This document shows, piece after piece, positions 1-64,000 of a stretch of DNA of 64,000 nucleotides. The position numbers and the translations under genes are program-made. Location of the stretch: the IMG/VR virus record IMGVR_UViG_3300044608_000911; one strand, 5' to 3'. Every line of letters starts with the position of its first letter. Position 1 is the stretch's first letter. The notes below the pieces were generated by a model, which saw nothing but the letters and a program-made list of their open reading frames with translations, was not told the origin of the DNA and made no database searches. The DNA is from an uncultured virus (IMG/VR IMGVR_UViG_3300044608_000911) (Duplodnaviria; Heunggongvirae; Uroviricota; Caudoviricetes).

Positions 1-191
1 TGTTCTCCATCAATAACAACAAAAGGATATCCAATTACATTTGGATACATGTCTCTAAATACATCTCGTGAAAATTGATTTTCTTTGTCTCCAACGATTA
101 CTTCTTCATATTCAACGTTTGCTCGTTGGAATAGTTCTTTGAGGGTTGTACAATACTTACATCCAGTAGTTGTAAAAGCTTTTATTTCCAT
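1..191 (-). CDS. glutaredoxin (NrdC/NrdH-like), 3' part outside window
   Basis: Not in ORF track; manual translation MEIKAFTTTGCKYCTTLKELFQRANVEYEEV...GYPFVVIDGE with CxxC and cis-Pro loop. Confidence 0.85.
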   Translation of the reverse strand, partial: MEIKAFTTTGCKYCTTLKELFQRANVEYEEVIVGDKENQFSRDVFRDMYPNVIGYPFVVIDGE

Positions 192-215
192 AAAAAAGAG
201 GGTCTTTCGACCCCC
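192..215 (-). terminator. rho-independent terminator after psbD
   Basis: GGGGGTC-GAAA-GACCCTC followed by T6 on minus strand. Confidence 0.85.
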
Positions 216-221
216 ATTATA

Positions 222-1283
222 TCACAGAGCATTACCTCTTGGCAACACCTCTTCTGGGAACACAAAGTTCTCGTGAGGTTGATCTACTGGAGCCATCCAA
301 GCACGAAGACCTTCATTCAGAAGAATGTTCTTGGTGTAGAAGGTTTCAAACTCAGGATCTTCTGCTGCTCTAATCTCCTGACTTACAAAATCGTAAGCAC
401 GAAGGTTAAGAGCAAGGCCAATAATACCAATAGAGGATGTCCATAGACCCATAACAGGTACAAATAGCATAAAGAAATGAAGCCAACGCTTATTAGAGAA
501 AGCAATGCCAAAGATCTGAGACCAAAAACGGTTAGCCGTGACCATCGAATAGGTCTCTTCCTCTTGTGTTGGTTCAAATGCTTTGAAAGTGTTTGCTTGT
601 TCACTATCTTCATATAGGGTATTCTCCACAGTAGCACCATGAATAGCACAGAGCAGTGCTCCTCCCAATATACCAGCAACTCCCATCATATGAAAGGGGT
701 TGAGGGTCCAGTTGTGGAAACCCTGAAGAAACAGAAGGAACCTAAAGATAGCAGCAACACCAAATGAAGGTGCGAAGAACCAACTGGATTGTCCCAGTGG
801 ATACATCAAGAATACACTGACAAACACAGCGATAGGACCAGAGAATGCGATTGCGTTATAGGGTCTGATACCTACCAGACGGGCAATCTCAAACTGACGA
901 AGCATGAAACCTATAAGAGCGAAGGCTCCATGGAGCGCCACAAAAGGCCAGAGTCCCCCAAGTTGGCACCAGCGGACGAAATCCCCCTGAGACTCAGGAC
1001 CCCAAAGTAGAAGAAGAGAATGACCCATAGCGTCAGCAGGCGTTGACACAGCTGCTGTAAGGAAATTAGCACCCTCAAGATAACTAGACGCCAACCCGTG
1101 GGTGTACCAGCTTGTAACAAACGTCGTGCCAGTAAGCCAACCACCAAGGGCAAGATAAGCAGTGGGAAAAAGTAATAGTCCAGACCAACCCACAAATACA
1201 AAGCGATCTCGTTTAAGCCAGTCATCCAGGACATCGAACCATCCTCGTTGTTTAATTGGTTGTGAAAGTGTAGATGAAACCAT
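222..1283 (-). CDS. psbD: photosystem II D2 protein
   Basis: [22 protein letters not shown]-terminal [19 protein letters not shown] upstream. Confidence 0.99.
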
Positions 1284-1297
1284 TATACCTCCTGATT

Positions 1298-1320
1298 AAA
1301 AAAGGGGTCCGAAGACCCCC
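1298..1320 (-). terminator. terminator between psbA and psbD
   Basis: GGGGTC-TTCG-GACCCC-TTTTTT on minus strand. Confidence 0.8.
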
Positions 1321-1341
1321 TCGAAGTTTATTTTATCCGAT

Positions 1342-2421
1342 TCAACCGATAGCAGGTGCGGTGAGAGCAACAGGAGTTGCTTCAGCAGCAGCAAGATCGA
1401 GAGGGAAGTTGTGAGCATTACGCTCGTGCATCACTTCCATACCAAGACCAGCGCGGTTCAGAACATCTGCCCAAGTGTTGAGCACACGACCTTCAGAACT
1501 CATGATGCTCTGGTTGAAGTTGAAACCGTTGAGGTTGAATGCCATGGTGCTAACACCAAGAGCAGTGAACCAGATACCAACTACAGGCCAAGCAGCAAGG
1601 AAGAAGTGAAGTGAACGGGAGTTGTTGAACGAAGCGTATTGGAAGATCAGACGACCAAAGTAACCGTGAGCAGCAACAATGTTATAAGTCTCTTCTTCTT
1701 GACCGAACTTATAACCGTAGTTCTGAGATTCTACTTCTGTCGTTTCACGAACGAGTGAAGAAGTAACCAGAGATCCATGCATAGCAGAGAAAAGAGAACC
1801 ACCGAATACACCAGCAACGCCAAGCATGTGGAAGGGGTGCATGAGGATATTATGTTCCGCCTGGAAAACAAGCATGTAGTTAAATGTGCCTGAAATTCCA
1901 AGAGGCATGGCATCAGAGAAGGAACCTTGTCCAAATGGATAGACGAGGAACACTGCAGAAGCAGCAGCAACGGGTGCGCTGTAGGCAACACAAATCCAAG
2001 GACGCATACCAAGTCGGTAAGAAAGTTCCCATTCACGACCCATGTAAGCATAGATACCAATCAGAAAGTGGAAGATGACCAGTTGGAATGGTCCTCCGTT
2101 ATATAGCCACTCATCGAGAGAAGCAGCTTCCCAAATAGGATAGAAGTGAAGTCCAATAGCGTTGGACGAAGGAACAACAGCACCAGAGATGATGTTATTA
2201 CCGTACATCAGAGAACCAGCGACTGGTTCACGGATGCCATCAATGTCCACAGGGGGAGCACCAATGAAAGCGATGATGAAGCAAGTAGTAGCAGCGAGCA
2301 GGCAAGGGATCATCAGTACACCGAACCAACCAACATAGATGCGGTTATCGGTAGAGGTGACCCACTTACAAAACTGTTCCCACTGCGACTCTTGCTGTTG
2401 ACGAGCGAGAGTTGCGGTCAT
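1342..2421 (-). CDS. psbA: photosystem II D1 protein, no intron
   Basis: [32 protein letters not shown]; uninterrupted 359 aa. Confidence 0.99.
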
Positions 2422-2499
2422 AGTTCTAGAAGTTCGTTAGGTTTACATGTAAGAAAACAATTGTAACGAATTATGAGAGATCCGTAACATTTGTTTACC

Positions 2500-2534
2500 T
2501 ATTTATTATAACCCCTGCCTCCCAGACCTGTCAA
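2500..2534 (-). promoter_or_regulatory. psbA promoter: sigma70-type TTGACA-N18-TATAAT overlapping late TAAATA
   Basis: TTGACA 2534-2529, TATAAT 2510-2505, TAAATA 2505-2500. Confidence 0.8.
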
Positions 2535-2557
2535 GCACCAAAGTCAGGTATTTTTAC

Positions 2558-3130
2558 TCATTCCCGACCATCGTAGATGTACCACCCCGTAACGATATAT
2601 TTTGTTTGCGTTTGACTTGTAATACCATGGTGTGAATGTGTCCAATATGCTGGAAAAATTACAAGTCTTCCCATTACAGCATCTATTGATCTATCATACT
2701 CAACAAATTTAGTTTGTCCCCCGTCCGTAACTGTATTAAGATATAGAGTCCAAGCCATTACACGATTTGTTTCTGGTCCACAATCTTCACAGTGAACTTT
2801 GTAATATCCTTCACCAGGATTGTATTTCTGTATATTATATTGTAAATCAACAGACCAGTTATCAATTAACCAAGTTGATCTAAAAGTATCTTGATATATT
2901 TGAGTATACCTATTTAAAATGTTTGCCATAATTGTGTTACAAACATTTTCTTCTGAAAAATCCATGTAGATATCAGTTGATGCTTTAACTTTTTTATCAA
3001 CTGTTATTTTGTCATGGTTATAATATCTACCACGAACTTGTCTGATTTTATTTTCTTCAAAAAAATCTATAATTTTTTGGCACATGTTTTCTGGTGCCAC
3101 GTTATCGTATAATCCAATGAAATCAGTCAT
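2558..3130 (-). CDS. 2OG-Fe(II) oxygenase (prolyl-hydroxylase-like)
   Basis: HxE/D (HCED), LYLN, GGQT, FPAYWTHSH, KY motifs; ATG at 3130 follows GGAG RBS. Confidence 0.9.
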   Translation of the reverse strand: MTDFIGLYDNVAPENMCQKIIDFFEENKIRQVRGRYYNHDKITVDKKVKASTDIYMDFSEENVCNTIMANILNRYTQIYQDTFRSTWLIDNWSVDLQYNIQKYNPGEGYYKVHCEDCGPETNRVMAWTLYLNTVTDGGQTKFVEYDRSIDAVMGRLVIFPAYWTHSHHGITSQTQTKYIVTGWYIYDGRE

Positions 3131-3215
3131 ATAATTCTCCAAATAAAAAAGGATCTCTCTGTTATTTGGCAGGAGATCCTTTGGCTTGCGCCGACGATAT
3201 TCAATTATTATTTAT

Positions 3216-3335
3216 TCACCAGACGCCAGGAATAATTTGTCCAGTGGTCATATAAGTGCCGACAGCAATTACAAAACCGAGCATAGCCAGACGAGCGTTG
3301 AGGATCTCTGCCTCGGGGGTAAATCCAAATTTCAT
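3216..3335 (-). CDS. hli: high-light-inducible protein (39 aa)
   Basis: Not in ORF track; MKFGFTPEAEILNARLAMLGFVIAVGTYMTTGQIIPGVW with ExxNxRxAM chlorophyll-binding motif. Confidence 0.95.
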   Translation of the reverse strand: MKFGFTPEAEILNARLAMLGFVIAVGTYMTTGQIIPGVW

Positions 3336-3336
3336 T

Positions 3337-3861
3337 TTAGTTCTCCTTCGTATAAGTGTTTTTGAGATAAGCTAGTACAGTTTCGGGATTAGAAACTTCG
3401 TAAGGATCAACAGGGCAGTTGCCTACCTTGCCAGGTTCCTCAAACATCTGTTCAATCTCTCCATCATTCACCACCATAGCATAACGCCAGGAACGGAAAC
3501 CAAATCCAAGATTAGATTTAGCAACCGACATTCCAATAGCATGTGTAAATTCACCATTACCATCAGGAATAGGTTTGACATTCTGAATGTCCTGTGACTT
3601 GAACCACGCATTCATTACGAAGGCATCATTCACAGACAGACACCATACTTCATCAATACCAAGTGCCTTGAATTCGTTGAATGCTAGATCATAACCAGGC
3701 AGTTGGAAAGTGCTACAGGTAGGAGTGAATGCCCCAGGTAGAGCAAACACAACCACACGTTTTTGATCAAAGATTTCAGATGTGGTAAGGTCATACCAAT
3801 CATAGTCACCGTTGTAGCAAGGGCGACGGTCTCTAAAAGATACTTCAGGTACTCGGGTCAT
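3337..3861 (-). CDS. type II / PRX5-like peroxiredoxin
   Basis: VVFALPGAFTPTCS, SVNDAFVMNAW, GFRSWRYAM. Confidence 0.95.
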   Translation of the reverse strand: MTRVPEVSFRDRRPCYNGDYDWYDLTTSEIFDQKRVVVFALPGAFTPTCSTFQLPGYDLAFNEFKALGIDEVWCLSVNDAFVMNAWFKSQDIQNVKPIPDGNGEFTHAIGMSVAKSNLGFGFRSWRYAMVVNDGEIEQMFEEPGKVGNCPVDPYEVSNPETVLAYLKNTYTKEN

Positions 3862-4054
3862 GTTGTTGTTTCAGTTCAGGATTAGGGTTACAAATAAGTT
3901 TTTCTTTGATAGGTTTGATGACAATAAATTTGTCACTCTTGAGGGTGCCAGCGATCTTAACTTCTAATTCTTGTCCGTTAGTCCAAGCACCACTCTCTAC
4001 CAATTCTTGAAGGGCAATAGCAAGTTGCCCTAACATATCACCAGTTGTCATCAC
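3845..4054 (-). CDS. hypothetical protein
   Basis: ORF overlapping petF and the peroxiredoxin gene at its two ends. Confidence 0.6.
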
Positions 4055-4344
4055 AGGTTTTCTTCTTGTTCAGTCAAGATTACACAATCGCTGGTGGGAT
4101 ATGCCACACAGGTGAGCACCCAACCTTCAGCAATCTGGTCATCATCAAGGAACGATTGCTCCTCATTATCCACAGTACCGCTGATCAGTTTGCCAGCACA
4201 AGCAGAGCAAGCACCAGCACGGCAACTGGAAGGAAGATCAACGCCAGCAAATTCAGCAGCGTCGAGAATATATTGATCGTCAGGACATTCGATAGTCGTT
4301 TCGGATCCATCGGGAGATTGAAGCGTAATGTTGTAAACAGTCAT
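4051..4344 (-). CDS. petF: plant-type 2Fe-2S ferredoxin
   Basis: [13 protein letters not shown]...VLTCVAYP. Confidence 0.98.
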
Positions 4345-4430
4345 CAGTAAGTTTCGGTAACTTTCTCAATAGAATAGCACAGAAGCACGAGAAAGGCAAC
4401 TGTTGTCAGGGTCCAAAAACCTTCAGTCAT
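4344..4430 (-). CDS. 28-aa single-TM peptide
   Basis: Not in ORF track; [33 protein letters not shown] overlaps with both neighbours. Confidence 0.7.
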
Positions 4431-4624
4431 CAGAAGACACCGAAGAAGAGTTTACCAGAGAGAGCATAAGAAAGAGCCCCAGCAACAATACCGACCATAG
4501 CCCAGCGTCCATTATACTTCTCCTTTACTTGGTTGGGAGTATCCATCCCGTAGTTTTCGTAGTACATGGTAGGCTCTTTTGCCCACATGTTCTGCTGCCC
4601 ACGATCATTAGTAGTAACAGTCAT
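4430..4624 (-). CDS. hli: high-light-inducible protein
   Basis: EKYNGRWAMVGIVA...TM...GKLFFGVF; N-terminal QQNMWAKEP. Confidence 0.95.
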   Translation of the reverse strand: MTVTTNDRGQQNMWAKEPTMYYENYGMDTPNQVKEKYNGRWAMVGIVAGALSYALSGKLFFGVF

Positions 4625-4650
4625 TTCGTTTTGTAACGATTTACAACAGT

Positions 4651-4679
4651 AGTATATAGGAAATATAAAGGAATGTCAA
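4651..4679 (-). promoter_or_regulatory. sigma70-type promoter for hli-petF-prx cluster
   Basis: TTGACA-N17-TATACT. Confidence 0.8.
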
Positions 4680-4693
4680 GCTCCGTGTCGGGA

Positions 4694-4703
4694 TAAATAA
4701 ATA
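4694..4703 (+). promoter_or_regulatory. T4-type late promoter for plus-strand operon
   Basis: TAAATAAATA (two overlapping TAAATA) upstream of ATG 4727. Confidence 0.65.
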
Positions 4704-4726
4704 TGGTCTCAAATAATACAAGAAAA

Positions 4727-5191
4727 ATGAAAAGATCGCTTTTACTCTTTTCGTTATTCTTTGCTATTCCTACTCATGCCGCTGAAATTACATCTAGAAT
4801 TACTGATTCGGTCCAATTGAAAGTTGATGGTGCTGCTATTCAATCCTCAAGAATTGGTGCTTCTTACTCCGCATCTGGAACCAACATCCAATCCACATCC
4901 TTTGGTGGTGTAGGTGGTGCTGGAACCTACGATATCAATACTGCTGGTCAAGCATTCTCGTTTAGCGAGACGTTCAACGCAGCTGATCCAACTAACGTAA
5001 CAACACAAACAGTAACCAACGGTGTGATTGGTACTCCTAATCTCTATGGAGATAGTGTAACGCAAGTTGGTGGTGATAAGGGAACTCTTGCTGGTACTTT
5101 ATCTCCAACTGGTGTCCCTACTGTTACTGCTGGTGGTGCTGGAACCACCGCTACTGGTCAAAGAACAATCGAATTGAGCGTATTTAAATGA
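4727..5191 (+). CDS. secreted Thr/Gly-rich beta protein (hypothetical)
   Basis: Signal peptide MKRSLLLFSLFFAIPTHA; likely start ATG 4727 (track gives 4703). Confidence 0.8.
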   Translation: MKRSLLLFSLFFAIPTHAAEITSRITDSVQLKVDGAAIQSSRIGASYSASGTNIQSTSFGGVGGAGTYDINTAGQAFSFSETFNAADPTNVTTQTVTNGVIGTPNLYGDSVTQVGGDKGTLAGTLSPTGVPTVTAGGAGTTATGQRTIELSVFK

Positions 5192-5553
5192 GAAGTATAA
5201 CTCCCGCCTTGCTTTTAGCAGCGGGAGTAATTACTACTCCTGCTTACGCTGAAAGCGTTGTGCCTAATTTTACTAGGGGCACTATTACTGCGACTACAGA
5301 AAGTCAAACAAAGATTATAGAAGCAATACGCCAGGTGGAATACACAACTGGCACATCATATACTGTGACTGGAACTAATATTAACATTCCTGGTACTCCA
5401 CATCAAGGAGCAAATTATACGATCCAAACTCAAGGTGCTCCCTTCCAGTTCAGCGAAACATACCTCGGTCCTGGAGTGGCTAAAGAAACATGGATAGATC
5501 GAACTACCGAAACAAAATCTACAACAAATTCAATATCTGTCTTTACACAATAA
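5188..5553 (+). CDS. secreted beta protein, paralogous to upstream ORF
   Basis: Signal peptide ending AYA; shares SYxxxGTNI...YxIxTxGxxFxFSET with previous ORF. Confidence 0.8.
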   Translation: MRSITPALLLAAGVITTPAYAESVVPNFTRGTITATTESQTKIIEAIRQVEYTTGTSYTVTGTNINIPGTPHQGANYTIQTQGAPFQFSETYLGPGVAKETWIDRTTETKSTTNSISVFTQ

Positions 5554-6077
5554 CTGGAATACTGTTACTAACACTAGCGGGTTCCACAAGAAGTAAAGCA
5601 CAACAAGCTCCCAGCAACACTAACATTGCTGGTCCTTCTGCTTCTGCTACTGGTAACGTAACTAACCAAGCAGTTCAAGTTCTACAAGGACCGTATGCTA
5701 TGAATACTTATGGTGGTGGTGTAAGTTGTCAGGGTCCAACCATGAGTGTCTCCCCATTTTTATTGGGGAGTATGAATGGTAGTCAAGATCCAGCAACATT
5801 TCAAACACATAATGGTAATGCTGGTGTCAGCATGGGTGTCAATTTTCCTCTGGATGGAGGACTAACAGAGCTCTGTAAAGAAAGAGCAAGATCTGAGATT
5901 AGAAGACAAAATGCTGAAGCAGATAAAGCAAGATTAGATTTTGAATTAGTCAGGCTGTTGAAGTGTGGTGAAGCAATCAAGTCTGGTATTACATTTCATC
6001 CAGACAGTCCATACTATAAAGTCTGTGCCGACGTAGTTGTGAGGTATCCAAATGGATCTCATACAGCCAATAAATAA
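5490..6077 (+). CDS. exported Cys-containing protein, possible outer-membrane channel-like
   Basis: Hydrophobic signal-like segment, four Cys in mature part, amphipathic strand GVSMGVNFPLDGG followed by coiled-coil. Confidence 0.75.
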   Translation: MDRSNYRNKIYNKFNICLYTITGILLLTLAGSTRSKAQQAPSNTNIAGPSASATGNVTNQAVQVLQGPYAMNTYGGGVSCQGPTMSVSPFLLGSMNGSQDPATFQTHNGNAGVSMGVNFPLDGGLTELCKERARSEIRRQNAEADKARLDFELVRLLKCGEAIKSGITFHPDSPYYKVCADVVVRYPNGSHTANK

Positions 6078-6777
6078 TGCCAACGGAATTGCCAATATAG
6101 CAAATAATGCCAACGGAATACCAAAAATTGGTATTGGTGGTCCATCTATTATCCCAACAATAGACCCTCCAGTTATTCAGGCAACACCGCAACCAGTCAT
6201 TCGTGGTCTGGCATTACCTGTCTTTCAAGCACCCGATACATCAATTAAGTATCCAGTCATCAACGTTCCTACACAGGAAGAGTTTGATGCTGCTGTGAGA
6301 GCAGAGAAACAAAAAGAACAACCAGAGAAAGAAGAAAAATCTAGAGGTCTTCCAGACAAACCCCCTGCTATTCAACTGCCTCCATCTGTTCAAACCCCCC
6401 AGGATAATCAGGTTGTTTCTGATAATTCTATCAAAACTAGTAACCTAGGAGTGCCTGTAATTGAAGTACCAATCATCGGGGAAGTTCCAGTTCCTCCAAA
6501 AGAACAGGTTATACTTGCTGGCACCACTGCTACTGCTTCTGTTGCTGCGGCTCTTATTGGCAAATCTTTGGTGGAATGGATGGTAGGTAAAATGAAACCT
6601 ATTGTTCAACAACTCTTTACCAGAGCGAAGAAGTTACTGAACCGAGATCTAACTGACTACGAAATCCAACTATTCTTTGCCTTTGAAAAGCAGCAACAGA
6701 TGAAGAAGGTTGCTAAGTTACTCAAGAAAGAGCAGAAAAAGCAGAAGCTAGAGCAATATAAGAAAGCACACAAGTAA
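6052..6777 (+). CDS. Pro-rich membrane protein with basic C-terminus
   Basis: Long Pro-rich N-half, hydrophobic VILAGTTATASVAAALIG, Lys-rich tail. Confidence 0.75.
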   Translation: MDLIQPINNANGIANIANNANGIPKIGIGGPSIIPTIDPPVIQATPQPVIRGLALPVFQAPDTSIKYPVINVPTQEEFDAAVRAEKQKEQPEKEEKSRGLPDKPPAIQLPPSVQTPQDNQVVSDNSIKTSNLGVPVIEVPIIGEVPVPPKEQVILAGTTATASVAAALIGKSLVEWMVGKMKPIVQQLFTRAKKLLNRDLTDYEIQLFFAFEKQQQMKKVAKLLKKEQKKQKLEQYKKAHK

Positions 6778-6957
6778 TTATACTTCTTCAAACAGAAGAG
6801 TATATAATCCACTCACATTTGCGTGTGCTTCTGCTAATTCTTTTGTCTGAAATCTACGTGCCTTCTCTTTATCTCTAGTCCATTTGGGACTATCGTTCAC
6901 ATTATCTTGGAAGTAATCCCAGGTTCCAGCAAACCCTTCTCTCTTAGCAATATACAT
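6778..6957 (-). CDS. hypothetical protein (59 aa)
   Basis: Not in ORF track; MYIAKREGFAGTWDYFQD...LLFEEV, coupled to upstream ORF. Confidence 0.6.
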   Translation of the reverse strand: MYIAKREGFAGTWDYFQDNVNDSPKWTRDKEKARRFQTKELAEAHANVSGLYTLLFEEV

Positions 6958-7160
6958 CAGAATAATTTTATAGGTAGTTTGATAGGTAGTTTCTCTTGTA
7001 GTTCTTTGACGCCTTTAGGCATAACTGCCTCGATGATCTCACGCTTTGCTTGCTCGATTAGTGTTTCTCTATTCATGTAAGCATAAACTCCAGCGCCTAC
7101 AGCAGTTGCGCTCAATACAAATGAGGCAACTGCTAACGCATTAAATACTTTCTGCATCAT
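6957..7160 (-). CDS. small membrane protein
   Basis: N-terminal TM ALAVASFVLSATAVGAGVYAY. Confidence 0.7.
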   Translation of the reverse strand: MMQKVFNALAVASFVLSATAVGAGVYAYMNRETLIEQAKREIIEAVMPKGVKELQEKLPIKLPIKLF

Positions 7161-7492
7161 GCTCCTGTGCGAGGTTGTACGAAACCTTCCTCAAGTGCTT
7201 CAACTCTTTCTTCTAGAGATGCTGCGACTTCTTCTGCTACTGGTTCAACAGGTGGTGCTTCTACAACTTCTTCTCTCTTAGGTTCTTCTTTCTTTTCGTC
7301 GTCATCATCACCACCTTTCTTCATGGTGTTGATACCGAACGTAGCAGCAGATGCTGTGAAGACTGTAGCGATAAAGGTTGGGTCCATCTTAGCAAGAAGA
7401 CCAGCATAGCTAGCAGTTAAAAGAGCAGCAGACCAACTCAAAATGGCAATACGAATTAGTTGTCCCATAGTAGTTTCCTTTTTCTTATCCAT
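7157..7492 (-). CDS. two-TM membrane protein (holin-like topology)
   Basis: Two hydrophobic helices then charged tail; TAAATA late promoter near 7518-7523. Confidence 0.7.
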   Translation of the reverse strand: MDKKKETTMGQLIRIAILSWSAALLTASYAGLLAKMDPTFIATVFTASAATFGINTMKKGGDDDDEKKEEPKREEVVEAPPVEPVAEEVAASLEERVEALEEGFVQPRTGA

Positions 7493-7536
7493 CTTCGTGG
7501 TGGGTTGGGTCCGTAATATTTATTACGTGTTCAATT

Positions 7537-8268
7537 TTAATATAAAAATTGTTCTATTTCTGAGAATTTATTTCCCATGTCATTTACTCTATGTTGTATG
7601 TCGAGGTCATACAAAGCCATTTTAGTTTCAATCAATCCATATGAAGGAAAGGTATATTCTATATGTTCTGTTTGATTAAACGTATCAATAACAGTATCAT
7701 CTTTCGCATTCAATCTCGTTTTCTTTACATCAATATCACAGAAAGAAAAGTCAGTTACTTCTGGCAAATTAAAATGATTACACACTTGCTTCAAAGTTTC
7801 TTTCTTATCTTGTAGAAAATCATTCGTAGTTATCCACAAAACATTTGAACTATCTAACATACGAAATACGCTACACAACCAAACGTATGTTACTTTGTCA
7901 AGTTCATCTTCTGGTTTCCAATTGATTTTTGGGTGATTGTGATTCTTTAAAATATAATCCGTCTTTGAAAATCTTTGTTTTACCCATAAAGGATCAACAG
8001 ATTTAATTTTACACAAATGCTGCGCTAAAGGTCTATATAAAAATACTTTATTTCCAGGAAATTTTGTTTCAAAGCAAGTAGTCATACTTGGAAATTTAAC
8101 AACAGACCCATAAAAAGATTCCATGTTCTTATATGGATCTGTTCCAAGCAATAAAGACTTTGCCCACGATGGCTCAGCATATGCTTTACATACTGTAGAC
8201 AACAGTGATGTCATTAATGTAGATCCACACCTAGCCACATGGTAGATTTGATGTATTTGTTCAGACAT
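7537..8268 (-). CDS. sulfotransferase-like P-loop protein
   Basis: YHVARCGSTL resembles PAPS 5'-phosphosulfate-binding motif; VFLYRP second motif. Confidence 0.6.
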   Translation of the reverse strand: MSEQIHQIYHVARCGSTLMTSLLSTVCKAYAEPSWAKSLLLGTDPYKNMESFYGSVVKFPSMTTCFETKFPGNKVFLYRPLAQHLCKIKSVDPLWVKQRFSKTDYILKNHNHPKINWKPEDELDKVTYVWLCSVFRMLDSSNVLWITTNDFLQDKKETLKQVCNHFNLPEVTDFSFCDIDVKKTRLNAKDDTVIDTFNQTEHIEYTFPSYGLIETKMALYDLDIQHRVNDMGNKFSEIEQFLY

Positions 8269-8878
8269 AATTATCGCTATTTTTTACACTCATAAACTGA
8301 GATATACAATATCTCCCATCACCATTCCAATAAGCACTATCAGATATTGATACTTTCTTTACCCCATGCTCTACATATCCAGGGAATAAAATGAGAGTAT
8401 TGTGTGAGCATTCTACTTCATAGTTGTATTGAGGAAAATACAACTCACCACCACTAAACTTTTTAGGTGTGGTATGAAAATAAGAGAAAGTTAAAAACTC
8501 ATGCCCAATATCTGTGTGAGGATTATATCCTTCACCATCATGATAGTATCTTAATTTTGTGATAACCATATTCACATATCTAAGACGTAACAAATGGGGC
8601 CATTTATTTACGATAGTTGATATGAATGGAGCGTCTAAGGTTTTCTTTGTAACTTGTAGAATATTAGATAACTCTGGTATATTATATGCTCTTTCTAAAT
8701 GTAGTGCTCTACTTTCAGTAAGTTCTGAACTATTAGAGTGATGAACTCCTGGTTTGTATAGTTTGTTTGGGTATGATAAGAATTTAATTTCTTCTTGTAT
8801 TAATGTTAATTCTTTTTCACTATAAAAGTTTTCAATTAATACATGGGGAAATGGATCATCGAGTAATTTTATATTCAT
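8261..8878 (-). CDS. 2OG-Fe(II) oxygenase
   Basis: YNPHTD, FSGGEL, FPGYVEHGV, RYCI. Confidence 0.9.
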   Translation of the reverse strand: MNIKLLDDPFPHVLIENFYSEKELTLIQEEIKFLSYPNKLYKPGVHHSNSSELTESRALHLERAYNIPELSNILQVTKKTLDAPFISTIVNKWPHLLRLRYVNMVITKLRYYHDGEGYNPHTDIGHEFLTFSYFHTTPKKFSGGELYFPQYNYEVECSHNTLILFPGYVEHGVKKVSISDSAYWNGDGRYCISQFMSVKNSDNYV

Positions 8879-9129
8879 TCATCTCCAGTAACAATAACAA
8901 ACTCATCAATTGTTTCGTCATAATACATTCCAATACCAGCATACCTTCCTCTAATGTTTCCATTATATGAGGTTTGCTTCCAATTGGTATTTTCTCCTTG
9001 AATCATTTTACAGAATTGAACACCAATCTCTTCGGATTCTTCTCCATTTTCATCAACGATATCATCATTACATACTACAATAACTTCAATTACTTTATTA
9101 TTCTCGTCTAATTTAGCAAAATGCGCCAT
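8875..9129 (-). CDS. small protein typically paired with glycine-rich fibre genes
   Basis: MAHFAKLDENNKV...WKQTSYN...RYAGIG motif. Confidence 0.7.
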   Translation of the reverse strand: MAHFAKLDENNKVIEVIVVCNDDIVDENGEESEEIGVQFCKMIQGENTNWKQTSYNGNIRGRYAGIGMYYDETIDEFVIVTGDE

Positions 9130-9131
9130 GA

Positions 9132-10055
9132 TTATAAAACAGTAAATGTATTAGAACCTGTGAAGGTATGTATAACGTAAGCAGTTCCGCCTATAGTTTG
9201 ATATGTGATTGTTCCTCCAGTTGCCTTAGCGACAGTTCCTGGATAACGAATAACAATTACACCCGAACCACCAGTAGCTCCTACTCCGCCACTAAAATAC
9301 TCCAATTGCCCACGAGCACCGCCTCCGCTATTTGCTGGAGCATTTGATACTGTTGTGTTGTTTGGATCTCCATTATTGCCTATTGTTGTTGAACCATTGC
9401 CACCGCCACCCCATCCAACATAACTATTGGAAGTAGTAGAAAATGATGTTAGATTATATCCACTACCGCCAGCACCACCATTACCGCCGCTAGCAGCACC
9501 GCCAGCAGATCCATAACCTCCACCACCACCAGCAGAACTAGTACTGCCAGTACTACCAGCATTATTACCTTGCCCAGCAGTTCCTGTTCCTCCAGTCCTT
9601 CTTGCTGCTGGAAAATTGAATGAGGCGGCATTAGAACCACCGCCTCCAGAACTGCCATTTTTATCTGTTCCAGAACTACCACCAGATCCACCACCTAATG
9701 ATGTGAATACAGCAGCACCACCAGAAGTTAAAGCATAGTATGTAGAACTTCCTTTACCAGTTGAGTTATCAGCAGCAGCACCACCACCACCAACTGTAAG
9801 ATATAAAGAACTTCCATTTGCTGTGGTTCCACTTGTGGTTCTTACACCACCACCACCACCACCGCCAGAGTAATTTCGGGCAATAAAATCATCATCGGCC
9901 CCGCCGCCGCCGAAAATAGAAGTACTTGGAGCAAAAGTTCCGCCACCTCCACCAACTAATAGCATTTCCCAATTCAAAGGAACTGCTGGTATTATCGTTG
10001 CTTTAGCAATACCAAATGCTCTACTACTTCCTAAACCAAATGCTATTGGACTCAT
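9132..10055 (-). CDS. glycine-rich virion/fibre protein
   Basis: Many GGGGG runs, C-terminal GGSGVIVIRYP...HTFTGS. Confidence 0.75.
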   Translation of the reverse strand: MSPIAFGLGSSRAFGIAKATIIPAVPLNWEMLLVGGGGGTFAPSTSIFGGGGADDDFIARNYSGGGGGGGVRTTSGTTANGSSLYLTVGGGGAAADNSTGKGSSTYYALTSGGAAVFTSLGGGSGGSSGTDKNGSSGGGGSNAASFNFPAARRTGGTGTAGQGNNAGSTGSTSSAGGGGGYGSAGGAASGGNGGAGGSGYNLTSFSTTSNSYVGWGGGGNGSTTIGNNGDPNNTTVSNAPANSGGGARGQLEYFSGGVGATGGSGVIVIRYPGTVAKATGGTITYQTIGGTAYVIHTFTGSNTFTVL

Positions 10056-10063
10056 ATTAAACC

Positions 10064-13000
10064 TCAGCTAAAGTTTGTATTACCTGAACCAAATACGTTG
10101 ATGGTTCCAGCACTATCTTTTACGATAGTAAATGTAATTACATCGAAGTTATTTGTTGCTGTTGGGGCAGATCCACCAGACCACTTAACTCCACCAGAAA
10201 CAGCAGAACCATTTACGCTACAAGCATCGCCATATGTTTGCGCTGTGTCGCCATCAATAATTAAAGTAACTGTTGTTGCTTTGCTGTTTGATGCTGGAAC
10301 ATTAGTGAATGCCCATGTGGTTACAGAAGCATTTAAATCTCCAAGAACTACAGTTGCTGCTGATGTATCTACAGTAAGTGTTCCGCTAGAAGGAGAAAGT
10401 GTGGTGCTGAAATTATTTACAGAAGTTTCTGTAATTTGTTTGAGATTTGTTGTAGTGGATACAGTTAGATCTCCAGTAATACTTACACCAGTTGAAGTTG
10501 TTTCAAACTTCTTGGAGTTATCAAAGTAAAGTTCTACTGAACCATTTGAATTAAATACTGCTTTGTTTTCATTGAAAGCAGCGTTTGTGATTAGTAATGC
10601 GTTATCATTAGCAATATAAAGGTCCCCAGTTCCTACGTCAGCAATAACGTTAATAGATCCATTGTGACCAATATACAAATCATTGTCAGCACCAAAGAAA
10701 GCAAAATCATTATCGCCAAGATTAATGCCGCCATTAGCAGTAATAGCACCAGTTACTGTGAGTGATGTAAGAGTTCCTAATGATGTTAGTGAAGATGACG
10801 TAACACCAGAACCGAGAGTTGTGGCGCTAAGAACTTGAGCATTACCAATTCTGTAAACTTTACCAGAAGCGAGGTCAATATTTTCGGAACTTGTGAAGGC
10901 GAGATTTCCTTTGATCCAATTGAATGTCTTATTTGTCGTTCCCAAAATTGTAAATCCAGCTCCATCAGCTGTATCATCATTTGCCGCGCCAGCATCAAAT
11001 GTAATAGAACCAGCAACAAAAGCACCAGCAGTAATTGCTACTGTAAATTGAGTATCACTATCAATACTTAAAATTGTAGGATTAGTTCCAAAGGCTCCAG
11101 TACCAGAAATTTTACTTAAAGATTGACCAGCATAAAGATTATTAGTATTTGTTCCAGTAACAATACCAGTAACAGAAATATTACCAGATCTTCCCAACAC
11201 CGCAGTAACTGATGCTAGTTCTATATTTTTATCGTCTACGGTTAATGTATTAATATTTAAAGTTGTAGTTGATCCTTCAACAATTAAATTACCACCAATA
11301 TTTAAATTGTTTGTTACGGTAAGATCATTCGAAACTGTAACGTTGTAGCTTGAATCTCCCCTAATCCAGTAGTTTGATCCAGAAGCAATGACTAATTGAT
11401 TATTTCCACTCTGACTTAGTGGTTGATATGCTGGATCTACAGAAGAAGCATTTGGAGAAGATCCAATAATAACGTTTCCAGATCCAGTTAATCCAGCTCC
11501 AGCATAGTATCCAATACAAATATTATCATTTCCAGTAATTGATGATTCTAATGCGTTTGTTCCCAACGCAACGTTTCTTGATCCAAGAGTTGATTGTCTT
11601 GCTGCTCTTCTTCCAATCGCTGTATTATTAGACCCAGTACTTGCGGATCTTAATGCCGCATATCCAAGAGCAGTATTATTTTCTCCCTGATCGGTAAAGA
11701 ATAATGTATCATATCCGACTCCAGTATTTTGTGTTCCCGAAGAAAAATTGGATCCAGAGTTAACACCAATAATCATATTGGTTGTGTTTCCAGATAATCC
11801 CAAACCAATTTTAATTCCGCGAACTGAAAGATCAGAATTAACTACACTAGCAGTTGCGTTGATTGTTAAAGTATCAGAAGTTAACAGTCCAATAGTAGTA
11901 TTTTTTTCTATAGATAAACTATTTTTAATAGTAGTTGTTCCAGTACTAGCACCAATTGTTATTGCTGTGCCACTCCCAAAAGCATTGACGGTTGTAGCCG
12001 TCGTATTAAATACATCAAAAGTTGTAGAAGAAGTTAATACTCCATTAACAAAAGTTGGACTCTGAGCAAATACCATTGCTCCAACACCAGTTTCATCAGA
12101 AATAACACCACGAAATTCTGTTGATGTTGTAGAAGCAAATACAGATAATTTATCTGCTCTATATGCTACCGTCCCTCCAGTGCCGAAACCCACTGTAGAT
12201 CCATCAGTTCCACTAAATGTTAAAGTTCTGTTACAAGTAAGAGTTTTACCATCGGCAATCGTTAGTGTGGCACTATTGGTTGGTGTAGTAATAGTTACCT
12301 TATTGATTGTAGATGCGGTTGCGGCACCCAAAGATGGAGTTGTTAATGTTGGAGATGTTAATGTTTTATTGGTTAAAGTTTGAACTTCATTTTCTGTTAC
12401 GATACGATTCGCAGTAGTTCCATCAAATACTCTCCAATATGCTCCAGATTCAAACCACTGAAATACATTATAAGATAAAACAGCGCCAGCACCATCTGTT
12501 GTTCTGTTAATTTTAATACCACCGTTTGCCCCAACAATATTATTTCCTCTCCTCAGTTCTATTTCAGAATCTGCGACAGATAAATTTGTTGTATTAATTG
12601 TTGTGGTAGTTCCAGTTACAGTTAAATTTCCAGAAATAGACACAGTAGTTCCATCATCACTAATCAAACTGTCCACCATCTGGACATTAGAACTATCCCA
12701 TTTTAATATTTTATTGTTTGTTAAATTAGCAGTATTTCTAATAGAAAAAGAAGTTCCACTAAGAACTAATCCATTTCCAGCCTGATATGTGGTATCAGTA
12801 TCAGTAGAAGTAATTGTAATATCATTGCCAACTTGCGTTACAATAGAAGATCCAGCGCCAATTATAGTAACATCACCACTCTGATATGTTCCAGTTGCAC
12901 TTCCTCTCAATCTAGTAACTGTATTTGTATCTGTGGAAGCGATAGTTATAGTGTTTCCAGATTGAGAAACACTAGAAGCTCCAGATGCTGCTATAGTAAC

Positions 13001-13834
13001 TGCTCCAGAAACTGCAGTCCCAGTTACATCAGATGACTGTAAAGTAGTGATGGTATTTTCAGAAGATACTGTAATGTTATTTCCAGACTGAGTAACAGTT
13101 GTAGCACCAGATTGAAGAATTGATACATCACCAGAAACAAAAGATCCAGAAATTCCTCCCTTCAATCTAGTTATCGTATCATTATCAGTAGAACTAATTG
13201 TAATTGTATTTCCAGATTGAGATACTGTTGTGGATCCTCCCTGAGCAATTGTTACCTGTCCAGTTACAAAGTTACCGCTAGCAGTTCCTCTAATTTCAGT
13301 TATAGTATTTGTATCAACATAAGATGAATTAATTGTAATCTCATCATTTACTCTAGAAAGAGTAACATTAGATCCAGCAGTTAAAGTAATATCATCTGTT
13401 ACTACAGTTCCACTTCCACCAGAAGTTAATCTAATAATTTTTTGTGCTGATGTGCCACCATCAACCGCAGAAACAGAATATGTTGTGTTATTATCTGGAG
13501 TGACTACAGAAGATCCCAATTGAATAGGAACTCCATTAATTGTTATACTAGAATTTACTAAAGATGAATTAGAAATATTTGTGATGACACTAGTAATTCC
13601 AGATATCGAACAACTTTCAAAAATTTTATTTGTAATTGTTTGCGATTGAGTAAGATAAACATCTCCTGGTGTTCCCCAAAAAACGGTGTTTCCGTTACTG
13701 GTTAGATATTTACCACTACCTCCATCACCACTGACGACAATCCCATTGCCAGTGAAATCTATTCTGTCTCCAGATGCTATTTCTTCAATCTTTCTAGAAA
13801 CAGCATTAACAATTAATGGAAAGCGGTCAGCCAT
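10064..13834 (-). CDS. tail fibre / adhesin-like structural protein (1256 aa)
   Basis: Thr/Ser/Gly-rich, TLTNKTLTSP repeat, YadA-like NTA.G..A repeats, internal ~42-aa repeats; TAAATA upstream. Confidence 0.85.
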   Translation of the reverse strand: MADRFPLIVNAVSRKIEEIASGDRIDFTGNGIVVSGDGGSGKYLTSNGNTVFWGTPGDVYLTQSQTITNKIFESCSISGITSVITNISNSSLVNSSITINGVPIQLGSSVVTPDNNTTYSVSAVDGGTSAQKIIRLTSGGSGTVVTDDITLTAGSNVTLSRVNDEITINSSYVDTNTITEIRGTASGNFVTGQVTIAQGGSTTVSQSGNTITISSTDNDTITRLKGGISGSFVSGDVSILQSGATTVTQSGNNITVSSENTITTLQSSDVTGTAVSGAVTIAASGASSVSQSGNTITIASTDTNTVTRLRGSATGTYQSGDVTIIGAGSSIVTQVGNDITITSTDTDTTYQAGNGLVLSGTSFSIRNTANLTNNKILKWDSSNVQMVDSLISDDGTTVSISGNLTVTGTTTTINTTNLSVADSEIELRRGNNIVGANGGIKINRTTDGAGAVLSYNVFQWFESGAYWRVFDGTTANRIVTENEVQTLTNKTLTSPTLTTPSLGAATASTINKVTITTPTNSATLTIADGKTLTCNRTLTFSGTDGSTVGFGTGGTVAYRADKLSVFASTTSTEFRGVISDETGVGAMVFAQSPTFVNGVLTSSTTFDVFNTTATTVNAFGSGTAITIGASTGTTTIKNSLSIEKNTTIGLLTSDTLTINATASVVNSDLSVRGIKIGLGLSGNTTNMIIGVNSGSNFSSGTQNTGVGYDTLFFTDQGENNTALGYAALRSASTGSNNTAIGRRAARQSTLGSRNVALGTNALESSITGNDNICIGYYAGAGLTGSGNVIIGSSPNASSVDPAYQPLSQSGNNQLVIASGSNYWIRGDSSYNVTVSNDLTVTNNLNIGGNLIVEGSTTTLNINTLTVDDKNIELASVTAVLGRSGNISVTGIVTGTNTNNLYAGQSLSKISGTGAFGTNPTILSIDSDTQFTVAITAGAFVAGSITFDAGAANDDTADGAGFTILGTTNKTFNWIKGNLAFTSSENIDLASGKVYRIGNAQVLSATTLGSGVTSSSLTSLGTLTSLTVTGAITANGGINLGDNDFAFFGADNDLYIGHNGSINVIADVGTGDLYIANDNALLITNAAFNENKAVFNSNGSVELYFDNSKKFETTSTGVSITGDLTVSTTTNLKQITETSVNNFSTTLSPSSGTLTVDTSAATVVLGDLNASVTTWAFTNVPASNSKATTVTLIIDGDTAQTYGDACSVNGSAVSGGVKWSGGSAPTATNNFDVITFTIVKDSAGTINVFGSGNTNFS

Positions 13835-13886
13835 TTATACTTACCAAAGGATACTAGTTCTCTGGTTTATTTATGCCTGTGAAAAA

Positions 13887-13958
13887 AGCGGACAATCGGA
13901 TTCGAACCGACGACATCTAACTTGGAAGGATAGCGTTCTACCACTGAACTATGTCCGC
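13887..13958 (-). tRNA. tRNA-Gly(TCC)
   Basis: GCGGACATAGTTCAGTGGTAGAAC...CTTCCAA...GGTTCGAATCC...GTCCGC; no encoded CCA. Confidence 0.95.
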
Positions 13959-13984
13959 GAGGTGGGGGATGTCAACCCCCCGTG

Positions 13985-14076
13985 CTAGGCTCGCCACCTA
14001 GTTTTTACTGAACTAGGAAACAGGCGGGAGAGAGTCCCATCCGCACCACCAATTTTTTTAGGAAATTGGAAACCTA
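13985..14076 (-). ncRNA. structured RNA with two pseudoknot-UGGYG units (resembles wcaG RNA motif)
   Basis: Two stems CCAATTT/AAATTGG and CCTAGTT/AACTAGG each followed by TGGYG, central GGGA/TCCC hairpin. Confidence 0.65.
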
Positions 14077-14283
14077 CTTCGGTTCGGAAACGAAGTTGTT
14101 AATGATATCTGCTTGTTTGAGAACTTCATTCAAAGTAGGAAATTCTGGAAATTCGAGATCCAGTTTTCCAGTCTTTTCATTCCACTCTCTAGCAGTATCA
14201 TATTTAACGCAGAACTCATCGTTCAGCATATTATATGCTTGCTTGAAAATTTCAAAGCGAAGCTCGTAAGGTGTTTTGGACAT
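14074..14283 (-). CDS. small phage protein (MSKTPYELR...FVS)
   Basis: ATG 14283 after AGGAG RBS and CA repeats; track start 14364 unlikely. Confidence 0.8.
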   Translation of the reverse strand: MSKTPYELRFEIFKQAYNMLNDEFCVKYDTAREWNEKTGKLDLEFPEFPTLNEVLKQADIINNFVSEPK

Positions 14284-14325
14284 AATTAATCTCCTGTGTG
14301 TATGTGTGTGTGGTATCGAGGGGGG

Positions 14326-14411
14326 TCCCGACCAGGGTTGTTTACGTGTCTCCATCACGGGCATTTACGGGGATGACTCCACCAGGATAAGTTTTAAGTC
14401 ATTCCAGGACT
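14326..14411 (-). ncRNA. two tandem hairpin/pseudoknot RNA units
   Basis: AGTC-CTGGAAT-GACT-TAAAAC..CC-TGGT and CGTG-ATGGAGA-CACG-TAAAC..CC-TGGT. Confidence 0.55.
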
Positions 14412-14736
14412 AACTGAACTTGATAGTGTCAGGAGAATTGCCACCACCAATATTAGTGAAACTGATTACATTATCATATGGTTGTTCATCAAGACCACTC
14501 ATCGTGTAGTTTACATATCCGTTATGAAGATATTCAGAGGTCAGTTTGAATTTATAATCGCTAGTATTATCAGTAGAACGAATAGGATAAGCATTTAAAA
14601 TGCTCTTTACTTTACCAAGAGCATCAAACAATTCTGACAGTTGAGCATCTTGCTTTTCGGCAAGAGCATTAATCAGTGCTTGGCGAAGTGCTTCTTCAGC
14701 AGTTTCAATATGGGAACGAACAGTCATGGTAATCAA
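14410..14736 (-). CDS. hypothetical protein
   Basis: ORF in coupled operon. Confidence 0.7.
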   Translation of the reverse strand: MITMTVRSHIETAEEALRQALINALAEKQDAQLSELFDALGKVKSILNAYPIRSTDNTSDYKFKLTSEYLHNGYVNYTMSGLDEQPYDNVISFTNIGGGNSPDTIKFS

Positions 14737-14972
14737 TCAAATTTACGATAGGCACCCACTTCAGGGTCTGGATCTAACCACTTGGTATACTCAGGATCTT
14801 CCAAGCATACATCAAGTTGCATCTGGTTGTCAAGGAAATACATGTCAGTATAACGCTTGGTCCATTCATTAAACTTTTGAATACGGTAATCTGGTTTACC
14901 GTTGATCTCTAAAAGACCACACTGAACATAGCGATAAGGAGAACGTTCAAGAATTACAGTGGGTTTGGTCAT
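14733..14972 (-). CDS. hypothetical cyanophage protein
   Basis: ERSPYRYVQCG...NGKPDYRIQK...KWLDPD. Confidence 0.75.
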   Translation of the reverse strand: MTKPTVILERSPYRYVQCGLLEINGKPDYRIQKFNEWTKRYTDMYFLDNQMQLDVCLEDPEYTKWLDPDPEVGAYRKFD

Positions 14973-15229
14973 GAAGCATCGTCGTGATCAAAGTAATTAT
15001 CCCACATATCGTCGTCGTTGTCAAGGGGTTGTGCCACTTTAGAAACCGTCTTCAGATTAATTCCAGCTTCTTCAACTAAGGATGCTGGAATCATGGCAAC
15101 AGCAGACCCATCTTCTCTACGAATGATGTATGTTTCACCATTTTCCACACGCTCCATAATTTCGTCAAAGTTTTTTTCCAGTTCTAGTTCTGTGATTTCG
15201 ATTATTTCTTCAGACATTACAGCAGACAT
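14969..15229 (-). CDS. Phd/YefM-family antitoxin-like protein
   Basis: ITELELEKNFDEIMERVENGETYIIRREDGSAVAMIP matches Phd N-terminal pattern; acidic tail. Confidence 0.7.
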   Translation of the reverse strand: MSAVMSEEIIEITELELEKNFDEIMERVENGETYIIRREDGSAVAMIPASLVEEAGINLKTVSKVAQPLDNDDDMWDNYFDHDDAS

Positions 15230-15455
15230 TGTTTTCTTGTAAGTAATTTATAGTTTCTCGACATCCACCAAGTCGGATGTCATCTAACATAATTTGTGGA
15301 AATGTAGATCCTTCACCAAATTCAGCATAGAATTCTTCTCTTGTGAAATCTTTATCTAGTTCATAAACAACGTGGGTAAAACCTTCATGTTCCATTACTG
15401 CTATGCATTTTTGACAGAATGGACAACCTTGTTTTGAATAGATGGTGAACGACAT
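15210..15455 (-). CDS. glutaredoxin
   Basis: CPFC, TFPQI, GG motifs. Confidence 0.92.
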   Translation of the reverse strand: MSFTIYSKQGCPFCQKCIAVMEHEGFTHVVYELDKDFTREEFYAEFGEGSTFPQIMLDDIRLGGCRETINYLQENNVCCNV

Positions 15456-15483
15456 ATGACACGTAAAAAATTATATAGTAAAG

Positions 15484-15557
15484 TCGGGGTGATAGGATTT
15501 GAACCTACGGCATCTCGCTCCCAAAGCGAGTGCTCTACCAAACTGAGCTACACCCCG
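15484..15557 (-). tRNA. tRNA-Pro(TGG)
   Basis: CGGGGTGTAGCTCAGTTTGGTAGAGC...TTTGGGA...GGTTCAAATCC. Confidence 0.95.
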
Positions 15558-15559
15558 AT

Positions 15560-15579
15560 AAAAGGGAGGTTTCCCTCCC
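15560..15579 (-). terminator. hairpin/terminator after porin
   Basis: GGGAGG-GAAA-CCTCCC-TTTT. Confidence 0.7.
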
Positions 15580-15587
15580 AGTATATA

Positions 15588-17087
15588 TCAGAACCTAAAG
15601 GTCGTCTGGATCACACCACCATAGTTGTCCGAAGCATTCTTCAGACCTTGGTTGTTAGACACATAGAACACAGAAGGAGTGATGCTGATGTTGTCGCTAA
15701 CCTTGTAACGATAGAAGGTTTCCCACATAATAGCTTTCTGACTATCAGCAAGAGAAGCAGCGTTGCCAGGAGCACCGATGGCGAAACCAGCAGCGTTACC
15801 CTTGGCGAATACATCGCTCCACTGAAGACCAGCAAACCAAGTCTGGGAGTTGGTAGCACCAGTAGGAGTGGTACGACCAGCAGCATTCAGGCTAACATCG
15901 TTCCAACCATAAGCACCAGAGATCGAAGGTACGATACCAGAAGTCTTAGGTTGCCAGTAAGCGTTGATGGCATAACTGTTAGAAGATTGACCAGCAGCAA
16001 GGTTACCAGAACCACCGTTGATAGCGTTGAAGGTACGAACACGGGTTCCTTCTGTACCATAACGATAACCGAAAGCAATACCGTACTGGGGAGCACGATA
16101 ACCGATTTGTGCCAGAGTATTCAGAGCACCAGTCTCATCAAATTGACCCTTGGAACTATCCGAACCGTTCTGGGCAACATAGTTCAGACCAGCAACAATA
16201 CCACCTTTCTTGCCAGGTTGAGCATACTGAATACCAAAACCAGAACCAGTTGCCTTGTTATAAACTCCAGGAGCGCCAGCAACTTGGAAGAAGTCCAGAA
16301 TGTCGGACTTGTAAGCAGAAGGAGTCCATGCCATCTCTGTGTTACGAACCAGAGCACCAGCAGTCAGAGTCACGCCCTTAGAAAGTGCAGGGAAGCTGTA
16401 GTAGAGACGATCAAGTTGTACTTGATTGGAAGTACTCTCTGCTTTATCAAGTTTGAACAGCGAAGAAGAAGAACCGAAAGGTTGTGAAGAGAAGTTGCCA
16501 GAACGCAGACGAGTCTTCAACAGATCCTTACCAGTGAAGGAGGTGTCAAAGTTCAGGCGAACATCATAGTTGAAAGCGGTGTTACCAACGTTAGTATTGT
16601 TGGCAAGACGGGCACCTTCTACACCACCGAGAACGAAAGTTGCTTCACCACGCAGTTTGGTAGTAGTGGAAAACTGCTGTGCCTGAAGAGCAGCGGTTTG
16701 CTTCTCCAGTTTAGCAACACGACCACGAAGAACAGTCAGTTCATTCTGGAACTCATTCATCAGACGAGAGAGTTCATCGGTCACTTCAGTCACACGATCC
16801 AGACAAGCATTCAGAAGTGCTGCTGCCTCAAAACGGGTCATTGCCTTACCACCAAGGTAAGTTCCGTTTTCATAACCAGCAACGCAACCATAACGCTCAA
16901 CAAGATTGCTAAGTGCCTGATAAGCCCAATCCGTAGGTTGGACATCAGAAAGTTGTTTGATGCTTGAGACTTGTTCTGAGGAAGTGTATTGATTGACTGC
17001 TGCCATATTGAGATCTGCGGCATTCGCAGCAACAGGAGCAACCATTCCCAGAGCAACAGGTGCGAGCATCAGTTGTTTGAGTTTCAT
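15588..17087 (-). CDS. cyanobacterial SLH-domain porin (Som/OprB-type, iron-uptake porin family)
   Basis: Signal peptide, SDVQPTDWAYQAL...RFEAAALLNACL SLH domain, FSTTTKLRGEA, C-terminal TTFRF; likely start MKLKQ at 17087. Confidence 0.93.
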   Translation of the reverse strand: MKLKQLMLAPVALGMVAPVAANAADLNMAAVNQYTSSEQVSSIKQLSDVQPTDWAYQALSNLVERYGCVAGYENGTYLGGKAMTRFEAAALLNACLDRVTEVTDELSRLMNEFQNELTVLRGRVAKLEKQTAALQAQQFSTTTKLRGEATFVLGGVEGARLANNTNVGNTAFNYDVRLNFDTSFTGKDLLKTRLRSGNFSSQPFGSSSSLFKLDKAESTSNQVQLDRLYYSFPALSKGVTLTAGALVRNTEMAWTPSAYKSDILDFFQVAGAPGVYNKATGSGFGIQYAQPGKKGGIVAGLNYVAQNGSDSSKGQFDETGALNTLAQIGYRAPQYGIAFGYRYGTEGTRVRTFNAINGGSGNLAAGQSSNSYAINAYWQPKTSGIVPSISGAYGWNDVSLNAAGRTTPTGATNSQTWFAGLQWSDVFAKGNAAGFAIGAPGNAASLADSQKAIMWETFYRYKVSDNISITPSVFYVSNNQGLKNASDNYGGVIQTTFRF

Positions 17088-17156
17088 AAATGTTTTTGTT
17101 CTATAGTACATAACGAGTTACCGTACAATTAATTGAGGTACGGTCACGTCTGGCAG

Positions 17157-17185
17157 ATTTTAACACTCTCTTTAGATTATGTCAA
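17157..17185 (-). promoter_or_regulatory. sigma70-type promoter for porin
   Basis: TTGACA-N17-TAAAAT. Confidence 0.75.
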
Positions 17186-17200
17186 CTAAGAGAAGGTTAA

Positions 17201-17285
17201 CGGAAGGGGTGGGATTCGAACCCACGGATGCTCTCACATCGCTAGTTTTCAAGACTAGAGCCATCAACCACTCGACCACCCTTCC
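17201..17285 (-). tRNA. tRNA-Ser(TGA)
   Basis: CTAGT-CTTGAAA-ACTAG anticodon arm, long variable arm, GGTTCGAATCC. Confidence 0.95.
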
Positions 17286-17464
17286 ATATATTCAAATTGT
17301 TCTTGAAGATTATAGAACAACTTATGGTGTTCTGTCAAGACATAGTAACCAGTCAATTCTGAACCATTATCTGTCCACCCATACCCTATAACTTTTTCGT
17401 TCACACGATCATGTTTTTTGTTCGTATGTAGATAGTGATTGTAGCGTTGGTGAAGATTGATCAT
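17264..17464 (-). CDS. hypothetical protein overlapping tRNA-Ser
   Basis: Coupled to upstream ORF; stop inside tRNA 5' end. Confidence 0.6.
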   Translation of the reverse strand: MINLHQRYNHYLHTNKKHDRVNEKVIGYGWTDNGSELTGYYVLTEHHKLFYNLQEQFEYMEGWSSG

Positions 17465-17715
17465 TAACGGACCTCGTAATCAAGTTTTCGGACTTTGCGT
17501 TGGCGGCGCTCCTCTTGATATTTTAGGTCAGCATTTGACAACATTGGTTGTTTCTTAACATTCTTTTCAGAATTCAGCAACACAACTTCAGACAAGTCTA
17601 ATGCCGAAATTTTATCACCAGTTATGGATGTCATATTTGGACATCCACATGATCTAGTCTTGACTGGGTGAGCCTCTAGCTCCTTGCCACAAAGGCGGCA
17701 TCTTACAGATAACAT
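17464..17715 (-). CDS. small zinc-ribbon protein
   Basis: CRLC...CGCPN. Confidence 0.75.
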   Translation of the reverse strand: MLSVRCRLCGKELEAHPVKTRSCGCPNMTSITGDKISALDLSEVVLLNSEKNVKKQPMLSNADLKYQEERRQRKVRKLDYEVR

Positions 17716-17743
17716 TGTTTTTCATTTAACCTCTAGAAGTTAA

Positions 17744-17815
17744 TGGGAAATGTCGGATTCGAACCAACGACTTACTGCTTGTAAGGCAGCCACTCTACCG
17801 CTGAGTTAATCTCCC
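17744..17815 (-). tRNA. tRNA-Val(TAC)
   Basis: GCTGC-CTTACAA-GCAGT anticodon arm; GGTTCGAATCC. Confidence 0.93.
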
Positions 17816-17817
17816 GA

Positions 17818-17898
17818 TGTCGGTGAGAGGACTTGAACCTCCACGAACTAGTCACTGGAACCTAAACCCAGCGCGTCTACCAATTCCGCCACACCGAC
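17818..17898 (-). tRNA. tRNA-Leu(TAG)
   Basis: GGCGGAATTGGTAGACGC D-arm, TTTAGGT loop, variable arm. Confidence 0.93.
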
Positions 17899-17902
17899 GA
17901 GG

Positions 17903-17976
17903 CGCTTCAGGTTGGATTCGAACCAACGGCTAACCGCTTAGAAGGCGGATACTCTTGTCCACTGAGTTACTGAAGC
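17903..17976 (-). tRNA. tRNA-Arg(TCT)
   Basis: CCGC-CTTCTAA-GCGG anticodon arm; GGTTCGAATCC. Confidence 0.93.
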
Positions 17977-17988
17977 ATGTATGTGGAT

Positions 17989-18017
17989 ATTATACTACTG
18001 CTTTAGGCAGTCGTCAA
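17989..18017 (-). promoter_or_regulatory. sigma70-type promoter for tRNA cluster
   Basis: TTGACG-N17-TATAAT just upstream of tRNA-Arg. Confidence 0.75.
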
Positions 18018-18405
18018 GCCATGGAGCACAAAGTCTCATTTCACCACCTAATGATTTACAATCATCAGTATAGCACACCGTAGTGTCTATTGGTTTCTCG
18101 GAATATCTTGGAGGTAAGATCTCCACAGGTTTCCATCCTGTCTCTTTCTTAAATTTTTCTATAGCATCACCAACTGCTTTTTCGGCACGGCAAGCACGGA
18201 TCTCTTCAATTTCAAGTTTTACATCTTCAAGTATATCAATATTTAGTGGTCTTGTCAATTGATCTACAGCACACCACGCTTTTTCTTTTGGCAGATTTGT
18301 GAATGCTGCTATTCCAGATACAACAAAAAGAAGCACTCCAGATATTATCATCATATCTTTCATGCTAGTTTTTTTCTTTCCGATTTGGAAATTAAACTGA
18401 GGCAT
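17995..18405 (-). CDS. membrane-anchored Cys-containing hypothetical protein
   Basis: TM near N-terminus, CYTDDCKSLGGEMRLCAPW; ATG 18405 (or GTG 18429). Confidence 0.7.
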   Translation of the reverse strand: MPQFNFQIGKKKTSMKDMMIISGVLLFVVSGIAAFTNLPKEKAWCAVDQLTRPLNIDILEDVKLEIEEIRACRAEKAVGDAIEKFKKETGWKPVEILPPRYSEKPIDTTVCYTDDCKSLGGEMRLCAPWLDDCLKQ

Positions 18406-18449
18406 GGGGGGGGGGGGTGTGATCAGCACCCCCCTATTTATTCAGTTTG

Positions 18450-19091
18450 TCAAACTTCTACCGTGATCAGTCTGGAAGCATAATCATGGGCATATGATGT
18501 ACGAGCACCATGAATGCCCCAGCCAATCCAACTATACGCATAGTCCATGTAACGATTGATAGATTTACCAGGAGTTTTCATCCTGTTTTCAATTCGTTTC
18601 CATTGAACCTCAGTCGTTAGATAACGAAGTTGCGTAGGAAGTGTTGATGGAGAACCACCATACCTCTTAGCAAAATCACCCAATCCATGATAACGATCGG
18701 CAGATGTCCATTGGATCAGACCATAACCACCTAAACGGCAGCCATGATAACTGGTCCTGCTACCACCTTCGCAAATATTAGGCACGAATGTAGATTCTTG
18801 TCTAATATTACCTAGAATAGTAGCAAGGGCGTTTCTGTCTTTAATTCCAGCGTCCTGGAAATAATTGAGAGCAATGTTCTCGTTGTCAGAACACCCCTTA
18901 CAAATTAGCCTTTTCTCTTTTGGTTTTTCGGGAGCAACCGCTTTGGTCGCTGTCTTTGTTTCAAACTCCTTGATAATAGCAAATGGGGGAGGACCCTGAA
19001 CAGGAGGAGGTGGAAACACGGGCAGTGTTGCCGAGGTGGTTGTAACCGTTGCCAAAAGGGGCAGGGCTACAAGTGTAAAAGTGTTTGGCAT
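18450..19091 (-). CDS. exported lysozyme-fold cell-wall hydrolase (phage tail lysozyme-like)
   Basis: Signal-like N-terminus, ATILGNIRQES catalytic Glu helix, GYGLIQWT. Confidence 0.8.
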   Translation of the reverse strand: MPNTFTLVALPLLATVTTTSATLPVFPPPPVQGPPPFAIIKEFETKTATKAVAPEKPKEKRLICKGCSDNENIALNYFQDAGIKDRNALATILGNIRQESTFVPNICEGGSRTSYHGCRLGGYGLIQWTSADRYHGLGDFAKRYGGSPSTLPTQLRYLTTEVQWKRIENRMKTPGKSINRYMDYAYSWIGWGIHGARTSYAHDYASRLITVEV

Positions 19092-19247
19092 TAATAGTTA
19101 TTGAACTCTACATCCCAATAGAGAAAGCGCACTTCCCCTTTCTCAAGGGGCAATCTCCTGGGCACAAATTGTCACATCACCTTCTCATAATGTGAGACCC
19201 ACCTTTTTAGGGGTGGGTCTTCATGATATCACTTATTTAGCTGGGTG

Positions 19248-19922
19248 TCAACCCTTCTTCCAAGCATCACCTTCTGCTTTTCTTCTACGAGCAAGTCCTG
19301 CTTCTACATTAGATCCAGGATTTCTGTAGAGATAGAGAGCATCGGGCACTAGGTCCCACTCTTTATTCTTCAGGCGTTTAGTAATAGTATTAAAGTTATC
19401 GCCACCGTAGAAACCAGCGCCGAGATTATAAGCAAAGCTGAGCAGAGCGCCTCTTTTTCCATCTGACATTTCATTCCAATGTGGGATCTTACGAAGGGCA
19501 GGAAGAAACTGGTTCTTACACTGACTGATTAGCAGATCATCTGCTTCTTGTTGAGTGATTTGATCACCAAGTTTGAATGCTGAACCATCCTTCTTACGGG
19601 TAGATCCCCAACCAATAGTGATTGGCAGACCACCAGTTAGAGGATCTGGATATGCCTTGAGATGGCATCCTTCAAACTCTTTGATTAACTTAATGCCCAT
19701 CATAGGCATGTCATCGCCGCCCGCTACTGGAGCAGAAGCAGCTGGAGCAGCAGGGGCTGATCCAGCACTAGTCTTTTTTCCTCTGTAAATTTCCGCCCAA
19801 TCTACATTGTCCTCAAGGAACTTGACTGGGAGGTTATCTTCCAACCACTGAACTGCTTTCACATGGTTGGGGTTCTTCTCATCATAGAATTTGAAGAAAT
19901 TGTGTAAATCTACTCTTGCCAT
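19248..19922 (-). CDS. phage lysozyme (GH24 endolysin)
   Basis: IKEFEG...AYPD...TIGWG, ALLSFAYNLG, GLARRRKAE. Confidence 0.93.
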   Translation of the reverse strand: MARVDLHNFFKFYDEKNPNHVKAVQWLEDNLPVKFLEDNVDWAEIYRGKKTSAGSAPAAPAASAPVAGGDDMPMMGIKLIKEFEGCHLKAYPDPLTGGLPITIGWGSTRKKDGSAFKLGDQITQQEADDLLISQCKNQFLPALRKIPHWNEMSDGKRGALLSFAYNLGAGFYGGDNFNTITKRLKNKEWDLVPDALYLYRNPGSNVEAGLARRRKAEGDAWKKG

Positions 19923-19940
19923 TGTTGTTCTCCTTTATTA

Positions 19941-20612
19941 TCAGTCAAAAATACGACCCCAACCATCGTTGCCACCTGGGCACCAGCGATGCTTGAGAAC
20001 TGCTTTGGTGTAAATGGTCTTCTTACCATTTGTTACTGGACCAGTATAGTTATCGTTGAGAGAACCATATGGATCATTAACATAATATCCCTTGCCATCT
20101 GGTGTCTTACCAATCACTACACACATGTGCCCACCAGTAGGAGCAGATAAAGAACCCCTGTGGAGAATACCAATAACAACGGGTTTGCCTCTATCAAGGC
20201 TCTTATCAATGTCAGCAAAAGAAAGATTATAGCTAAAGTGTGACTTAATACCATAACCTGCGAGAACTTTCGTCTGTACGGCATGGTCAGTTGTGTCACC
20301 AATAGCAAACACTTTCTTGACATATTCATCATCGCCCTTGATACTGCCTGGCTTGAGGAAAGCAAGACACATAGCGCACGATGAACTGTTACAAGTTCTA
20401 TGTGCATCTCTGTAGTTATCTACTTGGTTAAAGTATGGAACATCGAGTACTGCTGGAGTGGGTGGTTTTGTTCTAAAAATACCAATCCAATCAGTCTCTG
20501 CGTCATCCATGAACTGTTCTGGTAGGTTATCTTCTAACCACTGAACTGCTGCCACATGGTTTGAATTACCATCATCATAATACTTGAAAAAGTTATGAAG
20601 ATCTAACGTCAT
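19941..20612 (-). CDS. C39-like cysteine peptidase
   Basis: LDVPYFNQ..RTCNSSSCAM..GHMCVVIG..VNDPYG. Confidence 0.88.
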   Translation of the reverse strand: MTLDLHNFFKYYDDGNSNHVAAVQWLEDNLPEQFMDDAETDWIGIFRTKPPTPAVLDVPYFNQVDNYRDAHRTCNSSSCAMCLAFLKPGSIKGDDEYVKKVFAIGDTTDHAVQTKVLAGYGIKSHFSYNLSFADIDKSLDRGKPVVIGILHRGSLSAPTGGHMCVVIGKTPDGKGYYVNDPYGSLNDNYTGPVTNGKKTIYTKAVLKHRWCPGGNDGWGRIFD

Positions 20613-20947
20613 TTTCTGTCTCCGAATAAACTAATGAAATACTCTGCGTCTATAACTGCCAATGGTTTTTTACCATTCTTTTTAATAACAACGAGAGGTT
20701 CATAGTCACCGCAGTTGGCCGATGCCTGCTCATAGGCATCCCAGATATTTAGCTTCTCCACATTTTTACACTCAATACTATGTGGAAATTTTGATCTGGC
20801 AGCACGAGCCATGATGAGATCCTCACCACCAGCACCCATAGATCTACTTTCAATATCTTCTGGATGAACTTCAAGCATCTCAATCAGTTTTTCTCTGACC
20901 CACTGTTGGAGACGACGACCTTTTGCTTTTGCTGACTGTACCTTCAT
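20609..20947 (-). CDS. Holliday-junction-resolvase-like PD-(D/E)xK endonuclease
   Basis: AKAKGR, GAGGEDL, SIECKN. Confidence 0.8.
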   Translation of the reverse strand: MKVQSAKAKGRRLQQWVREKLIEMLEVHPEDIESRSMGAGGEDLIMARAARSKFPHSIECKNVEKLNIWDAYEQASANCGDYEPLVVIKKNGKKPLAVIDAEYFISLFGDRK

Positions 20948-20978
20948 AATAAAAAACCTCCATCACGGAGGTATTTAT

Positions 20979-21101
20979 CTATTCAGTTGTACCAGGGGTC
21001 TGGAATTTTCGCTTGAGGGCGGCGAGTATCCACGCTTGAGATAGACTCTTCGGACCCTCCTTTAGAAGTTTCTCCAGTTTTTCTATCTCTCTTTTTCTCA
21101 C
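20979..21101 (-). CDS. small hypothetical protein (40 aa)
   Basis: Not in ORF track; MRKREIEKLEKLLKEGPKSLSQAWILAALKRK..., GTGA overlap with nrdB stop. Confidence 0.55.
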   Translation of the reverse strand: MRKREIEKLEKLLKEGPKSLSQAWILAALKRKFQTPGTTE

Positions 21102-22279
21102 AGTTTAAAACCAGCGAAAGTATCTTTCTTAACATCTTGTTTAATGCTCCCAATTAAATAACTCTCAACCTCCGTCTCTTGAGGAGCAACTTGCATTCCC
21201 TTAGAAGACAACCAATGTTCTGTCCATGGCAGAGGATTGTTTGTAATAGGAGTATCAAAGATTGCCTTGAGACCAATAGACTTGAGACGACGATTAGCAG
21301 TCCATTCAACATACTTAGCAAGTAGTTTATCATTTAGACCGATGATAGATCCATCCTTGAACAGATATTCTGCCCAGAGTTTCTCTTCATCAACACAATC
21401 ACGGAACATCTGATAGACGTTCTCTTCTTCTTCCTTGGCAATTTCCACCATGTCAGGATCATCACCCTCCTTCCATTTGTTTAGAATGTTCTGAGTGATT
21501 GTCATGTGTTGGCTTTCGTCTCTTGCGATAAGTCCGATGATTTTGGCACTTCCTTCCAAGAGTTTAAGTTCACCAAAAGCGAAAGAGCAGGCAAACGATA
21601 CGTAGAACCGAATTCCTTCGAGGATATATACGTTAGCAACCGCTCGATATAGTTTTCTTTTGAGGTCATACAATGTTTCTTTTGCTGCTGGTGTTCCTTC
21701 CAATTCATGCCGCCACTGGTTTCCTGCTCCCCATTCTGTTGCTGCTTGGAGGAATTCATCATATGAACGAGTTACAGAACGAGCACGTTGAAGGATCTTG
21801 TCATCCTCAAGGATTGTATCAAACACCTCAGACGGATCAGCATACACATTTTTTATAATATGTGTATAAGAACGACTATGGACCATCTCCATAGTCTGCC
21901 AGATATTCATAGCACCTTCTAGTTCAGGAAGGGAACAGTATGGCATGAAAGCCATACCAGGACCACGACCCTGAACACTATCGAGAAGGATTTGATACTT
22001 CAGATTAGAAGTAAAGATGTGCTTTTGTGCTGCGTTTAGAGTTTGATAATCAGCACGATCTTTCTGAAGGGAGACCTCTTCAGGTCTCCAAAAGTATCCA
22101 AGTTGTTGCTGTGTCAGTTTATCAAACACAGGATACTTAAACTTATCGTAACGTTGGACCCCAAGAGGGGGTCCAAAGAACATTTTTTGTTTAGTATTAT
22201 CTACTTTGTTAGTATTGAATACTGTCATTCCTTCTACGTTCATGTGATTATCGTTAGTTCTAAATCTTACAACTGTCAC
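21098..22279 (-). CDS. nrdB: ribonucleotide reductase class Ia beta subunit
   Basis: FWRPEE, LLDSVQGR, EMVHSRSY, EGIRFY, RDESQH, APQETE. Confidence 0.98.
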   Translation of the reverse strand: MTVVRFRTNDNHMNVEGMTVFNTNKVDNTKQKMFFGPPLGVQRYDKFKYPVFDKLTQQQLGYFWRPEEVSLQKDRADYQTLNAAQKHIFTSNLKYQILLDSVQGRGPGMAFMPYCSLPELEGAMNIWQTMEMVHSRSYTHIIKNVYADPSEVFDTILEDDKILQRARSVTRSYDEFLQAATEWGAGNQWRHELEGTPAAKETLYDLKRKLYRAVANVYILEGIRFYVSFACSFAFGELKLLEGSAKIIGLIARDESQHMTITQNILNKWKEGDDPDMVEIAKEEEENVYQMFRDCVDEEKLWAEYLFKDGSIIGLNDKLLAKYVEWTANRRLKSIGLKAIFDTPITNNPLPWTEHWLSSKGMQVAPQETEVESYLIGSIKQDVKKDTFAGFKL

Positions 22280-24572
22280 AGTCTTCTTCCTCCGTGCTGA
22301 AAATATCGTTGAGTAAATCTTCTATGCTTTTCTTTTGTTCTTGAGTAATTGGTTCGTCTTGTTTGATATCGTATGTATTCTGATAGTAAGATGTCTTCCA
22401 TCCGTACTTGTAAGTATTGAGGAAGTCTTGAGCCATCACCGACACAGGAACTTCATTATCGGCATAATTTTCTGGATTATACGACCAGTTTCCAGATATC
22501 GCTTGATCAAAGAACTTTTGCATAACAGCAACAATATTGATATAACCAGTATTGTCAGGCATATCCCAAAGAAGCGTATAGTTGTTCTTAAGAGTTTGAT
22601 ACTGGGGAACAACTTGCTTGAGAGGACCCTTCTTCGACTTCTTAACGGACAAGTAATCTCTAGGGGGTTCAATTCCGTTGGTTGCGTTTGACACAACGGA
22701 ACTGCTTTCCGATGGCATTTGTGCGGACAACGTTGAATGTCGTAGTCCAAATGTTTGTATCTCGGAACGTAGAGTTTCCCAATCATATTTCAACGTGGGG
22801 TCGCAGAGTTCATCAACATCTCGCTTGTAGGTATCAATTGGCAAGATGCCTTGAGAATACTTGGTTCGATTGAAGTATCCACAGGCGCCCTTCTCCTTAG
22901 CGATTGCGTTGGAAGACTTGAGGAGATAGTACTGGAAAGCTTCAGTAAGGTCATGGACGAGTTGCCAGGCTCGTGGATCATCATAGTGTTCTCCTTGCTT
23001 TGCGAGATAATGTGCTAGACCGATATAACCGATACCCAAAGAACGACGATTGAGAGTTGAAAGTCTTGCTGCCTTTACTGGATATTGCTGATAATCAATC
23101 AGTTCTTCCAATCCACGAACAGCAAGATCACAAAGTTCTTCAAGGTCATCCAGTTTATGTATCTTACCCACGTTGATAGCAGAAAGAATACACAGGGCAA
23201 TCTCACCTTCACCATCAATATGTTGGATAGGGTCTGTAGGAAGTGTGATCTCCTGACAGAGGTTTGACATATTTACTTTGTCAAGGAAGGAAGAGTGAGA
23301 GTTACAATGATCAATATTCATGATATAAACACGACCAGTCTCTGCTCGCTCCTTCAGGAGGTCCAGAATGAGTTCTTGAGCTCCAATAGTTTTTCGTGGA
23401 ACAGTTGTATCTCGTTCGTAATCCACATACAAATCGTCAAATCTATCAGTCCCAAAAGCATCATACAGACCAGGAACGTCGTGTGGTGAGAAGAGTGAGA
23501 TTTCTGCGTCTTGGATGAAACGTTCATAGAACAGTTTGCTAATTTGAATAGAGTAGTCTAACTTACGAACACGGTTATCTTCAGTTCCTTTATTATTCTT
23601 TAGTACTAGGATATCTTCTATTTCTCTGTGCCAGATTGGGAAATGTACTGTCGCGGATCCACCTCGTATGCCATTTTGCGTACAACATCTGACAGTCGCT
23701 TCAAACTTTTTGAGAAACGGTATAACGCCAGTATGCGTAACTTCTCCCCCTCTGATTTTACTGTTGATGCCACGGATGCGACCTGCGTTGATGCCGATAC
23801 CCGCCCTCTGTGAGACATATCTGCCAATAGCCATATCAGAGCTAAAGATACTATCGAGGGTGTCATCAACATCAACAAGAACACAACTAGCAAATTGTCT
23901 AAGTGGTGTTCGCACTCCTGCCATGATTGGCGTTGGGATGTTGATTTTGTGCTTTGAGATTGCGTTGTAGTATCTCCTGACATATTCTAGACGATCCTTT
24001 GTATAGTTTTGGAACAAGGTCGCAGCAATCATCATGTACATGTATTGTGGGGTTTCATAAACCGCACCTGTGCTCCTATCTTGTACTAGGTACTTATCAA
24101 CGATCTGACGAAGACCAGCATAAGTGAATAGAAAATCACGGTCATGATCAATAAAGCTGTCAATCTTGTCCCACTCTTCCTTAGTATATTTACCAAGAAC
24201 TTCTTTGTCATAGACACCGTTCGTGGCACACTTAAAAGCATGGTCCAGAACAGTAGGATGCCCATTCACCCAATCAGATCCAAACACCTGCTTGCGAAGT
24301 CCGAACAGCAGCAGGCGAGCAGCAACGAATTGATAGTTGGGGTTCTCCAGGCTGATAAGGTCGCTCGCAGAGCGCACCAGGATCTCCTGGATGTCCTTCG
24401 TCTCGATCCCGTCAAAGAACTGGAGACCCGAGTTCATCTCCACCTGAGAGGCGCTCACACCGCTCCCTAGACCCTCGCAAGCCTCCTCCACCATCTTGTG
24501 GATCTTATCGAGGTTGAGGGGTTCCACAGACCCGCTGCGCTTGCGAACTTTGATACCATGTCCGTTTGTCAT
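22260..24572 (-). CDS. nrdA: ribonucleotide reductase class Ia alpha subunit
   Basis: ATP cone, PTPIM, SCVL, SNLCQEI, GWKTSYY, C-terminal CDSCKI. Confidence 0.98.
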   Translation of the reverse strand: MTNGHGIKVRKRSGSVEPLNLDKIHKMVEEACEGLGSGVSASQVEMNSGLQFFDGIETKDIQEILVRSASDLISLENPNYQFVAARLLLFGLRKQVFGSDWVNGHPTVLDHAFKCATNGVYDKEVLGKYTKEEWDKIDSFIDHDRDFLFTYAGLRQIVDKYLVQDRSTGAVYETPQYMYMMIAATLFQNYTKDRLEYVRRYYNAISKHKINIPTPIMAGVRTPLRQFASCVLVDVDDTLDSIFSSDMAIGRYVSQRAGIGINAGRIRGINSKIRGGEVTHTGVIPFLKKFEATVRCCTQNGIRGGSATVHFPIWHREIEDILVLKNNKGTEDNRVRKLDYSIQISKLFYERFIQDAEISLFSPHDVPGLYDAFGTDRFDDLYVDYERDTTVPRKTIGAQELILDLLKERAETGRVYIMNIDHCNSHSSFLDKVNMSNLCQEITLPTDPIQHIDGEGEIALCILSAINVGKIHKLDDLEELCDLAVRGLEELIDYQQYPVKAARLSTLNRRSLGIGYIGLAHYLAKQGEHYDDPRAWQLVHDLTEAFQYYLLKSSNAIAKEKGACGYFNRTKYSQGILPIDTYKRDVDELCDPTLKYDWETLRSEIQTFGLRHSTLSAQMPSESSSVVSNATNGIEPPRDYLSVKKSKKGPLKQVVPQYQTLKNNYTLLWDMPDNTGYINIVAVMQKFFDQAISGNWSYNPENYADNEVPVSVMAQDFLNTYKYGWKTSYYQNTYDIKQDEPITQEQKKSIEDLLNDIFSTEEEDCDSCKI

Positions 24573-25570
24573 ACTTTCTTCCAATCGTTAAATTTAAGTT
24601 TTGCTTCTAAACCACTGTAGACATTACATTCTACCAGACTTTGAACATCATGTCCAGCAAGGAACATGTCGTTAATATCTTTCTCTTTGATTTTACTTGG
24701 CCACAATACTACCTTGTCTCCTCGGTCAATGACTTTGGAGATCCTGGCGACGATCTCTCTGTTACGTGGTTCATTATCAAAAATCCAAATATAATTGCTC
24801 CAACCAAACGTCCTAATATCAGCATCGGACCCAGCCATAGCAACAGAGTTTTTAATGAACGTCGCATCAAATGGTCCCTCTACAATATAAACTGGTTCGG
24901 TTGTATTAATTCTGTCTAATCCAAAGATCTTGGGTTGTTCCTCGTCCAGCATGATCGTAATGTATCTAATCTTTGCCTTTGGGGCTAGCGATCTGCCTTG
25001 GTATCCGAAAAGGTTGCCTTCTTTGTCTTTGAATGGAATGATAATCCTGGGACTATCTTGTTTAAGATTATCAAAGATTTTCTTTTGGTTGTTTGTCCAT
25101 TCTTTGAACTTTGGACAGTAATAAAAGTAATCTAGATCTTTGATGCCTCGTTGCTCAAGATATTCTCTCGCTGGGTGAGAAATATTTAGGTCTGATACTT
25201 TTTTAAGACCAATGGAATTTTCAGGTTTGCTGAAAAACTTTGGTTCCTGAAAATTGAAGACTGGGTTTGGAACTGTAGTCCCTTTGCCAGTTTTACCATC
25301 TTTAAATTTCTCCATGACATATTGATCATGAAGGAAAGTATCTTGGTCCTTGATGAAGTTCGCCAGGGTTCTACCCATGCCACAGTTGTGACACTTAAAC
25401 ACAAAGTCATTCTTTACCTTGAAGAGATATCCTCGTGCTTTGTTCCTACGCTTCTGACTATCTCCACAATATGGGCACCTGAAGTTATACAGGTCTGCCT
25501 TCTTGCGGGCAAAGAGAACTAGGCGCGAAGACACTAGTTGGATATATTTTACATCAATAAAAGAACTCAC
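24569..25570 (-). CDS. g61: DNA primase gp61
   Basis: CPYCGDS...CHNC zinc finger, VEGPFD, KDIND TOPRIM. Confidence 0.96.
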   Translation of the reverse strand: MSSFIDVKYIQLVSSRLVLFARKKADLYNFRCPYCGDSQKRRNKARGYLFKVKNDFVFKCHNCGMGRTLANFIKDQDTFLHDQYVMEKFKDGKTGKGTTVPNPVFNFQEPKFFSKPENSIGLKKVSDLNISHPAREYLEQRGIKDLDYFYYCPKFKEWTNNQKKIFDNLKQDSPRIIIPFKDKEGNLFGYQGRSLAPKAKIRYITIMLDEEQPKIFGLDRINTTEPVYIVEGPFDATFIKNSVAMAGSDADIRTFGWSNYIWIFDNEPRNREIVARISKVIDRGDKVVLWPSKIKEKDINDMFLAGHDVQSLVECNVYSGLEAKLKFNDWKKV

Positions 25571-25962
25571 TTAGTTTGTGCTGGCGTACCTCCACCTATG
25601 GTAGCACCGTTGTTCCCGACTGTCAAGATGTTTCCGAAGAACGTGGCAGAACCAATAATAAAGACTGCTGCGGTGCCAATACCAACAGAGATCCACCTAA
25701 ACGTGGCAAGATCATTTACTCTGTTTTCTACTTTCTCAATACGATCTTTGATATCTCTGATTAGTTCCATGATCGCATTATCATTTCGGTCATTCTGTTC
25801 TAGTCTATTCTCATGACGCTCTAGGATAAGAGCAACGTTCTGGTTGCTCTCACTAATTTTATCTACTGCTCTTTCAAGTTTGTCAAGCATCTCTTTGGAG
25901 AGATCTTCATATATTTGAAATTTTGCTTCTAATATTTCTAGATCTCTGCCAAATCCGAACAT
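25567..25962 (-). CDS. coiled-coil protein with C-terminal TM
   Basis: Heptad-rich N-terminus, WISVGIGTAAVFIIG. Confidence 0.75.
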   Translation of the reverse strand: MFGFGRDLEILEAKFQIYEDLSKEMLDKLERAVDKISESNQNVALILERHENRLEQNDRNDNAIMELIRDIKDRIEKVENRVNDLATFRWISVGIGTAAVFIIGSATFFGNILTVGNNGATIGGGTPAQTK

Positions 25963-25973
25963 GACTTCCTCTA

Positions 25974-26681
25974 TCAGACGTTACGAACTGCGAAGTTCAG
26001 TGCTGCCTGATAAGATGACGCATCTTTGTTTAGCAGATACTGGAACTGTTGCTTGTGCTCATCATCAAGTTGAGCATAACAAGCAGCGATGCGCTTTGCT
26101 GAGAAATTGTCTAGGTTCTGAACACCGCCGTCAGCAAATTGGATCTTTGCGAATGATGCTTCGCCGCTTGGGTTGAGTTCAGAAGTTGCTACATCGAGAG
26201 CAACTTGGATTACATCTTGTCCTTCCATCATAACATTACCTTCAAATTCAACTGAGTTTTTTTGAACTTTTTTCTGCTGCTCTGATGCCTTCTTTTTGAA
26301 GTCAGAGAGACGAGCTTTCATGAGAGTGTCCATCTCTCTTGTCTTGTTCATCATCTTCTCTTTCGCTTCCTTGCGCTTCTTCTGAAGATCTTTTGAGCGA
26401 TTGAGTTTTTTCTGTTGCTGGATTTGCTTCTGCGCCCTTTCAGTATCGGACACAAGCGCCTCATCAATTTGTGTTTCTAATTCTTCTTTCATTTTTCTGC
26501 GTTGGATACGATTGAAAAGAGCACGAGCACCTTTGGTGCGACCATCTACTTTCTCAGATTTTTTATACTTACGATTTTGTCTTGGATTTACCATAACAAA
26601 AGCGGGTGGTAGTGCTAGACCTTCACCAGATCCAGCAACATTCATCATTTCATTCATATTAGGTTCAGACTTTTCAGACAT
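25974..26681 (-). CDS. hypothetical protein
   Basis: ORF with KVDGRTK motif and charged helix. Confidence 0.7.
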   Translation of the reverse strand: MSEKSEPNMNEMMNVAGSGEGLALPPAFVMVNPRQNRKYKKSEKVDGRTKGARALFNRIQRRKMKEELETQIDEALVSDTERAQKQIQQQKKLNRSKDLQKKRKEAKEKMMNKTREMDTLMKARLSDFKKKASEQQKKVQKNSVEFEGNVMMEGQDVIQVALDVATSELNPSGEASFAKIQFADGGVQNLDNFSAKRIAACYAQLDDEHKQQFQYLLNKDASSYQAALNFAVRNV

Positions 26682-27010
26682 TCCTGGTCAAAATCCTTAG
26701 TAAGAGAAGATGGTAATCTATTTAGAAACAACATGAATGCCTTGATTTGAGGCCAGTAAGTTGCTTCAGTTTTATAAAAAAGCAGCGGTGTTGCTGCGTC
26801 ATCAAACACATTATAAAGTACAATCACATGATTTAGAATGAGATGGGTTTTCAATTCACCCGTCGTTTCGTATCTCTTGAGTAATCTTTTAATATATTTG
26901 AAGCGTTTTAAGTCTTCTTCAAAATCACTATAAGTTACTGACGACGGGTTGTTGTAGTTTTGAATGGCAAAGAATAACCAATTCTCATGGTTCAATTCAC
27001 TAATGTTCAT
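26654..27010 (-). CDS. conserved T4-like phage hypothetical protein
   Basis: YNNP..F.EDLKRFKYIKRL..LILNH..LYNVF. Confidence 0.8.
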   Translation of the reverse strand: MNISELNHENWLFFAIQNYNNPSSVTYSDFEEDLKRFKYIKRLLKRYETTGELKTHLILNHVIVLYNVFDDAATPLLFYKTEATYWPQIKAFMLFLNRLPSSLTKDFDQECLKSLNLI

Positions 27011-27015
27011 TTAGA

Positions 27016-27930
27016 TCATGCCGCAGTTACTGTTAGTGTTGCTGCGTCAGAGATAACTTCTTCGGCACCAGCAGATGATGTAAGTTTGACACGATACTCA
27101 TAACCATTAGCTGCTGTGGTAAGTCCAGTGAGAGCGAGTGAAGAACTCGTAGCACCAGAAACATTTGTCCAGCGAGCGGTGCTGCTTGTCTTACGCTGCC
27201 ATTGGTAAGTAAGAGAACCAGTTGAAGCAGCAGCAGTAACCGAGAATGTAGCAGCAGCAGTAGCAACAGTAGCAACTGTAATTGTAAGATCGTTGGTTGT
27301 ATCAACACCACCCAGAGCACTACCAAGAATAGTGATAGTTTCAGAAGCAGCATAACCAGAACCAGCGGCGGTTACTGTTACAGTGTAAACTCCACCAGCT
27401 CTTGCTACAGTAAATGTAGCGTTAGTTCCAGAACCAGAAGCCGTACCAGTTACTCCCGTGTATGAAGCTGTACCAGATGCTGCTGTTCCTGCGCGAGTAA
27501 CAGTAAGAATTCCACCAGCAGGTGTTTGTGTTGACTGGTTAGCAGGTTGTACCGAGATAGTGATAGCAGATGCTACGTCAGCAGCAACAACGTCATCAAG
27601 GTCAGCAGTATTAACAGGAGCATCTTTGAATGCTACTAGGTGCTGTGCTTTGTGGCGGGTCTTACCATCAGAATCAACATAAGTCATATACTCCCACCAA
27701 CCAGGAGCAGTTAAACCACGCTCTCTGTTTTCAGCAAGGGTTGCTTCTACGTCATCAATATAAACAGTTCTGCGAGCAGCAGTAGCATAACCCTGAGCAC
27801 CAGCAACTGTGCTGTCACCATCAACAATCAGGGTATTATCCCAGTCATACTTATCAACAGAGTTCTTCTCTGTGGTGTTTAGGACTGTCAAGCTTTGTGC
27901 GTTTGTTTCAGCGCGACTATACAGGGTCAT
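27016..27930 (-). CDS. virion structural protein with Ig-like domain
   Basis: ISVQPANQ...LTYQWQ...GYEYRV; TATAAATA promoter at 27966-27973. Confidence 0.75.
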   Translation of the reverse strand: MTLYSRAETNAQSLTVLNTTEKNSVDKYDWDNTLIVDGDSTVAGAQGYATAARRTVYIDDVEATLAENRERGLTAPGWWEYMTYVDSDGKTRHKAQHLVAFKDAPVNTADLDDVVAADVASAITISVQPANQSTQTPAGGILTVTRAGTAASGTASYTGVTGTASGSGTNATFTVARAGGVYTVTVTAAGSGYAASETITILGSALGGVDTTNDLTITVATVATAAATFSVTAAASTGSLTYQWQRKTSSTARWTNVSGATSSSLALTGLTTAANGYEYRVKLTSSAGAEEVISDAATLTVTAA

Positions 27931-27973
27931 GGATACACTCCAAATATTTACCGATTTCTAAAATTTATTTATA

Positions 27974-28002
27974 AAAAAGGGAGACCCTATTTATGGTCTC
28001 CC
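27974..28002 (-). terminator. terminator hairpin with TAAATA in loop
   Basis: GGGAGACC-ATAAATAG-GGTCTCCC-TTTTTT. Confidence 0.75.
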
Positions 28003-28151
28003 TTACGCAATAGAATTTTTAAGAAATTTGTAATTAAATCTAGCAATCCATTTTCCTCAAATCTTTTTGTTTTTGCCAACCACTCAGAAGCAGTTAGCAG
28101 AAGACCTAGGACTATGGTTACACCCCAGTTAGTTACTAAGCAGGTAATCAT
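27987..28151 (-). CDS. small membrane protein (54 aa)
   Basis: Not in ORF track; MITCLVTNWGVTIVLGLLLTASEWLAKTKRFEENG... Confidence 0.65.
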   Translation of the reverse strand: MITCLVTNWGVTIVLGLLLTASEWLAKTKRFEENGLLDLITNFLKILLRKGDHK

Positions 28152-28321
28152 GCCTGTGGTTTAAAAAGTTTATCTTTAACTAATTCATAAACTACATCAT
28201 CAATACTGTTGTCCGTTGATTTTACATACTTACCAAGAAGTTCAAGAACAAGGTTCTTTACTGCTGGATGTGTAGCAATCTGAAGAAGAATTGGTTTTAC
28301 AACCGCTACTACTGCGCCCAT
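28148..28321 (-). CDS. small hypothetical protein (57 aa)
   Basis: Not in ORF track; MGAVVAVVKPILL...STDNSIDDVVYELVK, ATGA overlap. Confidence 0.7.
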   Translation of the reverse strand: MGAVVAVVKPILLQIATHPAVKNLVLELLGKYVKSTDNSIDDVVYELVKDKLFKPQA

Positions 28322-28352
28322 GGTTCTACTCTGAATGGAACAGAGCTATTTA

Positions 28353-28745
28353 TCAACCCTTACTCTTCATGTAATCGTTTGCCGTCTGGATGTAATCCGC
28401 CGCAAGGGTTATCTTGGATTGTACCCACTCTGGTAGATTGTCAGCAGGTTGTAGCATATCATGAAGTTCTTGAGCATTTCTAGCAATACCTTTTAGTTGG
28501 GTCTTTGCCATATCTCCTTCATAATCATACTCACCCTTATCATAGTTTTCTCTTTTGATATCTGGGTGAGGAGCATAGAGTGGTCCAGGATAGTTACCAG
28601 CAAAGTTTTCGTTGGTAACTTTTGTGGTCATACCCTTGACACCATCCTTAACAGTTGGCATCACTTCAACAGTTGCTTTCTTCTTACCTTTACGTTCTTT
28701 CTTTTCGCAACCGCACTCTTCGCAGAACTGTCTAAAGGATTTCAT
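28353..28745 (-). CDS. hypothetical, possible internal head protein
   Basis: MKSFRQF start, EGDMAK..LPEWVQSKITLAADY. Confidence 0.7.
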   Translation of the reverse strand: MKSFRQFCEECGCEKKERKGKKKATVEVMPTVKDGVKGMTTKVTNENFAGNYPGPLYAPHPDIKRENYDKGEYDYEGDMAKTQLKGIARNAQELHDMLQPADNLPEWVQSKITLAADYIQTANDYMKSKG

Positions 28746-29485
28746 GACTTTTTCTTCATCGCCATGATTTTGCTGATCTTCTTACGACGAGCATGTAGGT
28801 ACTTATCTGACTTATCCTTATCACCGTCGTTATCAATATCTCCATCTTCCTTGCCGACAGGATCCATCTTCTCAGAAAGTTCAACTTCTTCCTTCTTCAT
28901 CTTGTTCTTATGCTTCCAAGCAGTAGCATAAGCAATTGACTTTTCTTTATCGGTTAGCTCACCATCTTTAGAATATGATTTCTTGATGTGCTTGACCATA
29001 CGCTCCGACTTAGCACCAGGAGGGGCAACCTCAGCAAGGTCTTCCTCACCTTCATACTCAAGACCAGCCTTGACGCAGTTATTGACTTCCTTATCACCCT
29101 TTACCTTAGTACCTTGCTTCTTATATCCTTTCCAGCAAGTTTTGAAACCGTTGTCATCTTTGCCATCCATCTTGACTTTCTCAAGAACATAGATGACACC
29201 ATCAATTTCGTACTCTTCAGTTTCTAGAACCTCATACTCTTCCTTGGTTGCCAACTGTGCCTTTGGACTTTCTTTCTTGGCAGTCTTTTTCTTGGTGGTA
29301 GTGTGCTCAATCTCTGCGCCGTGTGATTGAGGATCCATACCATCAAATGCTTCAACAAGGTGAAGATCTACTGGTTGAGTATTCTGGAAGCAATCACCTC
29401 CCATCCACCTGCCGTATGCTTCCATCAAATTAGATGAAAACTCGTCGCTGTTTTGAATTGAATTAATTGGTTTCTGGTACTTCAT
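28742..29485 (-). CDS. modular Lys/Glu-rich protein, possible internal head protein
   Basis: CWKGY..NCVK, AYATAWK, DIDNDGD modules. Confidence 0.7.
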   Translation of the reverse strand: MKYQKPINSIQNSDEFSSNLMEAYGRWMGGDCFQNTQPVDLHLVEAFDGMDPQSHGAEIEHTTTKKKTAKKESPKAQLATKEEYEVLETEEYEIDGVIYVLEKVKMDGKDDNGFKTCWKGYKKQGTKVKGDKEVNNCVKAGLEYEGEEDLAEVAPPGAKSERMVKHIKKSYSKDGELTDKEKSIAYATAWKHKNKMKKEEVELSEKMDPVGKEDGDIDNDGDKDKSDKYLHARRKKISKIMAMKKKS

Positions 29486-29487
29486 CT

Positions 29488-29715
29488 TTATGGTAAAGTT
29501 CTTCTCGTATTATTTATAGTCCTGATATTCTTGATCCACTCTCGGAACATCTCACCATCTTCTGTAATGATGATGGCATAGTTTCCACCAACACGATGAA
29601 TGGTTCCTTTCTCACCGTTGCGTGAAGACATTACAGTATCACCTTCTTTGAAAACTTCCTGCTGTCTTTGCTGTTGACGCAGGGCTTCTTCACGTAGTTT
29701 CTTAAAGTCTTTCAT
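29488..29715 (-). CDS. small SH3/KOW-like hypothetical protein
   Basis: FKEGDTV...GTIHRVGGNY...WI. Confidence 0.7.
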   Translation of the reverse strand: MKDFKKLREEALRQQQRQQEVFKEGDTVMSSRNGEKGTIHRVGGNYAIIITEDGEMFREWIKNIRTINNTRRTLP

Positions 29716-30272
29716 TTAAATGTTTTTGGTAACCTACTCTTGATTTCGTTCATCAAATTCATACATTCTTTATCGTTCAAAGCTCTAGGAATACCAGAAC
29801 GAAATGTTTTGAAGTCGCCAGCAAATGCTGCTCTCCTCATTTTTGTCCCTGAGATGGCGAATGTATCACCGTCAGCATCTCTACTTCCAGAAGATTGGAT
29901 CTCAATGTTTCTGAAAGAAAAGTCTTTTCCGTTGTATTTATGGAGGAATTGCATGGCGCTGACCCGATCAGACCCCACAAGAAATACCACTTCATCATAT
30001 CCTGCTAGCATTAGGTCTTGTAAAATTTCGACTGGTTGTTTAGGACCAGAATGTATTTTACCTTTATGTTCTGGAAACATCTTGTTCATGTAACTAAGCT
30101 TCACATCTGGTGGCAAAGGATTAGTGCCTTTCGTATCTACAGTTTGTGAGATGTAGATGCGATAGTCATGCTGGCCAGCTGCTTGCTTTACACCATCAAA
30201 GTTTTCTTTGTGTCCAGTCGTTGGTGGTTGGAACCTACCAAACGTAAAGTAGCAAGTCTTTCCTATCGCCAT
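29712..30272 (-). CDS. cytidylyltransferase-like (HIGH-family) nucleotidyltransferase
   Basis: FGRFQPPTTGH, NPL, VGSDR, ISGTKMR. Confidence 0.9.
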   Translation of the reverse strand: MAIGKTCYFTFGRFQPPTTGHKENFDGVKQAAGQHDYRIYISQTVDTKGTNPLPPDVKLSYMNKMFPEHKGKIHSGPKQPVEILQDLMLAGYDEVVFLVGSDRVSAMQFLHKYNGKDFSFRNIEIQSSGSRDADGDTFAISGTKMRRAAFAGDFKTFRSGIPRALNDKECMNLMNEIKSRLPKTFK

Positions 30273-31468
30273 TGCTTTTGTAGAGTGAAGTTGTTGTAAG
30301 CAAACTCCAGACGATTGACAAACTTAATCATACTACCGTCTTTATGAAGAACATATCCTTCAGGAGTTGTGACCTTATATCCTTTCTCGGTCTGAACAAA
30401 AGTTCTAAACTCTTCAAGATGGTCTAACTTATCTATAACCATTTGTTTGACTGCTTGTAGTTCTTTGTATAGAGCAATCATGGTCTTGAATTTATAAACA
30501 TTATCAAGAAGATAGTTCTCACTCTTGTAAACAAGATTACGTTTCTTTGTCAAGTTATCAACTGTCTTGATCTTGGCAAGTTCTTTACTCATCTTATCAT
30601 GATAGAAATTTACTAACTCGTTGATAGTCTCATCAATGTTACTGATACTACGAGCATTCTTGATCTCACTGTTGAAGAACTGTTTTAGATAAGAAGAGAT
30701 GTGAAACTTAGCATCTCCTGTAGTTCCAAAGTTACTAACAAGATCGTCCAAGAAGTCTCCACATAACTGAGACATACGTTCAATCTTAGCAACATACCTA
30801 TCAAACCGCGCCATTTCTGACCTAGAAAACCCCACTCTATTCATTGGAGTATCATTGGCAATCACCGCTACTTCAGGAACTTTGTTGAACGTATTGATAG
30901 GAGCACCAGCTCGTGCTTGCATTTCTGCGAGCGAATCTCCAGTGTAGTGAGTATGAAATACTACACCAATTTTTGCTCTACCAACTTCTTTACCAATATC
31001 GTGGTCAGTAGGGATGCCATAAGTAATAGTGTTTGGTCTAAATGTATAGAGTTGTTCTCCATCTACCGTCTCCGTGTGCCTAGTAGAATCCGTAAAAAGT
31101 AAGTCACCTTGGATGACACCTTTAATGCCCAACTTACTGAAATAACGTAAAGAGTATTTCAGTTTCTCTGCGAGATCACCTTCATAATAAGAATCAACTG
31201 CTTTTTCTGTAGCGCACAGTTTTGGTTCAGTTTTATTAAATACTGATTTAGTACCAACAAAAAATACTCCAGATAAAGGATCCACACCACACACAACAGA
31301 AGGAGCTCCATCCCATTTGGTCTGCATAAACCCAGTGCTCTCTTGCTGTCCTAACATCTTTCTCAATTCCTTAAGGAAAGATACAGCTGCCTCACAACCC
31401 TCAACCCCATAGTTGAGCATCTCGTCTTCAAGGTGTTCTAAGTGCTTGAGTTGCTTGATGTTTGCCAT
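30263..31468 (-). CDS. ligase-like nucleotidyltransferase-fold protein (DUF6267-like)
   Basis: HLEHLED, TKWDGAP (KxDG), QGDLLF, EGYV, KFVNR. Confidence 0.75.
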   Translation of the reverse strand: MANIKQLKHLEHLEDEMLNYGVEGCEAAVSFLKELRKMLGQQESTGFMQTKWDGAPSVVCGVDPLSGVFFVGTKSVFNKTEPKLCATEKAVDSYYEGDLAEKLKYSLRYFSKLGIKGVIQGDLLFTDSTRHTETVDGEQLYTFRPNTITYGIPTDHDIGKEVGRAKIGVVFHTHYTGDSLAEMQARAGAPINTFNKVPEVAVIANDTPMNRVGFSRSEMARFDRYVAKIERMSQLCGDFLDDLVSNFGTTGDAKFHISSYLKQFFNSEIKNARSISNIDETINELVNFYHDKMSKELAKIKTVDNLTKKRNLVYKSENYLLDNVYKFKTMIALYKELQAVKQMVIDKLDHLEEFRTFVQTEKGYKVTTPEGYVLHKDGSMIKFVNRLEFAYNNFTLQKQWR

Positions 31469-31531
31469 CTATCTATAATACACAATTTTGGTTGGTTAGG
31501 AGGAAGCACAGGACAGTTCCAAAACTGTCCA

Positions 31532-33031
31532 TCAGTCCATAAGTTTTACATGAACTGATGATTTGTCAGTTTGAGATCCAGCATAGCAATATAGTGCTTT
31601 CATAATTTCATCTGCTTTTCCAGAAGTTAAAATACAATCCAATAACCGAAGACCCATCAATTTACTATATCTGTAAGATTGAGTTTGATTAGCAACTTCA
31701 GCTCTTGCTTGTACATCTCCAGGATATCCTGTTTTTGTATTTGTGCCACAATATTTACCAAGTAATTCAACTAGTTCATCATTAATACGATCCTTCTTGG
31801 ATTTATTTGTTGGTTTACAATCAGCCCAAAATGTTCTATTGTTCCAACCAGTTGTAATACCAGTATAAGATACATCGAGAGATTTTAAAATTTCAACAAT
31901 ACTTCCACCACCACAACGACCCTGCGCCGCAGATGCTCCTTTCTTTTCTATCTGCCAAGAAGGAGATGATGCCCCACCAAAATTTCTTGATTGAAATCTA
32001 TCTGCGTCTCCGCCACCTTTTTTCCAATAAAGATAGACATCCATCGGGAAAGCATCTTCACCACCAACTAATCTAGTATCTTTGAACTTTACCCAATATT
32101 GTCCCCACTTAACATCCTCCAGTTCTTTCATCTTATCATTTGGATCATAGTTCAAAACTTTTAGTTTTGCTGGCCCTTTTATTTTTTTCAGAGAAACACC
32201 AATTAGTTCTCTTTGTTCATATTTTTCTTTTATAAATTCGTTTATTGTGTCAACAGTTTTATGCTTATCCAAATCACTGGGATTGAATGTAGATGATACC
32301 ATCCAGATATCTGCTGGATTCCATTTATCTTCGGAAGAAAAGATTACCCTAACATTGGGATCTTTCATCATGCTTCTTCTAGCCCGTTGATATGCTTTTT
32401 TAATTTCTTTATCGTCTGGTCCACCACCTCTACAAAAAATATAATTCTTACCAGAATTATGAAAGGTTTGCCACAATTTGTTTGCTCCTCTGATGGAAGA
32501 TATTTGCCATTCTCTTGATAATTCATCTGGGAGCAATTGCTCAAAAGGCACATCAACATCAATTGTTCTTGATGCTTTCTCAAAATCACTCAAAGAAATG
32601 GGATGATCTTCATCTATTTCTCCTCTGTATACATTGAAAGCAAGGGCAGCATAAAGACATTGTGCCGCTTCATTTCTTGCTGTTTCAGCAGCTCCTCCTC
32701 CTGATCCACCACCTTCTGGTTTAATATCAATTCTTAAAGTTTTACTGCCAACAGCAATATCTAATTGGTTGCCAGTTCCTTTGGTATCAACAGCACTATA
32801 ACCCTTACTAGCAACATTTTGCGCGATCATAGATGCTGCTTTTGTTCTCTTTGCTCTCGGAACAATTACTTTAAGAGCAAAGAAAATTTTTGATCTGCCT
32901 GTAGGGTCGGCAATTTTTGTTACGTCAAAATTATAGAAAGAGAAATTTTCATCTCCCAAAGTATCCATAATATCACGAATTGCTTTTTTATATTCAGCAC
33001 CAAATCCAGATAAATCTAATTGTTTAGTCAT
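31532..33031 (-). CDS. putative PD-(D/E)xK endonuclease
   Basis: ETARNE helix, DKWNPADIW, GVSLKK; more AT-rich than neighbours; late-promoter/RBS hairpin upstream. Confidence 0.6.
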   Translation of the reverse strand: MTKQLDLSGFGAEYKKAIRDIMDTLGDENFSFYNFDVTKIADPTGRSKIFFALKVIVPRAKRTKAASMIAQNVASKGYSAVDTKGTGNQLDIAVGSKTLRIDIKPEGGGSGGGAAETARNEAAQCLYAALAFNVYRGEIDEDHPISLSDFEKASRTIDVDVPFEQLLPDELSREWQISSIRGANKLWQTFHNSGKNYIFCRGGGPDDKEIKKAYQRARRSMMKDPNVRVIFSSEDKWNPADIWMVSSTFNPSDLDKHKTVDTINEFIKEKYEQRELIGVSLKKIKGPAKLKVLNYDPNDKMKELEDVKWGQYWVKFKDTRLVGGEDAFPMDVYLYWKKGGGDADRFQSRNFGGASSPSWQIEKKGASAAQGRCGGGSIVEILKSLDVSYTGITTGWNNRTFWADCKPTNKSKKDRINDELVELLGKYCGTNTKTGYPGDVQARAEVANQTQSYRYSKLMGLRLLDCILTSGKADEIMKALYCYAGSQTDKSSVHVKLMD

Positions 33032-33073
33032 AAGAAAAAACCTCCCTGCTAGTATTTAGAGGGAGGTTGATAA

Positions 33074-33478
33074 TCAGAGGTCACCCTCTTCTCGGTTTTC
33101 ACTATAGTAGATATCAAACTGACCACCAGGATATCGCTTTTCAAGCTTCTTAACATTTCGTTCGAGCACCTCTTCAAAAGAAACTCCAAGTGCTTGAGTT
33201 GCTTGAGCAACATACCACAGGAGATCACCAAGTTCAATAATCATATGCTCTCGGTTATCTTCGTTGAAAGGTTTGCCCTGGAAAATCATTTTCTTAATGA
33301 TCTCAAGAAACTCACCACCTTCAGCATTAATACCGACGCCAGCAGTAAGCAGTCGTTCAATATTGGCACCCTTACGATCCAGCTCAACGAGACGATCAGA
33401 AAGGGCAACAAAGTCTGTAGAAGCGTCTGAAGTAACAGCATCCACAAACTTTTCATAACGGGCAAAATCAATAGTCAT
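33074..33478 (-). CDS. mazG: MazG nucleotide pyrophosphohydrolase
   Basis: AEGGEFLEIIKK, ELGDLLWY, NVKKLEKRYP. Confidence 0.95.
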   Translation of the reverse strand: MTIDFARYEKFVDAVTSDASTDFVALSDRLVELDRKGANIERLLTAGVGINAEGGEFLEIIKKMIFQGKPFNEDNREHMIIELGDLLWYVAQATQALGVSFEEVLERNVKKLEKRYPGGQFDIYYSENREEGDL

Positions 33479-34863
33479 ACATTCCACTCAGCAAATTTAG
33501 ATAAACGGTTTTGGGTTTGGGCAAATTGGGCGAACTCTTCGCCAGGGTCTTCACTATCAATGCTGATAGCGGAAGCATCGTCTGCTACATCATACAGCTT
33601 CATCTTCGCTCTGTCAATTCCCACCATGAATTTTCTAGAGGCAGTTGGGTCGTTGTATCGGTTTTTAAGTTGTTTGACCATGAGGCGACCTTGTTGTTCA
33701 AGCTCCTCAGTAGAGATAAGGGCAAACATAAAGTCAGCAGTGGCAGGAAGACCAAAAGACTCAGAAGTATCGGTAAGGTCAGGGTCACTATTACCGTAAC
33801 CACTACGAGTAGTTTGAGTAGCAGAGACAATTGGTACATTATGTTCCACAGCAAGACCGCGCAGCTCTTCAGCAATCGCTTTGACATACGTGTAAGAATT
33901 AACAATCGCACCCTTATACCTCGCGCTCGCACAAATGTTTAGATAATCCACAAAGATTATATCAGGTTTGAAATCTTTTTTCAAGGAAAGATCTGAGAGT
34001 AATGCCTTGAAGTGTCCGACGTGAGCAGACGCTGTTGGGTACTCTTTGATGATAAGTTTGCCTCTAGTTTTTCTAGCGATCTCTTGTACCTTAGAAGTAA
34101 AGAGAACTTCAGGCAGTTCAGCAATATCTTTGACATTTACATTCAATAGGTTTGCGTCAATTCGCTCAGCAATTTTCTCCTCTGCCATTTCACATGTAAT
34201 GTAGAGAACGTTGTAGTTCTGAGTGAGGGCGGCAGCAGCCACATGGCACATGAATAGAGACTTCCCGACGCCCGTACCAGCAAGAGCGATGTTGAGAGTT
34301 TTGTTAGGGAGACCACCTTTCGTAATGAAGTTAAATTTATCAAGGTCAAACGGGATCTTTTCTTCTTTGCGGTGGTAGAAATCATAGCGGTCTTCTGCTT
34401 GTTCAATATAGTCGTGTCCTATGTGTTCGTCAAACGATACTGCCAGGGCCTCTTGTAAGATACTGGGGATCGCATCCTTTGATAGTTTTTTATCACCTCC
34501 ATCTGCGATCTTGATGGACCGCATGAGAGCGAGATAGATTGCTCTGTCTTGACACCACTTTTCTGTGGCATCGAGGAGCCAGTTGAAATCAACCCACTCG
34601 TCTCCAAGGGACTTGAGGGTAGATAACGAACTCTGGAATGTGTCTTCTGTAAGATCGTTTCTAGATTGGAGGTTGATTGAGAGAACTTCTTGAGTAGGTA
34701 CTTTGTCATACTTACTGGCGAAGTCAGCAACCTCTTCAAATAAGATGCGTTCATGATATTCGTTGAAATAATCTGCTTTTAGAAAGGGAACTACCTTGCG
34801 GTAATACTCCTCGTTGAAGAGAAGATTACGCAAGATAGTTTCTTCGATACGTTCAATTGCCAT
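33475..34863 (-). CDS. g41: replicative DNA helicase gp41
   Basis: [33 protein letters not shown]. Confidence 0.97.
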
Positions 34864-35866
34864 AGGAGAATTCTTTACGTGCTGCTTCTTCAAGTTGTGC
34901 CATTACTTCTTCGGTAAAGTACTTCTCGGGATCAGCAAGAATAACGGAAGGATAAACAGAGGATTCACCAACAACGATACGATTGCCCTTGCGAGTGAAT
35001 ACTCCGTGCTCCTCACCCAGTTCCAGTAGTCCGTAATAGCGATCCAATCCACGTTCATCAAAATAGAGTCTGGTTTCAACTTTACTACCTTCCTTCGTTA
35101 GACGGGATTTTTTAGCTTCACACTTGATGATATTACCAACAACTTCCGTTCCATCCTTCTCTTTCTTTTTACCAAGATAGATGATCGTGGAAGCGGCATA
35201 CTTCAGTCCAGTTCCACCACCCATTTCTTTAGTTGGAACATAGGATCCAATCACATCATAAGTGTGGTTGGTTACGATCATAGGAACATTTGCCTGACCC
35301 AGTTTCAGGGTAAGCACTCGGAAGGCACCTTTGATCAGTTGCGATTTAGTCATGTCACGAACTTGCTTGTCGTTGGCAACATCTTCCATCTCTTTGCTGG
35401 TGGAAAGCATACCAAGACTATCCAGAACAAATAGCATGGGCACACGCTCATCCTTTGGTTCTTTCATATACTTGTCGAGGATACGACAAGCTTGTGTCCT
35501 GAATTCTTCAATCGTTCCCACAGGCATGATGATCATGCGTCTAGAATCAATCCCACGACTTTCAATCATGTCACGAGAAATTGCTGATTCACTTTCAAAG
35601 TAAATGACGCCACCAGTAGGATTAGCAGCAAGGAAATTACGAACGACAGAAAGAGCAAAGAAAGTCTTTCCCGTGCTTGATTCTCCTGCCAGGGCAGTAA
35701 CCTTGTTGGAAGGAAGACCTCCAAACAACGAACCACTAACGAGGGCGTTAAAAATATAAGAGCCAGTATCAACGTAAGATGTAATGTCGCCAGCAGCAAC
35801 CCCGTCGCTAACAAAACCAGCAAACTCATTACCGCTTTCTTTGACTATAGTATCTAGGAATCCCAT
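34853..35866 (-). CDS. uvsX: RecA-like recombinase
   Basis: [20 protein letters not shown]. Confidence 0.96.
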
Positions 35867-36024
35867 TGTTTTACCTCATCTTCATACATGTTTACATACG
35901 AGTAATTGTTACTCATCAGTTTAGCAAATGCCCTGGCGGTCTCATACTCGTCAAAACATTTGATGTTATCTGGACCAATCTGCCCTACAACATGATTGGT
36001 CCAACTCACAACCCAGACATTCAT
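35854..36024 (-). CDS. small hypothetical protein (56 aa)
   Basis: Not in ORF track; [11 protein letters not shown]...QWDS, ATGA overlap with gp43 stop. Confidence 0.55.
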
Positions 36025-38510
36025 TCAAAGAAACTCCCGATAGAAATTTTTTTCTCGTGTGTCCATCCAATACATTGTAGCACATTTTTGAGAGGTTCGA
36101 GGAACGACTTTTCAAATTGTGTCTGATAATCCACGTACTTCTCCAGTCCAAACTCCTGGGGAAGGTCACCAAAGAAACTAATACAGTTCTCATGAATTGG
36201 ATTAGGAGTTTTCAAATACATGAACTTGATTTTCTCACCCTCTTGAATAAGAGGATGTTTGTTCTCAATATTGTACTTCTTGATGTAATGATTATAGAGT
36301 AGTGCTCCCCTTACATGAATGGGGGTTGCCTTCTGGTAGATTTCGTGGGGGTGTCTATACTTTGCCAAATTGTTGACGCCTCTGGGGAAAGCAACTTCGT
36401 TGTAGGGTCGCTTTCTGGTTTCATTGCGGACATCATTGATGAAACTGATGAGTTCATCATTTGTTTTGCCGATAATGATTTTGAAGGCTTCATATAATTT
36501 GTCTCGGAAATATGCTGGTGTAGAAGACCTAGCAGTTTCAAGTCCCATAATTTTCATCTTGGGATCGGCATATCGCACACCTTCGCTATCCCATACATTC
36601 AAAATGTAACGCTTCTTTGCTGTCCAGATGCCACGGTCGGCAATATTCTCCCGTTTCATCTGCATCTTCTGATCATAAGCATTCACATAATCTGCCAGTT
36701 CTTGATAGGACTTTTCAATAAAAGGTTCAATCTGTGACTGACATGCTTTATCCAGAAAAGAAACAATCTTTGCTTTCTCTGGCAATTTATCACCAAAGAC
36801 ATTTTGAACAAGAGCATCAAGACACAGATAGATGCTATCAGTATCAGAAGCAATCACATAATCAACGTCACCAGTCTTCAACACCTTATTTAGATACTGG
36901 TTCATTTTGTTCTCAATCCAACGGATAGAGAGCTGACCAGACAAAGTGATCGCTTCAGCATTTGCCAACTTGTAATAACGGAAGTGCTCGTTACCAATAG
37001 CACCATAAGCAGAGTTCAGAGAAATCTTCTTTGCCATCTGAATGTTATTGTATCTGGCAATATCCTTCATGAGTTCCACGGTAGGTGTCTTCTCATACTG
37101 CTGTTTGGCAGCAAGCATTTTCTTCTTGTAGATGACACGACCATCATACATTTTCTGCATCATCTGAGGCAGGAAACCATGAATGTCTTTACGATACTGT
37201 GCGCCGTTAGCGGCAACACAATACTCAGTATCCAGTTCAATCTCTTTATTCAGGAACCCTTCAACATTTGCGCTGGGATGGCGCCGTTCGGTGAGTGTCT
37301 CTGGCGAGATGTTGTACTGCATAATAAGATGAGGATACAGACTATTGAGATCAAAACTGACCACCCAATTGTAAAACCCAGGTATCGGTTCCTTAACATA
37401 TGCCCCCGCATACTTCTCCGTTTTAGTTGCTTCTTTCTTGGGAGGAATAGCGACTTTACGTTTCAATAGCTCCACATATATGTAGTTATCCCACATCCGA
37501 ACTTGACTAAACACATCTTCATAATTCACCTTGGCGTCATATGCCATAGTGAACGCAAGTTCGAGCAACTTCATCTTGTCGTCTAGTTGATCCACCAGGC
37601 GAACGTCATGAATGTTATATTCAATAAACTTCTGCCAGTCATTCTCATAGAACTCTTTGAAGGTATCAAACTCACTGTGATCCAGTTTCTTGGCACCAAG
37701 TTCTACGTTACAGATATGATCCAAACGGTAACTCTCCTGATTTGTATAAGTAAATTTCTTATACAACTCAAGATAGTCTAGCGTGGAGATGCCAAGAGTA
37801 TCAATCGCAAACTGCTTGCGACCTTTGATGAAGATCTCACGCTTTGATACAAGTTTCCATGGAGAAAGAACCTTTGTAAATTTTTCCCCGAGGATACGAT
37901 CAATGCGATTGTGGATGTACGGCATGTCAAACAACTGTACGTTCCAACCAGTAATCACATCTGGAAAGTTTGCTTGCCAGAATTCGAGGAATGCTCCCAA
38001 CATGCTTTCTTCATGGCGGAAATGCATGTAGTCCACCATGGGATCTTTGTTATTGAATGGTCGTGCCCCGAACACAGTAATTCGACCAGTGAAGCTGTCT
38101 TTGATAGAGATGGCAAGGATCTCCTGATCGGCAGTTTCAATGTCAGGGAAACCGTTTTCGGCAGCGGTTTCAATGTCAATCGTAAATACACGGATCTTAC
38201 TGCTGTCAAACTTGACTTCTTCCTCTGGGTGTTCTTCAGCAATGTATTGATAAAGAAATCTAGTATTGCCATAGATCTCAAAGTCTTCTACTTCTTTGTA
38301 TTGCTTTACAAAATCTCGTGCCTCAGTAATAGAACCAAACTTATGTGGTTCCACACAATCTCCCTCAAGAGTGCGCCATTCAGAATAGTTCTTTGTAGGC
38401 AAGTACAGCGTGGGGTTGAAGGGAACCTTCACGCTGTAGCGATTGCCATTTTCATAACCACGGACTAGCAAACGGTTGCCAGCTTGTTCAACATTAGTAT
38501 AAAACTTCAT
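36021..38510 (-). CDS. g43: family B DNA polymerase gp43
   Basis: DIET exo, SFDLNSLYP, KISLNSAYG, SDTDS, KKRY; uninterrupted. Confidence 0.99.
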   Translation of the reverse strand: MKFYTNVEQAGNRLLVRGYENGNRYSVKVPFNPTLYLPTKNYSEWRTLEGDCVEPHKFGSITEARDFVKQYKEVEDFEIYGNTRFLYQYIAEEHPEEEVKFDSSKIRVFTIDIETAAENGFPDIETADQEILAISIKDSFTGRITVFGARPFNNKDPMVDYMHFRHEESMLGAFLEFWQANFPDVITGWNVQLFDMPYIHNRIDRILGEKFTKVLSPWKLVSKREIFIKGRKQFAIDTLGISTLDYLELYKKFTYTNQESYRLDHICNVELGAKKLDHSEFDTFKEFYENDWQKFIEYNIHDVRLVDQLDDKMKLLELAFTMAYDAKVNYEDVFSQVRMWDNYIYVELLKRKVAIPPKKEATKTEKYAGAYVKEPIPGFYNWVVSFDLNSLYPHLIMQYNISPETLTERRHPSANVEGFLNKEIELDTEYCVAANGAQYRKDIHGFLPQMMQKMYDGRVIYKKKMLAAKQQYEKTPTVELMKDIARYNNIQMAKKISLNSAYGAIGNEHFRYYKLANAEAITLSGQLSIRWIENKMNQYLNKVLKTGDVDYVIASDTDSIYLCLDALVQNVFGDKLPEKAKIVSFLDKACQSQIEPFIEKSYQELADYVNAYDQKMQMKRENIADRGIWTAKKRYILNVWDSEGVRYADPKMKIMGLETARSSTPAYFRDKLYEAFKIIIGKTNDELISFINDVRNETRKRPYNEVAFPRGVNNLAKYRHPHEIYQKATPIHVRGALLYNHYIKKYNIENKHPLIQEGEKIKFMYLKTPNPIHENCISFFGDLPQEFGLEKYVDYQTQFEKSFLEPLKNVLQCIGWTHEKKISIGSFFE

Positions 38511-38779
38511 TCAGATTTTGGCGGATCAACTTTAAGTAGATAAGCAGCAAGAAGTTTGGTGCTTGGATTGACAAGTGTGGTGATGTCAGAAGACCTAACG
38601 ATCACCTCACGATCATTTGAATGGGGAGGCCATTGGTTGATCTCCCCATCACATTCTACCACGTATGGATCGCGTAGGACACAATCGGGGTCACCTATCG
38701 AAGTGGCACCCTCAATCTCTTCGACCTGCGCGATGATCCACTCATTCGCCAGCTTCAGTAGGTTCGCTGCTATCTCCAT
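38507..38779 (-). CDS. small Sm-like beta-barrel protein
   Basis: LLKLANEWIIAQV...LRDPYVV...WPP. Confidence 0.65.
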   Translation of the reverse strand: MEIAANLLKLANEWIIAQVEEIEGATSIGDPDCVLRDPYVVECDGEINQWPPHSNDREVIVRSSDITTLVNPSTKLLAAYLLKVDPPKSE

Positions 38780-39128
38780 TTGGTTGTTCTTCCTTTACTT
38801 CATAAAATAATTGATCTTCTGTAATTCCAGCTTCTGATAATTTGTTGATATAGTTATCAAGGATATTATTATCTGGATAAACAACGCTAATAATATGATC
38901 TCCGCTAATACGATGTTCTTCGATGGGACTATATGGACACCAACGTTTGTAAGAAATTGGAATGGTTCCATCTTCATTTGGATCAGAAAGAGTTAGAACA
39001 AAAGGATATACCAATTTGTATCCAATCACTTTATCTTCTTCACTGCGAACTTCTCCAAACAAACATAGAATGCGTTCAGATGTTACTAGTGTAACAATAC
39101 GAATATTATGATTGGTTTTCAGATCCAT
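38742..39128 (-). CDS. small Sm-like beta-barrel protein
   Basis: IVTLVTSERIL...LVYPFVL...WCPYS. Confidence 0.65.
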   Translation of the reverse strand: MDLKTNHNIRIVTLVTSERILCLFGEVRSEEDKVIGYKLVYPFVLTLSDPNEDGTIPISYKRWCPYSPIEEHRISGDHIISVVYPDNNILDNYINKLSEAGITEDQLFYEVKEEQPNGDSSEPTEAGE

Positions 39129-39453
39129 TTCCTAGTTCCCTCTTTTGAGTAATTTTATTTTCATAGGCTTTTTGTAATCCAGGTTCTGGACTACTGATTG
39201 TCATAATACAATCATACGGAATTTTAAACATTGTATCTGGAGAATATGGATTCCACTTACTAAAGCGAACCTGATATTCCATACCATGTGCTTCTGTTAG
39301 AAATTGTGGGGTGGCGCCATCAAGACTTAAAACATAAGGTTCTTCCATCAAAAGACAAATACCTTTTTTATTATCATCTTCACCATCGAAGACTTCTTTA
39401 AGTTCAGTGATGACACGATCACCCGTCTTTAGTGTAACGATTGATACTGCCAT
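39106..39453 (-). CDS. small Sm-like beta-barrel protein
   Basis: IVTLKTGDRVI...MEEPYVL...WNPYS. Confidence 0.65.
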   Translation of the reverse strand: MAVSIVTLKTGDRVITELKEVFDGEDDNKKGICLLMEEPYVLSLDGATPQFLTEAHGMEYQVRFSKWNPYSPDTMFKIPYDCIMTISSPEPGLQKAYENKITQKRELGNGSENQS

Positions 39454-39517
39454 AGGATATTATATGTTTGATATTAGTTTAGCATCAAAAAGGGGCACCG
39501 TCAAGTGCCCCGAATAT

Positions 39518-39922
39518 TTAGAACCACTTCTTCCTTTTCTGTTTCTCTGGAAGTTCTTTCCTCAACACAATACTCAATAAACCATCTTTAAATTCAACAC
39601 TCTCTACTTCAACGTCTTCTGACATTTCCCAGTTGCGAGTAAATGATCTTTGAGAAATTCCCTTGTGCTGATATTTGCGTTCTTTATCTTCTTTTGATTT
39701 ATTTGCTGATACCGTCAGAAGATGTCGTTCAGTCGTGACTTCAATATCTTCACTTGTAAATCCAGCCAGAGCGACCTCAAGTATGGTTCTGCCATCGTCT
39801 CCGTTAACCACATTGTACGGAGGATAACTAGATCCATTTCCTGCAATAGCTTCCAGTCTTCTGAATGTTTCATCAAAACCAATTGAATAGGGGGTATATG
39901 TTTCTAAATTAAATGTTACCAT
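39518..39922 (-). CDS. hsp20: small heat-shock protein
   Basis: YPPYN, EVALAGF, HKGISQRSF, DGLL. Confidence 0.95.
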   Translation of the reverse strand: MVTFNLETYTPYSIGFDETFRRLEAIAGNGSSYPPYNVVNGDDGRTILEVALAGFTSEDIEVTTERHLLTVSANKSKEDKERKYQHKGISQRSFTRNWEMSEDVEVESVEFKDGLLSIVLRKELPEKQKRKKWF

Positions 39923-40028
39923 TGTCCTAAAAAGCGACGTTTACATGTGACCCGTAAGGCATCACAATAATAATTATACACTTCGCATAAAAAATGGGGG
40001 TGATGAAAACCCCCATGAATACTACGGT

Positions 40029-40451
40029 TTACTCAACCGATTTTTTTCTTCCAATATTATATTTGCTTTCCAAAGTCCATTCATCTTTTTCTTTGAAAGC
40101 AAGCACCTTGATTTGATTTAGTGGAGCAAGATCAGCAATCTTTTCTGGAGTTACGATCGTAATTAATCCCCAGTCACTCAACAGTTGAATAATACGATTG
40201 CGGCGTTGTACATCATTCAGTGAAAGATTGGTGTTCTTTCCATCAAGAGCAAACAACTCCTTGAAATGAACAATATAGTACTTACCCTGCTTATGCAGAA
40301 TGTGACAAGATTGATAGATCTTCTTTTCTTTACGAGAAGCTACACCAATTCTTGTCAGGGTTTCCCTCACTTTTAAGAAGTCATCTGGTTCGTTCAGAAT
40401 GACTTCTACCATGTCAGCTTGCTTCCACTGGATTTCAGTTTCAACACTCAT
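40029..40451 (-). CDS. regA: translational repressor RegA
   Basis: FLKVRETLTRIG, CHILHKQG, HFKELF. Confidence 0.97.
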   Translation of the reverse strand: MSVETEIQWKQADMVEVILNEPDDFLKVRETLTRIGVASRKEKKIYQSCHILHKQGKYYIVHFKELFALDGKNTNLSLNDVQRRNRIIQLLSDWGLITIVTPEKIADLAPLNQIKVLAFKEKDEWTLESKYNIGRKKSVE

Positions 40452-40834
40452 TTTCTTCCACCTTTATTCAGTACCTTTGTAATATGATCTAACTGATCCT
40501 TGGTGAGAACCCTGAGTGCCTGGAGTGCTTTATCGTCATTATAACCATAATACTCTTTGACTACTTCAAGATAATCAATAGAATCTTTTTTCGCCCAAGG
40601 AGAAAATCTTTTCCTTGGTTTGATACTATTTAGAAGAAAATCATATTGAAGCTTTTTTGGAAGATGACAATTCTTGTTCATCTCGTTCACAAACAAGATT
40701 GTATCTGTGAATGAACTCAGGCAGCGATTAATAATATAAGGTGGATATGCTTTCTCAGCATCAACATCATCTTCAAGAATATTTTTCTTGGACTGATTGA
40801 TGCTGTATAGGTAATCTTTCAGTTGGTATGTCAT
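40448..40834 (-). CDS. g62: clamp loader small subunit gp62
   Basis: YPPYIINRCLS, KRFSPW, EYYGY. Confidence 0.92.
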   Translation of the reverse strand: MTYQLKDYLYSINQSKKNILEDDVDAEKAYPPYIINRCLSSFTDTILFVNEMNKNCHLPKKLQYDFLLNSIKPRKRFSPWAKKDSIDYLEVVKEYYGYNDDKALQALRVLTKDQLDHITKVLNKGGRK

Positions 40835-40982
40835 TCCAGTGTCTTACGACCCCCGCGATAATGAATAAATTAGTAATGAAATAAGTACAGAATATAATAG
40901 TCCGTATATGAGCAATGTTGTCTGCTTCTCGTTTATCATCGGATGCTTTTTCCCCGAGTGCTTTACACCATAGACGCCACAT
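40773..40982 (-). CDS. small membrane protein
   Basis: WRLWCKALGEKA...TNLFIIAGVVRHW. Confidence 0.7.
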   Translation of the reverse strand: MWRLWCKALGEKASDDKREADNIAHIRTIIFCTYFITNLFIIAGVVRHWNDIPTERLPIQHQSVQEKYS

Positions 40983-41125
40983 TATTTGAATACAGCAGTA
41001 ACATTTACGACTTTAGCAGTAGGATTGCGAGCAAGGGCAGTCTGGCGAGCATCCTGGTAGTTTGCTGCCTCAACAATCTCATCAAAGAGACGACCAGCAA
41101 CGTAGAGTTGAACTTTAATTTTCAT
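40982..41125 (-). CDS. small hypothetical protein (47 aa)
   Basis: Not in ORF track; MKIKVQLYVAGRLFDEIVEAANYQDARQTALARNPTAKVVNVTAVFK. Confidence 0.7.
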   Translation of the reverse strand: MKIKVQLYVAGRLFDEIVEAANYQDARQTALARNPTAKVVNVTAVFK

Positions 41126-41942
41126 AGTTGTAAAGGACGAGTTCCTTGCGTTCTGCTTGATCTATTGTATACGACCCAACCGACCGCATGGTGTAGGTAT
41201 GTGCAAATTCTCCAACTGTCCACCCCTGGAACCGCTCCTTGACGAGGTTGGAATTGTTGTATGAAACTAGTTGAGGACAAAGATGGCGATCACAATCAGC
41301 AGCAAACTTATCGTGATCAAATCCTTTGTGCATTGATCCCTTACGCCCATAGAGGTTGTCCTTAATGTCATAAGGAGGATCAAGATAAACAAATACATTT
41401 TTCTGATCGGTCAGCATATCTTCGTATGACCAGTTAGTGATGTACCAGTCTTTGATCAACTTACCATACTCAGGGATCTTCTCGATACCATTCATAGAGA
41501 AGTTACTAACACTTGCTTGTGCTGAGAAAGAAGAGCTTTCAGTCAGACCAGAGAAAGAACACTTATTGATAATGTAGAAAGCAACAGCACGGTAGAAGTC
41601 TTCTGCTTCAGGATGATTAAGTTGAATCTTCATCTCATTGAAGAGTTGTCGAGCAAGTTCTGGAGTGTCGTAATCTTCTTTATAACCTTTGATACAACGA
41701 TGTAATTCTTCTGGTTCATCACGAAGGATAGACCAGAAAGTGTATAGAGGATTGTACAGATCATTCACCCAGATTTGAATGCCAGGATACCGCTTAGTCA
41801 CTTCAAGTGCTACAGATCCACCACCAATAAAAGGTTCCCGAAACTCATGAAAGTTCTTCAGGTTAGGCATGTATTGAAAGATCTTAGGAAGTGCTCTACT
41901 CTTCCCCCCTGGGTAACGTAATGGAGTTTTCAGGGATTTCAT
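41115..41942 (-). CDS. dam: Dam-like DNA adenine methyltransferase
   Basis: LRYPGGKS, EPFIGGGS, YLDPPY; likely start MKSLK at 41942. Confidence 0.93.
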   Translation of the reverse strand: MKSLKTPLRYPGGKSRALPKIFQYMPNLKNFHEFREPFIGGGSVALEVTKRYPGIQIWVNDLYNPLYTFWSILRDEPEELHRCIKGYKEDYDTPELARQLFNEMKIQLNHPEAEDFYRAVAFYIINKCSFSGLTESSSFSAQASVSNFSMNGIEKIPEYGKLIKDWYITNWSYEDMLTDQKNVFVYLDPPYDIKDNLYGRKGSMHKGFDHDKFAADCDRHLCPQLVSYNNSNLVKERFQGWTVGEFAHTYTMRSVGSYTIDQAERKELVLYNYEN

Positions 41943-42135
41943 AGTCTGGGGCATGATATTTAAGATACTCAAAGAACGTTAGTTTCATTTCCTTCTGCGT
42001 CATACCACAGTGTTTGGCAGCAGCAGGTAGGGTCATTCTAGCACGAAAGAGAGCTTCGTTTGCCTCTCTCACATTATCAGGAGTTGTCTTTACTGGGACA
42101 TCATATAGGTCCCACTTATTAATTTTTGGAAACAT
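41896..42135 (-). CDS. small HTH-like hypothetical protein
   Basis: LPAAAKHCGMTQKEMK. Confidence 0.7.
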   Translation of the reverse strand: MFPKINKWDLYDVPVKTTPDNVREANEALFRARMTLPAAAKHCGMTQKEMKLTFFEYLKYHAPDYEIPENSITLPRGEE

Positions 42136-43025
42136 TATTCACCACAACGCATTTTAGCATATTCAAATATTTTTCCTGGGATGTTTATACCCAAAGCGTT
42201 CTCGAAACCGTAAAATCCTGGCGAGGAATTTGCTTCACAGATCCTGTATCCATCTTCGTGGAAAAGAAGATCAACACCAGCGATGTCAAGATCAAGAACT
42301 TTTGCTGTTTGAATGGCAAGTAGTTCCATTTTTTCATCAACATCATAAGCTACTCCTTTACCTCCACGGGATATGTTTGCTTTAAAGGATCCATCGGTAC
42401 TTTGGCGAAGCATAGCACCAACGACCCTGCCACCAATAACGATAACACGAAGATCACGTCCCTCTGTATATTGTACATATTCTTGGACGATCATACTGTT
42501 CTTAAAGTCTAGGGCAGAAATCAATTCTGACAAGTCAGCAAATTGTTTTTTATTCTCACAGAGATAGACCCCAGCTCCATGTGATCCAGTAATCACTTTG
42601 ACTACACAAGGAAAACCTACTTGTTTTTCAACTAAATCACAATCACTTGGAAAGCGAGTAAGCATGGTTTTGGGAATAGGAAGTCCTGCCTGTGCCAAAA
42701 TCTGATTGGCATACATCTTATCTTTTGCTGCGATGATCGCATCAGAGTTTGGCAAAGTAGGAACATTCAGTCTTTCGAACTGCCGCAAGACGGACAAGTT
42801 ATAGTTACCAGTAGCAGAGCCTGTCCTAGCGAGTAGAACATCTGGGAGGCTAACGATCTCATTTTGGTAACGGATTGATTTTCTGTCATCACGAGAAACA
42901 ATAAGGTCAATTTCATCAGCATAGACAATCTTGAAATCAATTCCAAGTTGTTCTGCTTCTTCTAAAAATCTATCTCTTTCGTAAACTTCTTTTGTTTTAC
43001 GATTTGCTAGCATCCAAGTTTTCAT
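42135..43025 (-). CDS. rimK: RimK-family ATP-grasp alpha-L-glutamate ligase
   Basis: AKDK..Q.L..AGLPIPKT, VVK..GSHGAGV, QEYV..GRDLRV, FKANISRGG, AGVDLL, EANSSPG. Confidence 0.9.
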   Translation of the reverse strand: MKTWMLANRKTKEVYERDRFLEEAEQLGIDFKIVYADEIDLIVSRDDRKSIRYQNEIVSLPDVLLARTGSATGNYNLSVLRQFERLNVPTLPNSDAIIAAKDKMYANQILAQAGLPIPKTMLTRFPSDCDLVEKQVGFPCVVKVITGSHGAGVYLCENKKQFADLSELISALDFKNSMIVQEYVQYTEGRDLRVIVIGGRVVGAMLRQSTDGSFKANISRGGKGVAYDVDEKMELLAIQTAKVLDLDIAGVDLLFHEDGYRICEANSSPGFYGFENALGINIPGKIFEYAKMRCGE

Positions 43026-43966
43026 TTGAATTCACAACTCATCATCAGTTCTGTTAGACACGCTAACATATTTACTTCCTGATCTGGGACAATTGTGATG
43101 TCACGCATATATTTTGCGATGATTAATACTGCCTCGGGAATAGAAGCTGGTTTAAGAACATCATACAGACTGTCATAAACCTTACGCATCATCATGCTGG
43201 GGTCATTATCAAGATGCTGAACAACCCAGTTCTTCACAGTAGTAAATTCTTTCTTCTTCAGCGAAGTGAGTAGAGCATCCAAATTGACATCAGCGACATC
43301 AACAAGAATAGCGGAACTGATAGCGCCAGTCGCAGCATAACGCTGACATTCGTTGATAAGTCGGCGCCAGTCTGGATAGTATCGCTTGACAAGTTTTGCG
43401 AGGACTTTATCTTCATACTGTACCTGTTCGTGGGTCAGAATAGTTTTCAGGCGAGTGAAGAACTCACCTTGAAGTTGAACTGCCTGGTCTGGTTTGATCC
43501 TGAAATCCACGACCGTACAGCGGGAATGGAGAGGTTCAATAATCTTGTTGATGAAGTTACAAGTGAAGATGAAGCGGCAGTTGCCATGGAACTCCTCCAC
43601 GGCGGTCCTGAGGGACAGTTGAACGTCGTTGGTGGTGTTGTCTGCCTCGTCAATTATGACGACCTTGTGGGAGGCACCAGAGGTCAATGAGACAGTTGTG
43701 GCGAATTGCCTGACACGGTTGCGGACCGTATCGAGGAAGCGCCCCTCGTCCGAACCGTTAATGACAATATAGGATGCCCCGATCTCATTACACAATGCTT
43801 TGGCAATTGTGGTCTTTCCGACACCAGCAGTGCCAGTAAGTAAAAGGTTAGGGATCTCTTCTTGTGCGACAAATCCTTTGAATACGTCTTTGATATTTTC
43901 TGGAAGGATACAATCCTCCACGATGGAAGGACGATACTTCTCAACCCACAAAAACTCTTTACTCAT
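43022..43966 (-). CDS. g44: clamp loader large subunit gp44
   Basis: WVEKYRP, GTAGVGKT, IDEAD, HSRC. Confidence 0.97.
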   Translation of the reverse strand: MSKEFLWVEKYRPSIVEDCILPENIKDVFKGFVAQEEIPNLLLTGTAGVGKTTIAKALCNEIGASYIVINGSDEGRFLDTVRNRVRQFATTVSLTSGASHKVVIIDEADNTTNDVQLSLRTAVEEFHGNCRFIFTCNFINKIIEPLHSRCTVVDFRIKPDQAVQLQGEFFTRLKTILTHEQVQYEDKVLAKLVKRYYPDWRRLINECQRYAATGAISSAILVDVADVNLDALLTSLKKKEFTTVKNWVVQHLDNDPSMMMRKVYDSLYDVLKPASIPEAVLIIAKYMRDITIVPDQEVNMLACLTELMMSCEFK

Positions 43967-44298
43967 TCCAACTCTCTCAAAATAGTTTGTTTCACAATAT
44001 CAGTGGCATTTAATTCTGCCCGCATGTATTCTACACCGTCTTCTGGTCTAGTGTGATCTCCACAAGTAAAGATGTCACAAACTGCTGTGCCATTCTCTGG
44101 CCAAGTGTGAATGCTGATATGACTTTCAGCAAGCAGAGCAACAGCTGTAACACCTTGAGGTTCAAATTTATGTGATTTCAAACTTAGTAAAGTAGATTTA
44201 CACCAGATAGATGCTTGATAAAGAATATCTCTGATAAAACCTTCATCATCTAGATCATCAGCGGCACACCCCTTCAGGGTAAAAAGAATGTGTTTCAA
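43963..44298 (-). CDS. speD: S-adenosylmethionine decarboxylase proenzyme
   Basis: FEPQGVT, LAESHISIHTWPE, DIFTCG. Confidence 0.93.
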   Translation of the reverse strand: MKHILFTLKGCAADDLDDEGFIRDILYQASIWCKSTLLSLKSHKFEPQGVTAVALLAESHISIHTWPENGTAVCDIFTCGDHTRPEDGVEYMRAELNATDIVKQTILRELE

Positions 44299-44301
44299 TA
44301 G

Positions 44302-44967
44302 TTACGGCTCCAAAGCGATGTAGTATTTAAGGTCAAGATTTTGATTTGTCCATTCCGAAATCAGATGTTTAGATACTTTGACAACATAATCACCAGGGAA
44401 CAGACGGATGTTTTCAATTTTAACATCCAGTGAATAGTCGCCAGTACAATCACCAGAAATGGATTGCTCGTAAGTATTGCTGGTATCATTCTCTTTGTCA
44501 CGAAGGATGAGTTTGATTTGGTTGTCTTCGCTCTGGAAAGTCAGATCAGGAAGACTATAAACAGCAGATGCTTTTTGAAGTGAAAGCAGATCTTCACCAG
44601 TAATGTTGAACTGAATATCAGCACCAGGAAACTTTACATTCTTTTCTGGCGCAGACTTAAGGGTGATTTCAGGATCAGAAAAATAGTAGCGAGCAGACTT
44701 ACCACCGCCACGGATGCTGACAAAATCGCTAGATGAAAACTCCAGTTCAGGATTGTTAAACAGAGAGATCCCAGAAAGAAACTGACTGAGATCATAAATT
44801 GCGAAGTCCATAGGGAATACTTCTTCACTAGAGAACGCTGCCAGGATGTTCTCCGCATTGCTAATAGTGCGTACTGTGCTTCCCTGTCGGAATACGATGG
44901 AGGAATTGATACTGGAGAAATTTTTGAGGACATCAAAAGTCTTTTTAGATAGGGTTACTTTACTCAT
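44302..44967 (-). CDS. g45: sliding clamp gp45
   Basis: LKNFSSIN, FAIYDLSQFL, YYIALE. Confidence 0.95.
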   Translation of the reverse strand: MSKVTLSKKTFDVLKNFSSINSSIVFRQGSTVRTISNAENILAAFSSEEVFPMDFAIYDLSQFLSGISLFNNPELEFSSSDFVSIRGGGKSARYYFSDPEITLKSAPEKNVKFPGADIQFNITGEDLLSLQKASAVYSLPDLTFQSEDNQIKLILRDKENDTSNTYEQSISGDCTGDYSLDVKIENIRLFPGDYVVKVSKHLISEWTNQNLDLKYYIALEP

Positions 44968-45251
44968 CGGTTGTAATCTTCACGGGTAGCGTTTTTATCG
45001 TTGAAATGCATTAGAAGCACGGCATAGTGTAGCACTTTCATGATGTCCATGCGAGCACTACCTTTCTTATCGTAGCGAGAAGCATACTTCAGGATGTTGC
45101 TACGACAGAAAGCTTCACCATCACCACATGCTTCAATCAGATCCAGCGTTTGGATTTTGTCATCACCAGCAGAGTAATGTTGTTTGTAGGTATTCACGAT
45201 GTAGTCACGCAACTCACTAATGATTGCGTCTTCATTATATTTGAAATTCAT
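44964..45251 (-). CDS. DUF3310-like hypothetical protein
   Basis: HYS...FCRSNILKYASRYDKKG..DIMKVLHY. Confidence 0.75.
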   Translation of the reverse strand: MNFKYNEDAIISELRDYIVNTYKQHYSAGDDKIQTLDLIEACGDGEAFCRSNILKYASRYDKKGSARMDIMKVLHYAVLLMHFNDKNATREDYNR

Positions 45252-45252
45252 T

Positions 45253-45429
45253 TCACTTGTTCCAGATCATTTGAATATTACTATGGTAGCATTCTTGAAC
45301 GTTGCCGTCAAGGTCTTTGACAAATAACTTCAGACCCTCGCCACCTAGGATCTTCACGGTCTTGCCGCCATCAAGGACGGCAAGATGATTTACATACCCG
45401 TGGAACTTATCAAAGTTCGTATTCGACAT
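45253..45429 (-). CDS. small hypothetical protein (58 aa)
   Basis: Not in ORF track; MSNTNFDKFHGYVNHLAVL...QMIWNK. Confidence 0.55.
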   Translation of the reverse strand: MSNTNFDKFHGYVNHLAVLDGGKTVKILGGEGLKLFVKDLDGNVQECYHSNIQMIWNK

Positions 45430-46549
45430 GGATACCTTCCTCCTTAGTTTCTTCCTTGGTTTCTACCTTAGCATCAATCTTATCATACAGTTCGATGAAA
45501 GATTGCTTGGTCTCATCATCAAAACGATTGACACAGACCTTAATAGACTTCATACGATCCTGCCAGATAGCATAGGCACGGATGATATGAACCAGACGGC
45601 GGGTGGAAATCACCTCGTCAATACCACCATCCTTGAAAGTTTTACGGATGATATCTGCCCAGTTGGCAAGATTTACACAAAACTCTTCGTCATCAATATT
45701 CAAAGAAGCAGCTGCTTTCTTGAGAATATTGGTCTCAACAGTCACCGTAGGATAGTCTTGCTCAAAGGTCAGAGCAAAACGCTCAAGGAAAGCTTCGTTC
45801 AGAACGTTGGTGCCGATGAAGCGTCCATCTTCAGAACCCTTACCTTTGGTATTGGCAGTAGCGAAGATGTTGAAACCAGCAGCAGGTTGAACAAACTTAC
45901 CAATCTTCTTCAGGAAGACACCTTTGCCTTCAAGGATAGATTGGAGGCACAGGATCTTATTGCTAGCGAGGTCAACCTCATCAAGAAGAAGAATAGCGCC
46001 ACGCTCAAGAGCTTCGATCACAGGACCGTTATGCCACACAGTCTCACCGTTGACAAGACGGAAACCACCGATCAGGTCATCCTCGTCAGTCTCAATAGTG
46101 ATGTTCACACGGATCAATTCACGCTTGAGTTGAGCACATGCTTGTTCAACAGAGAAAGTCTTACCGTTACCAGACAGACCAGTAATGAAAGTAGGGTAGA
46201 ACAGACCAGATTGGATAATCTTTTTCACATCCGAGAAGTTCCCGAACGGGACATAATTACGATCTTTGGTAGGAATAAGGTTCTGTTCTTCCCGAACGGT
46301 AACACCAACAGCAGGAGCAGCAGCAGGAGCTTGATAGGTTTGCTCAAGTCGCTCCTGAACAGTCAGGTTCCAAGTGCCACGCTTCACATAGAAATCACGC
46401 AGTCGCTTGGTAGCAGTAGCATAAGTGATACCAAAGACACCACAAGCATCCTGAACCTGAGCGGCGTTGATATCGTTGCCAAAGTTGTTGGACAGATAAG
46501 AAGTCAGTTGCTCGGTAGTAACGTCAGATTTGGCAGGCATTTGGGTCAT
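45410..46549 (-). CDS. cobS: CobS/MoxR-like AAA+ ATPase
   Basis: GLSGNGKT, LLLDEVD, ATANTKG, AFLERF, STRRL; start likely 46549 or 46540. Confidence 0.92.
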   Translation of the reverse strand: MTQMPAKSDVTTEQLTSYLSNNFGNDINAAQVQDACGVFGITYATATKRLRDFYVKRGTWNLTVQERLEQTYQAPAAAPAVGVTVREEQNLIPTKDRNYVPFGNFSDVKKIIQSGLFYPTFITGLSGNGKTFSVEQACAQLKRELIRVNITIETDEDDLIGGFRLVNGETVWHNGPVIEALERGAILLLDEVDLASNKILCLQSILEGKGVFLKKIGKFVQPAAGFNIFATANTKGKGSEDGRFIGTNVLNEAFLERFALTFEQDYPTVTVETNILKKAAASLNIDDEEFCVNLANWADIIRKTFKDGGIDEVISTRRLVHIIRAYAIWQDRMKSIKVCVNRFDDETKQSFIELYDKIDAKVETKEETKEEGIHVEYEL

Positions 46550-46592
46550 TTCGTTGATGTACTTAGTATAGGGCAGGCAGGGCGGTTTGGCG

Positions 46593-47102
46593 TCAGACCC
46601 AGGACGGTTTGCGAAGTGGCATACGCAGGTAGTTGGATGCCACCCATGGCTTGCTGGCAATATACATTTTGTATGCCGTGAAGGTGTCAATACTGGTGTC
46701 TAATTTATATTCATCAGGCATCGCACGAGCAAATGGTGTCACCTCTGTGATCTTACCTTTGGGGAAAAGATAATATGCTTCCAGCAAAGTGTTGTAGCAA
46801 GAATGAAACTTACCATAACGAACAGAGTATTCATCACACAAGTTCATGCCCCACTTAATCAACCAATAGGCATTATCAATAGTTTCAGATGCCCACTTAG
46901 TACATGGGTGATTGCGAAACGCACCCTTTTCTGTGCGATATGCGATACCATCTGCTTTATGAATAGGACCATAATTATGATACCACTTGGATGCCACGAT
47001 GGATAACATCTGGCAACACTCAAGTGGCATCTTTACGATATGTTTATCTGGCAAACAAATGGCACTCTCGGCAGGAAATGGCGAGGTGACAAAAATGTTC
47101 AT
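46593..47102 (-). CDS. pyrimidine-dimer DNA glycosylase-like protein
   Basis: MNIFV..DKHIVKMPLECCQML..HPCTKW..AMPDEY. Confidence 0.75.
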   Translation of the reverse strand: MNIFVTSPFPAESAICLPDKHIVKMPLECCQMLSIVASKWYHNYGPIHKADGIAYRTEKGAFRNHPCTKWASETIDNAYWLIKWGMNLCDEYSVRYGKFHSCYNTLLEAYYLFPKGKITEVTPFARAMPDEYKLDTSIDTFTAYKMYIASKPWVASNYLRMPLRKPSWV

Positions 47103-49258
47103 GCGACATACTCCACGAAAGAATTAAGAAGTTTTTTGTTGGTGGTTTTAGAATTCAGCATCTTTTTGAATGCTTTGGTAATGTCACCCTTGTTGGCACC
47201 AGACTCTACATCAAACACAGAACTCTCGTCAAGAGAACTGTTACTGATGGCATACAAAGCGGTGAATGCTTTGGGATGCGGGATGATAGCAGACTTCTCT
47301 TTCTTCCACTGCTTCTGAACTTCTCCATAATAATCAATGTCAGCATAGGAGCAGACGAAGTTGGAGAGTTGGGAACCAGAAAGAATACGGAAACCCAACA
47401 CATTCACGCCAGGATTACGGTCACGCAGTTGTTGAATGAACGTATTGGTGTTACCATCCCAACCTTCAAACGGTTTGTAGACACGACCAGTTTGACGATC
47501 ACGCAAACAAGTGCTGTTGTCTAGACGGCGAGGACGAACATAGTTCCTATCACGGTATTCATCATACAACTTACGACCATAGGAAGTCTGGCAAGCTTCA
47601 CCATCAGAAAGAATACAGACATTTACTTTCTGAAGATCGTTCTGTTTCTTGAACTGAGGAATGATGTAGTTGAGCATCACGATACCCTCGTTCAGAGGAG
47701 TGCCAGACAAACCAAGACCAGTAGTGGCACCATAGTAAGTGTGGTAGGTATAGGTGTATGCTTCTCGGAAAAGATTACGGCACATACGCTCATAGTCTTT
47801 GCCGTTAGAACGAGAAGAAACAAAATTCACCAGATGGAACATACCTTTCTGGAGATACACTTTGCCATCATGGCAACCATTAGCGGCAAAGTATTCATCA
47901 TTAGAAACATACGGAGATTTACCTTCCTTGGCACGACGAACAGGGAAGTAATCGTTCGTGAAAGCATACACCTCAAACGGGATCTGAACTTTCTTACAGA
48001 AGGCAGTAAGGTTCAGAAGCTGTTTGACAGTAGCAAAGATCTCACGCTGCATCGAACCAGACCAGTCCAGAAGGAACAGCAGACCATGGTTCTTACCGTC
48101 AGGAAGAACAGTAACTTTCTTGAAGATATCTTCGTTGTAAAGATACGTGTGAATCTTGGTAGTGTCAAGCACACCAGTCTTGGATTGACCAGCACGAGCA
48201 TAAGCATCAGCAGATTTGCGACACTCAAACTCTTTTACCAGATAATTTACTTCTTTCTGAGATTGCTTACGGAAAGATTGATAGTCAGCATCAACACCGT
48301 CGTAAGCAGTCTCAAGCAGAATATCATTAAGACCTTCACGCTGCTCATCAATCCAGTCATGGACTTCAGTCCAGTCAGCAACATACTCATCAAGAACCAC
48401 ACTGTCTGGGATCTCAACATAGTAAGTATTACCACCAGAGAAAGTATTAGTCAGGCGCTCAGAAGCACGATCAAACGCATCTTGAGTTTTAGAACTCTCT
48501 TCATCACCTTCATCACCAGCAGCATCAGCATCTTCACCTTTCGGTTGAGTGGCACCACCAGTTTGCTGACCTTGCTGATCAGCGCCACCAGAAGGTTGAT
48601 CTTCATCAGCATCACCTTCTTCTGGTTCATTATCACCCCCAAATTGAGTGGAACCACCCCCACCTTGAGTAGTCTGGTCAATATTAACATTAGCATCAAC
48701 TTGCTCAAGTTCTTTCTCTTGCTTGCTGAAGTTATAAACATCAACAGCAATCTGGAGCACTTCATCAAAGCTTTCTGCTTCCTCAGTACGAGCAACAAAC
48801 ACTTGCTCATCAACAGAGAAAGGAATGAAGGCACCAGCACCAACCTTGAAGTGAAGATTGATACGGTCAATCAAACTATAAGTATTCAGATCATCACCTT
48901 TGATGCCAAAGAAATCTTGGGCATTCAGTTCTTGATACCCACCAGCAAAAGACTTACGCAGACCAGGATACTTACGCTTCATCAGCTTCTCGATACGCGC
49001 ATCCTCAATCACGTTGATGAAGTCTTTGGGGCAATCTACCTTGGCAGTCCAGTCTTCGTTGGGAGTAAAGAGAGCGTGTCCCACTTCATGACCCACCAGC
49101 ATATCGTATACGGTGCTGGAAGCACGGTCCCAGTTCGGGAGGGTCAGTACACGGGTCTCAACGTTGAAGCACGCTGTAGGGCAGTTACGGTGCTCTACAA
49201 CGAGGTTCTCAGTAGCGAGTAGGCGGGCGAGGTTGCCCTTGATTTCTTGGCGGGTCAT
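47099..49258 (-). CDS. zinc peptidase + VWA (CobT-like) protein
   Basis: HEVGH, EDARIE, LLDWSGSM MIDAS, GTPL, LSDG; likely start MTRQEIK at 49258. Confidence 0.88.
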   Translation of the reverse strand: MTRQEIKGNLARLLATENLVVEHRNCPTACFNVETRVLTLPNWDRASSTVYDMLVGHEVGHALFTPNEDWTAKVDCPKDFINVIEDARIEKLMKRKYPGLRKSFAGGYQELNAQDFFGIKGDDLNTYSLIDRINLHFKVGAGAFIPFSVDEQVFVARTEEAESFDEVLQIAVDVYNFSKQEKELEQVDANVNIDQTTQGGGGSTQFGGDNEPEEGDADEDQPSGGADQQGQQTGGATQPKGEDADAAGDEGDEESSKTQDAFDRASERLTNTFSGGNTYYVEIPDSVVLDEYVADWTEVHDWIDEQREGLNDILLETAYDGVDADYQSFRKQSQKEVNYLVKEFECRKSADAYARAGQSKTGVLDTTKIHTYLYNEDIFKKVTVLPDGKNHGLLFLLDWSGSMQREIFATVKQLLNLTAFCKKVQIPFEVYAFTNDYFPVRRAKEGKSPYVSNDEYFAANGCHDGKVYLQKGMFHLVNFVSSRSNGKDYERMCRNLFREAYTYTYHTYYGATTGLGLSGTPLNEGIVMLNYIIPQFKKQNDLQKVNVCILSDGEACQTSYGRKLYDEYRDRNYVRPRRLDNSTCLRDRQTGRVYKPFEGWDGNTNTFIQQLRDRNPGVNVLGFRILSGSQLSNFVCSYADIDYYGEVQKQWKKEKSAIIPHPKAFTALYAISNSSLDESSVFDVESGANKGDITKAFKKMLNSKTTNKKLLNSFVEYVA

Positions 49259-49314
49259 GGGTTTTTTGCTGATGTGGTAAGCATAGCAAAAGGGGCACCC
49301 CCTTAGAGGCACCC

Positions 49315-51045
49315 CTAGTCCAGTTCAGAAACTGTCTGCTGGATGACGGAGAAATTCTTTTCCTTCACCGCTGTAATTGTTCTATCAAACTTTCCTTCTA
49401 GTTGTTCTCGATGACTGATGACATATACATTTGTATTATCATCAAAGTTTCTTAGGATCCAACCGAGATCGCTGCCACCTTGCTGATCCAAAGAACTATC
49501 AAAGATCTCATCTAGAATAAGGAGGTTAGTATCCACGCTATTCTTGAGCTTAGCAATAGCTCTCCAAGTAAGCAACAAAGCAATATCAATCCTAGCTTTC
49601 TCTCCTTCGCTGAAACTATCATAAGAAAACACATCACGATATCTGGATTTGATGATCTCTTCAAAGTTCTCATTCAACGTAAAATTCACATAGAAATCCA
49701 TACGCTGAAGATATTGATTGATCAGTTGGTTCATCGCTGGGAGATAGGTTTTGATAATCCTGGTCTTGATCCCGTTGTCTTTCAACAACTGCGATGCCAC
49801 CAATAGTGTATCACGATCTTTCTTGTATTCGGCAAAGGTCTTGCCCAAATCTTTTTTATTCGTAACAAGTCCTTCAAGTTTGACAAACTCTGCTTTCTTG
49901 TCTGGGTTAGTTTCTTCCAGTTCTTTAATCTCGGTTTCTATATCACCGATTGTTTTTCGTATGGAAGTAATCTGATAATTCGCTTGAGTAATAGAAGAGT
50001 TGAAGCCAAGTATAATTTTTGATAGTCTTGCGAATTCATTTTCTCGCTCCTCTTCTTTTGCGATGGCATCTAGCAGATCTTCAATACCAGTCTGGAGATT
50101 ATTTAATTCACCCTCTCCCTCAGCAATCTTACTCTGTCTAAAATCTTCACTCAGGTCTTGAGTACAGGTAGGACACACATGATTGTCAGTAAAGAACTGG
50201 TGTTCTTTTTGACATGATGAAAGTTTTGATTGGATTTTAAAGAGAAAGGTGTTTAACTTCTTTAACTTAGAAGAAGAATTTGAGAGTGCTTCCATTTCTT
50301 TAGAATGTTTTTCGACTTCAGAAGTCAGACGCGCAATCTCATGATGCTGTGTGTTTTCATCTTCTAACAATACAGCAATTTTATTTTGCTTACGGTCAAT
50401 CTCTTCCTTTGTCTTTTTCTCCAGTTCAAGCATATACTTCTTCTGAATATCAATCTTCTCTCCCAGGAGGTGAAGTTCATAGTCAAGGTTCTTGATCTCT
50501 TCATTATTCTCTCGGACTTTATCTTTGAGAAGAATATTCATCGTAGAGAATACTTGAATATCAAGGATATCTTCGATGATCTCTCTGCGTTGTGCCAGAG
50601 GCAAACGCATAAATGGAACGAAAGTTGAAGAACCAAGCACTACAATCTGAGTGAATGATTTGTAGTTCAGTTTGAGAACGTTTTGTTCGAAGTTCTTTTG
50701 CTGATCTACAACCGTGCTTTCTTGGTTCCACAACTGATCGTTACAATAGATCTCAAATTTGTTTGGTTTGATCCCACGAACCACTTTGTAATCATTCTTG
50801 CCGATGCTAAATTCAATTTCGGTAAGACAGTCTTTTTCGTTGATACTATTAACCAGCAGAGGCTTGTTGATCTTACGAAATGGTTTGCCAAACAAAGAAA
50901 AAGTAAGAGCATCCAAAATGGTACTCTTACCAGCTCCGTTGGAACCGATGATCAGATTTGTTTTTGCTGCTTGTAAATCAACTTCACTAAAAACATTCCC
51001 AGTAGAGAGAAAGTTTTTCCATCGGATCTTTTTAAAAATAATCAT
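49315..51045 (-). CDS. g46: recombination endonuclease subunit gp46 (Rad50-like)
   Basis: GSNGAGKS, CPTC hook, FSEGE, LILDE. Confidence 0.97.
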   Translation of the reverse strand: MIIFKKIRWKNFLSTGNVFSEVDLQAAKTNLIIGSNGAGKSTILDALTFSLFGKPFRKINKPLLVNSINEKDCLTEIEFSIGKNDYKVVRGIKPNKFEIYCNDQLWNQESTVVDQQKNFEQNVLKLNYKSFTQIVVLGSSTFVPFMRLPLAQRREIIEDILDIQVFSTMNILLKDKVRENNEEIKNLDYELHLLGEKIDIQKKYMLELEKKTKEEIDRKQNKIAVLLEDENTQHHEIARLTSEVEKHSKEMEALSNSSSKLKKLNTFLFKIQSKLSSCQKEHQFFTDNHVCPTCTQDLSEDFRQSKIAEGEGELNNLQTGIEDLLDAIAKEEERENEFARLSKIILGFNSSITQANYQITSIRKTIGDIETEIKELEETNPDKKAEFVKLEGLVTNKKDLGKTFAEYKKDRDTLLVASQLLKDNGIKTRIIKTYLPAMNQLINQYLQRMDFYVNFTLNENFEEIIKSRYRDVFSYDSFSEGEKARIDIALLLTWRAIAKLKNSVDTNLLILDEIFDSSLDQQGGSDLGWILRNFDDNTNVYVISHREQLEGKFDRTITAVKEKNFSVIQQTVSELD

Positions 51046-51305
51046 TCTAAATCATCGGGTGGGATCAAAAAGTCATCAGGAGTTATGATTGAGAACCTAT
51101 GTCCTCTCTCTTGACATGCTCCTATTATAACATGGTCGTCAACCTCAACTATCTGCATTGGTGGATAGTCTGGGTCTTCTTCTAACATCATAAGGTAACG
51201 GTCAGCATCATCTTCTTCTTGAAAGATAGGAATTACTCTGTCTTCTTGTTCATCAAAGACAGAGTATACGCCATCTGGGTGATCTTCCAAAGTTACGATG
51301 TACAT
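51042..51305 (-). CDS. DUF3110-like protein
   Basis: FQEEDDADRY..L, LIPP. Confidence 0.7.
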   Translation of the reverse strand: MYIVTLEDHPDGVYSVFDEQEDRVIPIFQEEDDADRYLMMLEEDPDYPPMQIVEVDDHVIIGACQERGHRFSIITPDDFLIPPDDLE

Positions 51306-51306
51306 A

Positions 51307-52347
51307 TTAGACAACGTTACAGCTCTCAATATATAGAGATCTCATAAGTGTCTTAAGATCTGATTTACTGACGGTCATTTCTACTTCATCAATATACTCA
51401 TTCAGAAGTGTTAATGTATCTTTTGCGGACATTTCGATGTCGGTTTTGCTGTCTTCGCCAACAAGATTTTCAATAATCTTTACATCATGAACTCCTACGT
51501 TGTAAAGACGATCAACCAACGTTTCAAACATTTGGTAGTCTTTCTTTTCATCAACGACGATCTTGATGTACTTGTCTTTATAATCAGACACATCTTGTTT
51601 GTTGTAGTCTGCCTTTGTGTCGTCGTAGATAATCTTTTCGAAGATCTCGAACGGGTTAGGGATAAACTCAAGTTTATCACTTTGAGTATCGTAAATATGA
51701 AATCCACGGGTGTCCTTGTAATCATTCCAATACATTTGATAAGGATTGCCAAGATACTGAATATTCCCTTTCTTTGAACGATGATGAAAATGTCCAGACC
51801 AGACACGGTTGAAACGATGGAATAGTTTTGGATCCATACCATGATCCATCATCATACCAGGCGTAACTTCAAATCCAGTAAGTTCAAGGTGACCGCAACA
51901 AATATCAGCATCAGAAGTTTCAAGTAGCTTTAAGACATCATCACGGTTCTCTGCGTTGATCCAAGGCAACATCAGGAACTTCTTACTACCTATTGTAAGA
52001 TGCTCTGGTGAAGAATAAATGCGGATGTTTGAATACTGTTCCAGTAAGAGTTCAGGTGAGTTGATACGGTTGGTATTTTTGTAATAAGTACAATGATTAC
52101 CAAGAAGCATATGAACTTTGTAACCTTGTAGTTTGTCAAAGTAATGCTCCTTCACACGATGAAATGTATTGAAGTCCATTGACTTACGATTGTCAAATGT
52201 ATCTCCAAGGTCAATAATGTGAGTAACTTTTTTCTTTTCTAGTATAGGAAAAAATACTTCATCATAAAACTTCTGAAAGTAATTCCAGAATGCCAGAGAT
52301 CCTTTGCGTCCATCAAGATGCTGGTCAGTAATTAGAGCGATCTTCAT
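51307..52347 (-). CDS. g47: recombination endonuclease subunit gp47 (Mre11-like)
   Basis: TDQH, LGDTFD, GNH, SGHFH. Confidence 0.97.
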   Translation of the reverse strand: MKIALITDQHLDGRKGSLAFWNYFQKFYDEVFFPILEKKKVTHIIDLGDTFDNRKSMDFNTFHRVKEHYFDKLQGYKVHMLLGNHCTYYKNTNRINSPELLLEQYSNIRIYSSPEHLTIGSKKFLMLPWINAENRDDVLKLLETSDADICCGHLELTGFEVTPGMMMDHGMDPKLFHRFNRVWSGHFHHRSKKGNIQYLGNPYQMYWNDYKDTRGFHIYDTQSDKLEFIPNPFEIFEKIIYDDTKADYNKQDVSDYKDKYIKIVVDEKKDYQMFETLVDRLYNVGVHDVKIIENLVGEDSKTDIEMSAKDTLTLLNEYIDEVEMTVSKSDLKTLMRSLYIESCNVV

Positions 52348-52556
52348 AGTTTACCTCCAACAGTTCCATCGTATTGAATAGTTGGTTCAGAGAACCCTTC
52401 TTGTTTTGCTCGTAGATACCAACGGGTCGAAGCGATAAGGTGTTCCTTACTAAGTGTGGTGAGGATGCCCTTACCTTCTTTATCGTAGCTAGACCAAGTT
52501 CCAAAGCGTTTCTGTTCGACACGGAAACATTCATCAATCCACTCATAATCATTCAT
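52344..52556 (-). CDS. hypothetical protein
   Basis: C-terminal YDGTVGGKL. Confidence 0.75.
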   Translation of the reverse strand: MNDYEWIDECFRVEQKRFGTWSSYDKEGKGILTTLSKEHLIASTRWYLRAKQEGFSEPTIQYDGTVGGKL

Positions 52557-53062
52557 CGGTTCATTCGGGTTTCAATACTTTCTTTGATAGTTCCCATGTC
52601 AGAATAGGAAGCGTTCATACCAGACATTGTACCATCAAATGTGTCTGTGTGCATCACTTCGTCATATCCTGATCGTTCAAGAATTTTTCCTTTAATTTCA
52701 AGCTGTTTCTTTTCCTTTTGTATACGGCGGAGAAAAGCGTAGTAGATAATTTGAGTGAAATAGGCAAACGGGTTAGTTGATTTCTCTGGATCAAAGTTAT
52801 CAATATACTGTAAGCAGTTTTCAATACCGTCACAAATCATGTCCTCACGGAACATGTAGTTGACAAAGTTTGGTTTGTAAGAAAGATGTGTGGCAATTTT
52901 TAGGAAGCATTCCCCCAAGTAGTTTGTTACTCGGGGGCGAGGTTTACCAGCTTCCTTCGCAGCAATAACCTTAGATCGGTACTCACTGATCGCAGCAAGA
53001 AACTCTTTGTTATTGACGTAATTTTCTGTCTGTTTTTTTCTTGTCATTACTGCGAATGTCAC
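52553..53062 (-). CDS. g55: late transcription sigma factor gp55
   Basis: YVNNKEF, KIATHLS, NPFAYFTQIIYYAFLRRI. Confidence 0.96.
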   Translation of the reverse strand: MTFAVMTRKKQTENYVNNKEFLAAISEYRSKVIAAKEAGKPRPRVTNYLGECFLKIATHLSYKPNFVNYMFREDMICDGIENCLQYIDNFDPEKSTNPFAYFTQIIYYAFLRRIQKEKKQLEIKGKILERSGYDEVMHTDTFDGTMSGMNASYSDMGTIKESIETRMNR

Positions 53063-53086
53063 GGTTGTCTCACATGATTTGTATCA

Positions 53087-53115
53087 AGTATAGCATCGTA
53101 TCGTTCAATTGTAAA
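53087..53115 (-). promoter_or_regulatory. sigma70-type promoter for gp55
   Basis: TTTACA-N17-TATACT. Confidence 0.7.
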
Positions 53116-53121
53116 GGGGGC

Positions 53122-53150
53122 TTGACATGACCTCAGAAACCCAGTACAAT
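53122..53150 (+). promoter_or_regulatory. divergent sigma70-type promoter facing antisense into upstream operon
   Basis: TTGACA-N17-TACAAT on plus strand. Confidence 0.6.
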
Positions 53151-53183
53151 AACTCTGTCAGGGGTTCAAGGGAAATAGAGCTC

Positions 53184-53582
53184 TTAACTTTTCTTATAGA
53201 TATCTTCTAAAGATTTTTTCACTTCCTTAATAGACCCGAGATAACCAGCTCTTCTGGGAAGTTTGTTTCCTCTACCGATTAGCGTTTTGGCGCTTTCAAT
53301 TTTTTGAACTGTTTTTATATAGAACTCTTCAATTGTTTCATCCAATTCTGTCATCGTAAGAATGTGATCTCGTTTGATAATAAACATATCATCAAATGTA
53401 GCTGAGATCCATTCTTTTAAAGTAAACCCAGTCACTTCCATGTGACCCTTTTTTTGTTTTGCTGTTTCAACTGCTAATGGTTTATCCAACATAAGTTTGT
53501 CTTCATCTGGAAGATAGCAAACCCTTGCTACTATCTCTTCCCCAGAAACTAATTTTAGTGTCGCATAAAATTCTTCTTCCAT
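53184..53582 (-). CDS. Sm-like protein
   Basis: LKLVSGEEIVA..LDKPL..W. Confidence 0.7.
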   Translation of the reverse strand: MEEEFYATLKLVSGEEIVARVCYLPDEDKLMLDKPLAVETAKQKKGHMEVTGFTLKEWISATFDDMFIIKRDHILTMTELDETIEEFYIKTVQKIESAKTLIGRGNKLPRRAGYLGSIKEVKKSLEDIYKKS

Positions 53583-53583
53583 A

Positions 53584-55053
53584 TTAACTTGCGCGTAAAT
53601 TTACTTTAATAACCTCATACTTAAAGTTTTCTTCGTTGTAAATATTAACCCTTTCATTCAGATGTTTTAGTGTATAATTTTGACCACCTATATCATCAGC
53701 AATATCATATAAGGTTGCGATGTCCTTTCCTTCACCTTTACGTAGGACCCTTCCGATGGACTGTAAATTACGTATACGTGACTTACTGGGTGAAGCAAAA
53801 ATAATATTGTGTAATCTTTTGATGTTGATGCCAGTTGAGAAAGTACCGTATGAAGCAATGATCACAGCATTGTTTTCACTCTCGGTAATTTGTCGTACTT
53901 CTTCTCTGTCTTCAACGTCAGTCCCACCATGAACAAAGAATATTTTTCTTGTGGGATCTATTGTGTTATTTATTAGATCAAAAAGTGGTTCTCCATGCTT
54001 CTCCACATAGTTGAATAACACGAGTGTATTGCCATCAATATCTTTAACAAGATTTTTGATTAAATTATTTCTTCCTTTATGATTGACAAGATAATCAATT
54101 TCATCATGATATGTATCAAAATATTGTGGAGCATGTTTACAAAGTAAAACTTTGATCCTAAATTTAGATAGATGTCCTTCACGAATAAGATCATCAGTTT
54201 TTGTTACACGCTCACAATCACCAAACAAACCTTCTAATACCCACTTGTGTGTCTTACTACCATCAAGGGTTCCAGTAAAACCAAATCTATACTTCGCATT
54301 ATGAAGCTTTGTCATAATACCAGTAAGTGATTTAGACTTAAACAGGTGTGCTTCATCACCAATCACGCAATCAAAATCATCAAAGTATCTCTTGGGAAAC
54401 TTATAGATTGATTGCCAGGTGGAAATGATGATCGGTTTATCAGTATTCTTATCTTTACCAGAGTAAATTTTATGAACATGCTCATCAGCATTCCACCCGT
54501 AATCTTTAAAGTCATTAACCATCTGTTCTACCAGGGACGTAGTAGGGACGATGATCAACGTTTGCTTGTTGGTAGCAGTATAGTATCTGACGAGGGAATA
54601 GATCATCAGAGATTTCCCCGACCCCGTAGGAGAAAGAAGTAATTTGCGATTATTCTTTATTGCTTCGTAGACAGCACGGTATTGATACTCTCTTGGAGTA
54701 ATTCCTTCTCTGGTGATTTTGTCCATAAATGTTTTGATACCAGCAGGAGAAACAAAGTCGTTAGTTTCTTGAACATCGCCATACCAATCATTCTTTTCGT
54801 ATTGTATTGTGTACTGACGCTCCGCTGCCCACACCTCAAGGTGTTTCATTAAACCACCATACAGTTCGCCAGTACCAGGAGAATACAGACGAATAGTTCC
54901 ATCCCAGTATTTGTAACGAGGATTTTTCTTTAAGAACTTTGCTTCTGGAACCTCAAAAGTAAAATAGTCCGAAAGCTCCATATGAACATGGGGCTCTGCG
55001 GACTGAATGGTGACGTATACTTCGTTTTTCTTTTTAACAGAAAGGAGTGTCAT
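53584..55053 (-). CDS. uvsW: SF2 helicase
   Basis: SPTGSGKS, DEAH, TGT, QSIGRVLR. Confidence 0.96.
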   Translation of the reverse strand: MTLLSVKKKNEVYVTIQSAEPHVHMELSDYFTFEVPEAKFLKKNPRYKYWDGTIRLYSPGTGELYGGLMKHLEVWAAERQYTIQYEKNDWYGDVQETNDFVSPAGIKTFMDKITREGITPREYQYRAVYEAIKNNRKLLLSPTGSGKSLMIYSLVRYYTATNKQTLIIVPTTSLVEQMVNDFKDYGWNADEHVHKIYSGKDKNTDKPIIISTWQSIYKFPKRYFDDFDCVIGDEAHLFKSKSLTGIMTKLHNAKYRFGFTGTLDGSKTHKWVLEGLFGDCERVTKTDDLIREGHLSKFRIKVLLCKHAPQYFDTYHDEIDYLVNHKGRNNLIKNLVKDIDGNTLVLFNYVEKHGEPLFDLINNTIDPTRKIFFVHGGTDVEDREEVRQITESENNAVIIASYGTFSTGINIKRLHNIIFASPSKSRIRNLQSIGRVLRKGEGKDIATLYDIADDIGGQNYTLKHLNERVNIYNEENFKYEVIKVNLRAS

Positions 55054-55526
55054 TATTGTCCATTAATAAATTTCTCCCATTCAATGGCACTCTTGATCTG
55101 AAACCCTCTATTTGAAATCTGTCGCATAACCTGATCCAACCAGTACAACATCTGGTCTAGATACTTGATCTTCGCCTCAAGATTGATAATCTCATCATCA
55201 CTCTCTAGGTAAGTCTTCATTTTTTCGGAAGTTTGAATTCTTCCGCCAAAAGGTTTTTCTGCGTAAACACGAGCATCAGCTTCACCGCTGTAGTATTCGC
55301 GTTTTTCTTTTACAAGTTTTCTGATTTCAAACTCCAGAGAAGTTTTGATCTGTGAGATATCAGTGTAATGGTTTAAGTATTTATTGTGTTGGAAAGGGAT
55401 GTCTAACGCAAGTTGTCCAAGATCTGTGGTATACTGTTTGTTCTTGAACTGGAAATCTACCGCGCTATCTTCTGCCCATTCTTCACGTAGTTGATCAAAT
55501 TTATTACGAAGAGTTTCAAAATTCAT
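55053..55526 (-). CDS. uvsY: recombination mediator
   Basis: HNKYL, EYYSG, NRGFQIKSAIEWEKF; position. Confidence 0.9.
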   Translation of the reverse strand: MNFETLRNKFDQLREEWAEDSAVDFQFKNKQYTTDLGQLALDIPFQHNKYLNHYTDISQIKTSLEFEIRKLVKEKREYYSGEADARVYAEKPFGGRIQTSEKMKTYLESDDEIINLEAKIKYLDQMLYWLDQVMRQISNRGFQIKSAIEWEKFINGQ

Positions 55527-56041
55527 AGGGGTTTCATATTTTTGTCAAGGATAAAAAATCGCTGATGCTTAAATGTAACTTCAGCAGTAATATATTCTAC
55601 ATCTGTCATTGTAGCATTGAATTCTAGACCAGACAATGACACTGGAAAAATATTCTCAAACGATACAATAAATGCGGGATTGTATGATGAAGTTACAATG
55701 TGTAGTTGAGCATTACTATATTCTTCTTTTGGTGGAGTATCGGCATCATCATCTGCTCTGCCATTCTGACGCATCCACTTATGAATTGAATAATAATTCT
55801 TTAGATCTTCATCAACAATAAATTGAACAGTAAAATCCCCAAAGGTGACACCACCTCCAGGGATAATAGGTAGGTTGCGAAATCTTGTCGCAAACTCTGT
55901 TGTTGGCATAGTGATATCAGGAACGTTTGCTCTTTGACAAAAGAAATCCGTTCCTTCAAATTTATCTAATTTCAAAAGATAACCAACTGGATTTAGAAAA
56001 TTCCTATTCCTTGGTTGATCCTTGTACCACTCAGCGGTCAT
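55523..56041 (-). CDS. g3: tail completion/tube terminator gp3
   Basis: NRNFL, FIVDEDLKNY, FPVSLS. Confidence 0.88.
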   Translation of the reverse strand: MTAEWYKDQPRNRNFLNPVGYLLKLDKFEGTDFFCQRANVPDITMPTTEFATRFRNLPIIPGGGVTFGDFTVQFIVDEDLKNYYSIHKWMRQNGRADDDADTPPKEEYSNAQLHIVTSSYNPAFIVSFENIFPVSLSGLEFNATMTDVEYITAEVTFKHQRFFILDKNMKPL

Positions 56042-56062
56042 GTCAACTTCCCAAGCTACTAG

Positions 56063-56242
56063 TTATTTATCCTTGAGTAGTTCTTCTATTCTGTGACGCA
56101 TGTTAGTGCTTTCCTGCTTCATATAATCTCTCAAAGAATATCCGCGTTTTCCTTTGAGGATACATGTTCCTTGATAGAACATAGTTGAAGCAAACACTAA
56201 CAACAAAACTATTCCTATTATTTCAGGGTAATGTTGAGCCAT
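56063..56242 (-). CDS. small membrane protein (59 aa)
   Basis: Not in ORF track; MAQHYPEIIGIVLLLVFASTMFYQG... Confidence 0.6.
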   Translation of the reverse strand: MAQHYPEIIGIVLLLVFASTMFYQGTCILKGKRGYSLRDYMKQESTNMRHRIEELLKDK

Positions 56243-56460
56243 GGTAGTAGTGGGGGAATGACGCCAATAAGTCTTAGAAGTCCTTCAGCAAATAAAGCAA
56301 GAACCACCCAACCAACGCACATAGAAATAATGGAAGCATTTCGATTGTGCTGTCGTATAGCAGCATCAATCATCTCCTGACATTCTTTCTGTGTTACTAG
56401 TTTTTCTGGTGATAATTTTTTCATACGATGTGCCATAATTGTTTTCCCATTCTGGTTCAT
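56218..56460 (-). CDS. small membrane protein
   Basis: IDAAIRQHNRNASIISMCVGWVVLALFAEGLL. Confidence 0.7.
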   Translation of the reverse strand: MNQNGKTIMAHRMKKLSPEKLVTQKECQEMIDAAIRQHNRNASIISMCVGWVVLALFAEGLLRLIGVIPPLLPWLNITLK

Positions 56461-56526
56461 ACATTGGGCATGGTTCTTCCATCAAGATGTTTATTTTTGC
56501 TCTTGCTACTCTTCTATACAAATCAT

Positions 56527-56712
56527 CTAAGACCATTCATCTTCCTCCTCTTCATCCCAGACAATATATGGACCATGCTGCATTTTTTCTAACTCTTTAG
56601 TTTTTGCCGCAAATGATGCTGTTTCTCCTATCCAAAGTGCTACCTTCATAACTAAAAAGATCACCGCTAACGGTGACAAGCATAATAGTAATATAATAGA
56701 AGATTGATTCAT
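56527..56712 (-). CDS. small membrane protein
   Basis: N-terminal TM, acidic tail. Confidence 0.6.
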   Translation of the reverse strand: MNQSSIILLLCLSPLAVIFLVMKVALWIGETASFAAKTKELEKMQHGPYIVWDEEEEDEWS

Positions 56713-56873
56713 TTGTGATATTCGTTTAGAATGTCTAAAATTCTATCTAAAGTGTAATTAGCACCATCATTCCAATCCTTACCTCTATCAGCAAAAATAC
56801 CATCATGTAATGCTGTCTTCATTTTATATACTCTTGCGAGCATGTCAACCTTACTCATCATTCCTCTTGGCAT
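56709..56873 (-). CDS. small hypothetical protein (54 aa)
   Basis: Not in ORF track; MPRGMMSKVDMLARVYKMK...LDILNEYHK; TAAATA upstream. Confidence 0.65.
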   Translation of the reverse strand: MPRGMMSKVDMLARVYKMKTALHDGIFADRGKDWNDGANYTLDRILDILNEYHK

Positions 56874-56903
56874 AACGTAACAAAAATGCTATTTACTATT
56901 TAC

Positions 56904-56930
56904 AAAAAAAAGGACCCTTTCGGGTCCCCT
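56904..56930 (-). terminator. terminator after gp23
   Basis: GGGACCC-GAAA-GGGTCC-T8. Confidence 0.85.
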
Positions 56931-56951
56931 GTGTGTTGAATTGTGAATGGA

Positions 56952-58379
56952 TCACATGAGGTTCTTAACAAGTACTCTTCTGTAGTACTGGTTGCGGTTT
57001 GCTGTGAGGGTCTCAGCATCTGGGGTTCCATTTGACTGGGTGACAAATGGGTTAGCAACCATTCCGTAACGGGTCTTAAAGCCAATCTTAGGTTGGAAGG
57101 TGTTAGGATCAATGCTGCGTAGCATCTGGAGGGGAACATATGGGCAGTAGAATAGTCCTGCGTCATATGGTGAAGAACCCTTATAACCAACAACGTAGTA
57201 GTGGTTGCTGGAAACGTTTGCCGAATAAGGATCAACATAGACCTTGATACGACCGTTCATGGTTCCTACTAGGAGGTTGCCAGTGTCATCAACTTCACCG
57301 ATGGAAGGACCACCAGCGCCTGATAGACCTGAAGAATAATCAAGGGTGCCGCTCATAGCGAGAGCAGAAGCAACATCAGCAGAAGTGATGATGAAGTTGC
57401 CCTTACCACGACGGGTTTGCTGAGCAATAGCGTTAGCATCGCGCTCAACTTGGAACATGAGACCCTTGAACTTCTCAACTGACCAGCGACCGTTTGAGTC
57501 AACGTCGAGGTCGAAGATACCAGCGTTAGCAACGTTGTTCTGAGCACCAGGCTTAGCAACGGTATAAACGGTTCTTACAACTTCACGGTTGATCTCAGCA
57601 AGGATTTCGCTGGAGAGTAGGTTAGCAAGTTCCTGCTCAGCATCAAGACCGTGGATTGCCTTAAGGTCTTGTGCGAGTTCTAGAGTGTACTCAGCCTTGA
57701 GTGCTCTGGTACGTGCTTGTACCGAAGTCTTCTCGATGCTGAAGCTCATTTCGTTGAAGAGAGCACCAGCGCCTGAACCTAGAATTTCAGCAGTCTCACG
57801 AGGAATAGCAGTTGAACCGCGCTCATAAGTGCCGCTGTCATTTAGGAGACCAGGGTTAGCATCAGTAGTGCCACCATCGCCTCTTGGGTGGGTGTCATCG
57901 CCACCAGCAGCGTTGGTCTGGTTATATACACCAGCACCAGTTGAAGAAGCAGAGAAGTTGCTATCAGGCTCGTTGTAGAGAGCTTCTGGACCAGCACGAA
58001 GAGCTGAACCATTTTCTTGATAGTGATACTTCATCGCAAAGATTAGTCCAGTAGGACCGCTCATTGGTTGAACACCGCAGATGTCATAAGCAACGAGGTT
58101 AGGCATTGCTCTGCGGATTAGGGAGATCATAACAGGATCGAAACCTGCGAGACCACCAGTTTGGGTTCCTAGTGCGCTACCCGAAAGTGCGTTGGAACCA
58201 ATAGCACCAACTGTGTTGGATGCTTCGTTGATCATACCACGCTCTTCGCGTAGTGCCTTTTCTGTGTTTTCTAACAGAACAGCGGTAACAGCCTTTCTAT
58301 AATTGTCCTTGATAGCGCCAGCGCCTTCATGACCTAGAACAGGTGACCACTTTTCGGTTAGAGCTTGTGCGTTAAACAT
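56952..58379 (-). CDS. g23: major capsid protein gp23
   Basis: LIRRAMPNL, CGVQPM, ELAQDLKAIHGLDAE, FYCPYVPL, GFKTRYG. Confidence 0.99.
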   Translation of the reverse strand: MFNAQALTEKWSPVLGHEGAGAIKDNYRKAVTAVLLENTEKALREERGMINEASNTVGAIGSNALSGSALGTQTGGLAGFDPVMISLIRRAMPNLVAYDICGVQPMSGPTGLIFAMKYHYQENGSALRAGPEALYNEPDSNFSASSTGAGVYNQTNAAGGDDTHPRGDGGTTDANPGLLNDSGTYERGSTAIPRETAEILGSGAGALFNEMSFSIEKTSVQARTRALKAEYTLELAQDLKAIHGLDAEQELANLLSSEILAEINREVVRTVYTVAKPGAQNNVANAGIFDLDVDSNGRWSVEKFKGLMFQVERDANAIAQQTRRGKGNFIITSADVASALAMSGTLDYSSGLSGAGGPSIGEVDDTGNLLVGTMNGRIKVYVDPYSANVSSNHYYVVGYKGSSPYDAGLFYCPYVPLQMLRSIDPNTFQPKIGFKTRYGMVANPFVTQSNGTPDAETLTANRNQYYRRVLVKNLM

Positions 58380-58417
58380 TTGTTTGCTCCGTTTGAAAAA
58401 TAGGTGTTAACGAATTA

Positions 58418-59578
58418 TCAGTTACCCCAGCGGTTGAGTGCTTGGAGGTATGCTGCCATTGCTGGTGATACTTCCTGACCCTCTACTGGAGTTTCATCTA
58501 CAGTCTCTACTGGGGTAGCGATTGACTCTTTAAAGTAAGACTCCTTGATGGTTTTTACCTTCGCGGCGAATGACTCTTCTGAGACAAACTCTAGACCTTC
58601 AGCAAGTGCTGCTAGTTTTTCTTTCTGAGTATCTGCTAGTCCTTCCGAAACAGTGTTCAGAATGTTGATTTTGGCAGTCTCATTCAGACGATTTTGTAGT
58701 TTCACATTAGCCTTAACCTGTTCGTCGAGGCGCTCTTCCATTTCACGAATTGATTCAGCCATACCTTCGACCACATCAACCTTGTCGTCGGGGATCGAAA
58801 TGTAGTGCTCTTCAAAGAGACCCTTAAGACCTGCGATGAAGTCTTCGGTAATCTCATTTCTGATACCACGGTCAATAGCTACTTGGTTCTCTTCCATCCA
58901 TTGACCGATGGCGTAGGTCACGGTGCCATTAACTTCTTCAGCAAGTTCGTTCTTGATTGCTTCAACTTGCTTATCTAGTTCGTTGGCAAAGTGCTCTACA
59001 AGCTTGTCATACTCTGAGTTGAGTTTTGCTGTTACTGCTGCTTCAAAGATTGTCTTTGCTTTCTCAGCAAACTCTTCTGAGAGTTCGGTGCCCTCAAGGA
59101 GAGCATTTACGTCGTCGGTCATGTCAATTTCAAATCCAGCTTTAATTGGATAAGTGACATTTCCGCCCATCTTAGTGATGCCGTATGCTGCGGCAACATT
59201 TACTGTTGGTTGAGTTCCTTGATCGCCAGCATCTTTCTTTGCTGCGAACTGAGGATCACCAGAAATTTGCGAGATAGGTGCTGCTGCTTTCGCACCTGGG
59301 TTCTCTTCACCATCTTCGTCATTAGAATGAAGAGGCGCGGAGGTTGAACCGCCTAGATCAGCAGGAGCTGATTGACCGATCGCAACAGAAGGTTGGACGG
59401 TAGGAGCAGGATCTTTGCCGCCAGCCTTCGCAGTCTGAACGTCAGAAACCTGTGAAGGGTCGCTTCCAGAGCCAGGAATTACAGAAGCTTGAACAGTTGG
59501 CATAGGATCGCCAGCTTCAAGAATCACCTTTTGCTCGGTAACGAACTCTTCAAACTTTTCGTTTAGCATATCTGACAT
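58418..59578 (-). CDS. g22: prohead core scaffold gp22
   Basis: LSEEFAEKAKTIFEAA, FEEHYI, KESYF. Confidence 0.93.
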   Translation of the reverse strand: MSDMLNEKFEEFVTEQKVILEAGDPMPTVQASVIPGSGSDPSQVSDVQTAKAGGKDPAPTVQPSVAIGQSAPADLGGSTSAPLHSNDEDGEENPGAKAAAPISQISGDPQFAAKKDAGDQGTQPTVNVAAAYGITKMGGNVTYPIKAGFEIDMTDDVNALLEGTELSEEFAEKAKTIFEAAVTAKLNSEYDKLVEHFANELDKQVEAIKNELAEEVNGTVTYAIGQWMEENQVAIDRGIRNEITEDFIAGLKGLFEEHYISIPDDKVDVVEGMAESIREMEERLDEQVKANVKLQNRLNETAKINILNTVSEGLADTQKEKLAALAEGLEFVSEESFAAKVKTIKESYFKESIATPVETVDETPVEGQEVSPAMAAYLQALNRWGN

Positions 59579-59629
59579 TTGAGTTTACCTCGTAATTTCC
59601 GTATAATTATTCTAAGTTTATTTATGAAA

Positions 59630-60274
59630 TCAAAGATTTGAGAGAAAATGCTCAAACACTTTGAGCGTTCTCGCTTCCATATTTTGACGAGTTGCCTCAT
59701 CAATATACTTGCGATATTTATCTACTTTCGCTTCCTTTAGAATTCCGTTGTCCCAAATCCACTCTTTTCCTTCCATGATGCCATTTACAAAAGCATCTGG
59801 TGCGGAAGGATCTGCTACAATATCAGCAGCGGTGGTTAGGAAGAAGTCATCGCGGACAATCGAGATATCCTCTCTCTTGTCAATACTTCCCATGCCACGA
59901 GAAGAAACACCAAGTTGTACTCCTTCACCAAGAAGTGACTTAGCAATCTGTCCCATGGGAGTATCTAGAATTTGTGCCTTGCCATAGAAGTTGTGTCCTT
60001 CTGCGCGGAGTTCAACAATTCTATGTGACACTCTATCAAGATTGATAGTAGGACCGTCTGGGTGTCCTAGTTCTCCAAGAGCTCTCTTTGACTTTACATA
60101 TTCTTCGTTGTATCTCTGAACCTCGCGGTTGAGAACATCGAAAGGATACATACGACCGTTGCGGTTCTTGAGTTCAGACTGAAGAAAAACTCCTTCAATA
60201 TAAAGAAGTTTCTTTCCGTTCTTTTCTTCTGTGAGAACTTTTACGTCCTCAATCTGTTCCGTTATCAGTTTCAT
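59630..60274 (-). CDS. g21: prohead protease gp21
   Basis: MKLITE, ALGELGHP, GVSSRGMGS, DIVADPSAP. Confidence 0.97.
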   Translation of the reverse strand: MKLITEQIEDVKVLTEEKNGKKLLYIEGVFLQSELKNRNGRMYPFDVLNREVQRYNEEYVKSKRALGELGHPDGPTINLDRVSHRIVELRAEGHNFYGKAQILDTPMGQIAKSLLGEGVQLGVSSRGMGSIDKREDISIVRDDFFLTTAADIVADPSAPDAFVNGIMEGKEWIWDNGILKEAKVDKYRKYIDEATRQNMEARTLKVFEHFLSNL

Positions 60275-60458
60275 CGGTTTCGGTTTCGGTTGGTTCGTCA
60301 AAGAATGTGTTTGCCACTACTTGCTTATATTGCGCCATAGCATCAGATGCTTTAGCAAATAGCATGTCGTGGATTGCGTCAATCGCAGATGCTCTGTCGT
60401 TATCGCTGATCTTGCCAACAATATCAACGGCACCCATTTCGTTATTAGTTTCAGTCAT
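60249..60458 (-). CDS. small prohead core protein (gp67/68 position)
   Basis: Position between gp20 and gp21, helical acidic protein. Confidence 0.7.
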   Translation of the reverse strand: MTETNNEMGAVDIVGKISDNDRASAIDAIHDMLFAKASDAMAQYKQVVANTFFDEPTETETDETDNGTD

Positions 60459-60477
60459 GATAAGATAACAATATATT

Positions 60478-62187
60478 TTATTTAGACTTTGGCGTAGGTT
60501 TAGGTTGCGCCTTCATCTTTTCCATCTCTCGATCTAGATTTGCGTCCGCAGCTTCTTGCTCTCTAGCAGCACTATCTTGTGCCTGAATATTTGAAATTTC
60601 TGGACTAAATGCTGTGTTTTGCTGTGACATAGTATCCAGCATATTTGTCTGTGCTGGATCAATCGCAAGACCAGATGCGATCTCTCCCTTCATCTGCTTA
60701 TCAATTTCCTTGAATTCTTTTTCAGTTTGATTGAGGATATGCTTACGGATATATTCAACAGAGAAGTATTTGCCAGCAAAAGGATCCATCTGTGTGACAA
60801 TAGCAATACGCTGTGTCATCATTTCAATTTCTTTCAGTTCGTTGAAATGATTATCAAATAAGAAGTCGTATTGGATATGCTCTTTCATATCATCCCAATC
60901 TTCTGGTGAGATGATACCCTTGAGAATTAGTTGTGTCTTGAGAATATCCTGGAATAGTTCGCTGAAACGCTTGCGGAGACGACCGATGAACTTAGCAAAT
61001 TTGAGTTCATCCCTGAGAACCTCTGTGGTCTTACCAAGATTAAACCCTTTGTTGTCATCCGTAAGGCGGGAAGGTGGTAGGTTTAGTGAGTTGTAAAGTT
61101 TCTTTTTGAAATACTCAACGTCCTTGAGTTCGCCAAGGTTTTGACCGCCTGGGAGTGTAGTGATCTCAGTTCCTCTACCGCCTTCACGACGAGGTAACCA
61201 GAAATCTTCAAGCATAGACATATGCTTTTTATCATCACGCATCTCTCCAGTTGAAGAATCATATACAAGTTTATTTCTGTAACGAGACATTACATCGCGG
61301 AGGTATTGCTCTGCTTTTACCTTTGGAAGATTGCCTACATCAATATAAAAAATTCTACGTTCTGGTGCGCGTGACAATCTGTAGATTACCAAACTATCTT
61401 CAATCATTCTCAGCTGATTGAGAGATTTGATTGCCTTATGGAGGAAGCTCAGCGTCATACGCTTATTGAGATCTTGTAGTCCAGAAGGAATAAAGGTGAC
61501 GCTATCAACTGCCATCTTCACTCCTTGTGAAAGTGACATGTCACCAATTGGTCCTAGGACACCACCTTGATAGAAACCTTTTGGATTGAACAAATAATAA
61601 TCTACAAATGTTCCGTACTCATACTCAAGTGCTGTTCCTTTGATGGCAGCACGAGCAAGAGAATCTTTTGGTTTATCATCAATCTTTTGACGAACCTTCT
61701 TGATCTTCATCGGATCAATATAACGAAGTTCCGTAATACCTTTCTTTGGGTTGTCTAGATCAATTACTTTGTGGTAGAATACTCTACCATCAATATACCA
61801 GTTACGCACAATCTCATGTGCGCGATTATCAAAATTTAAAAGTCTTTTGATATAATCAAATTCATTTCTAATTTTATTTTTTACTCCAGATCCAACATCT
61901 AGATTATCTAAGTTGATTTCTACTGGACTATCGTTAGCATCACTTACTACAAATTCATTCACAACTTCATCAATAGCACTATCAACTTCTGGGTGAAGTG
62001 CCATGTCACGATAACGACGGATCAACTCAAACTCATTACGAGCTTGAGAAGCATTATCCGTTTCTACATATGTTCCATAATAACCACCTGCCGCAACCGC
62101 AATCGGTTCGTCAGCAGAAGGAGGCACAGGGGACTGACCCTTCTGTGCCTCCTTTCGATTAATTTGGAAGCCAAATAGTTGACTCAT
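60478..62187 (-). CDS. g20: portal vertex protein gp20
   Basis: YRLSRAPERRIFYIDVGNLPK, EDFWLPRREGGRGTEI. Confidence 0.99.
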   Translation of the reverse strand: MSQLFGFQINRKEAQKGQSPVPPSADEPIAVAAGGYYGTYVETDNASQARNEFELIRRYRDMALHPEVDSAIDEVVNEFVVSDANDSPVEINLDNLDVGSGVKNKIRNEFDYIKRLLNFDNRAHEIVRNWYIDGRVFYHKVIDLDNPKKGITELRYIDPMKIKKVRQKIDDKPKDSLARAAIKGTALEYEYGTFVDYYLFNPKGFYQGGVLGPIGDMSLSQGVKMAVDSVTFIPSGLQDLNKRMTLSFLHKAIKSLNQLRMIEDSLVIYRLSRAPERRIFYIDVGNLPKVKAEQYLRDVMSRYRNKLVYDSSTGEMRDDKKHMSMLEDFWLPRREGGRGTEITTLPGGQNLGELKDVEYFKKKLYNSLNLPPSRLTDDNKGFNLGKTTEVLRDELKFAKFIGRLRKRFSELFQDILKTQLILKGIISPEDWDDMKEHIQYDFLFDNHFNELKEIEMMTQRIAIVTQMDPFAGKYFSVEYIRKHILNQTEKEFKEIDKQMKGEIASGLAIDPAQTNMLDTMSQQNTAFSPEISNIQAQDSAAREQEAADANLDREMEKMKAQPKPTPKSK

Positions 62188-62222
62188 GATTAGATATTCA
62201 AATTACTGCTTCCAACTATTTA

Positions 62223-62810
62223 TCAGACTACTGGGAGTGAAGATACGCCCTGTCTGGTTCCTGCCTCGGCAGTGAAGTACGAATATTGGAACTCAACTGT
62301 GAATTCTTCAATTTGATCATTGCTATCATAAGCAACATCAATTTGAGAAACATTGGTTGGGAAGCAATACTTGAGTGAGTATGTTCTCAAGATAGCACCT
62401 TCTTCGCTAGCATCTTTCTCTAGTTGCTTAACTCCAAGGTCAGCCATATAACCAGACGAATTGTTTGGAGTAAAGAGAGGAGCAGTGTTGCCCTCGTGAG
62501 TGTTGATGCTATTTGCCCACTGCTCAAAGAATGAGCGTAGTTTGAAGTCCTTATCGTTGAAGAAGGTGGCAGTCCAAGTATCAAAGGTGCGATCACCTGC
62601 GATCTTAACTGTTCTTCCACGGAAAGGAACTTCGATAACACCTAGGTTTGAACCTGGGAGTGCTGCTGACTTACAAAGTAGATTTGTAAGATTTTGATCT
62701 TCTGACTGCTTTGATAGCGTGGCAGGAAACTGAACATCAATCAGGAACATGTTGGGCTTCACGCCCTGACCGATAGTTTGTAGGAACTGACTTACGTTTG
62801 ACGATGCCAT
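62223..62810 (-). CDS. g19: tail tube protein gp19
   Basis: PFRGRTVKIAGDRTFDTW, IEEFTVEF. Confidence 0.96.
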   Translation of the reverse strand: MASSNVSQFLQTIGQGVKPNMFLIDVQFPATLSKQSEDQNLTNLLCKSAALPGSNLGVIEVPFRGRTVKIAGDRTFDTWTATFFNDKDFKLRSFFEQWANSINTHEGNTAPLFTPNNSSGYMADLGVKQLEKDASEEGAILRTYSLKYCFPTNVSQIDVAYDSNDQIEEFTVEFQYSYFTAEAGTRQGVSSLPVV

Positions 62811-62847
62811 TAGTGGTTACCTCTGTGATTTTTTCTTATACTACTAA

Positions 62848-64000
62848 TTATCTACCAACGACTTCCGAGAAGGAAACGCCCGTTCTGGTTGCCGTTACGG
62901 TAACCGTTACATAGTTGATTGAGCGGGTTGGCTTGAGGTAGAGTTCAGCCACAAACTCATTTCTATCAATGACTTCTGGGGTATTGTTTGTTTCATCGCA
63001 AACAACAAGGAAGTCAGTGACACCTCTACGTGCTTGAACTTCTGCTAAGTAAGAAGAAATTGAAGCGGTGAAGTTTGAACGAGTGGTGCTATCGTTTTGC
63101 TCAAAGAGTACTCCTTCAGCAAGTGCTTTTGCTCTCTTCTCAACATTGAGGAACAAACGACGAACGTTAATTCTATCAAATGCGGAAGGTGAAGCAAGAC
63201 CAGTCTTGTCTCCAAAGAGAACAGGACCAGAACCAGGAAGTGAAACGATTGGGTTAATTCTGTTGCTGTAGAGATCATCTCTTGCTGCTTTGTTTGGATT
63301 GAAAGCAAGCTTCACAACATTTTGAACACCCCCACGATTTAGACCAGCTGGTGAGAACCAGTCATCTAGAATTGCCGAGGTTGAAACACAAAGTCCAGCA
63401 ACATCACCGTTACAACCGATGTAACGATACTTATCGTTGAAACGATCATAGGTGTATTTGATACCACTATCTAAAACAACATAGGAGCTAGAAGCAATGT
63501 TGTCAAAGAAAGCGATGGTATTTGAAAGTTGGGTAGATGCTGTAATAGCAGCACCTCCAGAAGTAGCTACCTGATTACCAACATATGGTGAGAGGAAAGC
63601 GACACAATCTTTTCTGCTATTTGCGACAGCAGCAACTGCTTGTGCCTTAGCAATTGTATCAACTTCATTACTCATTGAACCACCCATTAGAACAAAGTCA
63701 ATTTGGGTTTCTTCTGTATCAAGGAAAGTATCATATGCTGCTTGAATTTCTCCAGCAGTGTAAGCATAATCATCAAGACCACCTGATAGAGTTCCGCCAG
63801 CAGTTTGAAGAATTCTTGACAATTCTTTTGGAGCACCTGAAGTTGCTGCGTATGAAGCAGCAGTTCCACCAGGATTTTCACCAGCAGTTGTGATTTCAGC
63901 AGAAGTCAATTCTTGACCAGCATAGATGTAGTTTGAAAACTCATTGATTGCTGACTTCCAGTATGTTGAATTTCCTTCTGGTGACTTAGCATCAGAGATC
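62848..64000 (-). CDS. g18: tail sheath protein gp18 (5' part outside window)
   Basis: WFSPAGLNRG, FGDKT, FDRINVRRLF, NNTPEVID; frame open to window edge. Confidence 0.97.
   Translation of the reverse strand, partial: ISDAKSPEGNSTYWKSAINEFSNYIYAGQELTSAEITTAGENPGGTAASYAATSGAPKELSRILQTAGGTLSGGLDDYAYTAGEIQAAYDTFLDTEETQIDFVLMGGSMSNEVDTIAKAQAVAAVANSRKDCVAFLSPYVGNQVATSGGAAITASTQLSNTIAFFDNIASSSYVVLDSGIKYTYDRFNDKYRYIGCNGDVAGLCVSTSAILDDWFSPAGLNRGGVQNVVKLAFNPNKAARDDLYSNRINPIVSLPGSGPVLFGDKTGLASPSAFDRINVRRLFLNVEKRAKALAEGVLFEQNDSTTRSNFTASISSYLAEVQARRGVTDFLVVCDETNNTPEVIDRNEFVAELYLKPTRSINYVTVTVTATRTGVSFSEVVGR

Follow-up and report, generated by a model that had tools for sequence, protein, structure and literature searches.

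What are the four tandem pseudoknot-like RNA units that flank a small gene in the genome of an uncultured virus, and on which partner would they act? A preliminary description of the locus saw in them decoys or antitoxin mimics. The window, i.e. the whole analysed stretch of 64,000 nucleotides (IMG/VR record IMGVR_UViG_3300044608_000911), comes from a T4-like cyanophage. It carries six tRNAs and matches to PHROG families, and all 23 phage records matching the region belong to Synechococcus phages or cyanophages. The four unit strings were recovered letter for letter on the minus strand, with UGGY directly 3′ of each core, and the array was confirmed to run into tRNA-Gly(UCC), whose start at 13958 lies 27 nt past the last tail (Table 1). 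Each pair had also been said to start on a UAG stop codon. Modules 1 and 3 indeed overlap UAG codons (14412–14410 and 14076–14074, respectively), but UAG is not specific, as the stop overlapped by the array was UAG in 16 and UAA in 5 of 21 loci. A Phd/YefM-like antitoxin gene is located upstream of the array at 14969–15229; the arrays of DSL-LC02 and DSL-LC03 likewise have antitoxin-like genes ahead of them. A phage-borne cyanobacterial SLH+OprB porin is encoded at 15588–17111 and is overlapped by an antisense ORF of 343 codons.

Table 1. Features of the array region, positions given in nucleotides of the window.
Feature	Position	Strand	Remark
Module 1 compact pseudoknot core (4-bp S1, 7-nt loop, A-rich linker)	14385..14411	-	overlaps UAG of upstream gene
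Module 1 tail UGGUGGAG and hairpin	14358..14384	-	8-nt complement of tRNA-Ala/tmRNA 3′ end
Module 2 compact pseudoknot core	14335..14359	-	
Module 2 tail UGGUCGGGA and hairpin	14317..14334	-	complements tRNA-Pro 3′ end, 8–10 nt
CA-rich leader and AGGAG ribosome-binding site of inserted gene	14284..14316	-	
Inserted 69-aa gene	14074..14283	-	family-less; predicted two alpha-helices
Module 3 H-type pseudoknot, UUU core	14049..14076	-	Rfam wcaG first half; overlaps UAG of small gene
Module 3 tail UGGUGCGGAUG and hairpin	14024..14048	-	11-nt complement of one tRNA-Leu 3′ end
Module 4 H-type pseudoknot, UUU core	13997..14023	-	Rfam wcaG second half; drawn in 2010 alignment
Module 4 tail UGGCGAGCCUA	13986..13996	-	8 contiguous nt complement cyanobacterial tRNA-Arg(CCG) 3′ end
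G/C hairpin with TTGACA box, without U run	13964..13981	-	site where most relatives carry terminator and embedded promoter
tRNA-Gly(UCC)	13887..13958	-	

The Rfam check assigned the downstream pair to the wcaG RNA (RF01761), with a match at 13983–14077 on the minus strand that scored 80 bits against a gathering threshold of 42 bits. The upstream pair matched no Rfam family above chance and gave no wcaG covariance-model match at E ≤ 10; the second slot of the model needs a UUU core. Rows of the 2010 wcaG seed carry near-identical compact cores in their first slot, like module 1, and the seed alignment (PMC2864571, supplement file 5, parts 181–184) already annotates the second pseudoknot. Both the core and the tail types of the upstream pair occur in the seed and within the same arrays. 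We therefore read the upstream pair as a compact core of the wcaG module type, and all four units as tandem pseudoknot-UGGY modules linked to wcaG. The upstream pair had also been suggested as a possible member of the abiF family (RF03085); no abiF match was obtained at E ≤ 10, and S-CREM1 carries an abiF element that, compared by eye, forms another type of hairpin. The view of the units as type III antitoxin or pseudo-ToxI mimics was not supported either, since Rfam gave no ToxI match, the cores are 36–64% identical and tails are never repeated within an array. PF13958 (ToxN family) had no match in three related records, where the control was equally silent; a phage decoy would need no cognate ToxN gene nearby. 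Finally, no Rfam match to the T-box (RF00230) was found, and the modules possess neither a Stem I specifier loop nor an antiterminator/terminator switch. By sequence, the four units are genuine modules of the orphan cyanophage wcaG RNA.

The folds were assessed in 200 related loci: 80 came from a search with the small protein, 119 from a wcaG pattern in which one tail is fixed, and the last was S-CREM1. A structure-only, tail-blind pseudoknot descriptor recovered exactly modules 3 and 4 in 500 nt; the same descriptor on 40 shuffles gave 0.78 matches per 500 nt, and UGGY followed 0 of 31. Across the related loci, UGGY follows 107 of 109 distinct UUU-loop pseudoknots, compared to UGG after 2 of 124 in shuffles, which bears out the H-type pseudoknots proposed for the downstream pair. 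The proposed compensatory changes were likewise seen: both S1 and S2 of the UUU-core pseudoknots vary with compensation, and S1 is complementary in 58 of 102 cores (shuffled mean 17.7, maximum 31; these counts ignore kinship). Compact-loop hairpins numbered 131 in total, 7 of them without a UGG tail, the remainder corresponding to 94 cores; UGGU is present on 91 of the 94, compared to 7 of 81 in shuffles. Loop position 2 complements linker position -4 in 79 of 79 distinct compact cores (56 C:G and 23 U:A), and loop position 5 complements linker position -5 in 47 of 47 long-linker cores, kinship being ignored in both counts. The stem, loop and A-rich linker described for the upstream pair are thus present, but the pairing of the loop GG with the linker CC has no covariation support because it is nearly invariant. 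The compact upstream core has long-range covariation of its own, and its exact fold, as derived from these alignments, remains provisional. The hairpin after UGGN mostly begins at base 5 or 6.

The small gene does lie between the two pairs, as the preliminary description had it, but its position there is an accident of insertion, and gene-less arrays are common. Contiguous four-module arrays with no gene between the modules occur in S-CREM1, DSL-LC02, DSL-LC03 and S-PM2. Related arrays were also found in contigs from four sequencing runs, one of which joins 14073 to 14314 without the gene; in ten sequencing runs, only 5–9% of words were present. The contiguous arrays and the gene-less join therefore identify the small gene as an insertion into a four-module array. 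Among 80 loci with homologues of the small gene, modules are located upstream in 25, downstream in 21, on both sides in 21 and on neither side in 55; with 55 of 80 homologues devoid of modules, the small protein was rejected as their dedicated partner. No PHROGs, Pfam or NCBIfam family was found for the 69-aa product, a fold search gave nothing at E ≤ 0.001, and its matches in the ESM Atlas were to unnamed viral clusters only. Its CA-repeat leader (14284–14316) is kept upstream of the gene whether the latter lies within an array, follows tRNA-Gly or has a promoter of its own, the three contexts observed, and accompanies the gene with or without modules. We conclude from the sequence comparison that the locus represents a T4-like cyanophage's wcaG array with four modules, into which a gene was inserted.

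The organisation of the arrays was analysed across the related loci. Four main tail classes were found among 113 distinct arrays, and in none of the 112 multi-module arrays does the same class occur twice (shuffled mean 83, minimum 69). The module order varies between arrays, and the UGGUGGAG (Ala) tail occurs on either core type (49 vs 50). The non-redundancy of the tails may partly reflect one ancestral four-domain RNA. In S-PM2 (L841:938-1030) and four further arrays (L093, L104, L109 and L114), the Leu and Arg modules are separated by an additional module whose UGGUGG-type tail is variable. The wcaG motif covers a window of two modules in a variable array of 2–5. Arrays are also present in cultured systems, i.e. 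S-PM2 (Synechococcus WH7803) and S-CREM1 (CB0101).

Arrays begin at stop codons. Arrays whose final module is of the last type number 92. An intrinsic terminator follows 78 of these within 75 nt, compared to 20 of 400 random windows, and a sigma70-like promoter lies behind 48; of the 14 terminator-less arrays, 9 lead into a tRNA. Such sites place the arrays, as predicted from sequence, at the 3′ ends of transcripts. A regulated gene with the array in its 5′ UTR was not found in the window, where the array leads into tRNA-Gly, and in DSL-LC03 a terminator and an own promoter separate the array from the GDP-mannose dehydratase gene, the gene that fits the name of the motif. The 2010 paper scored wcaG as cis-regulatory and probably a switch (PMC2864571), and in some split arrays (such as L084, L108 and L140) a second inserted gene starts about 10 nt past the GGGAG of the Pro tail, which is paired in a hairpin; here a module may have a cis use. 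A metabolite riboswitch or other cis switch for the downstream gene is nevertheless very unlikely, since the terminators at array ends argue against a 5′-UTR riboswitch, as do the promoters behind arrays, the tRNAs after most of the remainder, the DSL-LC03 arrangement and the presence of the same tail on unrelated cores. Action in trans, as had been proposed, is thus likelier than a cis switch, but the likelier partner is a tRNA and not a protein.

This partner is suggested by the tails. By sequence comparison, each module tail is UGGN followed by 4–7 bases that complement the NCCA end of a tRNA and the 3′ strand of its acceptor stem. As a tail dictionary we used 471 tRNA ends called by ARAGORN, with CCA added, from loci that were not selected by tail; the tRNAs matched by the Ala, Pro and Leu tails lie on viral contigs from mixed hosts. 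In this dictionary, UGGUCGG complements tRNA-Pro in all 26 ends carrying a match, the module 1 tail complements Ala/tmRNA in 10 of 10 matching ends (Ala 9, tmRNA 1), and UGGUGCGG complements Leu in both of 2 matching ends. Exact complements of the full 11-mer occur for Leu (1) and Pro (4), whereas 0.7% of control UGG-words have an 11-nt match. At least 9 nt are matched by 19 of 35 distinct tails, which are related to each other, compared to 6.9% of controls. A T-loop scan with the Pro end returned tRNA-Pro in 33 of 37 distinct matches; with the Leu end, 16 of 29 were tRNA-Leu, and Met and Val matches were in a shifted register. The UGGCGAGC tail was assigned to cyanobacterial Arg(CCG). Of 120 metagenome matches to the Arg-type end, 67 were tRNA-Arg, 5 overlapped other tRNAs and 48 had no tRNA call. 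Four are Arg(CCG) genes of one type, one of them adjoining a cyanobacterial sigma factor; the remaining Arg(CCG) genes, beside recF or ppc, we infer to be picocyanobacterial. Both common Arg tails are one base off the cyanobacterial Arg(CCG) end, with 8 nt paired by the tail in the window. A seed variant tail, UGGCGCGGCAUG, has 10 nt in common with an Arg(CCU) end when compared by eye.

The register of the complementarity is that of a T-box, in that UGGN complements NCCA with N matching the discriminator: the base N is U with Ala, Pro and Leu tails, C with Arg tails and A with the Thr-type tails of other phages. Positions in tRNAs follow the general numbering. At the G3-U70 wobble of tRNA-Ala, the tail has A opposite U70 in 93 of 93 cases and is thus a complement of the 3′ strand, not a copy of the 5′ strand. 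At the G2-U71 wobble of tRNA-Arg, the GAGC variant has A opposite U71, again complementing the 3′ strand. In the Pro tail of DSL-LC02, U replaces C at the first Pro position and still pairs with G72. The conservation of Arg tails ends after nucleotide 11 (92% at position 11 and 51% at position 12), which equals NCCA plus 7 bp.

Such fixed tails bear directly on the proposal that the units titrate a host RNA-binding toxin or protein that recognises pseudoknot-UGGY. A decoy of this kind would account for an invariant UGGY beside interchangeable cores and for the positioning of arrays for action in trans, and it fits the antitoxin-like genes just upstream, here and in DSL-LC02 and DSL-LC03, as well as the lone abiF RNA in the S-CREM1 tRNA cluster, 700 nt from the array. 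However, it leaves unexplained the correspondence of four fixed, non-repeated tails to tRNA identity and discriminator, the cores do not form repeats, and Rfam matches to abiF and ToxI are absent, so we regard it as quite unlikely. Improbable, too, is a role in blocking nucleases or in processing, in which the modules would stabilise the 3′ ends of mRNAs or mark boundaries within tRNA operons, and the tails would fit tRNAs by chance or direct RNase P-type cleavage. The start of arrays at stop codons, their finish in a terminator or tRNA, and single modules that directly trail tRNA or tmRNA genes in other phages agree with such a role, which may be a secondary property of the modules, but a roadblock needs no isotype-specific, non-redundant tail, and the stop in conservation at nucleotide 11 would be unexpected. 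The tails also share the form of retroelement primer-binding sites as generally known, i.e. UGG plus an acceptor complement, and modules 1 and 3 overlap UAG codons. Priming of reverse transcription by tRNA or signalling of stop-codon readthrough is still extremely unlikely: RVT_1 had no match in three related phage records (96% complete, complete genome and 44% complete), with the control matching 3 of 14 genomes, and the overlapped stops are UAG or UAA, with extensions of 13–47 codons that are unconserved.

Modules were also found outside the wcaG-selected loci. Among 598 such loci, 53 strict pseudoknots were found, of which 21 terminate in UGG and some belong to further wcaG arrays; the tails of these 21 include matches to Thr and to Ala(GGC)/tmRNA, and one tail complements a tmRNA end over 15 nt. 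This last tail belongs to a module of another phage that sits after a tmRNA-like end (L408, module at 329, reverse strand) and complements the tmRNA end of L428, while the neighbouring end in L408 itself is matched over only 7 nt. L428:272 is a permuted tmRNA with a module in its intervening segment, and L408, L428:272 and L834 all have wcaG-type modules beside tmRNA genes or with tmRNA/Ala-type tails. In three loci of other phages (L353:625, L380 and L391), modules directly follow tRNA-Ala or tRNA-Glu, and the tails of this group are UGGA-GCU (Thr-type), UGGC-GGUG (Asp/Ser-type) and UGGU-GAAG. In S-CREM1 (L081:1633-2144), a manA RNA abuts tRNA-Leu and tRNA-Asn, and the lone abiF RNA precedes tRNA-Gly; rather than cis elements, both seem to be independent RNAs that are freed when the tRNAs are processed.

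The modules were cofolded with 432 tRNA minihelices. For module 1, Ala was best (median -3.9 vs -1.6 kcal/mol) and the minimum-energy fold was a strand exchange, and for module 2, Pro was best with 16 of 20 top ranks. Module 3 reached -9.5 kcal/mol with its cognate Leu, yet Leu was not first in the pooled set, and for module 4 (Arg) only a 4-bp toehold was predicted. Permutation of tail nucleotides 5–11 was a weak test, in which p reached only 0.04 for both Leu and Pro and was 0.21 for Ala. Several results weigh against the tRNA reading of the tails. The tail-tRNA matches are short (8–11 nt), the Leu and Pro tails resemble each other, and the Leu tail also fits tRNA-Gly acceptors with a mismatched discriminator, 28 of 35 GCGG-type ends being Gly. 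The two Arg tails have matches of only 6–7 nt in the unbiased set of tRNA ends, and three exact-fitting Arg(ACG) matches look eukaryotic, unlike host tRNAs. The Leu and Arg tRNAs of the phage itself match the tails over only 5 nt. Selectivity for host over phage tRNAs, by which phage tRNAs would escape, was rejected as a general property, because the phage's own Pro tRNA and the Ala tRNA of a close relative match over 8 nt. Host/phage ratios of amino-acid usage were 1.84 for Leu, 1.82 for Arg, 1.21 for Pro and 0.80 for Ala, based on only 2,492 cyanobacterial residues; the S-CREM1 codon table was excluded from this comparison, as it gives stop codons at 10–20 per thousand. A scan of genome contigs for host tRNAs returned two MAG loci, both non-cyanobacterial. 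A UGC-anticodon tRNA (G003:C1:154097) does not possess the G3-U70 alanine determinant and is possibly mischarged or a decoy. A 1.6-Mb MAG (G004) with 118 tRNA matches and a cyanobacterial-type porin contig is probably a chimeric bin.

Taking both sides together, we consider it likely that the modules are tRNA 3′-end-binding RNAs with T-box-like stacking on the pseudoknot. The last helix strand of the pseudoknot continues straight into the tRNA-complementary tail, and the exposed UGGN, single-stranded between pseudoknot and hairpin, would pair with the tRNA NCCA as a toehold. The next 4–7 tail bases would then invade the acceptor stem, the acceptor 3′ strand being captured by branch migration, and the 3′ arm of the module hairpin would take up the displaced tRNA 5′ strand; in module 1, a CCCC arm could take the displaced 5′ GGGG. 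With A76 stacked on the S2 helix of the pseudoknot, a bulky aminoacyl group would be disfavoured, as in T-box discriminators. Stacking on the pseudoknot probably favours uncharged tRNA, a preference made plausible by T-boxes, which likewise pair with NCCA, stack A76 and reject aminoacyl groups sterically (PMC7583486).

The folds, the modular arrays, the tail complementarity and the predicted position at transcript 3′ ends are evident from sequence. The ability of the tails to pair with tRNA ends suggests that the phage may employ the modules as tRNA catchers, and not as a switch responding to a metabolite or a decoy for toxins. For the purpose, our tentative first guess is a trans-acting trap for uncharged tRNAs that would dampen the stringent response or a tRNA-sensing defence, since uncharged tRNA triggers ppGpp, a threat to phage replication (PMC6359870). 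The next most likely purpose, though an unlikely one, is the removal of tRNAs to retune translation, and the remaining probability falls to protection of tRNA ends or charge sensing in cis. It is quite possible, if short of probable, that wcaG arrays as a whole are a trans-acting panel of tRNA traps, with one host tRNA type (Ala/tmRNA, Pro, Leu or Arg) per module and charged tRNA excluded, which would silence uncharged-tRNA alarms or remodel the tRNA pool; other tails would target tmRNA and tRNA-Thr in unrelated phages, making the modules a natural programmable anti-tRNA device.

How do these modules compare to known systems? The wcaG RNA (RF01761; Weinberg et al. 2010, PMC2864571) is itself known, having been listed from 2010 onwards among the orphan candidate riboswitches, and modules 3 and 4 form a full-length member; in contrast to its description, the arrays analysed here are usually followed by a terminator or tRNA and not by a regulated gene. 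The complementarity between tails and tRNAs is the new element. It is not mentioned in the passages of the 2010 paper that were examined, and no paper linking wcaG to tRNA binding was found in searches of full texts, mainly open-access ones. The analysis of the tails thus gives wcaG concrete candidate partners. The T-box discriminator (RF00230; PMC7583486) is similar in that NCCA is bound by a 4-nt element immediately 3′ of a helix that could serve A76 as a stacking platform. Unlike T-boxes, the modules lack Stem I, the specifier loop and the antiterminator, would read tRNA identity from the acceptor stem by strand invasion, and occur several per RNA, probably acting in trans. In primer-binding sites of retroviruses and LTR retrotransposons, UGG leads into a sequence that complements one tRNA at its 3′ end, whereas the tails here are only 8–11 nt long and address four tRNAs in tandem, and no reverse transcriptase was found in the three related phage records. 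Type III antitoxins (ToxI, AntiQ) and the abiF RNA (RF03085; bioRxiv 10.1101/2025.04.15.648962) are also tandem small structured units, pseudoknots in the case of ToxI; the antitoxins are near-identical repeats upstream of a cognate toxin gene, while the modules differ from each other, have distinct tails and have no toxin gene behind the array. If the tRNA-binding reading is true, wcaG would represent an RNA-only viral action on tRNAs, distinct from cleaving or supplying them, and, after the T-box, the second type of natural RNA able to recognise which tRNA it meets and possibly whether that tRNA is charged.
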